NCBI RefSeq assembly: GCF_036365525.1
Contig: NC_090374.1
Span: 129,796,421 to 129,860,420, forward strand
Direction: 5' to 3'
Length of the DNA stretch: 64,000 bases
DNA from: Heterodontus francisci
Taxonomy: Eukaryota
Made by a program: the position numbers and the translations under genes. The notes beneath the pieces are model-generated. The model ran no database searches. It was given only the letters and a program-made list of their open reading frames with translations, and was not told where the DNA came from. Shown piece by piece: positions 1-64,000 of the stretch. Position 1 is the stretch's first letter, and every line of letters starts with the position of its first letter.

Positions 1-271
1 GACCCATTGGGCTTTGGGGCAGAGCCACAATGGATTCTGATGTCACAACATCCGTTATCTATGAGACAAAGTGCTGGAGAAGGAGAGATCGTTGCAAACT
101 CTTCTGTCTTTAATGTAAAAAAAAATGCAGTACCACCAAGTCTGGGCATAAAAAATTGGAATTGATAAACAAAATTTAATTGATATGTGTGGTCATTTAA
201 AGCACTCAAAGGGAAATTTACCTGACATTTAAGAGGACAATCAAAGTTTTAGAAAACATGAAAAAAAACAA

Positions 272-379
272 AAACAGTCTAAGTTGTTTACTTTGTTGGA
301 CATTAGCAATGGGTTCTGGTCCATACCGCTGGCACAAGAGTGCCAATATAAATTTGCATTTACATTCCAGGGACAACAA
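272..379 (+). mobile_element. Reverse transcriptase relic, retrovirus-like or LTR retrotransposon (palm motif A region)
   Basis: Translates KQSKLFTLLDISNGFWSIPLAQECQYKFAFTFQGQQ, matching the LDxxxxFxxIP...FAFT.QG.Q segment of retroviral RT. It breaks off before the YxDD motif. Confidence 0.7.
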
Positions 380-397
380 ACTCATGTCACTGGACCA

Positions 398-456
398 TTA
401 GTCAGAGCATCTGGATTACTACTCCAGTAACATTACCACAATGCTACTGTTCCCCT
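398..456 (-). mobile_element. 5' head fragment of a tRNA-derived SINE (family of 4611-5015)
   Basis: Reverse complement ggggaacagtagcattgtggtaatgttactggagtagtaatccaga resembles the head of the 4611 and 39416 copies. Confidence 0.55.
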
Positions 457-459
457 TTA

Positions 460-1765
460 TCCATCTGAAAATGAATCCTAGTGCTTGGTCTCCTTTTTTA
501 TCGCATTATTGACCTGCATCACTACTTTTAGTGATTTGTGTATCTGCATCCCCAGATCCCTTTGTTCCTCTGTCCCATTTAGATACTTATTTTCCTTCCT
601 ACCAAAATGTACCACCACATACTTATTGATATTGAAGCTCATTTGCCAATTAAATGCCCATTCTGGAAGTTTGTTAATATCTTCCTGTATTTTGCTTCAG
701 TCCTCTACTACATTAACTATACACCCCAGTTTATTGTCCACAAATTTTGAAATTTACTTCCAATTCCTGAGTCCAAATCATTTATGTAAATGATGAACAG
801 TTGTCCCAGCACCAATCAATGTAGAACACCACTCTTCACCATTTGCCAATCTGAGTAGCGATCTTTACTCCATCTCTCTACATTTTGTTTTATAGCTAGC
901 TTGCTATCCATTCTACTACTTACCCACTGACTACACATATTCTCACCTTAGTCTTGAGTTTATTATGCAGTACCTTATCAAAAGTCTATTGAAAATCCAA
1001 TTATTTCTATGCATTACCCTTACTTACCCTTTCTGTTACTTCTCCAAAGAATTCAATAAAGTTGATCAAGCATGATCTTCCCTTTTGAAATCTGACTTCC
1101 CTTTATTATATTTTTGATTTCTAAATTTTTTCCATTACATCTTTCAGTAATGATTCCATTATCTTTCCTACCACTGCATTAATCTACTTGATCTATAGTA
1201 CCCCGGACTTTTTCTGTCTCCCTTTTTACATAAAGGAATCACATTATCTGCCTGTCTCTGGTACTGTTTCCTTTTCTAATGATTTTTTATTTATATGTAA
1301 TAGTGCCTCTGCTATCTCTTCCCTTTTAAAATGTGAAGATGCAATCTATCCGTTATCTCCCCCTTTCTATCTTAAATATCATATACCTTTTTTGATCTCT
1401 TCTTTTAATGACAGTGATGTGTTAGTTTCCCTGGTAAATACCAAGGCAAAGTAATTATTTAATATTTCTGGCAATTCGCTGTCATTACTTGCGAATTCAT
1501 CATGTATATCCCTAAGTGGCCTTAACCCTATCTTGATTTTTCTTTTGCTATTTATGTATGTCTGCAGAATACTTCATTTCTTTTTATATTCTTTGATAAT
1601 ATAATTTCATAGTTTATCTATCCCTTCCTTTTTTTACTTCTATCATATCCTTTATTAAATTCCCATTTGTCACCTTCTCCTTTGTGGTACATGTACTTAC
1701 TGTATGCCTTTTTCTTTATTTTTAATTCTGCCTTTATTTCTTTATTCATTCATGGTTTCATTATG
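460..1765 (-). mobile_element. Degenerate CR1-clade LINE ORF2 fragment
   Basis: Reverse complement aligns by eye with RT-region DNA of other CR1 copies here (for example ggattttcaatagactttgataaggtactgcataata, the DFxKAFDKVPH motif). It has many stops. Confidence 0.65.
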
Positions 1766-4399
1766 GCTAGTTTTTCTTGGGTGAGGGGCTTAAGAGCAGG
1801 GTACGAACATAAAATAAAGACAAGATTAAGAGCCGAGGCTGGTAAATAGAAATAAAATCGAAGCATAAAAAAGTGAGAAAGAGCTTGGAAAGCTGAAAAC
1901 AGAAAAGAAGCTAAAGGGATAAAAAGTTAGATGGGAAAAAACAGGAGCTGCCACAGATGAAGGAATTGCAATTGGTGCAGGGCAGCATGGAATATCATCT
2001 GTGAGCCAGCCATTGAAATTTTCTTGGGTGGAGAGCAATAAGGGACTTTAAAAAAAAAACAATAAGTTGATCTGGGGAATGCCGCAAAGGCCATTTTTTA
2101 TATGGGGCTCAACAATATTATTTTAGAAAATAGGATGCCATTTTTTTCAAATCAGCAGAGAGGACTGCTGGGAAAATCATTTTTAGAAACTTCTGAGGGG
2201 GCAATAGACAGAATTCATATAACTATGTGTAAAGAAATTTTTCACTTGTAATGTAAGAGGTTTTGTTCTGAGCACCTGGGACAAGGTAGAGCAAGGCTTT
2301 CAATGCTATCATTGGTGGAGAAACTGTGTGATAGGAGATGGAGGTTCTACAACAACACTAGTGATGCAAATGCTGCAAATGCAAAGTAAAACTGAATAGA
2401 TGTTTACAAACTCTATCAATATACAATGGGAAAAGTTGTCAGAAATGTAGACCAAAAATTATAACAGGAAAAAGAATTATGGGACTGATGCATGGCCTGC
2501 TTTTATTTTTAAATATATAAATATCATAGAGGCAAATATTTTGGAAAAATACTCGTAGAAGTGACTTGACTGCTTACTCTACGATACAAAATGTTTTAAA
2601 AATCAAGATTTAAAGTGTTTCATTACATATTTTCTAGACACCTGTAAAATACATAAACATGAACCATTCTTGATGTGTAGACTTTTCTCGGTTATAGCAG
2701 GAGTTAGCTCTTGTTCTCCATGATTTTCTGGAACTACCCAAATCCAGGTCAATATAATCTGTAAACTCTCAACAATCTATTGCTTTAAACTAAGTAACAT
2801 CCTTTAGTTCAAAACTATTCCCAAAAACAACTTGACTACATAATTAAAGCTTTCCATAATAAATCATGTTATATAGATGCTCTTTGATGCTACATCCACG
2901 ATTACATGGTGCATTGCATCTCATTAAAATGACCTTTCACGTGAATCGGAAGATGCAAACTAACCTGAGAGATATCAGCTTTTGAAATCAGTGAGCGACA
3001 GCTTCCTTTTAATGCTTTTTTAGCAATCAGAACACAAAAGCCAAGAAAATGAAAGCATCAAAGGAGAGATTTAGGTAATAGGCACAGAAAGCTGCAAATC
3101 AAGACTATATATTTGTCTCTTTTAATTGAACCTGCACTGCTGTACTGTGCTGGCAAAGGACTAGCCTTGCAACGCGTTCCTTGCTCTCCTGTAATGCTGC
3201 TCTATAGCAACCCACATCAATACGCCCTCCAGTTTTCTCTGAGATCATTTTGCCAAAAATGCTCAGCACTGGACAGATTTACACTGTTAACCCCATTAAT
3301 TTCCCATCCAACCAATCAGGTCTCATTTTTGCTTTTTGATACATTACCAAGCTTAAAATTCTGCCAGCAATCATTGGAAATCAGTGATGATCACGGATAA
3401 ATAGCTAAATAACTCAAAAACCTGGTCTCACAGATCTTGAGCTCCTAAAGGTAATCAAATGGTCTAAACTTAACTTTGAGTAAAATGATTTTATGGTTTT
3501 TACACCATGTGAATTTGCTCTGAAATGAGCAGTTCTTTCCTTGAAAAAAAAATTCTTATAAGAACTGGCAGGCCTTGACATTTGGGGCAGCGTACTCTGC
3601 CCATCATCTGGAGGAATAACTGAAACGGATGGAAACAGTGGGTTTATGTGTGGTGGAGAATGGGAATGTGGGTGGGATCTTAGTGCTGATAAGCCATTAC
3701 ATGTTCTTGTGCTTGCTGTTATTGGTTGCCTAATTGTGTTCCATGAAAGATCGGTACCTACTATTGTTCTTGTCAGGATATGTTAGTTGCGGAGCAGGTA
3801 GTGATGTGTTTCTTGAGTCAGGGTAGTCAGATATCACTGATGAGCAGGCCACTGGTCCAAACTTTGCAGAGCAAGAGATTAGTGTTAGTAATTGAAACGA
3901 TGCCCATGAAGGTTCAAATATGACACACACAACCAAGTGGTCCGAAGTGATTGCACAGCGTCATTGTTTAAATCATAAACAGTTATCAAAGATTACATCA
4001 ATAAAAGCAAGTCCTTCAACAGAAGCATAGCTTGACAAGGTTAACCCTAATTTCTGCGATTCTGAAAGGTTAGAAATTAGTTTTGTCTTCTGTTTTGAAG
4101 CTAATTTTCAATCCATTTAGACAACTTACTGTAGAAACAGACTGTAACAGCATGTTACCTTTGACCTCCCTATTCATCTCACATAAGAAACTTTACTGAA
4201 TGCCTTTTAAAAATCTAAATAAATTTTATCTACTAGATTAACCTCATCACTAAATTAGCTACCCTCTCAAATATTTCCAACAGGTTTATAAGGCCTAATC
4301 CATTACTTTTAAAATGGTACTATGATACCTATGTTTTGTTGTTCATATATAGTATTCCATAAGAAAGCCCTCAAGCATTTTGGAGGATATTATAAGTAG

Positions 4400-5290
4400 T
4401 CTACGTTTTCCAGCTTGTGACTCACTCTTTTGTTGAAAGTTGGAATAATATTTTGACATCCTCAATCTTCAGTTGGTCTTGGGACCCTTGCTATTTCAAC
4501 TGTGCCATTAATGACTTGGTTGAAGGTATCAAACAAAATTTCATTTTTGCACATGATTTCAAAATTGCAGGTAGAGCAAATATTCAGGAATATTGCAACT
4601 TATTGCTATTGGGGAGAAGATGGTACAGTGGTAATGTCACTGAATTAGTAATTCAGAGGTCCAGGCTAATGCCCTGGGTACACAGGCTCAAATCTCACCA
4701 TGGCAGCTGGTGGAATATAAATTCAATTAATTAATAAAAATCTAGAATTGAAAGCTAGTCTCAGTAATGGTGCCACAAAACTACCATCCATTGTCGTAAA
4801 AATCCATCTGGTTCACTAATTTCCTTTAGGGAAGGAAATCTGCCTTCCTTACTTGGTCTGCCCTACATGTAACTCCAGACCCACAGCAATGTGGTTGACT
4901 CTTAACTGCCTTCTAAAATGGCCTAGCAAGCCATTCAGTTGTCAAGGGCAATTAGGGATGGGCAACAATGCTGGCCTTGCCAGTGACGCCCACATCCCAT
5001 GAAAGAATATAAAAAGAGTCAGGCAAAAGTAACTGGGCCAAATAAGTAGCAGTTGAGAGTCCACTGAGGATAAATGTAAAATAAATAGTACTGCAATAGC
5101 AAATCAAATGTGTAAACACATGTATTAAATGGAACAGTGTTGCAGTTTGCTGATCATGAGATATAAGGATTTATAATAGATAAATCAACAAAATAGTCAG
5201 TACTGTTCAGCTGTAGTAAAAAAGGCAAATAAATTACTTAGTTACATTTGCATAGCAGAGTTTAAATAGGTGAACTACAGCTGTATAACA
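4400..5290 (+). mobile_element. Old CR1-like RT fragment split by a SINE
   Basis: Decayed VLGPLLF..INDL and FA.D.K-like DNA at 4475-4575, continuing after the SINE at about 5015-5290. Confidence 0.5.
4611..5015 (+). mobile_element. tRNA-derived SINE of about 400 bp
   Basis: A-box-like tggtacagtgg, B-box-like ggctcaaatc and an A-rich tail. Closely similar inverted copies lie at 35441-35815 and 39015-39416. Confidence 0.8.
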
Positions 5291-5399
5291 CAATGGGCTG
5301 AATTTTATCAGCTCGCTGCCAATCTCCTGCAGCTACAATTGAGAGTAGTTGGACTGTGGAGTAGCCAGTGGAGTTAAAGGACCGCAGAAAAATCCGAAG

Positions 5400-6702
5400 A
5401 TGGCAGAGGCACGCTCCAGGGTGGCCCACGTTTCAGCGATACCTCCCTACTTATTCTCCTCCAGGCTGTGTGGGCAAGGCAGGAGGTCCTTTTTCCCGGC
5501 GATGGTAAGAAGAGGCCCTCCCGCCCGACCAAAGCAGTCTGGCTGGAGGTGGCAGAGGAGGTCAGTAGCCATGGGGCCATCTGGCATGAGTGGGTCCAGT
5601 GCCGCAAGAGGATGAATGATCTGCTGCGCTCCACAAAAGTAAGTGGCACTTTGTTTCATGGCTCCACTGAACCTGGTTGTCCCCCCACAGAGTGACACAT
5701 GTGTGCCACTGCCATGCCAAAGACTGGAAGGTTGGACGCATCATGAATGGATGAATGTATGAAAGAACTCACCCTTGTCTGCTGCTCAGAGCATGGCACC
5801 TACATGACAGGCTCACTCAGTAGTGCAGACCGAGTCTTTCCCACCTTTGGGCTCAGCACGCCTCTTGTGTCATGTGATATGTTTTTGCTTTGCCATGCTT
5901 AATATCTGCCTCCTTGCTCCTCCAGGCAAAGAGGGCCCACAATCCCCGGGAGGCAAAGAGGACTGGTGGAGGAGTGCCGGCTGTCCAACCACTGACACAG
6001 GCTGAGGAGGGGGCCCTGGATCTTGCAACTATACACGTGGACCGTTCAGTTGGTGACATTGATCTTGGGGTCCTGGGTGAACATACAGCCATTTGATATA
6101 CACAATGATCACCTTGAAAATGTTATTGTTCGAGACGATGCTGTAATAATTGTTACATGCACACCATCAAGACTGTAGGTGTGCTTTTCACATTGTATCT
6201 TGCAGGTCAACGCTTTGAATCGAACCCGGTGGTCCAGGACTCCTCCCACATCTCTGAGAAAGAAACATCCTCAGAGGACACAGTGTCCCATGACACTCCC
6301 GCACCTTCCACCAGCGCAGATACAGTCACCTCGGTGGGAATCTGATCAGCCTTAAAGTCTGGGTCACAAGCTGGTGAGAGCACTGCACATGTGCCCGAGC
6401 AGCTGACTGAGGCTGAGAAAGCCGAGGCCCCTGACAGTCGGGGGACTGTGGGTGGCCAGGCCCATGCTGAGCCCCAGGCTACTGATGACCCTCGGTTGTC
6501 AACAACACAGGGCATGCTGTATCTGCTGCAGCAGCAGTTGTGGCAACTTCTGGTGGAGTTGCCACAGGCCATGCGCAGCCTTGAGCAGATGATGGGGGAG
6601 TCCATCCTGGCCATGACAGCTGCCATATCCCAGGCATCTGAGTGCATAGCTTCATCCACGGAGACGATGGCGGCCCTCCTGGTGAGCCAGATTCCACTGT
6701 AA
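5400..6702 (+). pseudogene. Harbinger Myb/SANT-like DNA-binding protein gene (spliced, disrupted)
   Basis: ATG 5400, then RFSDTSLLILLQAV...W.EVAEEV....W.QCRKRMNDL. Donor gtaagt at 5639, acceptor ctccag before 5926 (AKRAHN...RTGGG), acceptor ttgcag before 6206. Frameshift near 5428 and stop at 6343-6345. Confidence 0.75.
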
Positions 6703-6735
6703 AGGTTCAATCACTAAATGTTCTTCACTAACTTT

Positions 6736-7075
6736 GGGCGGCACAGTGGCGCAGTGGTTAGCACCGCAGCCTCACAGCTCCAGCAACCCGGGTTCAATTC
6801 TGGGTCCTGCCTGTGTGGAGTTTGCAAGTTCTCCCTGTGTCTGCATGGGTTTCCTCTAGGTGTTCTGGTTTCCTCCCACAGCCAAAAGACTTGCAGGTTG
6901 ATAGGTAAATTGGCCATTATAAATTGCCCCTAGTATAGGTAGGTGGTAGGGGAATATAGGGACAGGTGAGGATGTGGTAGAAATATGGGATCAGTGTAGG
7001 ATTAGTATAAATGGGTGGTTAATGGTCGGCACAGACTCGGTGGGCTGAAGGGCCTGTTTCAGTGCTGTATCTAAA
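6736..7075 (+). mobile_element. HE1-type V-SINE inserted in the Harbinger
   Basis: tRNA-like head (tggcgcagtgg A box, ggttcaattc B box), V-domain ctgtgtggagtttgcaagttctccctgtgtctgcatgggtttcc, and a CR1/HER1-like tail gggctgaagggcctgtttc. Confidence 0.85.
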
Positions 7076-7349
7076 TGTGTATCGTTTTTACTATCTGAAT
7101 GAAGTGTGCCAGCATGTACCGATCGTGTCTCCTCCCATTACATCATTTGCCTTTCAGAACTGCCAATGTATGGAATAACATCATTGCCATGTCAGTATTA
7201 GTCATGTGCATCTCCAAGGATGCAGTAACATGTACAATGGCTCAGTCAGCTACTGCCAGTAATTGTGGAGACAAAGATGTTGCAGATGCGGACAGCTGTA
7301 CAACAGGTGAACGAGGGTGCTGTGTGGTTTGCAGAGCACATGGTAGTTC

Positions 7350-8410
7350 TTATGGTGTGGCGAACTGTTGATCAATAAGGTGTTGCCATGCATCCCTAGC
7401 TCGAAGCTCTCCCTGCATGCGCACCTGGATGCTCGCTGTCCTTCCATGTGCCTTTTCTGCTGTGTCCTCGTCGTCCTCATCATCTGAGGAGTCCTGCTCA
7501 CGTCTCTCCTCATCCTGCAAGACCTTCCCCCTTATTGAGTACATAGTCATGCAGAGCACTGCTAACAGCAACAATACGAGTTACCCTTTCTGGTTTGCAC
7601 TGCAGGACACCACCCGATCTATCCAGGCAGCAGAAGCACATTTTCAGCATGCTGATCGCCGGCTCAAAGGTGGCTCTTGTAGTGCTGTTGCAGACTGTTC
7701 ACTGCATCATTGGTGGGGTTTCTCACCAATGTCAGAAGCCACGTCTACAAGGGGTAGCCCTTGTCTCCAAGAAGCCACCCCTCCGTCTGAGCCAGTCCTA
7801 GGACTGGCACAGGATGAAGGCATCATGGCAGCTGCCTTGAAAGCGGGCACAGATTTGCATGAAGTGTTTCTGGTGATCAAATACGAGCTGCATGTTGATT
7901 GAGTGGAAGCCCTTATGGTTTACGTATTCAGCTGGTCGCCTGGCTGACCAGCTGATGGAGCTGAAACTGATGACCCTCTGGGCCTGGTTCCCAGGGTCCA
8001 CCATGAAGCGGATATAGTCACTGGCCCTCTGGTACAGGGCATCGGTGACCTCCCTGATACAGCAGTGCACTGCTAACTGAGTGACCCCACATAAGTCTCC
8101 GGTGGGCCCCGAAATTATGCAGAAGTGTAAAAATTAAGAACCGCTGTCACTATGAGAGCCACAGGCATAGGATATCCACCGCGCCCCTGGGCTGCAGTTC
8201 ATTGTTGAGCAGGGCACAGAGATGTGTCACCGCCTCTCTCGACATCTGCAGTTGCCTCTGACACTGGTGCTCTGACATCTGCAGGTATGTCATGCGGGAC
8301 CTGTAGATGCGCGGCGATCTGTATGGGCGAGCTCTCCTTGGGTGCTGCTGCTCATGACCGGGGGCCTCTACGTGGGCTGGAACTGCCTGTTGGTTTTGCC
8401 TGTGACACAT
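7350..8410 (-). pseudogene. HARBI1-like DDE transposase pseudogene
   Basis: Fragments IREVTDAL, YVNHKGFHSINMQLVFD, ARFQGSCHDAFIL, WLLGDKGYP and CLDRSGG lie in several frames. There are stops and frameshifts, and the GAIDxTH block is missing. Confidence 0.85.
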
Positions 8411-9229
8411 GGATCCGCATGAGAAACAGGAAAATGCATATAGGGTGAAACATCTCCATCACAAAGTTGCAATTAAACTTGGTTCCTTCACTTCTTCAAA
8501 GGTACCCAACAGGGCAGAGATTGATGTTGACTGGTACATCAGGTGCTTTCATGCATCAACTATGTGGCGTGACATGGCATTGCCTGTCTTAGCTCCCACT
8601 AAGAGTGACATAGAATGACCTCATTAAAATTGTACAAGCTGCATCGATTGGCCCTACAGCTATATAACCTTTATACGTCTACCGTTTCTGGCACTCTCCC
8701 CATATACAGGGTGACTGGAGTGCCATTGCTCCTTCACTGACAGAGGCAATCAATGGCACAGAGCAGCCAACCTTTACGGAGGGCGGAAATGTAGTAGCTT
8801 CCTACACGTCTGCAGACTTGTTCCCCCTGTAATCCTATCCCCCCTCCCTTCCGGTATGCAGAGTTCAGATCCCGGTATATCCAGACTTAACTGCACTGTG
8901 AGCGAGTACTCCTATTTTTGATGTACTGTCAGCTTTTCTCATTCGTGAATAGAATGGCACGTGACAGCACGTGTTCAGCGAAAAATGTGGAAGTGTGGAG
9001 CGACAGGCAGTGGGATACATAATCAGGAAAGGTAAGTAGCGCTTTACGTATGGTAATTGGGGTGCTGCCGCCAAGCGGAGGGGGCCGCACTGAGGTCCTG
9101 CCACACTGCCAGTAAAATGGGGCAGGGCTTTCTCGGTGTTGGGGGTCGAGGTGGGCCTCTCTTGGCAGAATTTTACGGGCTCCTTCACCACGACCCCCAA
9201 CGTTGAGGGGCCAGTAAAATTCAGCCATT

Positions 9230-10202
9230 GGTGTTTGAAGTGTGCAGACTGCAAGACCTGTTTCCAAGCAACTAGGAAAATTTATGACTGTCTTGTGACT
9301 TAGCTGTTTAAAAAGTTTAGTTTCATTTTCATTTCATTTCAGTTGCTGCTGGAGATCTACCAGGAAGACAGCCCAGAAACTTTTTCTCTTGAAAGTAATT
9401 CCTGTATCAAATGAAATTCTAACTTTCTCATGAAAGTCAAAGAACTGTGAAGGAGTGGCAAATCAAACGTATGAAAGCTAAAACCCTTGTTGCTGTGTCT
9501 ATCTGGAGAGTGGAAGCCTTGTATTTCGGGTGTGGCAGATTACTATTGCCTCCAGGCTCTGAAGAATCCCTGCCTCAAGAGTGATACCTATTGCCTTTTG
9601 TGTTTTGGGAGATCTTGAAATCTCAAGAAAGCTTCTATTGCTGGACTCCTATTTCAAAATCCAAGCAGATCTGTTGCTGCACCCCTGATACAAGACCTTG
9701 TGCGATCCCTGCTGCAGATGAATTGCCTTGAATGCCTACCCATCACAGACTGTTCATTAATCTCGCCTGGAGAGATCTCGAGTGGCATCCGACTATTCGA
9801 CTCTGTGACACCTCACCGATCCGGTAATGTCCTCCCAGACTCTGACAACCAATCATTTTATCATTCCTAAGAAACATTTGTAATTCAAAACATCCTTTTA
9901 AAACCAGTTAACCATTGGCTTTTGAATGCATGTGTGTGTGCATGAGGGTTAGGAAGAGTAAGAAGTTATAAAATCTTTTCATATATATAGATTTATCCCA
10001 TTATTGTTTAAGATTGAGTTTATTAATAAATAGTTAATTTTGTTGTTATTTAAAGAAACCTGGTTTTGTGTGCTTTCTTCTGGGGGACAAATAGAGGTTT
10101 AATTTGGCTATTTCCGGTAGGTGGGAAACTTCACTAATATGTTGTGACCTGTGGAGTCGTGGAACTGAATTACAGTGCATTACTCCCATGTTGGTCATAA
10201 CA
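9230..10202 (+). mobile_element. Putative LTR remnant (solo-LTR-like)
   Basis: Non-coding block with AATAAA near 10025 that ends ggtcataaCA just before a CR1. No 5' TG end or TSD was established. Confidence 0.3.
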
Positions 10203-10224
10203 CTATAGATATTTTTTAAAAAGA

Positions 10225-12010
10225 GTTAACAAAGTGAGCTTTGGTCCTATAGAAAGTGAGTCTGGGGAATTAATGTGGGAAAATAAGGAGATGGCAGATG
10301 AATTGAACAGGTATTTTGCATCAGTCTTCACTATAGAGGATACAAGTAACATCCCAAAAATAGCTGTAAATCAGTAAATGGAAGGGAGGGAGCAACTCAA
10401 GAAAATTACAATCACCAGGGAAGTGGTACTGAGCAAATTGTTTGAGGTGTGGGCTGACAAGTCCCTGAGTCCTGATGGACTTCATCCTAGGGTTCTAAAG
10501 GAAGTGGCTAGTGAGATAGTTAATGCGTTGGTTTTAATTTTCCAAAATTCCCTAGATTTGGGGAAGGTTCCATTGGATTGGAAAAGAGCAAATGTAATTC
10601 CTTTATTCAAAAAAGGTGGGAAACCGAAAGCAGGAAACAACAGGCCAGTTAAGCTTGACATCTGTCTTAGGGAAAATGTTAGACGCTATTATTAAAGACA
10701 TTATAACAGGGCACTTAAAAAAATTCAAGGTAATCAGGCAGAGTCAACATGGGTTTATGAAAGGAAAATCATGTTTAACGAATTTATTGGAGCTCTTTGA
10801 AGAAGTAACATGTGCTGTGTGGATAAAGGGGAACCGGTGGATGTACTATACTTAGATTTCCAGAAGGCATTTGATAAGGTACCACATCAAAGGTTATTGT
10901 GGAAAATAAAAGCTCATGGTGTAGGCGGTAACATTTTGGCATGGATAGAAGATTGGCTAGCTAACAGGAAACAGAGAGTAGGCATGAATGGGTCATTTTC
11001 TGGTTGGCAAGACGTAACGAGGAGTGTGCCACAGAGGTCAGTGCTAGGGCCTCAACTTTTTACAATTTATCTAACTGACTTTGATGAAGGGACCAAAGGT
11101 ATGGTTGCTAAATTTGCTGATGACACAAAGATAGGTAGGAAAGTAAGTTCTGAAGAGGACATAAGGAGGCTACAAAGGGATATAAATAGGTTAAGTGAGT
11201 GGGCAAAGATTTGGCAAATGGAGTATAATGTGGGAAAATGTATAATTGTCCATTTTGGCAGGAAGAATAAAAAAGCATATTATCTAAACGGTGAGGTTAC
11301 AGAGCTCAGAATGCAGAAGGATCTGAGTGTCCTAGTGCATGAATCACAAAAGGTTAGTATGCAGGTTCAGAAAGTAATTAGAAAAGCTAATAGAATGTTA
11401 TCGTTTAGCACGAGGGGAATTGAATACAAAAGTGTGGAGGTTATGCTTCAGTTATACAGGGCAGTGGTAAGACCATATCTGGAGTACTGTGTACAATATT
11501 GGTCTCCTTATTTAAGGAAGGATGCAAATGCATTGGAAGCAGTTCAGAGAAGATTTGCTAGACTAATATGTGGAATGGGAAGGTTGTCTTTCGAGGAAAG
11601 GTTGGCAGGCTAGGCTTGTATCCGCTGGAGTTTAGAAGAGTAAGAGGCGACTTAATTGTAACATACAAGATCCTGAGAGGTCTTGACAGGGTGGATGTGG
11701 AAAGGATGTTTCCTCTTATGGGAGAATCTAGAATTAGGGGTCACTATTTAAAAATAAGGATTTGCCCATTTAAGACAGAGATGAGAATTTATTTTTCTCA
11801 GGGTGGTTAGTCTTTGGAATTCTGTTCCTCAAAAAGCAGTGGAAGCAGACTCTTTAAATATTTTTAGGTAGACTAGATAGATTCTTGATAAGTAAGGGGT
11901 AGGCAGGAACATGGAGTTGAGGTTACAATCAGATCAGCCATGATTTCATTGAATGGCGGAGCAGGCTCAAGAGGCTGAGTGTCCTACTCCAGCTCCTAAT
12001 TCGTATGTAC
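10225..12010 (+). mobile_element. 5'-truncated CR1 LINE, RT region frameshifted, with 3' UTR
   Basis: ORFs 10378-10695, 10616-10855, 10810-11613 and 11568-11810 give successive CR1 ORF2 pieces (PDGLHPRVLKE, QHGF, YLDFQKAFDKVPH, KFADDTK). Confidence 0.92.
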
Positions 12011-12405
12011 GCTTATCCCAATGCACAAAATCACTTTGTGGCCTGTGCTCTGTATACCTAGGTGGCAGGGGCACATTTCCGAAGGCCTTGAAATACTTCA
12101 ATGACGTATTAGATATTATAGTAGTGACATTCTAGGTTATACAACAGTAGCTATTGCAGAAGTAAAAGATGGAGGATTTTCCTCATCAGGCCAGAGTGCT
12201 TTCTGCTGATCATGTGCAGTTTAGCTGTTATATTCAAAAAAGATGTGGCTAAACGGCAACTGCACAACATTTCGTCACAAGCAGAGTTGAAAGGTAAATT
12301 GAAAATTTTTATCTAAAAAGATCGTGCCATTAAAAATACTTGCGTATAGCAAGTCATCATAAATCAGAACATGTAGTACTTACATAGGGCTCTTTGGAGA
12401 CAGAT

Positions 12406-13046
12406 GCCGGAATTATAAGCCTTCCTGGGAGTGAGCCAAGAGGCAGGGGGATAAAATTGAGGCGGGGATTGCCATGTCCGTCACCTACCCACCCCCATTG
12501 CTATTTTACCAGCGGTGGGAGAGGTGGCAAATGACCAGCCCACTCCAGGCCACTTAAGGACCTCCTCCTACGGCCTAGTAATACCCTGGAAAACGCAATG
12601 CGGGCTGGGGGGTCCCTCCTGATCAGGCACCCTGTGCCCCACAGAGGGCCCCCCATCAGCACAGGCTACCCCCACTAAAACTACCCCACTACCCTGCTCT
12701 CTGACACCCACCCCCTTTCCAGGGCCCAGTCAATTGTCCCTGGCGAGGCCCAAATCCCAGTTACCTTTCTGAAGGGTGGTGCCTATCATCCTCTTCTTGC
12801 TGCGTGCAGTCCTAGCAGTGGCCACCGTTCCGGGTGGCGCTGCTGGGAGTGAAGAGCTGCTTTGATTGGCCAGCAGCTCTTGGAGGTGGGACTTAACGCT
12901 TCAGAGGGGTAGAAGTCCCAATTGAGGCTAATTAACGGCCTGGGTGATGCAAAATTGTAGCGCAGCTTCCAGGCACGGCAGAGGCGGGCTCTCCCCTGAC
13001 ATTTTAGACGGTAGGCAGGGCCACTGCCACAATGTAAAATTCCGAT
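12406..13046 (-). mobile_element. Non-autonomous MITE, inverted relative of 31874-32549
   Basis: Reverse complement shares blocks such as cagcgccacccggaacggtggccactgctaggactgca with 32003-32041. Ends are ccggaattata / taaaattccga. Confidence 0.65.
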
Positions 13047-13719
13047 CAGAATCAATAATTTTAGTTCTGAAGTAAGAGTAAAGATTCCAGTAGCAGACTT
13101 CTCTCTCTCTCAAGGAATAGGAGCATTTTAAATCATGCAATAATGGAAATATACATATGAATGGACAAAAAGTGGAAAAATTCACCAAAAATGCAAAAAG
13201 TGATTTATCCACAATGTTTTATTTGTGCAAAATTGGTTGAAACAATGTAAACACAACTACAAAACATTTCCTGAAAATTCTAACTGCCACAAGATAAAAG
13301 TTCAAACTACTTTTATTTTAAAAAAAACTGCTTCAGGTATGATTAACAATGCTTTAGCTTTTACAGTTTAAATTTTAATTTGGTGAACATTATCCAATTC
13401 TGATCTGCAGAAAAGTTAGGTTATTCAGTTATTTTTATACAATTGCTTGGGTAAAACTGTTGTTGTACAGCCACTGAAAATCATCACTTTTTCTCCCAGC
13501 TGAAATCAGTCTCAAAGAGTTTTCAATTGTGAAGTAATTTCTAAAAAATGCATCAACTGTAGAGTTCATGATCACACTGCCCTCAAAAAACCATTAGTCC
13601 CAGTTTTAGAACAATGTTAAGCCAATCTTTATTCAGTATTTATGCTGTTCTGCACTTCTGTTCTCCTATCAGTCTATTCGATGTAGGTATGGAAACCATA
13701 AACCTGGTATTCTATGTAT

Positions 13720-13892
13720 GAACATAGAACATACAACAGTAGAGCACAGTACAGGCCCTTCGGCCCACGATGTTGTGCCGAACCTTTAACCTACTCTAAG
13801 ATCAAACTAACTACCTACCCTTCATTCTACTATCATCCATGTACCTATCCAAGAGTCGCTTAAATGTCCCGAATGTATCTGCTTCTACCACT
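13720..13892 (-). mobile_element. CR1 3'-end fragment
   Basis: Reverse complement has gggccgaagggcctgtactgtgct followed by a ctatgtt-type tail. Confidence 0.65.
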
Positions 13893-14639
13893 ATGCATAT
13901 AAGACACTCTGTTCTCTGTGGCACGCTTCAATGGCCTATACAAGTGTGTATAGGCAAAGGTTAACATACAGACAATTCATATTAACAAAAAACAGTTGTT
14001 GCAAGTCTGCAAACACTGAGCCAGCTCAATTTGCCATGTAAGTTGGTACCATGATGTAACTTTACATTGACACAAGCATGCCAACTGGCTCAGCATGTTT
14101 AGCAGTGAAACAGGAGAGACAGCAGAGGGAAACCCAGAAAAAAAAGAGATTCTGTCACGTCATGCAGAAATCAGTGATTTTATATTTGCCCCTGCCATCA
14201 GCGACTACACAAGGACTGTGCATCATGAATCAACGGCAGTGGAGTAAAAAAATCACCTATAATAACTGGAATGTACTACCATTCTGATGGGATAAAACCA
14301 CCAGTGAAGTGTGCCCTTTCCATTGTGGGTTTTTGGAAAGGAAACAGAAGATAAAAAGAACTGAGATTCTTTCCATCCACAGCAATGCATCTGGCGATCA
14401 CAGAACTGAGTCCTGCATCCGCCCTCACATTCCAGAAAAGATCGAATTGGTGAGGTGGAACAAGAAGCACATAAGGAACAATATTCGGCTTACTGCACTA
14501 CCAGAAAGTAAGATGAGCAGGATGGTTTTTTTCATATTTAGATTTAAGTCCATTTTAAAAATGAAAGTATTACTTCAATAGGAAGAAAATGATGTGCATG
14601 GAAAATGAGAAATCGTGAGGATGGGTGGGTTCTGTTTAA

Positions 14640-15215
14640 CAGTAAATTAAAGCTATCACAACAATGCTCGGGGGTCAGCAAGCAAAGCAAACTAGATGTT
14701 GGAATATTTTAAAAGGACAATATTGAGTTGAAGCGATCAAGTAACCCTGCCACTTTATAAATCATTGGTGCGACTGCACTTAAAATGTTATGTTTGGTTC
14801 TGGTCATCTTACAAAAAGGATATTGTAGCTATTGAAAGGATACAGCATACAGAATAGAGCAAACAGAATGTTTGAGGGGCTGGAGGGATTAAATTATGAG
14901 CAGGAATTATGTAAATTGGTCATGTTCACATTGGAAAAAAGTCGAGGGGTGATGAAATTTCTGTTTTTAGCATTTTGAAGGAATTAGATAGTGTAAATCA
15001 TGACAAGCCATCTCACCTTGTCCAGAACTGTAGAACCAGAGGACACGGCCTGCATTCGAAGGGGGTAAATTAAAAAAAAATCTGCAGGAAGAATATTTCA
15101 ATGAGCGAGTTGTCAATCTATGGAACAAGCTCCAAAGGGAGATGGTGGAGGTAGTTCGCACTGATTCATTCAAATATAAACTTCAGTGGATTTCTTTCAG
15201 AAAATAAAATTTTGG
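14640..15215 (+). mobile_element. Old CR1 3' fragment
   Basis: Decayed LYKSLVR.HL..., RTRGH and V.NLWN.L motifs. Confidence 0.6.
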
Positions 15216-16988
15216 GAACAGTATGAGTGATTTGAGACATGACTTCTGGTAAGTGTCGTATGCCTGGGAGGAACAGTGACTTTGGACTTGTGGTTCCTAA
15301 AAGGACAAAGAGCAATAGAGTAAAAATAATTAAAGGGGGGGAGAACAGCCAATTTCAATGGGGTGAGAACAGATCTGGCCCAAGTAAATTGGAATCATAG
15401 ATTAGCAAGCAAAACTGCAACAGAGCAATAGGATGCCTTTAAAGAGGAGATAGTTCAGGTATAGCCAAGGTACATTCCCATGAAGGGGAAAGGTAAGACA
15501 AACAAAGCCAGACCTCCTGGATGGCGAAAGAGATAGAGAGGAAGATGTAGCAGGAAAAGGGTGCGTATAACAGATGTCAGGCTGATAATACAGGTTTGAA
15601 CCAGCCTGAATATCAGAAGTTCGTAGGGAAGTGAAAAAAGAAATGAGAAGCAAAGAGAGAGTATGAGAAGAGACTGGCAGCTACCATAAAAGAAAATTCA
15701 AAAGTCTTCCATGGGCATATAAATAGTAAAAGGGTGAGAAAAGGAGTGGGTTCAATTAGAGACCAAAAAAGGGATTTATGCATGGAGACAGAGGGTATGG
15801 TTGAGATACTAAATGAATACTTTGCATCTGTCTTTAACAAGGAAGAGGATGCTGCCAAAGTCACCATGAAAGAGATGGTTGAGACACTGGATGGGCTAAA
15901 AATTGTTAAAGAGGAGATATTAGAAAGGCTGGCTGTACTTAAAGTTGATAAGTTATCAGGACCGGATGGGATGCATCCGAGGATGCTGAGGCACTGGTAA
16001 TAATCTTCCAATCCTCCTTAGATACAGGGGTGGTGCCAGAGGACTAGTGCAACATCCCTGTTCAAAAAAGAGTGCAAGGATAAGCCCTGCAACTACAGGC
16101 CAGTCAGTTTAACCTTGGTGGTGGGAAAGCTTTTAGAAAGGATAATACGGGACATAATTAATAGTCACTTGGACAAATGCGGATTAATTAAGGAAAGCCA
16201 GAACTGATTTGTTACGGGCAAATTGAGCTGAACTAACTTGCTTGGATATTTTGATGCAACAACAGAGATGGTTGATGAGGGTAATGCAGTTGACGTGGTG
16301 TACATGGACTTTCAAAAGGCATTTGATAAAGTGCCACATAACAGGCTTGTCAGCAAAGTTAAAGCCCATGTAATAAAAGGGATAGCAGCCTGGATACAAA
16401 GTTGGCAAAGTGACAGGAAACAGAGAGTAGTGGTGAATGGTTGTATTTTGGACTGGAGGAAGGTATATACTGGGGCTCCCCATGTGTTGTATTAGAATCA
16501 CTGCTTTCCTTGATCTATATTGAAGACCTAGACTTGGGTGTGCAGAGCACAATTTCAGAATTTTTGAACGGCACAAAACTTGGAAGTATTGTGAACTGTG
16601 AGGAGGACAGTGATAAGACTTCAAGAGGACAGACAGACTGGTGGAATGGGCAGACATGTGGCAAATGAAATTTAATGCAGAAATGTGAAGTGATACATTT
16701 TGTTAGGAAGAATGAGCAGAGGTAATACAAAATAAAGGGGTGTAGGAGCAGAGGGACCTGGGGTATATGTGCACAAATTGTTGAAGGTGGCAGGGCAAGT
16801 TGAGAAAGCAGCTAATAAAGCAGACAGGATATAGGCTTTATAAACAGAGGCACAGAATACAAAAGTTATGGTGAACCTTTATAAAACACTGGTTCGAACT
16901 CAACTGGAATATGGTGTCCAGTTCGGGGCACTACTCTTTAAGGCGGCTGTGAAGGCATTAGAGAGGGTTCAGGAACGATTTACGATAA

Positions 16989-19900
16989 CAAAGTGACTTC
17001 TGACAACACAGCCAAGTGCCGACATCATCAGTGCGTTCCCAGCTGTGCACAAGCGCAGAATGGTTTCTTCCTCAGCCCATCGCTCCTGGCCTCGCCGCTT
17101 TCTCCCGACAGCCCATCGCTCCCGGCCTCGCCGCTTTCTCCCGACAGCCCATCGCTCCCGGCCTCGCTGCTTCCTTCCCTCAGCCCATCGCTCCCGGCCT
17201 CGCTGCTTCCTTCCCTCAGCGACTCGCTCCCGGCCTCGCCGCTTCCTTCCCTCAGCCCATCGCTCCCGGCCTCGCTGCTTCCTTCCCTCAGCTACTCGCT
17301 CCCGGCCTCGCCGCTTCCTTCCCTCAGCCCATCGCTCCCGGCCTCGCCGCTTCCTTCCCTCAGCCCATCGCTCCTGGCCTCGCCGCTTCCTTCCCTCAGC
17401 CCATCGCTCCCGGCCTCGCCGCTTCCTTCCCTCAGCCCATCGCTCCCGGCCTCGCCGCTTCCTTCCCTCAGCCCATCGCTCCCGGCCTCGCCGCTTCCTT
17501 CCGACAGCCCATCGCTCCCGGCCTCGCCGCTTCCTTCCCTCAGCCCATCGCTCCCGGCCTCGCTGCTTCCTTCCCTCAGCCCATCGCTCCCGGCCTCGCC
17601 GCTTCCTTCCCTCAGCGACTCGCTCCCGGCCTCGCCGCTTCCTTCCCTCAGCGACTCGCTCCCGGCCTCGCCGCTTCCTTCCCTCAGCCCATCGCTCCCG
17701 GCCTCTCCGCTTCCTTCACTCAGCCCATCGCTCCCGGCCTCGCCGCCTCCTTCACTCAGCCCATCGCTCCTGGCCTCGCCGCTTCCTTCCCTCAGCCCAT
17801 CGCTCCCGGCCTCGCCGCTTCCTTCCCTCAGCCCATCGCTCCCGGCCTCGCCACTTCCTTCCCTCAGCCCATCACTCCCGGCCTCGCCGCTTCCTTCCGA
17901 CAGCCCATCGCTCCCGGCCTCTCCGCTTCCTTCCCTCAGCTACTCGCTCCCGGCCTCGCTGCTTCCTTCCCTCAGCTACTCGCTCCCGGCCTCGCCGCTT
18001 CCTTCCCTCAGCCCATCGCTCCCGGCCTCGCCGCTTCCTTCCCTCAGCCCATCGCTCCCGGCCTCGCCGCTTCCTTCCGACAGCCCATCGCTCCCGGCCT
18101 CTCCGCTTCCTTCCCTCAGCCCATCGCTCCCGGCCTCGCCGCTTCCTTCCGACAGCCCATCGCTCCCGGCCTCTCCGCTTCCTTCCCTCAGCTACTCGCT
18201 CCCGGCCTCGCTGCTTCCTTCCCTCAGCTACTCGCTCCCGGCCTCTCCGCTTCCTTCCCTCAGCTACTCGCTCCCGGCCTCGCTGCTTCCTTCCCTCAGC
18301 TACTCGCTCCCGGCCTCGCCGCTTCCTTCCCTCAGCCCATCGCTCCCGGCCTCGCCGCTTCCTTCCCTCAGCCCATCGCTCCCGGCCTCGCCGCTTCCTT
18401 CCGACAGCCCATCGCTCCCGGCCTCTCCGCTTCCTTCCCTCAGCTACTCGCTCCCGGCCTCGCTGCTTCCTTCCCTCAGCTACTCGCTCCCGGCCTCTCC
18501 GCTTCCTTCCCTCAGCTACTCGCTCCCGGCCTCGCTGCTTCCTTCCCTCAGCTACTCGCTCCCGGCCTCGCCGCTTCCTTCCCTTAGCCCATCGCTCCCG
18601 GCTCGCCGCTTCCTTCCCTCAGCCCATCGCTCCCGGCCTCGCCGCTTCCTTCCCTCAGCCCATCGCTCCCGGCCTCGCCGCTTCCTTCCCTCAGCCCATC
18701 GCTCCCGGCCTCGCCACTTCCTTCCGACAGCCACTCGCTCCTGGCCTCGCCGCTTCCTTCCGACAGCCACTCGCTCCTGGCCTCGCTGCTTCCTTCCGAC
18801 AGCCCATCGCTCCCGGCCTCGCCGCTTCCTTCTGACAGCCACTCGCTCCTGGCCTCGCCGCTTCCTTCCGACAGCCACTCGCTCCTGGCCTCGCCGCTTC
18901 CTTCCGACAGCCACTCGCTCCTGGCCTCGCTGCTTCCTTCCGACAGCCCATCGCTCCCGGCCTCGCAGCTTCCTTCCGACAGCCCATCGCTCCTGGCCTC
19001 GCCGCTTCCTTCCGACAGCCACTCGCTCCCGGCCTCGCCGCTTCCTTCCCTCAGCCCATCGCTCCCGGCCTCGCTGCTTCCTTCCCTCAGCGACTCGCTC
19101 CCGGCCTCGCTGCTTCCTTCCCTCAGCCCATCGCTCCCGGCCTCGCCGCTTCCTTCCCTCAGCCCATCGCTCCCGGCCTCGCCGCTTCCTTCCCTCAGCC
19201 CATCGCTCCCGGCCTCGCCGCTTCCTTCCCTCAGCCCATCGCTCCCGGCCTCGCTGCTTCCTTCCGACAGCCCATCGCTCCCGGCCTCGCCGCTTCCTTC
19301 CGACAGCCCATCGCTCCCGGCCTCGCCGCTTCCTTCCGACAGCCCATCGCTCCCGGCCTCGCTGCTTCCTTCCCTCAGCTACTCGCTCCCGGCCTCGCCG
19401 CTTCCTTCCGACAGCCCATCGCTCCCGGCCTCGCCGCTTCCTTCCGACAGCCACTCGCTCCCGGCCTCGCCGCTTCCTTCCGACAGCCCATCGCTCCTGG
19501 CCTCGCTGCTTCCTTCCCTCAGCTACTCGCTCCCGGCCTCGCCGCTTCCTTCCGACAGCCCATCGCTCCCGGCCTCGCCGCTTCCTTCCGACAGCCCATC
19601 GCTCCCGGCCTCGCCGCTTCCTTCCGACAGCCACTCGCTCCCGGCCTCGCCACTTCCTTCCGACAGCCACTCGCTCCCGGCCTCGCCGCTTCCTTCCGAC
19701 AGCCACTCGCTCCTGGCCTCTCCGCTTCCTTCCCTCAGCTACTCGCTCCCGGCCTCGCCGCTTCCTTCCGACAGCCCATCGCTCCCGGCCTCGCCACTTC
19801 CTTCCGACAGCCCATCGCTCCCGGCCTCGCCGCTTCCTTCCGACAGCCACTCGCTCCTGGCCTCGCCGCTTCCTTCCGACAGCCACTCGCTCCTGGCCTC

Positions 19901-21062
19901 GCCGCTTCCTTCCGACAGCCACTCGCTCCTGGCCTCGCCGCTTCCTTCCGACAGCTACTCGCTCCTGGCCTCGCCGCTTCCTTCCGACAGCCACTCGCTC
20001 CTGGCCTCGCCGCTTCCTTCCGACAGCCACTCGCTCCTGGCCTCGCCGCTTCCTTCCGACAGCCCATCGCTCCCGGCCTCGCTGCTTCCTTCCCTCAGCT
20101 ACTCGCTCCTGGCCTCGCCGCTTCCTTCCGACAGCCCATCGCTCCCGGCCTCGCTGCTTCCTTCCCTCAGCTACTCGCTCCTGGCCTCGCCGCTTCCTTC
20201 CGACAGCCCATCGCTCCCGGCCTCGCCACTTCCTTCCGACAGCCACTCGCTCCCGGCCTCGCCGCTTCCTTCCGACAGCCACTCGCTCCTGGCCTCGCCG
20301 CTTCCTTCCGACAGCCCATCGCTCCCGGCCTCGCCGCTTCCTTCCGACAGCCACTCGCTCCTGGCCTCGCCGCTTCCTTCCGACAGCCACTCGCTCCTGG
20401 CCTCGCTGCTTCCTTCCGACAGCCCATCGCTCCCGGCCTCGCCGCTTCCTTCCGACAGCCACTCGCTCCTGGCCTCGCCGCTTCCTTCCGACAGCCACTC
20501 GCTCCTGGCCTCACTGCTTCCTTCCGACAGCCCATCGCTCCCGGCCTCGCTGCTTCCTTCCAACAGCCCATCGCTCCCGGCCTCGCCGCTTCCTTAGGAC
20601 AGCCCATCGCTCCCGGCCTCGCAGCTTCCTTCCGACAGCCCATCGCTCCCGGCCTCGCCGCTTCCTTCCGACAGCCCATCGCTCCCGGCCTCGCTGCTTC
20701 CTCCCTCAACTGATCGCTCCCCGTTGTGCCACCCGAAGAAGCAGCGGGGAGCGAGCTGCCGAAGCACAAGGCGGGAAGCGAGCGGCTGAGGGAAGGCAGC
20801 GGCGGGTGAATGTCGAGCAGACGGGCACAGGAGGGAGTGGCGAAGAGAAGTGCAGTGGCAGAAGGAAGCGAGGTACAGTTGGGTGTAGGATGGAGGTGGC
20901 GATCGCAGCCATTGAGGGGATTTGGGCTAAATTAGTTTTTGGTGATAAACAGAGCAGCACCATCTTTATTATTGGCAGCTGCCTGAGATGTCGCAGCCAG
21001 TGGATGAGGCTGCATTTGTGCTTGTTTCAGTACAGTGCCACCTCGTGACTGCGTTGTCAGCA
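16989..21062 (-). mobile_element. Helentron-like non-autonomous element, copy 1, containing a large minisatellite
   Basis: Asymmetric subterminal inverted repeat ctgacaacacag (17000-17011) / ctgcgttgtcag (21049-21060), terminal palindrome aagtgactt (16991-16999), insertion in AA/TT with no clear TSD, and both ends homologous to 42728-43814. Confidence 0.65.
17067..20708. repeat. GC-rich 36-bp minisatellite, about 100 units
   Basis: Unit gcccatcgctcccggcctcgccgcttccttccctca with variants (ccgaca, ctactcg, ccactcg). It gives 12-aa periodic translations in all frames. Confidence 0.98.
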
Positions 21063-21929
21063 AATGGTTCCAGGGATGAGTAACTTCAGCTACTTGGATA
21101 GATTGGAGAATCTGGGGCTCTTCTCTTTACAGAAGGTTGAGAGGAGATTTGATAGAGATGTTCAAAATCACAAGGGGTTTGGACAGAACTGCTCCCACTT
21201 GTGAAGGGTTGAGAACCAGAGGACACTGATTTAAGGTGAATGGTAAAAGAACCAAAGGCAACATGAGGAAAACTTTTTTTTTTACACAGCAAGTAGTTAG
21301 AATCTGGAATGCATTGCCGAGAGTGTGGTGGAGGAAAATTCAAATTGTGGCTTTCAAAAGAGAATGGGATTATCTGAAGAGAAAAAAATTGCAGGACCAA
21401 GGGGAAAAGGCGGGGAAGTGAGACTAGCTGAATTGCTCTTGTAGAGAGCCGCCATGTGCTGCAACCATTTGATGGTTCTATGATTTCTCCCATTAGGATT
21501 TTCCTCATGTCTGCTTTCAACTAATTGAAAGAGATTGACTGTTATGACTTGACTATTATCATTGTATTATTCAATGAGCAGGATGGCAGAAGGCAAACCA
21601 GATGAATTGTGTTTTTTTCTTCCCGGAATTTCAATGTTCCTGGCAGCGCTCTATAATTTATTAATTAATTTTTCACATGCTAGCTCCTGGACTACAATAG
21701 TATTTAAGTGCACAGCTCAGACCATTTGAGCTAAAGGAAGCAGGAAAAAGGATTCATTTAGAGGTCAGGGGAAAAGTAAATTCCCAAAATTGTACAATAT
21801 AAAATATTTCATCCCACTGTGATACTACTGTATAACTACCAGATTACTGCAGATAATTTTCATTGGAAATTCATAACCAGTAATTTTGCATTTTTCAAGG
21901 TTTTATGCATCTATGGATATTACTACAAA

Positions 21930-22027
21930 CAGGTCTGACAAGAGACCATCAACCTGAAATATTAACTTGATTTCTCTCTCCAGAGATGCTGCCTACCCTG
22001 CTGCACATTTCTAGCATTTTCTGTTTC
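21930..22027 (+). mobile_element. Decayed Penelope-type terminal repeat fragment
   Basis: ctgacaagag...cctgaaatattaact...tctctctccagagatgctgcc...ttctagcattttctgttt resembles 34602-34680. Confidence 0.6.
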
Positions 22028-22217
22028 CACCTAGCTTGTTCACCAGAGGAAAACAAATCAGATGCCGAGTCACCACATCTTAGTTAGTTTCATTATAAAT
22101 GTAACATAGACTTAGACTTTTAGCATCTCCAAAAACGACAAACCTTGCTTGTTTCAATAAAATGTAATTCTGGAGATACAATAATAGATTGACTCCATCA
22201 CTGAAATATTTCCTGTA

Positions 22218-22291
22218 CTATGTAGCTTTCTTTGTAGGATTATCACCGAAAGGCGCGTTATCCAGAAGAATCTCTTGTCTAGGTCTAAGAA
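22218..22291 (-). CDS. LYRM7: LYRM7 (complex III assembly factor, MZM1 homolog), coding exon 5
   Basis: Acceptor tttttccacag, then (L)LRPRQEILLDNAPFGDNPTKKAT*. Phase 1 start fits exon 4, and it resembles the human C-terminus [23 protein letters not shown] as recalled. Confidence 0.92.
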
Positions 22292-23559
22292 CTGTGGAAA
22301 AAGGAAAGAAAAGGTTCGTTATTTGGATCAGTATCGTTTGAGAAGGGAAACTGAGGACTACAGAGATATTAATGGCACTTCAGGAGATTTGTTTGAGGGA
22401 GGCAGGGGAAGGACCTCAGTATTCTTTTAAGTAGAAGATCATCAAGTGTGGGAAAAAATCAAGTCCATGATAAACCCATCAATCATAAACTCTGAATGGA
22501 GCATTTTCTCACTCCTGGCTTTATGTTCTATTCCTCTGTACAAATAATGATGTTTTCAAAAATAATCTGTATTTTTCTGTCGGCTTTTTAAAGTACTATT
22601 ACAGATTATGTTCCAGGTTTTCTGATCATAATGCTGATGCTAATCAACTGGTGTTACAATTGGGAGATCTGGACCAAAGTCTGTAATGGCCTTATTATTA
22701 GCCTGGAGGTTATTTTAAAAATAAAATCAGAAACCAGGAAATAGGGATGTTTAAAAATGGATGAAAATGATTTATTTACCTGTGAACTTGTGAGAGGGAA
22801 TATTCTTTATTACTTTAATGAGATATTTAATAGGATAGCCATCTTAAAACTGTCTTGGATAATGCATCCATCACTACTCTAAGCAATATTTCATGCAAAC
22901 TGGCAACTATTGATGAAGTATAGAAGCACCTGACAAAACGTGCAACATCAATTTTTAGACGAGCAAACTGCTCTGAAAGTAAAATCTCCTGCAACTGTTT
23001 GATCAGTGAAATCGGTTATTTAAAAACATACATGCTTTGAGTTAACATCCGAAGCAGTTGACTTTAGAGCACTAGGATAGGGCAGAATTCCTTTCAATGA
23101 CTGATCGTTTCAGTTTGGAATACAAGTACTCAATCCGAACCAATCCAAAGCAACCTTTGTATTCAAAAGAAAGACTCTTTGCATATTGTTGCTAATAACA
23201 ATAAGCATCTCAATACTAGGCTTTATTCCCAAACAGTAAAGTAGATTAAAGTAGAATTCAGATCTACTAGGACTCTTTATTAGGAACATGTGAAGTTCAG
23301 AAGTAAACAGCAAAATTGCAAATTATTAACTTGCACCTCCAATGGAAGATCTTACTGGATGGAGGATGGGTATCTTGTGTTTGTGCTGTGCAGTGCTTAG
23401 CTTCACCTGGGAAGATGAGTCCAAGTTAAGCTGCTAATTTAATGACTGAATTCCCCAAAGCATCTGCAAAACTCTTATTGGGACACCATAATAAAACCTC
23501 CTATTAAGCACTAATTTGAGGCAGTGGTGATTTCTGTGATGGGAAACCTCCCAGGATGA

Positions 23560-24220
23560 TGTCGATATTGTGCATGTGGAATTTATTTATATGCATTTTC
23601 AAAAGGCGCATAAAAGACAGTATTAAAAATCAAAGTACATGGTATTAAAAGGAAAGAAGCAGCATGGACAGGAAACTGGTTAAAGGGTAAACAACAGCAA
23701 CTGGCGGTTAATGGAGACTTTTCAGACTGGAAAGGATATAGAATGGTGGCCGCCACCACCGCCCCCCCCCGCCTCCAACCCCGTGCGAGATGCATGGATG
23801 TTAATGCTGTGGCCAGAGTACAGAAGAAAATGACCAGAGATGCAGGGCTTTAGGTATAAGGATAGGCAAGAGGAACTGGGTGTATTTTCCTTACAGCAAA
23901 GAAGGTTAAGGGGTGATAAGATAGAGGTGTTCAGGAAAAACTATTTTCACTGGAAGTGAGCCAGTAAATAGAGCACATAAACTTAAGATTGAAAAAAAGA
24001 ATGAAGGGAGAGATTAGGAGAACTCTTTTAAAACCCTGAAGGTTGTTAGAACACAGGATGCCTTACCTGATCAGTGGTGGAAGCAAAGCCTAAATTAACT
24101 TTAAATAAAAGAAAAAGGGAAGAGGAATGTGACTAAGTGAGTAGATCTTTCAGTGAGTTGCCATAGGCACAATGACCCAAATGGTTGTTGTCCTCTGTGC
24201 TACAAAATTCTATGGTCTAT
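23560..24220 (+). mobile_element. Highly decayed CR1 fragment in LYRM7 intron 4
   Basis: Remnants of the FQKA.., NWL....Q and 3' UTR motifs with large deletions. Confidence 0.5.
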
Positions 24221-24471
24221 TTTATTATTCTAGTATTATGATCCAGTGCAATTCCACGAGACAGGATTAAATGAGACAATGGCTTGAACTTTTCATACAT
24301 CGATTAATAATATAGTAAAAGGAAATCTCTAAATTAAACTCAATTTTAGCATTGGTTTCAGCCACAATCTGTGATCATATATGAAAAATGATAAATCATG
24401 CAACTACTGATTTAGTGTACAATTATTCTTTTGGTTAGATTTCTGTACTTAAAAGAAGGGACCTTACTTAC

Positions 24472-24553
24472 GAATTGTGTTATTGTTTGTGTGAACTCCC
24501 TGGATTACCGTTTTTCTGAGAATAACTTCTACATCTGAACCAAATTTAAGTAA
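24472..24553 (-). CDS. LYRM7: LYRM7 coding exon 4 (82 nt)
   Basis: gcttcag|LLKFGSDVEVILRKTVIQGVHTNNNTI+c|gtaagt. Confidence 0.95.
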
Positions 24554-24739
24554 CTGAAGCAAACAAAACACAATGCAGAAACAATTACTAAACAAATTCT
24601 TGATGCATTTAATCAAGCTAACAATACTGTCAATGTAACACAATCAGACCTCTGACCAGTGGTATAAATGTAGAGCTAAGTTTATTAAATATGCTATTAC
24701 TTCCAGCTATTCAGAAAATGGAAGTACATTCTAAAGTGT

Positions 24740-24955
24740 TTAACTCCCACCAAGTCCCATTTGCCCATCAGCCCTGTGCTCGCTGACCTACATTGGCTCC
24801 CGGTTAAATGTTCCCTCAATTTTAAAAGCCTCATTCTTGTTTTTAATTCCCTCCACAGCCTCAACCCTTGCTATCTCTGTAATCTCTTCCAGTCCTACAA
24901 CTATCCAAAATCTCTGCAGTCCTCCAATTCTGGCCTCTTGTAATCTCCCCCATCG
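24740..24955 (+). mobile_element. L2-clade LINE 3' fragment
   Basis: PISPVLADLHWLPV motif, also seen at 32865 and in part at 36625. Confidence 0.7.
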
Positions 24956-25309
24956 TTCTTTGACTGTGATAAATGTATAACTTCTAGTTCCTCACTCAGT
25001 GAACAGTGGAAACAGATTTTCTGATTTACCCTCATGCTGACTGTCCCTAATTTTCACATTTCCAAGAGTATTAATTTTGGCTTCTAGAAGCTTATGCACC
25101 AATTTTAAGATGACTGTAAAATCTGACCATAATGAAGGTTTCTCCACTGTTGGGGAAACCCTTTCAACAAATGCTGCTACCACCACCACCTCCCCACCCC
25201 CACCATCATTCGACCTGACCATCCCAATACAATGGCAAAAGATATATTCCCTTGAAGTTCTCCAAGCACTTTCATTGCTTTTATAATCAATGTGGCAGCT
25301 GGAGGAGGA

Positions 25310-25590
25310 GAATATAAAAGGTAAAAGAATATATTACAAGGAAACACTACTGAACAGAATATGATTTTTCACTAGAGTATAAATAATTACTACTGACAGC
25401 ATTAATATAGCTGGTAATACCAATAAAATGGAAAACAGAAAGATCCACAGAAAACAGAGTGAATCAGAGAGAAAATGGATGACAGATATAATAGACTGGA
25501 TGCAGCTGACCTATGCAGAATGTGTAAGGACAGCGGTGGAGATCTATGGCAGTCAGCCTTCGGGGAAGACGATGACACCAACGAACAAAT
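25310..25590 (+). mobile_element. Possible RTE-clade LINE 3' fragment
   Basis: RKWMTDIIDWMQLTYAECVR resembles the C-terminal W..DI..W segment of RTE ORFs. Short and degenerate. Confidence 0.4.
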
Positions 25591-25649
25591 ACCAATATCA
25601 GGACTGGATCAATGGTCACCGTGGTCTTCCAACGCCAACGGTCTACGTT

Positions 25650-25720
25650 TATGTGTACGTGTACACACATACACACACGTGCGCACACGCGCGCACACAC
25701 GCACGCACACACACACACAC
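25650..25720. repeat. Compound (CA/CG/TG) microsatellite
   Basis: About 70 bp of unbroken purine-pyrimidine alternation. Confidence 0.9.
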
Positions 25721-25861
25721 CACCACCACCCCCCAAACGTGTCTAACAAATAACCCAGACACATCCTTGTGCAATTAGCTACAGTGTTCATGATGAACAG
25801 CCTTTAGTTGGAGGAATAGGATAAGAGTGAATACTTGTAAAGACTGCCACACTGAACAGAC

Positions 25862-25932
25862 CTCAGTTACTTGCTCTGGAGAGGACTCAGTAAGATTGTT
25901 CCGGAATTCAGAATTAATCTTCTGTCTTGCAG
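25862..25932 (-). CDS. LYRM7: LYRM7 coding exon 3 (71 nt)
   Basis: tgtttag|ct+ARQKINSEFRNNLTESSPEQVTE|gtctgt. Phases are consistent with exons 2 and 4. Confidence 0.93.
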
Positions 25933-28149
25933 CTAAACAGCAGGACACAAAATCAGTTTCCCTGTACTATCAAATTCTAACACAAATATTCATCAATTCA
26001 AGTCTGATATATTAAAACAATGATCCAGGATTGAGTAATTTTTTTCAGGGTTCCGAGAAACATCACAAGTTTTATAAATATTAAAATAACCTCTAAAGAC
26101 AAAGCTCGGTATCACCAAACATAAAGAAAAGAACAAATGGATCAGAAAATTGCAATGTAACAAACACAATTGTGAACAAAATATAACAAAAATTCCCTTA
26201 TCATCATAAAGTTGACCCATCTCCCAAGAATATAATGGAAATTGGTACAGAATCCAGAATCCCTCACTTTTGACCTTAAGCACCGAATAAAGCAATACCC
26301 TCGACAAGGGAATGAAGACATGCATAGTATAAGCCTTTCTTAGGTTGAGATTGATTCGAGTTAATCAGGAGAAGGTTGGTGTTGGTAGACTGTGCAATGA
26401 GGCACTGTTCTGTGCAAGATTTTGTCCTAGCAGATAACCAAGATGGCAGATAATAGGAGTATGGATAACAGGCCAGTGTAGTTAGATGTGGGTTGCTCGA
26501 ATAGGTTGAGAGACAGTGTATCCATCGTTTAAAACATATTGAGCATGAGGAAGAGTATTACCACTGCAGTGGCAAAAAGAGGAAAAGGATACAAGATGGT
26601 CGGCGTGAATAGTCAGCTTTATTTTCCTTTGCTCAATGCTTTGGACATCGTCCTCTCCAAAATTTTGAAAATACATTGGGTTTGAATTTTTGAATCTTGC
26701 AAGCTGTTGTCAGATTAGATGATTCCTGTTAAACTCCAGTATGAAGAATGAATTGGCTATATATTGATTCAAAAGCCCTGTTACCTACACAATGATATAA
26801 ATTTAAAGTGAAATATGTGTCAAATTAAATGATAATCAGAAGGGAAGGTGGATAAAGAATTTCCTCATGATGCTTTTGCTCCATCTCTATTTTTGGTCCA
26901 AACTGAAATTTACTGTTTCTTAATGGTTGCTTATTAAGAAGTAACAGAGAATAAATATTTCCAGATGCAGCAATTTCATGACCTTTACTCTTCCCTAGTA
27001 CATTAACAGGCATGAAAATTACAGATATATATGAAGCGTGACTGAATTTAAGAGATCACTGATCTCCAGTTGAGCATCACTCTCCTGGGAATCCAACTGA
27101 AAATAAAAGGGTCTAGCTGCACATAGACATGCAATGTTCAAAACTATCCAAAGGCCCAAAATATGGGCTCAGAGCTGGGCCAGGCCTCCAAAGTGCTTAA
27201 AATTTAGATTAAGTTTGGAATAACTCAAGTTACGTCAGTGGAAGTGAAATGTCTGCCTTCCATGTCTCTGAACTACGGGGTAGTTTTCTTAAAAGATCAT
27301 CCAAATCAAGTTTTGCAGAAGTCAGAGTTTGACAGAGAAAAGAATCGGATTGGTTCGCACCAATTCACAATTGAAACCTGGAAACTGAACAAAAAATGTT
27401 AATACAGTTACATTGTACATTAGTAAGCAGCTTGTAGAGTTATGTTTATGATTTTGTTTGCTGACATACTACAGGTATGGTCAACCTTCTAAAATTTGAA
27501 CCTAAAACAATTGTATAACAAGTTTAAATATAGTCTACTTAAAGATATTTTTAACCTAGCGAAATTTAACTTTTTATATTTGTTGTTTTCAATTATTTAC
27601 TTGCAATCTAGACTGTGTGCTCTCTCACTTCTCTTTTCCCATATTTTTCCCTCACACATTATTCATCATTACCTTTGTCTCATTCCTTTGCTCCCTAATT
27701 CACTCACTCTTCTATTCCTTCCATTTCATATCTCCTCCTCTCAGTCCATCATTCTTCCTTGCCTTCCTTCCCTTTCTTATTTTCAGTTACTGTCACCAGC
27801 TCTAAATCTAAACATTAACTATAAGACAGGTAATAGTATCCGGTATCTTTTTTTGCTGTGGACATAGGTAGTGCTAAGAATTTCTGCTTATGGCATTACT
27901 GTGCTTTTCGGGGCAAGAGAATTAGCAGTTAAAGAACACTGATGCTACACTGCCAAGAACATTTGGAATTTCATCTCCAAATCATGCTTTATTTTCCACT
28001 GAAATGCAAGGAATGAAACTCCACACAAGTTTTAGTGTCTAATGTAACAACTCCATATACCAAAACACCACCTTGTTCACAGCCTATCTTGTCATTTGTC
28101 ACAGGAATAGGTATTGATTGGAAAGTCCCATTTTTTCTAAAAATGTCTC

Positions 28150-29720
28150 TAATGAAGTAGATAAATCACCAGGCCTGGATGAAATGTATCCAGGCTGTTA
28201 AGAGAAGCAAAGGAGGAAATAGTAGAGGCTCTGACCATCATTTTCCAATCCTCTCCAGCTACAGGTGTGGTGCTGGAGGACTGTTAACATTGTACTGTTG
28301 TTTAAAAAAAGAGGCAGGGATAGACCAAGTAATTACAGGCCAGTTAGTCTAACCTCAGTGGTGTAAAGATTATTGAAAAAAAATTCTGAGGGACAGTATT
28401 AATCTCCACTTGGAGAGACAAGGATTAATCAGGGATTGTCAGCATGGACTTGTCAGGGGGAAGACCGTGTCTAACAAACTTGATTGAATTTTTTGAGGAG
28501 GTGACTAGATGCGTAGATGAAGGTAAGACAGTTGATGTAGTCTACATGGACTTCAGTAAGGCTTTTGATAAGGTCCCGCATGGTTGATTGGTCAAGAAGG
28601 TAAGACCCCATGGGATCCAGGGCAATTTGGCAAAGTGGATCCAAAATTGGCTTAGTGGCAGGAGGCAGAGGGTGATAGTCGAGGGTTGTGTTTGCAAGTA
28701 GAACCCTGTGACCAGTGGTGTACCGCAGGAATCGGTGCTGGGACCCTTCCTGTTTGTAGTGTACATTAATGATTTAGACGTGAATATAGGACGCATGATC
28801 AGTAGGTTTGCAGATGACACGCAAATTGGTGGTGTCGTAAACAGTGAGGAGGAAAGCCTTAGATTACAGGGAGATATAGATGGGCTGGTAAGATGGGCGG
28901 AGCAGTGGCAAATGGAATTTAATCCTGAGAAGTGTGAGGTGATGCATTTTGGGAGGACTAACAAGGCAAGGGAATATACAATGGATGGTAGGACGCTAGG
29001 AAGCACAGAGGGTCAGAGGGACCTTGGTCTACTTGTCCATAGATCACTGAAGGCAGCAGCACAGGTAGATAAGGTGGTTAGGAAGGCATATGGGATACTT
29101 GCCTTTATTAGCCAAGGCATAGAATATAAGAGCAGGGAGGTTATGATGGAGTATAAAATGCTAGTTTGGCCACAGCTGGAGTACTGTGTACAGTTCTGGT
29201 CACTGTACTATAGGAAGGATGTGATTGCACTGGAGAGGGTGCAGAGGAGATTCACCAGGATGTTGCCTGGGCTGGAGCATTTAAGCTGTGAAGAGAGGCT
29301 GGATAGGCTAGGGTTGTTTTCCTTCGAGCAGAGAAGGCTGAGGGGGGACCTGATTGAGGTATACAAAATTATGAGGGACATTGTTGGGATAGATAGGAAG
29401 AAACTATTTCCCTTAGCAGAGGGATCAATAACCAGGGGGCATAGATTTAAGATAAGGGGCAGGAGGTTTAGAGGAGTTTTGAGGAAAAACATTTTCACCC
29501 AGAGGTTGGTTGGAATTTGGAACACACTACCTGAAGGAGTGGTAGGGGCAGGAACCCTCACAACATTGAAGAAGTATTTAGATGAGCACTTGAAACGTCA
29601 TAGCATACAAGGCTACGGGCCAAATGCTGGAAAATGGGATTCGAATATAGGTGCTTGATGGCCGACACAGACACAATGGGCTGAAGGGCCTGTTTCTGTG
29701 CTGCTTAACTCTGTGACTCT
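28150..29720 (+). mobile_element. CR1 (HER1-like) LINE 3' half
   Basis: ORF 28708-29658 encodes the RT C-half (SGVPQ.SVLGP, RFADDT) and is followed by a 3' UTR. Confidence 0.93.
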
Positions 29721-29721
29721 A

Positions 29722-30420
29722 ATGTCCATAGATCCCTGAAGGGTAGCAGGATAGATAGATAAGGTGATTAAGAAAGCATATGGGCTACTTTCCTTTATTA
29801 GGTGAGAACTGAATATAAAAGCAGGAAGCTTCTGCTAGAACTGTATAAAACATTAGTTAGACCACAGCTAGAGTACTGCATTCAGTTCTGGTCACTGCAT
29901 GACAGGATGGATGTGATCGCACGAGAGAGGGTACAGAGGAGATTTATGAGGATATTGCCTGGACTGGAGAATTTTAGCTATGAGGAAAGATTGGTTAGTC
30001 TGGAGTTGTTTTCTTTGGAACAGAGGAGGCTGAAGGAAGATTTACTTGAAGTATATAAAATTGAGTGGTCTAGATAGCGTGAATAGGAAGGACCCATTTC
30101 CCTTAGCAGAGAGGTCAATAACCAGAGGTCACAGATTTAAAGCAATTGGTAGAAGAATTGGAGGGGGCAGGGGGTTTCAGGAGAAATTTCTTCACCCAGG
30201 TGGTTGGGGCGGTCTGCAACTCACTGCCTGAAAGGGTGGAAAGAGGCAGAAGACTTCATCGCATTTAAAAAGTACTTGAATACACACCTGAAGTGCAGTA
30301 GTCTACAAGGCTACAGACCAAGAGCTAGAAAGTGGAATTAGGCCAGATAGGTATTTTTGGCTGGCATAGACACGATGTGTGGAATGGCTACGTTCTGTGC
30401 CATAAATTTCTATGATTCTA
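29722..30420 (+). mobile_element. Second CR1 3' fragment, tandem to the previous one
   Basis: ORFs 29802-30077 and 30046-30231, ending in a ctatgattcta tail. Confidence 0.85.
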
Positions 30421-31323
30421 TTCCCTAAAACACAGACTCAATATACTACGTGCAGTTTGCAAAGTCGATTATTGCAATTCCATGCCCCCACCTAAAAATA
30501 GAACTTTTATACCAAAGGATACACCAGCTATTTGAAGAAATTTGATCATCTCTGTGTGAAGAATGGAAAACTGCTTTTATTGTGAAAGATTCAGTGTCTA
30601 TGATATTTTATAGTGCTGTTCTTGTCTCAGTGTCAGCCGAACTCGGTTGGGAGCACTCACCCCCCCAAGTCATAAGGTTATGAGCTGAAATATCAATTTA
30701 GATTTATACATATAATCTAGCTTGACAATTTCTGATTGACACCCAGTGCCAGAAAGTGCATAACATGGCTATTATGTGAGGATCATATCTGACTTGGCTG
30801 TGAGTCCCCCAAAATCAAATAGTTGGCTGACACTGCACGAACAAGACACGTGCACACACTAAGAATTGTCACTTGGCTGAATTACCAAATGACTGCATTT
30901 CCCTGTGAAGCTGTGGCCTACCATAAGCCAGCACCTTTAAGAATAGGGTGAGGAGCACAGAAAAATGTATATTTTTGTGAAAAGGTACGGTGTCAGTCAG
31001 ATTTTTCACTTTAGGCAGGTTGGATCTTTGCAAATTAGTTCAGTAAGGGTATTTTTTGTCCATAAAATGTACACTTACTGCAATATATAGCTCAAGATTG
31101 CACTGTAAGCCACAAAAGAATGTACAGGCTTGGTAGGCATCACAATTCCACAATACCTTCCCTTTTTACTTCCAGAGGTAAACAGATAAGTTTTAGATGG
31201 GACACACTCACATCAGGTGATAAATATTGTATCACTCTATTGTGCGCCGATACGCTTACTTTCAAGAACTACATCTACACCAGTTCTACCAATAGTATTC
31301 TTATCACATTTAATTCAGCTTAC

Positions 31324-31396
31324 CTTCTAGAGCTTGACTGTCGCCTTTAAACACGTGTTTTCTTGTTCTATGTAAAGCCTTGAAAAGCTGCAATAC
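31324..31396 (-). CDS. LYRM7: LYRM7 coding exon 2 (73 nt, LYR-motif region)
   Basis: tttcactttggaag|VLQLFKALHRTRKHVFKGDSQALE+g|gtaagc. LFK variant of the LYR motif, as in other LYRM7 proteins. Confidence 0.95.
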
Positions 31397-31873
31397 CTTC
31401 CAAAGTGAAAAGATGAAAAAACAGATATATTCCAGTACTGATATATAACCTACAATTGTTTTTATCACCATCAATTTACAAAAACAGCTACTAGCCTATT
31501 AATAGGTTCATCAGCATATATGCTAGTTTTACTACACAGTTGATGCCAACTTAATGCAGCTTTGCATTTACAACCAGGGAACTAGCATATAACAAATGGA
31601 GTAAAATCATCCACATTGAAGACTACGAAGAGATGCAAAACTACTTCACTGGCGGCTGGTGCAAAACAAGCGTCAAATTGTTCCTGAGCAGTCTGCTATA
31701 CAACCTGGGAATTTGTTAAGCTGCTCAATACCAGTAAACAGCCAATTTATTGACATTAAATTTAAAATGCGAAGTATGGCTTGTTTGACTGGACAGCAGT
31801 CTTGAGCTGGTAACATAATTCAGGTCTGCTGGCTCTGCATAGCTGGAAACAGTTATCAAACCAGAACATGTAG

Positions 31874-32549
31874 GGCTGAATTTTACCCTCGATGGATGGA
31901 AGCAGTCCACAGACTGAAAAATCGGTGGCGCATCAGCCTAGCTTGGGGATCCGGACAACATTTTACAGTCCCCAGGCCTTTAACTGGTCTGAGGTGGGAC
32001 TTCCAGCGCTACCGGGAGCGGTGGCCACTGCTGGGACTGCAACCTAGCTTCGAGAAGAAGAGAAAGGACAGCCCCAGGAAAAGGTAAGTTTTTGAAGCCT
32101 TGCTGGGGGTGATCAGTCAGGCTCCGGCAAGGCAAGGGTGATCGATTGGCAGGATGGTGGGGGGGAGGGGGTGCGTGTTGGGGGTGGTTAGGGCATCGGG
32201 GACAGCCCTCCGTCGGGCACAGGGCACCTGATCATGAGGTCCCCCTTCCAGGCCATCAGAAAGCCACCTGCTTTTGTCAGGCGGCTTTTCTCAGGATTGG
32301 GCCGCCCGACCGGCCACGGGTAAAATCCCTGTGGTGGCGGGCGGAGGCCCTCAAGTGGCCGTTAACTGGCCATTTAGGGCCTTGATTGGCCTGGGGCGGG
32401 TGGGCCGGTGTTCGCCGTAGCCGCCCTGCATAAAATGGCGGCGGAGGCGGGAGCGGGTCGGGAAGGGGCCCCCCTCCCCCGAGCCTCCCACTCCATTTTA
32501 TGCTCCCCCCTACCCACTCTGTGGTGGAGGGGAGGCATAAAATTCTAGC
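31874..32549 (+). mobile_element. Harbinger-related MITE in LYRM7 intron 1
   Basis: Starts ggctgaatttta, identical to the Harbinger TIR, and ends taaaattctagc. GC-rich, non-coding, homologous to 12406-13046. Confidence 0.7.
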
Positions 32550-32864
32550 AGTAGTCTAACATCAACAAAATAAATAAATATTGAAAGTGACAGCAAACTA
32601 AAAAACTAAAAAGTTGTTTGGTTTTTAAGAGTAGCAGGCATTAAAACAGAGTATATTTTAAAGTTAAACAAATAATTTTCACTGCTAGTGCATCTCTGTT
32701 GCAACTCTCACAGCATATACAATAATGCGACAGATGTAATCGGGAGAACTGGCTTCAGAGTCTGAATGGCCCACCTCTGTTATGTAATAACTATTTTCTG
32801 TTGTCTGGAGAAACAGTTCAACTGTTCCAACACTGCTGATCAGCCTCCCACATTCATACTCAAG

Positions 32865-33700
32865 GTCATTGTAAAATCTGCTGCACATGTCCTTTCTCAC
32901 AAGTCCTCTTCACCCATGACCCCTATGTTAAATGACCTACCTTGGTTCTCAGTTAAGCAATGTATCAATTTTAAAATGTTCATCCTGGTTTAAAAATCCT
33001 TCCATGGCCTCACCCCTCCCCTGGAATCTCCTCCAGCCATTCAACCTTCCAAATTATAACCCTCCATGATCTTACTAAATGGCAGAGCAGACTCAAGGGG
33101 CCAAATGGCCTACTCCTGCTCCTATAAACATAAAATTAAAATAAGGGGTCTCCCATTTAAGACAGGGATGAGGAGATTTTTTTTTCTACCAGAGGATGTC
33201 TGTGGAATTCTCTTCCCCAGAGAGCAGTGGAGGCAGGGTCATTGAACAATTTTAAGGCTGAGTTGGATACATTCTTGATTGACAAGGGAGTCAAAGGTTA
33301 GAGCAGACAGACATAAAAGTAGAGTTCAGGCCACAATCAGATCAGCCATGATCTTATCAAATGGCAGAGCAGGCTCAAGGGGCCGAATGGCCTACACCTC
33401 CTAATTCGTATGTTCTTTTTTTTCATTCTTATGAGATATCTGTACTCCCCCAATTCTGCCCTCTTGAACATCCCCAATTTTAACCATTCCACCATTGGCA
33501 GCTACGTCTTCAGATGTCTAGGCTCTAAGCTCTGGAATTCCCTCCCTAAACTTCTCTTTCCTCCTTTAAGACGGTCCTTAAAACATTTGACCCAACTTTT
33601 GGTCATCTACCTCATGTCACCTTATATGTCCAGGTGCCCAGTTTTGTTTGATAATACGCCTGATATGTGCCTTGGTTTGTCCCAGGGTATAAAGATATAA
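32865..33700 (+). mobile_element. L2 3' fragment split by a CR1 3' fragment (about 33055-33415)
   Basis: L2 motifs (PM.PML.DL.W; KLWNSLP) flank a CR1 tail that matches 11750-12005. Confidence 0.7.
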
Positions 33701-33926
33701 GCTCATCCTGCTGTTTGTTGCTGTTTAAAGAAACATTCGGTGCTTCCCGAGCTCAGTATTTGCAGCGTTCGGTCAAAGCGCCTCGGCGCAATGTCAATGA
33801 ACTCTCCGGAGGGATCTCTGACCACATCGCGAACAAGGGACCCATACTCTGCCTCTTGTTTTTTAAGCACTGCCCTGCCAGCTTTCCGGACTCATGCCTG
33901 TCCGCCAAAACAAAGGCAACACTCAC

Positions 33927-33944
33927 CTTGCGGCGTGTGTCCAT
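33927..33944 (-). CDS. LYRM7: LYRM7 coding exon 1 (18 nt)
   Basis: gcgATGg MDTRRK|gtgagt in a CpG-rich patch. The five exons total 318 nt, giving 105 aa plus stop. Confidence 0.9.
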
Positions 33945-34050
33945 CGCGCATGGGCCAGCCTAGGCCACGCCCTCTGCCGCAACAATGTATCAGATCTACC
34001 TCCGTACGGGCGCTGCCCTGGGACAAGCCACTACACAGCCTGGTCGAAAA
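33945..34050 (-). promoter_or_regulatory. Probable LYRM7 promoter / 5' UTR
   Basis: CpG-enriched, with a GC-box variant ccacgccc (33965) and NRF1-like gcgcatgggc (33946-33955). The TSS is unknown. Confidence 0.5.
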
Positions 34051-34502
34051 AGCAATTTTGCAAAGTTTTTTTTAGAGGCTGGCCAGCACGAAAACATGAA
34101 AATCAGTTTAGCATGAAGAGGACATTATATAGTGTAAAAGTATTTGTACTACATGGAAGGTTTAACTTTATGTTCCAAGTCACTGTCTAAGTTTCTTTAT
34201 ACTTTCTTTAAAAGTATTAGAAATTTGATGTTAAACTTTTGAAGAAAGGAGTAGGTCATTCCGCTCCTCAAACTTGGTCTGCTGTTCAGTTAGATCATCG
34301 CTAATCTGCATCTGAAGTCCACCCATCCGCATTAGTTGCATAATCCCTAATACTCTTGTCTAACCAAAATCTATCAATCCCAGTTCTGAAATTTTCAATT
34401 TGACCTAGCTTTTTGGGGGAGAGTTTCAGAGTTTCATTATCCTTTGTGTGGAGTGGTGACTTCTGGTATCACTCCAGAATGCTGTAACTCTAATTTTAAG
34501 GT

Positions 34503-34720
34503 AATAAAAACAAGAAATGCTGGAAATACTCAACAGGTCTGGCAGCATCTGTGGAGAGAGAAGCAGAGTTAACGTTTCAGGTCAGTGACCCTTCTTCAGA
34601 ACTGACCTGAAACATTAACTCTGCTTCTCTCTCCACAGATGCTGCCAGACCTGCTGAGTATTTCCAGCATTTCTTGTTTTTATTTCAGATTTCCAGCATC
34701 CGCATTATTTTGCTTTTATT
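34503..34720. mobile_element. Penelope-type fold-back insertion with 13-bp TSD
   Basis: About 82-bp inverted arms (34503-34585 / 34602-34684). Direct repeat ctaattttaaggt at 34490-34502 and 34721-34733. Homologous to 61321-61456. Confidence 0.85.
34567..34603 (-). ncRNA. Minimal type I hammerhead ribozyme (Penelope-associated)
   Basis: Minus strand reads AGUU-CUGAAGA-A-GGGUC-ACU-GACCU-GAAA-CGUU-AACU: intact core, stems I and II, and a palindromic stem III. Confidence 0.72.
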
Positions 34721-35440
34721 CTAATTTTAAGGTTATGTCCCCTTGTGCTGATTCCTCCACCAGAGGAAATAGTTTCTCTGTCTCACCCCCTAGCATATCA
34801 TTTAACCTCCTAAACACTTCAATTAGATCACTCCTAATCTTCTATACTGAAGGGAATACTAATTTACTCTATGCAACCTGTCCTCATAATTTAACCCTTT
34901 TAACCACAGTATCAATCTGGTAAATCTGCACTGCACCCACTCTAAGGCCAATATATATTTCCTGGGGAGTGATACCCATAACTGAAAGCAGTACTCTATA
35001 TGAGGTCTAACTAAAGCTTTATATAACTGTAACGTAACTTTGTATTCCAACCCACTTGAGATAAAGGTCAACGTCCTATTAGCCTTTTAAATTATTTTTT
35101 GCACCTGTCTGCTGGCTTTTAGTGATTTCTGTACTTGGCCACCTAGATCGCTCCACCTGCACAGTGCCTAGCTTCTGACCATTTAGAAAATACTCTGATC
35201 TATATTTCGTAGATCCTCACTTTTCCCCACATTGAACTCCATCAGCCACAGTTTTGCCCACTCACTTAATCTATCAAAGTTCCTTTGCAACCTTGTTCTC
35301 CCATCTATTCTATTTACTGTACCACTTAACTTGGATATGTCACTCTTTATTCCTTCACCTAAGTCATTTATAAGTGTATTGAAAAGCTGAGGCCTCAGTA
35401 CAGATCCCTGGGCACATCACTAGTCACATACTTCCAATTT

Positions 35441-35815
35441 TCTTTTATTTGTTCATGGGATGTGGGTGTCGCTGGCTAAGCCACCATTTATTGCCCATCT
35501 TTAATTGCCCATGAACTGAGTGGCTTCTTAGGTCATTTCAGAGGGCAATTAAGAGTGTTTTTGGAGTCACATGTAGGCCAGACCAGGTAAGAACGGCAGA
35601 TTTCCTTCCCCAAAGGACATTAGTGAACCAGATGGGTTTTTACAACAATTGGCAATGGTTTCATGGTCACCATTAGACTAGCTTTTAATTCCAGATTTTT
35701 TATTAATTGAATTCAAATTTCACCATCTGCCAAGGTGGGATTTGAACCCATGTCCCCAGAGCATTAACCTGGGCCTCTTACTTACTAGTCCAGAGACATT
35801 ACCACTATGCCACCT
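35441..35815 (-). mobile_element. tRNA-derived SINE (family of 4611-5015)
   Basis: Reverse complement matches the 4611 copy along its length. Confidence 0.82.
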
Positions 35816-36624
35816 ACTCAGAACTGGAATGTTTCAGAACTGAGAATTGGAGTACATACCAATTATTGCTACTTTCTGTCTCCTGCCTGCTAACCAATTC
35901 CTTATCGATCTCAATTGGCTGCCTCCAACTGGATGTGCTCCCATTTTTGTTAGCACTCTGTATGCATAACCTGATTGAATGTCTTCTGAAAGTCCATAGA
36001 AATAACATACATAAACATTTCCTTATCTACCACATTAATTACCTCCTAAAAATAGGTCCCTTAGACATGGTTTATCTGTTAGAATTTCATGCTGGCTGTC
36101 TCTGATCAGTTCATGTTTGTCCAAGTGCCCAGTCACTCTGTCCCTAATAATAGATTCTAGTAACTTCCCCAAAACAGCCATTAAAATGATAGGCCCATAA
36201 GTTCTGAGTTTATCTCTCTTATTCTTCCTAAATAGTGGAGCTTTGTTGGCAATTTTCCAATCCTAAGGGACAAGTCCTGAATTAAGAGTGATCATGACTA
36301 ATGCATTTGTCATTTACTTCACCTACTTCTTTTAATATGCTGGGATGGAAACCATCAGGGTTTGAAGATTTGTCTATCTTTAGGCTTGTTATTTTCTCCA
36401 TTAACATTTTCTAATTCATATTACATCCAATAAGTTCTTTCCCTTGATTTAATGTTACTTTTTCACATATATTTGGTACTTTATCTTTATCCTCTACTGT
36501 GAAGATTGATACAAAGTAAGTATTTAGCAAGTCTGTCATTTTCTGAAGTTTGACAGATAGGTAATAAAGATGTGTGAAGGATAGAAAATGCTGCTTGACA
36601 TACTCACTCTAAATTCCATTGCTG

Positions 36625-37040
36625 GTTCTGCCGGTCAAGCAACGTCTCGATTGTAAAATTCTCATCCTTGTTTTCAAATCCCTCCATGGCCTTGCCCCTC
36701 CCTATCTCTAATCTCCTCTAACCCCACAATCCTCCAAGATATCTGCCCCTCTACTTCTGGCCTCTTGAGCATCCCTGATTTTAATCACTCCACCATTGGT
36801 GGCCGCGCCTTCAGTTGCCTAGGTCCCAAGCTCTAGAATATCCACCTGACATCTCTCCACCTTGTTTTCCTCCTTTAAGATATACCTTAAAACCTACTTC
36901 TTTGACCAAGCTTTTGGCCATAAGACCTAATATCTCCTTTTGTGGCTTGGTTTATACTTTATTTTATAATGTTCCTTGAAAGTAACTTGGGGCGTTTTAT
37001 TACGTTAAAGGTGCTATACAAATATAAGTTGTTGTTGTTG
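36625..37040 (+). mobile_element. L2 LINE 3' end with (GTT)n tail
   Basis: Homologous to 32950-33700 and ends ataagttgttgttgttg. Confidence 0.75.
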
Positions 37041-37149
37041 ATTGTCCACCAAAACTTCAACGGATGATCCACAGAAACCACAACCTTCTGCTGAAGTTAT
37101 ACCAGATGATTGTGAGAACCTCACTGGAAATTTTATTGTTTTTGTCATA

Positions 37150-38770
37150 TTATTACAACAATTCACATTAATAAAGCACCTTTAGCATAAAAAGCCCTAA
37201 GATGCTTCATAGAGACTTAATCAAAAAGCTAAGCCAAAGAAGGAGATATTCAGAGAGGTTTTAAAATCTTGGTTAAGAAGATGATTTTAAAGAGGGTCTA
37301 AAAGGAGGAGATGAAATTGGTGGGATTCAGGGAGTAAACTTAGTGCATAGGGTCTTAGGCAGCTAAGGCAATGGTGTGGCTAATAAAAGGGGATTGCACA
37401 AGAGGCCAAAGTCAAAGGAACGAAGAATTCTGGAGAGCAGTGGGGGAATTGTAGGGCTGGATGAGATTATGAAGATATCATAGGATCACATGATATAGGG
37501 CAGAAATAGGTCATTCAGCCCATCGAGGCTGCTCTGTCATTCAAACAGATCATGGCTGATCATCTACTTTCCGTCATTTTTCCCCACTATCCCCATATCC
37601 CTTGATGTCATTAGTATCCAAAAAGCTATCGATTTCTGTCTTGAACATGCTCAATGATTGAGCTTCCACAGCCCTCTGGGGTAGAGAATGCCACAGATTC
37701 ACCACCCTCTGAGTAAAGAAATTCTTCCTCATCTCAGTCTTAAATGGCCCACCCCTTATTCTGAGATTGTGTCCCCTTTTTCTAGACTCACCAGCCAGAG
37801 GAAACATCCTATCCACATCTAACCTGAGAGATGAGAGATCTCCTCTCATTCTTTGAAACTCTAGAGAATACAGGCCCAGTTTCTGCAATCTCTCCTCAGA
37901 AGACAATTCTGCCATCTCAGGGATTAGTCTGGTGAAGCTCCATTGCACTCCCCCTATGGCAAGTATATCCTTCCTTGGTTAAGGGGACCAAAACTGTACA
38001 CAATACTCTAGCTGCAGTCTCACTAAGGCTTTATACAATTGCAGCAATACATCTTTGCTCCTGTACTCAAATCCCCTTGCAATGAAGGCCAACATAGAGC
38101 TTGCCTTCTTAATTGCTTGCTGCACCTGCATACTAGCTTTTTGTGACTCATGAACAAGGCCACCCAGGTCTCTTTGGATACCAACACTTCTTAACCCCTC
38201 TCCATTTAAGAAATACCTGCCTTCTGTATTTTCTATCAAAGTGGATAACTTCACATTTATTCATGTTATATTTCATCTGCCATGTTCTTGTCCATTCACT
38301 TAGCCTGTCCAAATCCCCTTGAAGCCATACAGAGGAGTGAGATTGTGAAGGAATGTAAGCATGATGGTGAGAATTTTAAATATAAGGCATTATGGGATCT
38401 GGAGCCAATGTAAGTCAGTGAGGACAATAGTAATGGGCAAGCAATACTTGATACTGAATAGGATACAAGCAACAGAGGTTTTCATGAGCTGAGGTTTACG
38501 AAAGGTAGAGGATGGGATGCCAGCTGTAGCATTGGAACATTCGGGTCTGGAGGTGATAAAGACATGGATGAGTATTTCAGCAACAGGTGGAGTGAGGTAA
38601 GGCCAGAGGCGGGTGATCTAACAAAGGTGGAATTAACTGTTCTTTGTGATGGAGAGGAAACAGTGTCGGAAGGTTAGCTCCAATTCAAATAGGATGCCAA
38701 GGTTGCTAACAGTTTGGTTCAGCAGAGTCCATGAAACAGATTGGAATTGGTGGGAAGGATACAGAGTTTG
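37150..38770 (-). mobile_element. L2 fragment with a nested CR1 3' fragment (about 37478-38325)
   Basis: CR1 ORFs 37574-37948 and 37979-38254 sit between purine-rich segments resembling the reverse complement of the L2 pieces. Confidence 0.7.
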
Positions 38771-39014
38771 TCGATAATATAATACTAATATTATTAAGTA
38801 TATAATTATCCACTGAAGTTACACTGGCTCAGTGGCAGAACCCTTTGAACTGCACTTGTTGTGAAAGGCTGGGCATTGCCACCTCTGATGCAAGTATGTA
38901 GAACATTTTTTTAAGAGGTACTGTAATAGTGCCAACCTTGGAGCAAAGTGTTATTCTTACAGTATTATTTATTGATTTTGATGCAATAAGAGCATGAAAG
39001 AAAACATTTACCTT

Positions 39015-39416
39015 TTTTTATTCTTTCATGGGATGTGGGAGTCACTGGCAAAGCCAGCATTTGTTGCCCATCCCTAAATGCCCTTGTCAACTGAGTAGCT
39101 TGCTAGGCCATTTCAGCAGGCAGTTAAGAGTCAACCACATTGCTGTGGGTCTGGAGTTGTATGCAGGCCAGACCAGGTAATGATGGTAGATTTCCTTCCC
39201 TAAAGGACATTAGTGATCCAGATGGGTTTTTATGACAATTGATAGTTTTATGGCACTATTACTGAGACTAGTTTTCAATTCCCGATCTTTATTAATTAAC
39301 TGAATTTAAATCCCACCAGCTGCTATGGTGGGATTTGAACCTGTGTACCCGGGACATTAGCCTGGGCCTCTAGATTACTAGTCCAGTGCCATTACCACTA
39401 CACCACCGTCTCCCCC
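39015..39416 (-). mobile_element. tRNA-derived SINE (family of 4611-5015)
   Basis: Reverse complement has A box tggtgtagtgg and B box ggttcaaatcc and matches the 4611 copy full length. Confidence 0.85.
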
Positions 39417-39699
39417 AATGTGACTTAATGTTGTTGCATTCAAGGATTCAACTCAAGTATATTAATTGATTGTAAATATGGATTGACTGAAGACCTCAAG
39501 ATTCAGTTGTGGTCATTTGTGGTCCTCACAGTGGAGCTTAATCGTCAACGTGGACTGTTTTGGCCGAAGGATCTGCTTCTGTGTTGTAACTTCTATGTTA
39601 CTGCAGATGTAGAGGACACGTGTAGAACATTACCAAACTTCATCCATGGTTAAGGATTGCACAATTTCTTTTTCTTCCACAGAGAAATTTGTGTAAAAA

Positions 39700-39905
39700 A
39701 GACTTCTGTTTTATATAGCACCTTTTACAACCTCAGGACCTCTCAAAGCACTTTGCAGTCAATGAAACACTTTTGAAATGAAGTATTATAATGTAGGAAA
39801 TGCATCAGCACTTCTCACACAGCAAGGTTCCACAAACAGCAATGTGAATCTATTTTAGGTGTTGGTTGAGGGATAAATATTAATCAGACATCTGGGAGAA
39901 CTCCC
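39700..39905 (-). mobile_element. DeuSINE-like 3' fragment
   Basis: Reverse complement gggagttctcccagatgtctgattaatatttatccctcaaccaac resembles the Deu domain as recalled. The tail is ggtgctatataaaa. Confidence 0.5.
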
Positions 39906-40224
39906 TTGTACAAGAATCTTGTTAAAATATTAAATTCTATTAAAACTAACAAAATGCTGATTATTTCCTTTAAAAGGGGAACTATCTGATTAAGAACCAG
40001 ATTGTCGGTTACAGGGATAAATATTGAGCTAACTGATCAAATATATGACAAAAACTAAGGTTCAAACGCTTCATTAATGTTTCATGTCATGGAATTAAAC
40101 ATTTGGTCAGGTTTATCTTGTTTGTTTTACCTTCCTTAGGAGATTAAACAGATTGGGATGGTCTAAACTGTATACAAGCTGTCACACACATTTCAATAGG
40201 CTGGACTGCTTGCTCAATTCTAAT

Positions 40225-40935
40225 TTGGGTGCAGGAGTACAGGGACCTGGGTGTATATATACATAAGTCATTGAAGGTGGCAGGACTGGTTGAGAGAGTG
40301 GTTAATGAAACATACAGTATCCTGGGCTTTATTAATAGGGGCAAAGAGTACAAGAGCAACGAAGTTATGTTAAAATTGTGTAAGACACCAGTTCAGCCTC
40401 AGCTGGAGTATTGTTTCCAGTTCTGACTGACGCATTTTAGGAAAGAGATAAGGGCATTGGAGAGAGTACAGAAAAGATTCATGAGAATGATTCCAGAGAT
40501 GAAGAACTTCAGTTATGAAGATAGACTGGAGAAGTTAGGATTGTTTTTCTTGAAGAGAAGGCAGAGAGGTGATTTGATAGAAGTATTCAAAATCATGAGG
40601 AGTATGGACAGAGTAGAAACTGTTCCCACTCGTGAAAGAATCAAGATCACGAGGGCACAAATTTAAAGTAATGGGTGAGAGAAGCAAAAGTGACATGAAG
40701 AAAAACTTTTTCATGCAGAGAATGGCTAAGGTCTGGAAAGCGTTGCTTGAGAACATGGTGGAGGCAGGTTTAATTGAAGCATTCAAAAGGGAATTAGACT
40801 ATTATATGAAAAGGAAGAATGTGCAGGGTTACGGGAAGAATGCAGAGGAATGGAACTGAGTGAATTGCTCTTTGAGTTGGTGTGGACACGATGGGCCGAA
40901 TGGCCTTCTTCTGCACTGTAATGATTCTGTGATTC
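40225..40935 (+). mobile_element. CR1 3' fragment
   Basis: ORFs 40229-40426, 40457-40666 and 40632-40859, followed by a 3' UTR. Confidence 0.85.
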
Positions 40936-41334
40936 ATGCCCCATGTTCCTTCTGCAGTTGTCACCAATCCAATCTTTGCTTTTAATACGGGCAGTACATC
41001 TGGGAATTTCCGATGTAATCTGGATACCAAACTTAAAATAAAAATAATTCCCCCATGTAGTTTTGAACCTCATAATATCAAAACATTGATTAGGGAGGCT
41101 ATCAAAAATAACTTCTGCTAGGTCCTCTGGGTTGCTGAAATGTGGGACATCTGCAGGCAAATGTAGAATAACCGGTACTCTGAAGAGCAGGGGATCTCAA
41201 AACCGGCTTTCAAAGACCAGTTTAAACTACATGAACATAAAAGGTTGAAAGCACAAATCATATAACGTGCTCACTGAAAGTTGGAATTCTAAAAGCAATG
41301 TGCATTATGTTGCAGTGCAATATGAGAACACCCA

Positions 41335-41712
41335 GAAACAGAGGAGGCTGAGGGGTGATTTAATTGAAATATACAAAGTTATGAGGGGCCTAGATAGACA
41401 GGAAGGAACTGTTTCTCCTGGTGGAGAGGTCAATTACCAGGGGGGGCACAGATTTAAGGTGATTGGCAGGATTAGAGGGGGCGAGAGGAAAAACCTTTTC
41501 ACTGAGGGTGGTGAGTGTCTGGAATTCACTGCCAGGAACGGTGGTGGAAGCAGAAACCCTGGTTGTAGCTGGACATGTATCTGCAGTGCTGTATCCTGCA
41601 AGGCTATGGACCAGGTGCTGGAAAGTGGGCCTAGATTGGGCGGCTAGTTTTTTCAGCCGGCAGATACGATGGGCTCAAAGGCCTCAATCTGTGCCGTAGT
41701 TTTTCTATGATT
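41335..41712 (+). mobile_element. CR1 3' fragment
   Basis: QRRLRGDLIEIYK and VWNSLP motifs with a ctatgatt tail. Confidence 0.8.
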
Positions 41713-41844
41713 TTAACTCGGAGCTTTCTCAACAGAAAAAGTTACGCAGGCTATATAACCCAAGCAAACACATATGACCACATTTAGAATCGGAGATTTC
41801 CAAATGCAGCAGACGCAGCTTCCGCATTAATTCTGCCAGAAGCA

Positions 41845-41997
41845 ACACCACGTGACCGGCGCCCTGACCCCGCCTCCGATCAGCGGCCCCGCGGTCCCAT
41901 CCCCCAGCCAATCAGAGATCGGATCTCTGGTGATTGGCAGCCCCGGCGTTGGGGACTTCCGAAGCGGGACCATTGTCGGGCAGCGGCACTTGGAGTC
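41845..41997 (+). promoter_or_regulatory. HINT1 CpG-rich promoter
   Basis: E-box cacgtgac at 41849, GC box ccccgcctcc at 41868, CCAAT at 41908, inverted ATTGG at 41933, and ETS-like acttccg near 41955. Confidence 0.7.
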
Positions 41998-42108
41998 ATG
42001 GCTGCTGAGACTGCGAGGGCCCAAAGTGCTCAAGCGGGGGGTGATACCATCTTTGGTAAAATCATTCGCAAAGAAATCGTGTGCAAGCTCCTGTATGAAG
42101 ATGATCAG
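41998..42108 (+). CDS. HINT1: HINT1 coding exon 1 (111 nt)
   Basis: gtcATGg [37 protein letters not shown]|gtagag. Confidence 0.96.
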
Positions 42109-42191
42109 GTAGAGTAGGTGCCGTGAATGGCTGCAGAGTTTCTGCTGTCACAATCTGTTTTACAGCTTTGGGAGGTGAGGCTGTGTGAGAG

Positions 42192-42296
42192 GGGCTCAGG
42201 GAGACTGCAGACCCCCCACCCCCCGCCAGTCCCTGGGCTCAGGGAGACTGCAGACCCCCCGCCCCCCGCCAGTCCCTGGGCTCAGGGAGACTGCAG
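42192..42296. repeat. 43-bp tandem repeat, about 2.4 copies
   Basis: gggctcagggagactgcag starts at 42192, 42235 and 42278. Confidence 0.9.
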
Positions 42297-42727
42297 GGGG
42301 TGGGGTGGGGTTGGGTGGGTGGAGGCACGGTGGTTGCAGTAGTTTGTGCAGTGTTAGTGTCAGAGGCGGTTCCAGCCCGGAAATAGGCCTTTGGGCATAT
42401 CGTGTCTCTGATAGCTATACATTTTAATCTTAGGGTCCTGCTCTCCCTTTCTTTGATCGTGCACCATACATTCATATATATTTTATACATATATATATAA
42501 AGCATTGTTTCTGCTGTTGACAAGCTGGCATCCAGGCCTAATTGTTGTTTTCCCAGTAAATCATGTTCCTTGCACTGTTCTGATTGAAGAACCTGGGCCC
42601 CGGGGTTAGTGTTGGTTTTTGTGAATCAAACCGATCGGAAACAGAGCTTGGATTTCCTGAACATATCGAATGGCTAACGTGAACTTAAATGCAGTCGTTC
42701 AACTTTGCCTCTTCAGAAGGCTGTGTT

Positions 42728-43814
42728 TGCTGACAATGCAACCACTAGGTGGTGCAGTACTGGCACATGCACAAATGCAGCCTCCTCCACTAAAATATCA
42801 CTTGTCTGCAATGTCCCAGGCAGCTGCCTATAACAAAGATGGCGCTGCTCAATTTATCACAAAAAACAAATTGAACCCAAACCCCCTTTATGGCGGCAAT
42901 TGCCGCCTCCATCCCACCCCCATCAGTACCCTGCTCCCACCTGCCATCTTGCTTCTCTTCGCCGCAACCTCCCGCGCCCATCTGTTCGTCGCTGCTTTCC
43001 CTCAGCTGCTTGCTCCCGCCCTCGCCGCTCCACCCCCCCCCCCAACTGCTCGCTTGCTCGCTCGTTCGCTGCTGCCTTCCCTCAGCCACATGCTCCCGCC
43101 CTCACTGTTTCCTCCCCACCGTGCCACTTCAGCAGCTCGTTCCCCACCTTCGGGCGGTGAGTCGCAGAGGAAGTGGCGAGGCTGGAAGTGAGTGGCTGAG
43201 GAGTGGCGTTGTGAGGCTTGGAGCTAGTGGCTGAGGGATGGCGGGGGGAAGCGGAGAGTGAGTGGCCGGTGGTGGTGGTGGTGGTGGGGGGGGGCAGTGG
43301 CTGAGGCAAGGCAACAATGAGGTGTGGAATGAGTGGCTGGGGTGGGGAAGAGGGAGAAGCAGGGAGGGAGCAACTGGTGGGGGGTGGGGTGACGCGCCAA
43401 GCACGGGAGCGAGTGGCTGAGGGAAGGCAACTGCGAGGCGGGGAGTGAACGGCCGGAGTGGGGGAGGTGGGGAAGCAAGGAGTGAGCAGTCGAGGCAGGG
43501 AGTGAGCGGCTGAGGGGGAAACGGTGAGGGTGGGAGTGAGTGGTTGAGGGAAGGCAGGGAGTGAGTAGCTGAGTGGGCAGACACAGCGATGTGGGATGGA
43601 GAGGCGAGTACTCGGGAGCTGGAAATTGAAAGAGGTAATTGAAGTGGACGGGAGCGGGGTACTGTTAGGAGGAATGGAGTTGGCAATTGCGACTATTGAG
43701 GGTGAGGACGTCATTGCATGATGACATCAGCCCACGCATGCGCATTCAGTTTGGCAAATGTTCGCACGCACTGATGATATCCACGATCACTGTGCTTTAT
43801 CAGGAGTCACTCCG
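42728..43814 (+). mobile_element. Helentron-like non-autonomous element, copy 2, in HINT1 intron 1
   Basis: tt|tgctgacaatgcaa ... caggagtcactccg|ttttttt. The first 230 bp match the reverse complement of 20830-21062, and degenerate 36-bp units lie inside. Confidence 0.65.
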
Positions 43815-43869
43815 TTTTTTTCTCTCAAAAGTCTGCATTAACGTTTTGAAATTGTCGATGTGATCATCA

Positions 43870-46260
43870 CCACAATTATAAAGGAGTTTTTGGTGGCTTA
43901 TTTCTACAGTTTTGGCAGATAGTACATTTACTAATCAGTGCCTCCAGGTCATTGTCTAGACCAGGCCAATGAACAAAACCTCTTGCTATAGATTTCACAC
44001 TGACTATTCCTGTGTGTTCAATATGGAGTTCAGCCAGAATCCCATCTCTCAAAGAACTAGGTACCACTACTCGGTCTGATCCCGCTTAATGCAACCCTGT
44101 TCACCTGACAACTCATTGCAATGATTGTGGAACAATTTCAGTTCCTCACCTGTGCACTGGTCAACTATTCAATGCCTATTCATAGACTCTTTTCAACACT
44201 GAGTCTTTATAAGTTTCACCTGCAACCTCAGTTGCAGCAAATGGAAAATCATCATATTCTGTACTTCTGTTGTGAAAATTGCACGTTCACAGCCTACTTC
44301 TATATCCTTGTGTGACAAACGTGATGGTGCTGCAGCAGGGTAGCATTCTCTTTGCAAGTGAAATATTCAATGTTGTAGTTCTACTATGAGTAAAGTACAG
44401 TCACCGCTGCATAAAGCGTGACTACCCAACCCGAACCTAACTACGTGTCTGGTTTGGATTGGGTGTCTCTTCCGGGTCCAGCTTTTGGGCTAGGCTCTGG
44501 TTGGGCTGGGTGTGGACAGTACTGCCTTCCCATGGAAAGTAATCTTCAAATGAACATTCAGGACGTCAAGGTGGGAAACGTGCAGTCTGGACTCCGCATT
44601 CTGCAGTAAAGCCTGACTACCCGACCAAACCTGACTACATGTGTCATGGTCAGGTCAGGCATTTAAAAAAACTATAGGACTCTGAGCCTGGGTCGGGTTC
44701 GGGTTGGATGTTGTTGGATCGGGCCCGGGTTGGGTTTTAATTTTATATCCGAGCCAGGCTTTACCGCAGCATCTTTGCTGCCATTGTCTGTATTGCAGAT
44801 TTTAATCCCAAGATATCTATTAAAGGTTTATGGTCTGTTACTAGCGTGAAGTTTCTGTCCAACAAAATCTAGTGAAACGTTTTGATTCCGAAGATGATTC
44901 TAAGTGCTTCCTTTTCTATCTGCGGAACTTGCATTCACTCTTGGTCAGGGTACGCGACACAATTGCTATGGGCTTCTCTTCACTATCATCCATGACGGAA
45001 CTGATCATTGCTCCAACTGCACAATTTTAAGCCTCACATGCTAGCTTCAGGTCACAATTTGTGTCATAATGAATGAGTAATGCATCACTGGTCAAGCTTT
45101 TACATGCATCATAAACATCGTGTTCTTTGAACCATTCCCATTTCACATTGTTCTCAACAACTCATATAATGGAGCTAACACCATTGCAAGCTCAGGCAGA
45201 AATCACGAGTAGTATTAGACTATACCTACAAGAGATCTAAGCTCAGACACCTGTTGGCTTCTAAAACCTAAGCAGAGTAGGTTTTCAAATGAAGTGTGTT
45301 TTCAATTAGAGGCACTTAACTGAATTTGCTCTTGTACATGTCGCTGCTGATACTAGAGCAATCTGCAGCTGCATCAATGAACATGTTGATGTACTGTTGA
45401 TTTATCAACACCTTTGTACAAAAAGCTCTCATTTGAGTGATAGCTAGTGGCATAAATGCTGTACAGCCCTAACTGTCTTCGCTTAGGCGTTCTGGATTCA
45501 CTTCAAGATTGTGAACTCAACCTTTGTGACATTACTTTTCTATTACCACTGGAATGGGTTCCCTTTCCTGTTTTGGCCTTTGCTCAGCAAGCAGTTGCAA
45601 TATGACCTTTCTTTTGGCAAGTAAAACCCTTGGCATTTCTGTACTGATGTGCCCTTACAGCGATAACGATACTAAACTGCTATCACTAGCACTCTTCTGG
45701 CTAGGGGTCTCATCTTTAGGCTTGGCAGAAACCGCCTGACAGTGGGCAGAAGCTGTACTAGTCACTGGTATAGGGTGAAATTCCTGAGCTTTATTTGATG
45801 CTATCCCTTCAGAATGAGCAATCTTGCACGCTAGCTCAAATGTAAGATTTTGTGTTTAATAACTTCGATTGGATTCTTTCATCCATCAATCCACACACAT
45901 GCACAAATCTGTCTTGTAATGCACAATCTAAAAATGTGCCAAAGTTGCATTGTAGTGATAAATTCTTCAATGCCACAATGTGCTCACCAACTGTTTTGCT
46001 ACTTTTCTGATTTCTGATTGCAAATTTGTAACTTTCCATTCTCTCTATTGGCTGCAGGTTGAAATGTTCCTCAATTTGGTGGTTGTTTTGAATGACAAAT
46101 CTTTTGCCTTGTTGGGAGCAAGAAAGGTTGTTAGTGTGCCAAACCTGTTCGCTGCAGTTCCTGCTGCTGTTTGCTGCCTGTATTGACAGACTTTCATCTC
46201 ATTCTTGTTGCCATTTAATATATTTGGGTTTGCACTAGCAGAGAAAATGGACACCAAGCA
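43870..46260 (-). mobile_element. Ty3/Gypsy LTR retrotransposon internal remnant
   Basis: Gag-like ORF 45836-46039 (LQDRFV.CGL..ERIQSKLL), RNase H remnants near 44820-45050 (DHKPL), and an integrase zinc-binding ORF 43876-44067 (ELH..HTG...WPGLD.D....C..CQ). Confidence 0.82.
44412..44763. mobile_element. hAT-type MITE nested in the Gypsy remnant
   Basis: Ends taaagcgtg / caggcttta, 8-bp TSD ccgctgca (44404-44411) / ccgcagca (44764-44771), and cccgaacc / gggtcgggt subterminal repeats. Confidence 0.75.
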
Positions 46261-46386
46261 TGGCCAGTTCAAAGAAGTGCTTATTTACGTTATTACATTA
46301 TTAGAATAATGTACAAATGCATTACACTGGGAATATTCAGGTCCGGTGGCATCAGGGGGAGAGAGAAACATTTAATCAGAATTTAA

Positions 46387-46620
<234 letters not shown>

Positions 46621-46838
46621 TGAACATTGCTTTGAATGGTGATTTAATTGACAGAATCTCCATCACTAAAAGCTGCGCCACAAGCCATAAAATAAAAAGC
46701 ATTAAGCTTTATTTCTGCAGGGATAGAATTGATAAATAGGGAAGTTATGCTAAACCTATATTGAACCTCGGTTACACTTGCAGTACGTCATGCAGTTTTG
46801 ATCGCCATTTTATGAAAAGGACATAGAGACAATGCGAA

Positions 46839-47690
46839 GACTACATCTGCAGGAAGTGTACCCAGTTGCAGCTCCTCACAGACTGCATGGATCGGTTGGA
46901 GCAGCAACTGGATGCACTTAGGAGCATGCAGGTGGCAGAAAGTGTCATAGACAGGAGTTTTAGAGAAGTGGTTACACCCAAGGTGCAGGCAGATAGATGG
47001 GTGACTGCTAGAAGGGGCAGGCAGTCAGTGCAGGAATCCCCTGTGGCTATCCCCCTCTCTAACAAGTATACCATTTTGGATACTGTTGAGGGGGATGGCC
47101 TATCAGGGGAAAACAGCAGCAGCCAGAGCAGTGGCACCACGGCTGGCACTGTTGTTCAGCAGGGAAGGGCAAAGCGCAGAAGAGCAATAGTTATAGGGGA
47201 CTCTATAGTCAGGGGCACAGATAGGCGCTTCTGTGGACGTGAAAGAGATTCCAGGATGGTATGTTGCCTCCCTGGTGCCAGGGTCAAGGATGTCTCTGAA
47301 CGGACAGGGGGCATTCTGAAGGGGGAGGGTGAACAGCCAGAGGTTGTGGTACACATCGGTACCAACGACATATGTAGGAAGAGTGACGAGGTCCTGCAGG
47401 GGGAGTTTAGGGAGTTAGGTAGTAAGTTAAAGGACAGGACCTCTAGGGTTGTAATCTCGGGATTACTCCCTGTGCCACGTGCCAGTGAGGCTAGAAATAG
47501 GAAGATAGTGCAGCTGAACAAGTGGCTGAACAGCTGGTGTAGAAGGGAGGGTTTCAGATATCTGGACCTTTGGGATCTCTTCAGGGACAGATGGGACCTG
47601 TACAAGAAGGACGGGTTGCATCTAAACTGGAAGGGCACAAATATCCTGGCTGCGAGGTTTGCTAGCGTCACTCGGGAGGGTTTAAACTAG
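46839..47690 (+). CDS. CR1 ORF1p: zinc finger / leucine zipper remnant plus SGNH esterase domain (5'-truncated)
   Basis: DYICRKC, a heptad Leu repeat, and SGNH blocks IVIGDS, LPGA, HIGTND and DGLH. Confidence 0.9.
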   Translation, partial: DYICRKCTQLQLLTDCMDRLEQQLDALRSMQVAESVIDRSFREVVTPKVQADRWVTARRGRQSVQESPVAIPLSNKYTILDTVEGDGLSGENSSSQSSGTTAGTVVQQGRAKRRRAIVIGDSIVRGTDRRFCGRERDSRMVCCLPGARVKDVSERTGGILKGEGEQPEVVVHIGTNDICRKSDEVLQGEFRELGSKLKDRTSRVVISGLLPVPRASEARNRKIVQLNKWLNSWCRREGFRYLDLWDLFRDRWDLYKKDGLHLNWKGTNILAARFASVTREGLN

Positions 47691-50614
47691 TGTGGCAGGG
47701 GGGTGGGAACCAGAGCAGTTGGACAGCAAGTGAAATAAATGAGGGGGAACTAGTAAATAAGGCCAGTAAGCCTAAGGGGAAGAGCAGGCAGGGAGATGTT
47801 GCGGAGCACAGCGGGACTGGTGGTCTGAAGTGCATTTGTTTCAATGCGAGAAGTAAAACAGGTAAGGCAGATGAACTTAGAGCTTGGATTAGTACTTGGA
47901 ACTATGATGTTGTTGCTATTACAGAGACTTGGTTGAGCGAAGGACAGGATTGGCAGCCAAGTGTTCCAGGATTTAGGAGCTTCAGGTGGGATAGAGGGGG
48001 ATGTAAAAGGGGTGGGGGAGTTGCATTACTGGTTAAGGAGAATATCACAGCTATACTGCGGGAGGACACCTCGGAGGGGTCATGCAGTGAGGTAATATGG
48101 GTGGAGCTCAGGAATAGGAAAGGTGAAGTCACGATGTTGGGGGTTTACTACAGGCCTCCCAACAGCCAGCGGGAGGTAGAGGAGCAGATATGTAGACCGA
48201 TTTTGGAAAGATGTAAAGGTAACAGGGTTGTTGTGGTGGGTGATTTTAACTTCCCCTATATTGACTGGGACTCACTTAGTGCTAGGGGCTTAAATGGGGC
48301 AGAATTTGTAAGGGGCATCCAGGAGGGTTTCTTGAAACAATATGTAGATAGTCCAACTAGGGATGGGGCCGTACTGGACCTGGTATTGGGGAATGAGCCC
48401 GGCCAGGTGGTCGAAGTTTCAGTAGGGGAGCATTTCGGGAATAGTGACCATAATTCCATAAGTTTTAAGGTACTTATGGATAAGGATAAGAGTAGTCCTC
48501 GGGTGAAGGTGCTAAATTGGGTGAAGGCTAATTATAACAATATTAGGCAGGAACTGAAGAAGTTAGATTGGGGGCGGCTGTTTGAGGGTAAGTCAACATC
48601 TGACACGTGGGAGTCTTTCAAATGTCAGATGATTAGAATCCAGGACCAGCATGTTCCTGTGAGGAAGAAGGATAAGTTTGGCAAGTTTCAGGAACCTTGG
48701 ATAACACGGGATATTGTGAGCCTCGTCAAAAAGAAAAAGGAAGCATTCGTAAGGGCTGGAAGGCTAGGAACAGACGAATCCCTTGAGGAATATAAAGACA
48801 GTAGGAAGGAACTTAAGCAAGGAGTCAGGAGGGCTAAAAGGGGTTATGAGAAGTCATTGGCAAACAGGATTAAGGAAAATCCCAAGGCTTTTTATACGTA
48901 TATAAAGAGCAAGAGGGTAACCAGGGAAAAGGTTGGCCCACTCAAGGACAGAGAAGGGAATCTATGTGTGGAGCCAGAGGAAATGGGCGAGGTACTAAAT
49001 GAGTACTTTGCATCAGTATTCACCAAGGAGAAGGACTTGATGGATGATGAGCCTAGGGAAGGGAGTGTAGATAGTCTCAGTCATCTCATTATCAAAAAGG
49101 AGGAGGTGTTGGGTGTCTTGCAAAGCATTAATGTAGATAAGTCCCCAGGGCCTGATGGGATCTACCCCAGAATACTGAGGGAGGCAAGGGAAGAAATTGC
49201 TGGGGCCTTGACAGAAATCTTTGCATCCTCATTGGCTACAGGTGAGGTCCCAGAGGACTGGAGAATAGCCAATGTTGTTCCTTTGTTTAAGAAGGGTAGC
49301 AAGGATAATCCAGGAAATTATAGGCCGGTGAGCCTTACGTCAGTGGTAGGGAAATTATTAGAGAGGATTCTTCGGGACAGGATTTACTCCCATTTGGAAA
49401 CAAATGGACTTATTAGCAAGAGGCAGCATGGTTTTGTGAGGGGGAGGTCGTGTCTCACTAATTTGATCGAGTTTTTTGAGGAAGTGACGAAGATGATTGA
49501 TGAAGGAAGGGCAGTGGATGTTATCTATATAGACTTCAGTAAAGCCTTTGACAAGGTCCCTCATGGCAGACTGGTACAAAAGGTGAAGTCACACAGGGTC
49601 AGAGGGGAGCTGGCAAGATGGATACAGAACTGGCTCGGTCATAGAAGACAGAGGGTAGCAGTGGAAGGGTGCTTTTCTGAATGGAGGGATGTGACTAGTG
49701 GTGTTCGGCAGGGATCAGTGCTGGGACCTTTGCTGTTTGTAGTATATATAAATGATTTGGAGGAAAATGTAGCTGGTCTGATTAGTAAGTTTGCGGATGA
49801 CACAAAGGTTGGTGAAGTTGCGGACAGTGATGAGGATTGTCAGAGGATACAGCAGGAGACTTGGGCGGAGAAATGGCAGATGGAGTTTAAGTCGGACAAA
49901 TGTGAGGTAATGCATTTTGGAAGGTCTAATGCAGGTGGGAAGTATACAGTAAATGGCAGAACCCTTTGGAGTATTGACAGGCAGAGAGATCTGGGCATAC
50001 AGGTCCACAGGTCACTGAAAGTGGCAACGCAGGTGGATAAGGTAGTCAAGAAGGCATATGGCATGCTTGCCTTCATCGGTCGGGGCATAGAGTATAAAAA
50101 TTGGCAAGTCATGCTGCAGCTATACAGAACTTTAGTTAGGCCACACTTAGAGTATTGCATGCAATTCTGGTCGCCACACTACCAGAAGGACGTGGAGGCT
50201 TTGGAGAGGGTACAGAAGAGGTTTACCATGATGTTGCCTGGTCTGGAGGGCGTTAGCTATGAGGAGAGGTTGGATAGACTCGGATTGTTTTCACTGGAAC
50301 GACGGAGGTGGAGGGGCGACATGATAGAGGTTTACAAAGTTATAAGCGGCATGGACAGAGTGGATAGTCAGAAGCTTTTTCCCAGGGTGGAAGAGTCAGT
50401 TACTAGGGGACATAGGTTTAAGGTGAGAGGGACAAAATTTAGATGGGATGTGCGAGGCAAGTTCTTTACACAGAGGGTGGTGAGTGCCTGGAACATGTTG
50501 CCGGGGGAGGTGGTGGAAGCAGGTACCATAGAGACGTTTAAGAGGCATCTTGACAAATACATGAATAGGATGGGAATAGAGGGATACGGACCCCGGAAGT
50601 GCAGAAGGTTTTAG
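47690..50614 (+). CDS. CR1 ORF2p: APE endonuclease plus reverse transcriptase (974 codons, first AUG at 48134)
   Basis: FNARS, ITETW, YYRPP, VGDFN, LDLVL and SDH endonuclease motifs. YRPVSLTS, QHGF, DFSKAFD and KFADD RT motifs. Confidence 0.95.
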   Translation: MWQGGGNQSSWTASEINEGELVNKASKPKGKSRQGDVAEHSGTGGLKCICFNARSKTGKADELRAWISTWNYDVVAITETWLSEGQDWQPSVPGFRSFRWDRGGCKRGGGVALLVKENITAILREDTSEGSCSEVIWVELRNRKGEVTMLGVYYRPPNSQREVEEQICRPILERCKGNRVVVVGDFNFPYIDWDSLSARGLNGAEFVRGIQEGFLKQYVDSPTRDGAVLDLVLGNEPGQVVEVSVGEHFGNSDHNSISFKVLMDKDKSSPRVKVLNWVKANYNNIRQELKKLDWGRLFEGKSTSDTWESFKCQMIRIQDQHVPVRKKDKFGKFQEPWITRDIVSLVKKKKEAFVRAGRLGTDESLEEYKDSRKELKQGVRRAKRGYEKSLANRIKENPKAFYTYIKSKRVTREKVGPLKDREGNLCVEPEEMGEVLNEYFASVFTKEKDLMDDEPREGSVDSLSHLIIKKEEVLGVLQSINVDKSPGPDGIYPRILREAREEIAGALTEIFASSLATGEVPEDWRIANVVPLFKKGSKDNPGNYRPVSLTSVVGKLLERILRDRIYSHLETNGLISKRQHGFVRGRSCLTNLIEFFEEVTKMIDEGRAVDVIYIDFSKAFDKVPHGRLVQKVKSHRVRGELARWIQNWLGHRRQRVAVEGCFSEWRDVTSGVRQGSVLGPLLFVVYINDLEENVAGLISKFADDTKVGEVADSDEDCQRIQQETWAEKWQMEFKSDKCEVMHFGRSNAGGKYTVNGRTLWSIDRQRDLGIQVHRSLKVATQVDKVVKKAYGMLAFIGRGIEYKNWQVMLQLYRTLVRPHLEYCMQFWSPHYQKDVEALERVQKRFTMMLPGLEGVSYEERLDRLGLFSLERRRWRGDMIEVYKVISGMDRVDSQKLFPRVEESVTRGHRFKVRGTKFRWDVRGKFFTQRVVSAWNMLPGEVVEAGTIETFKRHLDKYMNRMGIEGYGPRKCRRF

Positions 50615-51409
50615 TTTAGGCAGGCATCAAGATCGGCGCAGGCTTGGAGGGCCGAATGGCCTGTTCCTGTGCTGTACTGTTCTTTGTTTTGTTAAATGGT
50701 ATAGTTCTTTGAAGAGTACAGAGAAGATTTACAAGGATGATACCAAAAATGCGTGGGTATACATATCTGGAAAGGATGAATTGGCTGGGTCTTTTTCTCT
50801 CTCTCAAAAAAAAAATAAGGCTGAGGGGTGACCTAATAGAGGTCTATAAAAATGAAAGATTTTGTTACAGTGGATATAGAAAGAATGTTTCCTCTTGTGG
50901 GGAAGAGCATAACTAGAAGCCATCAATATGAGTGTGTCACCAAAGAATCCAATCGGGAATTCAGAAGAAACTACCCAGAGTGGTGAGAATGTGCAACATG
51001 TTATCAAAGGGAGCAGTTAGATGCATTTAAGCATATGAGGGAGAAGGGATTAGAGGGTTATTATAGATTTAGATGAGGAAAGATGGGAGGAAGTTTGAGA
51101 GTAGCATAAACACCAGCATGGACTGGTTGGGCTGAGTGGCCTGTTTGTATGCTGTGTACCCTGTGTAATCCTAAGTGAAAACTAGAAGGATTTGCTGATG
51201 GCCCTCTCCCACCCTACTTTATCTAATCCTCTGCTGTTGCTGTGGACAATATTAAAATAAAAAATCACAATTGGGTAGGTCTCAGCAGCTGCCATCTCTG
51301 GACTTGCTCATTAATTGTCCGAGGTTTGGCCTGAACTTTTTGTCTGTTAAAACTAGACTGTTTAAATGTTTATAGTTGCTTCAGATTACTTGGTTAAACT
51401 TTGTTACAA

Positions 51410-53005
51410 AAACTCCCTTTGTGTAAACAATGTTAATAGAAAAACGTTTCAAGATGCTTCAGAGTATATGGGAAATGGATGCCAAACTAATAGAGGAGAT
51501 TAGGAGAGTTGCCCAAATGTTTGGTTGAAAAATTGGGTCAGAAGGATGAATTAAGGGAGAGAAGGTAAGGAGTTTATGGAGGGGACTCCAGAGAATATGA
51601 CCCAGGCAGCTGAAGGCTCTTCTGGTAGTGCTGGGGCTAAGAGAAGGAAGATGTAAAGCTTCAAGTCAGTATGGAGAGTTTGAGGGGAGAAAAAGGGCTG
51701 GAGGTAGATGTGAAGATAGGGTGGGTGAGATCATGGACAGATTTTAAAATTAGGACAATATTTTAAACTTGAGGGATTGTGAACTAATATAGGTCAGCAA
51801 GGGCTGGGGTAATGAGTGAGTGGGACAGAATGTCTGCAGCAGAGTTTTGGATGCGTTTGTGTTTATGAAGGGTAGAAAACTAGGCCTGCAGGGAGGGTGT
51901 TTGAATAGGTGAATCTGGAGTTGACAAAGTAATGTATAAAGGTGTCAGAATTGGAGCTGGACAAATCTGAGGAGGTGGAAATAGGTGGTCTTTCTGTTGG
52001 AGAGAATGAGGCTTGAAGCGCGTCTTAGCATTAAACAGGATGTTGAGGTTGCAAAGAGCTTGAGAGAGTGACTAAGGAAGGAGCGGAACTAGTGAACAGG
52101 GATTGGAGGTATTGCTCGGTGTTGCTGTTGATGGCTTTGGTTTTCCCACTGTCAGCTGGAGGGCACTGAGATTTTTTTGAGTGGATTTTGGACTGGCAGT
52201 CTGACAGCACAGAGGAGTGGAGAGGTGGAGCTGAGTGTACTTGTGAAAACTGATCTGTGTCTGTAGATTGTCACTGAGGGGCTATGTATAGATAAGGAAG
52301 AGGAGTAGTCCATTAATCCAAAGGAAGATTTCTGGAAAGGGTGGGTGGGTATATGTTGGCAATGGAGATTGGCTGGCTGCATTCAAGTAGGTAGGAGTGA
52401 AACTGCAAGAACAGTCCTAAAGAGAAGCATTGGATTGTGTCAACCTTGTGGATAAGTATGAGGGAGGATAAAACACCATGATCGTAGTTTGGTCTGTAGG
52501 GATTTGAACAGGGAGATTACTATGAATTGTTAGGCAACAAAATGCTGAAGAACCTAGAGAGAACAGAGGTTGAAGATGAGGTGGTAGTTGGCAAGGATGG
52601 AAGAGTCAAGCTTGGAATTTTTTGAGGAAGGGGGTTGTAATGGTAGTTTTGAAAAGAGATGGTGCTCGGAGAGGGAGCTATTGGTAATGTCAACCAAAAT
52701 GGGACCAGGAAGAGGAGTTGGCCGGTCAGGAGTTGAGGGAGCAGGAGATTGTTGGAGTAGCACTTGGGTCTCATTGAGATGAGGTTGAATGTGGCAGGAG
52801 GTGAGGTGGAGGTGCAGATAGATGGCAGTTCAGAACTAAACCATTTTTGTCTGTTTATACCACTGAAGCATCTTGGAATGTTTTCTATGTTAAAGTTGTT
52901 TATATATATTTTGTTGTAAGAGTGGGGAGGAATTAGGACTTGGGGCCAAATGGAAAGGAAGGAGGACATAACGGGCAGAGGCAGCTGCACACAGTCTCAA
53001 TCTTC
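51410..53005 (-). mobile_element. Decayed L2-clade LINE fragment
   Basis: ORF 52554-52763 has LDSSILANYHLIFNL (NYRPISNL-like), and the sequence resembles 37150-38770. Confidence 0.6.
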
Positions 53006-54424
53006 AGGATGATGAAATTCAAGTATGAAGAACACCGACTTGAGAGAAATGCCTATCGATGGTGATTGGAACAGCTCCAAAATGTTCTTCAGTAGCAGTT
53101 ACCAGTCCTGAATATTTTCTGTGTCAGAGATGGAGTGCTCCTTCAGTGGGGAAAGAGAGGAGAATCACAGAAAAGCCTTTTAGTGATGGGGCAGGTTAAA
53201 TGAATACATCTGATGAGCGAATGTACTAAAGTGCGTCAGATCAGGGTGCGTGAAAGCCTCGTTGCTGGGAGTGCAGTCAGAATACAGCAGGTCTATTGGG
53301 TTGAAATACTCTGGCAGTCATGCATTTCCTAAAGGTATGGTTTATTTTTGTTTGGTTACAGTGCTGTTTGCCAATGTCTGTTAGCTTATTTGAAGGCTGT
53401 GGTTCCATTGTGTGACGGGAAGAAGGAGGGCAACAGTGGCTAAGACAAGTTGCCTGGCTATGTTGTTACACACCACATAACCAATGTGTACTGAAATTTA
53501 GCTGCTTTGGTGAGAAAACAGCATTGTTGCCCTAGTATGATGTAAATATGTTTACAATGTGCTCTCTAGTCGATCTGAATAATGCTCTTTGGGAGCCATA
53601 TAAAGTGTTATGTAAGTGAGCTTATAGGAGTCCTATAATGACTATTAGCGCGAAATTCGCTCAGAGCCTTTTAAAGAGATGTCCTATAATATAGTAAACT
53701 CTCTCATGTATTTTTAGCAGCTGAACAAGAAGCATTTTAGCGAAGGATGTGTTTGAGGATGGTTTGTATGAAATAGTTAATGAAGGAGCTATGAATAAAA
53801 ATGTTTCAAAAACTGGAGTGTATTACAGTGAGGAACGAACTAACTTTAAATGCAAATCAAATTCTCCTCATAAAAGCAACTGATTTAAAAACATCAACTT
53901 GTATACTCCAGGTATTAATAACATTTACTAGTGTTTTTTTAAAATTGAGATTGATCAGTATGAATCTTGCCTGCTAGTCAAGTCCCTGGTGTAGATTAAT
54001 ACTCCTGTGGGATAGCAAGAAGAAAGTAGTCTAGAAGTGATTGCGGGAATTTGCTTTTGGGGGCCAGGGGGGAATGTTTCAGAGGAGGCCACAAATCATT
54101 CAAGCTGTGTTCTAAGGGCATAGAAAAGACTGTTCAGCCCATAAAACCTACTTCTGCCAATAAGAAACTGTATGAGCAATTTCTGGAGATGTTACTGTTC
54201 ACGCTACAATATACCAGTTTACAGTAAGACTTCAGGGAAAAGCTGAAATCACCAGTTATTTTATTTTCATTCATGCCTACAAACTTACTTATTTGCAATA
54301 TATGGCAGTGCTTTTCTGAACTGCTTACACTTAGTTTCATATTGTTGGAATGGGAATGAGAGTATGGAAATCAGCATCTCTAGTCTGTTACACCAATCTG
54401 TTAAATTGTGGCCAATTTATACCT

Positions 54425-54735
54425 CAACTTCATTTACCTGCCTTGGTTCCATATACCCTGATAACTTTAACTAATAGTTGTTTCCCAAACTTGACCATTT
54501 CAATTGACCCAGCATCCACAGCCATTTGGGGAAGAGAGCTCCACATTTCCATGGCTCTTTCTGTGGAATAATACTTCCTGATTTCACCCGCAACTGGTCC
54601 AGCTCTAATTGAAAGATCATGCCCTTTTGTTCTGGATTTCACACAAGAGGAAATCATTTCTTTATCTACCAAATCCCTTTATCATTTTAAACACCAAGTA
54701 GCTCACCCATCAATCTTCTAAACTCTAGGGAATGC
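54425..54735 (-). mobile_element. CR1 3' fragment
   Basis: ORF 54430-54672 reads SRTKGH....W.SLPQ.AV. Confidence 0.7.
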
Positions 54736-55317
54736 AACTTATGTTTTTTTTGGGTGAAATTTTGAATTTACTCAAAATCCATTCGCTTGCACAGAGTTAG
54801 AATCAGGCCCTTTGTTTCAGTAACTTTGTAGAGTAACCCTGCCATAGATTATTGGAATAAAACACTTATATGTTTTCCTAATTTTTCCATTGTCACTTGA
54901 AGTGCAAATTTGTAGGCCTATCAACTATGTACTGCACCATCCATGTGTCCATTGTTCCTGTGTGAGGCTAGACTGTCAGCTGGCTATGCTACTATGGAGG
55001 CATTGCAGTTGAGCCTGAGCTGCTGCTGTCTGATAAGTACCTGTACCTTTTCAAAAAAAAACTTTAGGCCAATCAGTATCTGGAAACCCATTTCCTCCTG
55101 TCTCCACTAGTTCACTGAGGCCAGTTGTAGCATCCTAATGTGTTAAACGCAATCAGAATGCAGGATCAAACCTGATGTCTTTTGTGGCTTGGAATAGACC
55201 ATATGTGCATTGATCTGTTATTGAATGCCATTTATTTATATATATAAGATGCTAATAATTATATAGTCATTGCATTTTACCCAGTAAAACCATTGATTTT
55301 ATGGTGAACTATACTGA

Positions 55318-55515
<198 letters not shown>

Positions 55516-55656
55516 TTGCTACATGACTGTTACTTGACCTTTGGAATGTTTAATGCAGTCATTTAAAGAACATGTTGCATGCAGAATAATGGTGTGCTAA
55601 TCTCAAAACACCATTACTGATTTCTTTCAATGTATCAATTGCTGTAAAGCTTACAA

Positions 55657-55662
55657 AATAAA
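55657..55662 (+). promoter_or_regulatory. HINT1 polyadenylation signal
   Basis: AATAAA about 140 nt after the stop, followed by GT-rich tgttgtgt. Confidence 0.7.
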
Positions 55663-56082
55663 TTGAGTTCATAATGAATCTGTTGTGTAAATGCTATTTA
55701 TTTAAACGGTAATGCCCTATAAGGAAGTCTCGTGCCTCCCCGCTCCAACCAGTTTTCTCCTTGCAGCATTTACCTTGTGCTGGGTAGCTGACTCCTGACT
55801 ACTTTCCCACCTGGGAAATGAAATTGACTCCTAAGTGTATGTAGTTGACGGAGGTGGCCCTTTTTGCAGTGTGGCTTACTTCCATGTTGAGGTATATGAC
55901 TCGGTCATCGTACATCAGTGTGCTTTGAGAGGCATTTTGAAAAGATTCTGGAGACAAAGAAGAAAGGTAAATATATAGCTAACACTTAAAAGCCTGTAGT
56001 GTTTTCTGAGGGCCATAAATAGATATCTTTCAGGTTGTTAGCTACTAATCAAACTTTCTCTTCCCAATGAGATAGGGTGCTA

Positions 56083-56760
56083 CTAGCAGAGACCTGCAAA
56101 AACATTGTGGTCAAATTAGTATCAATAGAACTGTACTTCTTCACAGGATTTCTAGTTATTCTTTCACCAAAGACATTCACAGAATCAAAACTTCTCTGAA
56201 AAAAGCTACATAAAGCTGTCCTTGTTATAAAAAGAGGCCTAGGAATATAAATACAAATTTTGTCAAGATTCTGGCCTTGTGACTTGTTTATAGTCATAGA
56301 ATATGAAAGTCTAATTGGGAACTATTTTTGCCTGAGTTGGAAGGGCAGGTTCATATCTGATGGGCTCAATATTATTTGAGGAATAAACACTATAACTGGC
56401 AGATTTCAAGGAAATTATTTCAACATCTATTATCAAAGAACACTGCTTCCTAACTACCAATCTGGTTCCATGACAAAGTCCTTGTTTGGGATTTAAGTTT
56501 TTGTAGCAACATTATAACTGCTGCTTCCTTGAATCTTAAGTTTGTGGGTGGCATGGTCATTGGAGTCAGACCATGCAGAAACTCTGGAGGGTGTAGACTG
56601 TTATCATCTTCGTCTATAGAATCAACACTGATGTATTTTAATTCACCTGACAGCTTTTCTAAACCTTTCTCATTCAAATCTAGTGAATCTTCATTTTTAG
56701 CAGAAAGAATAGCTTTTGAATAATTTGTATCAAATAATTGTCCCCACCATTTTGCCACAC
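56083..56760 (-). mobile_element. Helitron remnant: PIF1-like helicase C-terminus and 3' end
   Basis: AILSAKNED...PPEFL..L.P..MPP, CHGTRLVV, FPIRLSYSMTINKSQGQ and GQLYVA motifs with frameshifts. Decayed hairpin followed by CTAG|T at 56083. Confidence 0.85.
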
Positions 56761-59700
56761 TTAACCAATTCCATCGTTTCATCCACCCATACCATGCCAT
56801 CAATCCCATCCCATCTCTCAGAAGCAAGGTCTCCAGCCAGGGCTCCCTTACCTTCTGTTTACGTTCTTCATCAACCACCGTTGCCATTAACTGTTGGCAG
56901 CCGCACGTGTGACCGTTGGTAAACAAATCGGCTCTTTTGTACATTCTTTTGATCTCTGCTGCTTCCCACACACACTTCTTTACTGTGATACTTTAATTTA
57001 GTGGCTATTTTTTAAAAATGCAAATCTCTCACTGTCAAATTTTGGTTTTAGTGTAGGCTGAAATTCTACCTTGATTCTCGGCACTTAACAGCTACCAGAT
57101 CAAAATGCAATAAAAAAAAAAATCCAATTTTTTTGTTGGAAAATGCAACATAAATCCACCTTTCTTCCCCACTCCTGTCCAGCCAATAGCCAAGAAAGAG
57201 TGAAGAATAAAATGTATTTTAATGAATCAAGCTAGCAAATGTAGGCATCTTGGTTATTTAAGAACCTACAGTTTTGTTTTAAGTCTAATCAACACTGAAA
57301 ACTTAGTGTTCCGCCTGCTCCTGCTGACCATATGGAAACTTGTATAAAAAATTTAAAAAGCTTATGTTAATGAGCTGCTTCTAGCCCTGGCTCCTGTTCT
57401 CAGCTGGTTGGGCCTAACTGAGAAGCCACCAGCGTTTCCTCATTCAGGCTGTATATTTTGCAGTTGACCAATATATGTATACCCTTCAGTTGTGATGATC
57501 AGCAGCAGTGATGTCTCCTTGGGTAGGAAAGCTTTCTTACATGATTTGTAAGTCATCTGATTGTTACCTGGCATATTAATATGTCAAACTCAATGTTTGC
57601 CACTGCAATAATTCTGTTAAGAGCAACCAGAGCAAGCTTGGCCAAGAGAAGGAGCTAATAGGCATTTATTTTAAGGCAAATCTAATTGGCTTGTGGCAAA
57701 ATATTGACATAGCAATCCCATGAAACAAGTAAGTTCCCTATATAAAGTACCAAGCTACACATGCCAATAACTATGCACCATGTGTGAGTAACAGTAAAAT
57801 CATCAGCTGACTGTGCAGTGAATTGTAATGTCACTGAAGTCTATTGTGTTAAGGCCACATTTCTTTTATAATGCACCTTTTCCTGTGGTACATGGTTCTG
57901 ATTAACTTAAGCTCATGTGGAAAACCAGATTTACAATTTAAAAAAATGTTGAGATAATGCAATGAAATAGAAAGTACCTTCACACTAGCAAATTTATCTC
58001 CTTCAAAACAGTTCTTTCATGATCACTGACAGTCATTGTTTAATTATTTTTAAATGGGGAATAAAATAAGTTTATGTAAAAATAATATTTTGTAACTTTG
58101 TTTTTATACGATGCTGAGTTAGCACAGTATGTTAGAATACTATATCCATTCACCTCTAAGATTGTTCTAATCCAGTACAGTATAATGGATGAGAATGTCC
58201 CTTGGTTGACTATGAAAGAACCTATGAAATGTTTAACCAGTTTCAACTCTGTTTCAAATGAGTACAGGTACAAAGCATAAAACTCCATAATTTAGCATAA
58301 GTTGCCAATCTTGCTCAGCGAGCCATAAGATGGTGAAAGAAGCAAAGAACTCACTATTGCAACATGTCTAACAGAAGGTTTGTAGTCAGCACAATTTTGC
58401 TTTGCATAACCAGGACAACATGAACAGATGCCATACTTTAATGTGGCCATGTGGCTGGCCCTAGAATCCATGCCAAGAGTGTTGCCTGTCAACCTGTTGT
58501 GCAAACCCTCACGTAAGTTTAGACTACTACTTATGTAGACCCAAACATTGTTAGCAGTGGTAGGTTAAACCTGTGAGTATGCTGCCACTGGGAGGCCTGG
58601 GGTTGGGGGTGGGGAAGTTGGGATGGTGGTTTTGGTGGTGGTGCGGGGAGGCAGAGGTGGAAGAGGCTGCTTGAAACCTATGTCACGAGGGGGCATCTTC
58701 TGTAAGAGGTGTCGATCATCATTCCCTATAACATCTACAAGGGAACTTGCTACGTATTTGAAAAAGAATTTGGCAGGATGGAGAGAAAGGACAGGACGAT
58801 GGGATTAGAATAGATAACTCCAATTGAAGAGGCAGCATAAGCACAGTTGAGTTGCCTCCTTGTGTGCTGAAATTTCAATGAATTTAATGTTTAAACTACA
58901 TTCTCACATCATTGATGTGCTTTAGCCCAAACTAAAAGACAATCGGTAGATTGTGCGGTGAACAAAATGGGTGAAAAGCCAATGACGCAAGTTTCTGCCT
59001 AACTTCCCTGCCCGTACACGCCTGATTCACAATGGCACCAGTGCAGAATGGAAAACATATCTTAGGTAGTCAAAGATGGAAAAAATTCCTTTCTTCTGCA
59101 TTGACAACTCCTGCCTTGAAAAGAAAACATTTACCCCACAAAATATATAAGGATACTAACTTTTAGCAAAACAGATTCTCTACATTTATGATATTTGTTT
59201 AGTAAACAGAAAAACATCACATGGCCCATTTTTTTTAGTACTATTCCAAAATATATAATGTATATTCCAAAATATATAAAGTCTTTTTAGTTACAAAAAT
59301 TGCAGTTTTTCATAGTACAATGTTAATTTTAATTTCCCAGAATTTTTTTTCTTTAGTCAATTGAACCAAATGTCAGTGAACACAATGTTACTTAAGTTGA
59401 CTCGACTTCCACATAATGGCTCCTGATCACGCTCTTTTTCCTTTTGATTGATGTCACCCTTGGAGACAGACTTTAACTACTCTCTGTGGGTCAAATGGAA
59501 GCAAATGACAGCCAGAAGTCATTGGAGTGGATTGCAGAGTAACTCTGTCCTCCTCTGGCTTCTTTATGCATTTTGAACACTAGGTGCCATTGTAGTTTCA
59601 AAATTGGCAGGATGCACCTTGTGCATTAAAAGCAAATGTTGTTAGTATTTGCAACTTGTTTTATTAATGCAATTTAATGTTGATTCTAAATGTTATGAAC

Positions 59701-60975
59701 AAGAAAAGTGACCCTAATGACAATGAACTATCTCATTCTTTCTGAAAATATTAATTTAACAGTTCTCCTTAGCTCTCCTGATGGCTTAGTGAATATATCC
59801 ACTGAGTAAGCTAAGACTCACAGATCAGGAAGATCCATTTAGGGGAAACAATTTTTTGCCCTGCTTATCAAGTAGTTCCCCCCTGCCACAGAGGAACAAT
59901 GGATGGATGCAATACAGACGAACAGTGGGTGCTAATCCCTTGCTTTTGAATTGCACTGCACGCAAACTTCCTCATCTCTTCTGGTGTCTGCACCAGACAG
60001 TGCTTGAAGAAACTGTAAAGTTTCATGCAAATCAATGTCAGAGACTTCCGCATTCAAACCTACCCAAATTGCACCATGTGTAGTTCGGGGTAAAACTGAT
60101 CCTAGAGAAACATGGTGTCACTGATTCAAGAATTGCCGTCATTCTCTATTTTCTTTTTCATTGAAGTCAATGAAGAGAATTGGCCATGTTGTAAAACAGG
60201 CTGCAACTCGCAACAAGCCTTTTTTGTATTATTGACAGTGACTGATTTTATCCTCTCTGTCTTAAGAAACAGGTTAGTATCACCAAGAAGCATCTTTATT
60301 TTTGACTTTTGAATAACGAATGACTTTGCTGCTTTAATACTTATTGCAGATTGCTGTTCTTCCTTTACACTTGGGAGGCCATGTTCAATACTATGCCATC
60401 TGCCTTTTGCAATATTGCTGACTTGGAGGAAAAACAATCATTAAACTTTCTTGACAGCTGCTGAAGGTATTCACCCTTCCATTTTCTGAACCACAAATAC
60501 CTGCCTCCCTACTATAGAGGCTATAGAGGAAGAAATCCCAGTCTCCACCTTGATTCAACTTCTCCATGCTACCCGGAATTATAAGTGAAGCCTCAAAGTT
60601 AAATCAGCATCTATTCCTGGGCATCATTTCGCATCCACACTTGTTTTCCCTGTGGCTCATCGACTGTCTGATGCAATGGTGATGCCCTCTTATCCCCACA
60701 AAAAGCAAATTGCAGGGCACTTGGACTCCTGTTGCCATGCTAGTGATGCCATAGTAACAGTTTTAGGTCTTTGGACCATCTAGCCCACCTATCTACAGTA
60801 TTCCCTTGGGGCATTTCTAATCAGTCTGATTCCTATTTGCTGGCAAGACCTACTTGAAACCCTTAAGATTTCTTATTCCCCAACAGCAATCTATGTCACA
60901 GATGTCCAACCATTTTAGTAAAAATGTTTCCTCCTGCATTTCTTATTTTCTTTTGTTGTCATTAATTTGCACACA

Positions 60976-61027
60976 CATACAAGTTCTAGTAAGGGTCACT
61001 GCATACAAGTTCTAGTAAGGGTCACTG
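60976..61027. repeat. 26-bp perfect tandem duplication
   Basis: catacaagttctagtaagggtcactg occurs twice. Confidence 0.9.
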
Positions 61028-61320
61028 AGCAGCATTCAGTCATTGCAACTCTAGATTATTTCCCCCTTCTCTCATTGGCATAGAGGCCTTGGTTCAGACT
61101 ACCAATGTTTAATCTAACCTAAGCACAGAGTGTTCAAAGTAGCACAATTTAGTTGTTGTTGGTAACAGTTAAATTTATTTATGACTTTCTTTGTCTAGGT
61201 ACTCAGATTGCTGAGCAACAGTGGGTATTTATATGTTAAAATTAATTATGGCAAGCTGTGGCCCCATGGGTATTTTCCTTAATTGCCAGTGGGCCTGACT
61301 GAACCTATGCTCTTTTCTAA

Positions 61321-61968
61321 AATAAAAGCAAAATACTGCAAATGCTGGAAATCTGAAATAAAAACAAGAAATGTTGTAACCAGTCAGCAGGCCTGGCAGC
61401 ATCTGTGGAAAGAGAAGCAGAGTTAACGTTTTGGGTCAGTGACCCTTCTTCGGAACTGACAATTATTAAAAATGTCACAGGTTATAAGCAAGTGAGGTGG
61501 GGGTGGGGCAAGAGATAACAAAGGAGAAGGTGTAGATTGGACAAGGCCACATAGCTGACCAAAAGTTCATGGAGCAAAGGTAAACAATATGTTAATGGTG
61601 TGTTGAAAGACAAAGCATTAGTACAGAAAAGGTGTTAACGAACTGAATATTGAACAGCAGCAAATGCAAACATGAAAAAAATACAGTGGGTAAGCAAACT
61701 GAACAAACTAAGATGAAATGAAATAAATACAAAAAAAAAGGTTGCAAAAAATGTAAAAAAGAAATAAGAAAAAACAACTAAAAATGAAAGTAAAATGGGA
61801 GGCTGTCATGCTCTGAAATTATTGAACTCAATGTTCAGTCCGGCAGGCTGTAGTGTGCCTAATCGGTAGATGAGATGCTGTTCCTCGAGCTTGCGTTGAT
61901 GTTCACTGGAACACTGCAGCAATCCCAGGATAGAGATGTGAGCATGAGAGCAGGGGGGAGTGTTGAAA
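61321..61968 (-). mobile_element. Penelope-like element 3' end (GIY-YIG endonuclease C-terminus plus terminal repeat)
   Basis: HFNTPPCSH...RKLEEQHLIYRLGTLQPAGLNIEF* followed by the same terminal repeat as 34503-34720, with a mutated hammerhead core. Confidence 0.85.
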
Positions 61969-63529
61969 TGCTCTTTTCTACTGTTAATACTCATCCAAAA
62001 TGTACAAGAGGCATCAAACATAGCATACTACTAATTAATCAAGTAACCCAAAGGTCCTAACTCTTATCATGTATTTTATTGGTCGCCAGATATGACTGTT
62101 GAGTAGGAAGTGGGGAATAAGCTGCAGCAAAATTGTGAGGGGAACTAATATAAAGAAAGGAAAGATTGAAATTGCAACCAGAGGGTCACTTGTTTGAATT
62201 TCACCCTTGACCAATATTAAAACTTGTTTATCATCATTTAACAAGTTTTACGAGTTCTTATTCTGACTGCTAGATGCATTATTGTAGTGTAATGGAGCAA
62301 ATAAAAATGGAAGGAAAAATTCATCATCAAAAACGGAAATTTTGAAGGGGAAAATTTTTTTTAAAGTGACGGGTGATATCCTATAGTGGCTCTACAGGTA
62401 AGTGCATTAACAAGTATGGTACTGAGTTATACAGGCCAAGAAGATCCCAGGGGCAGTCTCTGTAACAAATCAGCTTTGTTCCCACTGTTCATGAAAGCAT
62501 ACAATGGGTTGTTTAAGGCTACCATCTCAAATCCGCCCCCAACAAACTACACCCATATCCTCCAACCCTCCCACCCCCCCAAAAAATAAAGAGTCTTAAA
62601 AACCTGTTAAGTCCTGCCAGAATTGCTTACTGCCCCATGTAAATGGGGTCCAGGGGTATGGTCAACACCTCTGACTCAATTTCACCCTAAACAATAATGA
62701 CATTATAAATGTGATGGTCGAGGCTGCAGCAGGTAATCATGCTGCAGATACAGCTTGGAGGAGGCCATTTTGTGCGCCGATGCTGAAGATTGGCGTTTCT
62801 GCATAACATTCCTTCAAGTATTTTGAGGGTTGAGCCTTTTGTTGCTACTTTCACTCAGCTCTGCACAAACTACTTCTTATCATTCTGGACATGGATTCCC
62901 CAATAGAAATACCCTTATATTTGCCTTATAAAGAGGAAGATGAAGAATTGCCAGTTTTTCCTATGGTGTCTTAGATTTTATAGATTTACTTATACTTAAA
63001 AGGCAAAGGAGAAAGCAATCTGGGAAGTGCAGTAGTGAGAAGACAGTGTGAACAAAGAATAATGGGGTAATTTTGACTTTGGGTGACAGGATAAAGCAGG
63101 CAATATTGGATCAGCCACCTGATAGACATCTCTCCAGATTATCATTGGCATTGACTTAAACATTACCACCAATGTGTTATTTTGTGTGTGAAAATGGGTG
63201 TCCAAGTAGAAATGTTCCCCACCCCCACAAGAAAGCAGGCACAAACAAACTGAAACTTTTAATTTGCTGGACAATGATTAGTTAAAGCTTACAGTACAAG
63301 TTTTTAAAGAGTATTCATTTTTGCATCCATGGAAAACATTGTCGGATGCCTTAGTGTTATCTTTTCCAAGTAACACAACTATTAACAACATTGTAGGAAG
63401 AGAATTATGTCTCTCCATGAGGATCGCTACTGTGTCAGTGGGATGGCTTTCAGCATTTGTTGGAAGCAATACAAGAATGTAAAGGGTAGAGTTTTCTTTG
63501 GGCACATTTTGAGGCGTTGTTCGCACCTC

Positions 63530-64000
63530 CACTGGTGGGGGAGGTTGGGTGGTTGGTGCTTGATATGGGTGGTGATGTTGGTTGCAGTGGGCTATGGGGG
63601 GTAATATTGTACTGGGCCATGGGAAGGGGGATCGGAGTGGGCCATGGAAAGCGGGGTGGGAAGTGGGCGAGAGGGGATTGGAGCGGGATATGGGGAGGTT
63701 CGAATGGGCAAGGGGGGTTGTTGGATGGGCTATGTCTGGGGGGAATTGGAGTGGGCTATCAATAGGGGATGGTTTGGAGTGGAATATGGGGGAAATTGGA
63801 GTGGGGTATGTCTGGAGAATTGGACTGGGCTATGGGGGTTGTTGGAGTGGGCTCCGGGTGTCATTGGAGTGGGCTATGTCTGGGGGTATTGGAGTGGGCT
63901 AAGGGGGTTGCTGGAGTGGGCTACGTCTGGAGGGAGTTGCAGTGGGCGAGATATGGGGGTTATTGGAGTGGACTATGTCTGGGGGCAGTTGGAGTGAGCT
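63530..64000. repeat. G-rich degenerate minisatellite (about 20-25 bp unit), running off the window
   Basis: Recurrent attggagtgggctatgtctggggg. Confidence 0.85.

Follow-up and report, generated by a model that had tools for sequence, protein, structure and literature searches.

The 64,000-nucleotide stretch of Heterodontus francisci DNA analysed here (the window) carries on its plus strand a CR1-type LINE copy at 46836 to 50691, both ends being approximate; the 5′ end was set at 46836, where 17 of 29 sister copies begin to match. The copy lies in sense orientation within an intron of a HIT-domain gene and is surrounded by an older CR1 fragment, in which it is nested. Its ORF1 frame (46827 to 47690, stop to stop) encodes an SGNH/GDSL esterase (Lipase_GDSL_2, PF13472, E 3e-16) with the C-terminus ...REGLN-stop. 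ORF2 (47666 to 50614, 982 codons), in the −1 frame, encodes an AP endonuclease and then a reverse transcriptase (RT; Exo_endo_phos, PF03372, followed by RVT_1, PF00078), and near 49860 it has about five residues fewer than other CR1 pieces in the window. The short 3′ UTR (50615 to 50691) has a predicted stem-loop and short T-rich repeats at its end, without poly(A). An earlier note on this DNA had described the ORF1-ORF2 junction of this copy, which stands, but it had missed the 5′ truncation near 46836 that removes the N-terminus of ORF1. With the start of ORF1 lost, this is a dead copy, and the signal at its junction reflects selection on the source elements.

CR1 has been said to dominate among the retrotransposon groups of most vertebrates (PMC13343379). 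Canonical vertebrate CR1 elements likewise combine an esterase ORF1, an ORF2 with APE and RT, and a short 3′ tail that is not poly(A) (PMC13343379; PMC3905857). The elements studied here show these traits (SGNH esterase in ORF1; AP endonuclease then RT in ORF2), together with a short 3′ UTR, a stem-loop, short repeats, no poly(A), and frequent 5′ truncation. The form of the 3′ UTR and the 5′ truncation are in part generally known hallmarks of CR1. In a tree drawn without curated CR1 or L2 references, the RT of the window's family joins bird-type loci with 100/100 support at 49 to 50% identity; ORF1 of these loci reaches 98% identity with named bird proteins.

At the junction, 47679 to 47690 reads GGT TTA AAC TAG, so that the slippery heptamer T_TTA_AAC (47681 to 47687, X_XXY_YYZ phase) is followed directly by the ORF1 stop (47688 to 47690). 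A TAG at 47663 to 47665, five codons 5′ of the heptamer, closes the −1 frame upstream, and the two ORFs overlap by 25 nt including the stop. The −1 frame is open through a 52-codon linker (47681 to 47836) to the FNARS motif of the endonuclease. The first in-frame AUG, at 48134, lies beyond both the FNARS and ITETW motifs, at codon 152 counted from the heptamer and 148 codons past the codon that comes next after the stop of ORF1. Downstream of the stop is a G5-NN-GGG tract (47698 to 47707, +11 to +20 from the heptamer), with G runs at 47698 to 47703 and 47705 to 47707. The earlier note had reported the phased heptamer, the −1 frame with its upstream TAG, the distant AUG, and the G-rich tract, and all four were borne out. 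A single TTTAAAC means little, because eight occur on the plus strand of the window. The heptamer followed by a stop and G5 occurs there once and in 0 of 100 shuffles, and a 27-nt form of the junction has 31,098 occurrences genome-wide, compared with 13 for its reversed control, these occurrences being LINE copies and not independent events.

Conservation was counted in two ways. The unbiased sample comprised the first 100 matches on contig C1 to a pattern for the esterase motif, chosen regardless of the heptamer; 83 carry the exact heptamer in register, 6 have it displaced by indels, and 11 lack it. The lineage set comprised 25 shark and bird-type representatives (medoids or hand-picked); its anchoring step favours copies ending L-N, and since the lineages share ancestry, its counts are not independent trials. 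Within this set, T fills the third position of codon −3 in 25/25 representatives despite eight codon forms, the Leu codon is TTA in 24/24 lineages (background 14%), and the Asn codon is AAC in 24/24 (background 42%). Among 144 columns, none is better conserved than the three silent third positions of the heptamer, although a Trp column equals the last of them. At other conserved residues that are not Trp, a single codon accounts for 35 to 81%, and fourfold sites agree at 35% between shark and bird-type lineages and at 46% among shark lineages. The ORF1 stop is TAR in 25/25 representatives, TAA in many. Thus the check proposed earlier, namely whether the heptamer and its phase are kept at synonymous sites, came out positive across deeply diverged lineages. 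These codon comparisons indicate that the heptamer is under selection beyond the needs of the protein. The motif had no match in viral contigs, and searches of the viral and prokaryote collections returned nothing closer than distant esterases.

The ORF1 proteins tell a similar story at their ends. Among 77 complete homologues from sharks, rays, frogs, and birds, 72 end in x-L-N, as do 54 of 108 further representatives at 50% identity; named snake and turtle proteins are also among the homologues. Ten of these 54 have tails 6 to 13 residues longer, and because L-N persists in the lengthened tails, it goes with the position of the stop and not with the fold. K, Q, E, M, or W stands at position −3 in 1 of 65 proteins, an exclusion that is weak alone because it is also seen at −7 and −9. 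Three longer database proteins have F-K-L at the junction, which is the −1 reading of the heptamer.

The start of ORF2 behaves differently from the heptamer. The endonuclease motif was found in 145 copies, and 117 of them have it in the −1 frame; linker length and sequence vary between lineages, and the frame is constant. The linker was read in the 14 of 24 lineages that have an open copy, and in these the motif begins at codon 38 to 72. Six of these 14 have no AUG before it, and in eight an AUG stands at codons 4, 5, 5, 5, 10, 17, 23, and 48. The earlier note had named an AUG at or near 47690 in the family as evidence against its proposal; none was found there, and 25 of 26 in-frame family copies have no AUG before the endonuclease motif.

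The junction thus offers a zero-frame X_XXY_YYZ heptamer and a −1 ORF open from it, and the motif fits the published definition of a −1 shift site (PMC3542737). We consider it likely, judging from these sequence patterns, that programmed −1 frameshifting at the CR1 junction yields an ORF1-ORF2 fusion. A minority of ribosomes would slip back by one base at U_UUA_AAC and continue into ORF2, giving an ORF1-linker-endonuclease-reverse transcriptase fusion as with retroviral Gag-Pol, with a predicted junction peptide ...GLN-LVWQG. The majority would terminate at the adjacent UAR, leaving ORF1p in excess. A Gag-Pol-like CR1 fusion, as proposed in the earlier note, is supported by the conserved in-phase heptamer and by the lack of a near AUG, the slip itself being a predicted step.

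How the slip might be stimulated is the least certain part. RNA-structure stimulators usually have a spacer of 5 to 9 nt (PMC3542737). At the CR1 junction no stem-loop or pseudoknot was found at 5 to 9 nt; a conserved G tract stands instead at +11, after a spacer of 10 nt. In 23 representatives, no shared stem was found 3′ of the heptamer (mean folding z −0.06, with programs that do not predict pseudoknots directly), in agreement with the earlier note, which had seen no clear pseudoknot. The Gly codons of the tract are GGG in 22/23 and 20/23 (background 44%), and a G-quadruplex appears in the lowest-energy fold of only 9/24 against 4.5 expected. A pause caused by the G tract at the leading edge of the ribosome, with the stop assisting, may take the place of a pseudoknot, the tract being either bound by a protein or folded into a weak G-quadruplex. 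In 2016, the natural use of G-quadruplexes was given as unknown (PMC5009743). A long-range partner for the tract was sought in 14 elements; in most, the best sites did not exceed shuffles, and they shared no common place. One additional locus gave no match to the junction and is not among the 14. The 3′ UTR was rejected as a partner, being matched or beaten by 6/47, 8/46, 1/46, 22/46, 11/53, 44/48, and 32/45 ORF2 windows.

Termination at the ORF1 UAR followed by a −1-frame restart at or near the stop, giving free ORF2p, would explain the open linker equally well. Reinitiation of this kind has been described in SART1, which has UAAUG, and suggested for L1 (PMC5972666; PMC3894237), and the L1 restart is reported to tolerate loss of the AUG (PMC5009743). 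Within the same genome, another large family, accounting for 30 of the first 100 motif matches, has a UAAUG stop-start in 15/15 copies, the window's family has UAGUG at its stop, and five of eight bird-type representatives have an AUG at codon 5. Across all 25 representatives, however, there is no conserved AUG overlapping or adjoining the stop as in SART1: it stands at codon 4 in 1/25 and at codon 5 in 5/25, in none of the window's family. Codon 4 takes 12 forms among the lineages, many of them not start-like (AAT, GTT, GAT, GCT, GGT). Restarting would then have to use an AUG where present and other codons elsewhere, including in the six lineages without an AUG before the endonuclease, with the heptamer and G tract serving as part of a restart signal. 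Such a signal gives no known reason for an exact in-phase X_XXY_YYZ at three silent positions, and no conserved silent-site motif was found farther upstream in the 144 columns. We regard reinitiation as unlikely, though it is the foremost of the alternatives.

A motif acting in DNA or RNA processing, with ORF2 made by another route, is more improbable still. The motif might be a TATA-like internal promoter for an ORF2 transcript, a poly(A) signal (UUUAAA) followed by a G-rich downstream element, or a splice site. TTTAAA is similar to TATA and to weak poly(A) hexamers, hnRNP F/H binds G tracts, and the G tract here has no fold. Yet none of these requires a fixed phase or an invariant C. A shorter transcript from an internal promoter would still have no AUG in 6/14 lineages; for a poly(A) signal, 0/100 copies have a poly(A) run past the junction, though RNAs ending there are not expected to be copied. 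The TAA stop of many lineages leaves no conserved AG acceptor, and no joint crosses the junction in contigs of four runs, mostly presumed RNA, in a narrow comparison; a wider one gave scattered single-contig joints, one ending at 47672, the search having used assembled contigs with under half of the words, which are blind to transcript ends, strand, and rare variants. The slimmest chance goes to protein constraint with shared descent, in which the esterase end needs L-N and its codons were inherited by chance. L-N does close the last helix region in most homologues, and in the RT tree the lineages with the heptamer together make up a single branch. Against this, silent sites elsewhere are near saturation, codon −3 varies in amino acid but never in its third base, and L-N follows the stop in lengthened tails. 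The codon evidence has already largely refuted this explanation.

U_UUA_AAC is the heptamer of coronavirus ORF1a/1b. Frameshifting at the CR1 junction would resemble viral −1 sites (coronavirus, retroviral gag-pol) in its in-phase heptamer, a −1 polymerase ORF without a dependable start, and an excess of the structural protein (PMC3542737). It differs in that no pseudoknot or stem-loop was found 5 to 9 nt downstream, in its immediate stop, in belonging to a non-LTR retrotransposon, and in that the CR1 slip is inferred. In PRRSV, nsp1beta and poly(C)-binding protein act in trans at CCCANCUCC to stimulate the nsp2 frameshift (PMC5009743). There too a short unstructured motif lies some 11 nt downstream of the shift site, as the CR1 tract begins at +11; the CR1 tract is G-rich rather than C-rich and the heptamer is different, so the likeness is of position only. 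SART1 and L1 share with CR1 a bicistronic LINE RNA and the same problem of access to ORF2, and one CR1 family shares UAAUG. In contrast to these elements, CR1 has two ORFs that overlap in the −1 frame, keeps a slippery heptamer there but no start codon across lineages, and is predicted to yield a fusion and not free ORF2p. Drosophila HeT-A is a non-LTR element that has been linked to frameshifting (PMC5009743). Unlike in CR1, its shift lies within gag, and it has no RT. Dictyostelium TRE5-A reportedly has overlapping ORFs. The available part of PMC5006619 holds no statement on a frameshift in it.

Translation of LINE ORF2 has been called an open question (PMC3894237), and its known answers are reinitiation and 2A skipping. 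Outside the older CR1 papers and Repbase, we found no published report of a CR1 frameshift site: the words 'shift', 'slip', 'overlap', 'start codon', and 'translation' are absent from the main text of PMC13343379, as is 'frameshift' from PMC3905857, as far as these texts were available. If the proposal is true, frameshifting would set the ORF1p:ORF2p ratio, and the enzyme would be joined to an esterase that binds membranes, so that a non-LTR element would share the design of Gag-Pol. Annotations in which ORF2 begins at an internal Met would then be truncated, and the CR1 tract would be a candidate, found in nature, for a stimulator that is rich in G and needs no structure.

More distant esterase-type LINEs bear on a broader and decidedly tentative idea. 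One distant lineage has a single in-frame UGA-C stop instead of the heptamer, which suggests readthrough; a 3′ stem-loop for it was unsupported (mean z 0.19, 10 loci). It is possible, though on balance we doubt it, that esterase-type LINEs make polymerase fusions by both retroviral routes: a −1 shift at U_UUA_AAC in CR1, driven by a G-rich element at +11 that lacks structure and would be a stimulator of a new natural type, one at G_GGA_AAC in a branch whose ORF1 proteins end in Q-G-N, and UGA-C readthrough in the distant lineage. A search for DNA of the Q-G-N group found nothing in viral contigs, and a protein search gave one unrelated long protein; in the H. francisci genome, the Q-G-N search returned seven matches at 34 to 38% identity.

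In the CR1 copy of the window, ORF1, encoding an SGNH esterase, ends in GGT TTA AAC TAG (47679 to 47690), and ORF2, encoding an AP endonuclease and a reverse transcriptase (RT), lies in the -1 frame (47666 to 50614), closed upstream by a TAG at 47663 to 47665. The sequence is thus as the earlier note had claimed, with the heptamer T_TTA_AAC (47681 to 47687) directly before the ORF1 stop; its placement of the first in-frame AUG of ORF2 at 48134, too deep in the endonuclease, is also borne out. The closest named homologues of this ORF1 come from sharks and rays. Since the copy is 5′-truncated near 46836, its own ORF1 start is unusable, and the question concerns the source elements. Besides, TTTAAAC occurs eight times on the plus strand of the window, so it is conservation that must carry the claim. 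Within the family of this copy, TTTAAAC was present in 29 of the best 30 copies, fetched from 40 scored among 343 candidates. A family AUG at or near 47690, which the earlier note considered damaging to its proposal, was not found: 25 of the 26 copies keeping frame to the endonuclease lack an AUG before its first motif. Therefore, absence of the AUG characterizes the family and does not reflect decay of the window's copy.

Junction-blind sampling relied on a pattern for the D-G-L-H-L-N region of the esterase, which misses a family having D-G-L-H-L-G. This pattern gave 36,090 matches in the 6.0-Gb genome. Of the first 100 matches on contig C1, 83 have an exact heptamer that is in register and 6 have one displaced by an indel; the other 11 lack it, in most cases owing to single changes or indels. 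Seven of these 100 copies (L187 to L193; G000:C1:71732-183236) are near-identical junctions on one strand at ∼18 to 19 kb spacing, likely a tandem segmental repeat. Clustering anchored 181 of 204 loci in 35 groups; in the 12 groups with at least two members, 146 of 155 copies carry the heptamer, with the anchoring biased towards copies ending L-N. Hand-merging of groups yielded 25 lineages, each represented by one natural copy: 17 come from the window's genome, and the other 8 are bird-type loci found in metagenome contigs. The ORF1 of these bird-type loci shares as much as 98% identity with named bird proteins and 27 to 38% with the window's ORF1. The third base of the third-last ORF1 codon is T in all 25 lineages, across eight different codons. 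The leucine codon is TTA in 24/24 (background 14%) and the asparagine codon AAC in 24/24 (background 42%), so the heptamer and its phase are indeed conserved at synonymous sites. These three silent positions top 144 columns in conservation, the last one tied with a Trp column; elsewhere, agreement at fourfold sites is 46% within the shark lineages and 35% when these are compared with bird-type ones. Two single old copies (L300 and L074) deviate. In contigs of four other organisms (3% threshold), one position varies within 47681 to 47689, and 47679, 47680, 47690, and 47692 are variable.

At the protein level, 85 of 137 ORF1 homologues reached the end region, and 72 of the 77 complete ones terminate in x-L-N. 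The same terminus occurs in 54 of 108 new 50%-identity representatives, in none of which x is K, Q, E, M, or W; in 10 of these representatives L-N is retained and the stop lies 6 to 13 residues further on. Named hosts include rays, frogs, birds, a snake, and turtles (frogs, snake, and turtles at protein level only). Two CR1 ORF1 proteins (P0004 and P0127) are filed under Pseudomonas aeruginosa and Proteus mirabilis, probably animal DNA in bacterial entries.

On the ORF2 side, the endonuclease motif could be located in 145 of 179 copies, of which 117 have it in the -1 frame. The 14 of 24 lineages with an open copy (the other 10 have none) place the motif start at codons 38 to 72, with differing linker sequences. 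The other two frames of these linkers hold 54 and 74 stops; open copies were picked for openness, so only the endonuclease frame counts serve as a test. No AUG precedes the endonuclease motif in 6 of the 14 lineages, and the other eight have one at codons 4, 5, 5, 5, 10, 17, 23, and 48. Taken together, the frame counts, varied linkers, and inconsistent AUGs indicate that entry into ORF2 occurs at the junction or close by, with no start codon conserved among lineages.

The G-rich tract pointed out downstream of the heptamer is conserved at +11 to +15 (21 to 24 of 24) and +18 to +20 (20 to 23 of 24), where conservation stops. Silent positions are included, the two glycine codons of the -1 frame being GGG in 22/23 and 20/23, compared with 44% in linkers. 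No shared 3′ stem was found (mean folding z -0.06), in line with the earlier failure to see a clear pseudoknot. Quadruplexes are predicted in 9 of 24 (4.5 expected), a mild enrichment only, and a search for long-range pairing of the tract gave no support. The tract occupies the position of a protein-bound motif described 11 nt 3′ of the PRRSV shift site (PMC5009743), a resemblance of place only.

The junction feature is real, and its interpretation as a frameshift site is supported. The sequence features are established, and we infer from them that tandem -1 slippage is probably the correct reading: some ribosomes at U_UUA_AAC, with the stop codon next in line, would slip in the -1 direction and make an ORF1-ORF2 fusion, and the presumed majority that do not slip would yield ORF1p; the G tract may contribute. 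The site would work like viral -1 frameshift sites, but the 3′ structure at 5 to 9 nt that the strict textbook definition demands was looked for and not found; hence we describe it as a viral-like -1 site, not a standard one. The real rival, reinitiation at the ORF1 stop, appears unlikely as the source of ORF2. In its favor, UAAUG occurs in 15/15 copies of one CR1 family, which accounts for 30 of the first 100 motif matches, and in the bird-type set an AUG stands at codon 5 in 5 of 8 representatives. Frameshifting and reinitiation could also coexist. Action of the motif at the DNA level or in RNA processing fits poorly and is very improbable; a protein constraint, likewise a poor fit, is slightly less credible still. 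Tandem slippage would thus place a known recoding mechanism where we found no printed report of one. A full-text search, whose scope stopped short of the original CR1 descriptions, SART1/L1 primary papers, and Repbase, returned no CR1 frameshift report; an earlier passing proposal is possible. "CR1" is absent from the searched part of a 2016 frameshifting review (PMC5009743), as are "shift" and "slip" from the main text of a 2026 CR1-group survey (PMC13343379).

Other esterase LINEs offer leads, not support for the CR1 frameshift. A distant lineage without the heptamer (loci L089 to L147, metagenome contigs; RT 33 to 41% identical to the window's) forms one branch of the RT tree. Its ORF2 follows ORF1 in the same frame after a single stop, UGA in 27/32 loci, with C at +4 in 25/32 (CCA 12, CUA 10). 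The endonuclease motif is in frame 0 and open in 18/23, and most copies have an AUG before it. UGA-C is a known readthrough context, UGA-CUA being type II; structure prediction found no stem-loop 3′ of UGA-C in this lineage. Ten distant ORF1 representatives end in x-G-N, nine of them Q-G-N (P0181, P0183, P0185, P0189, P0191 to P0193, P0229, P0233, and P0249), and two in S-K-N (P0199 and P0265). As protein sequences, these ends would be compatible with the slippery sites G_GGA_AAC and A_AAA_AAC, respectively.

The window's CR1 copy lies within a HIT-domain (HINT-like) gene, in sense orientation, in the intron that follows a 105-nt exon (46405 to 46509, plus strand; PF01230, E 6e-8). Its insertion split an older CR1 RT fragment (46663 to 46846 and 50704 to 50932; ORF2 residues 783 to 850 before and 845 to 919 after), and GAAGA at 46836 to 46840 and at 50711 to 50715 may be a 5-bp target duplication. 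At least ten more 5′-truncated CR1 ORF2 fragments, none retaining ORF1, lie on both strands between 493 and 41561, and a GC-rich tandem repeat at about 16950 to 20700 carries long low-complexity ORFs on both strands.
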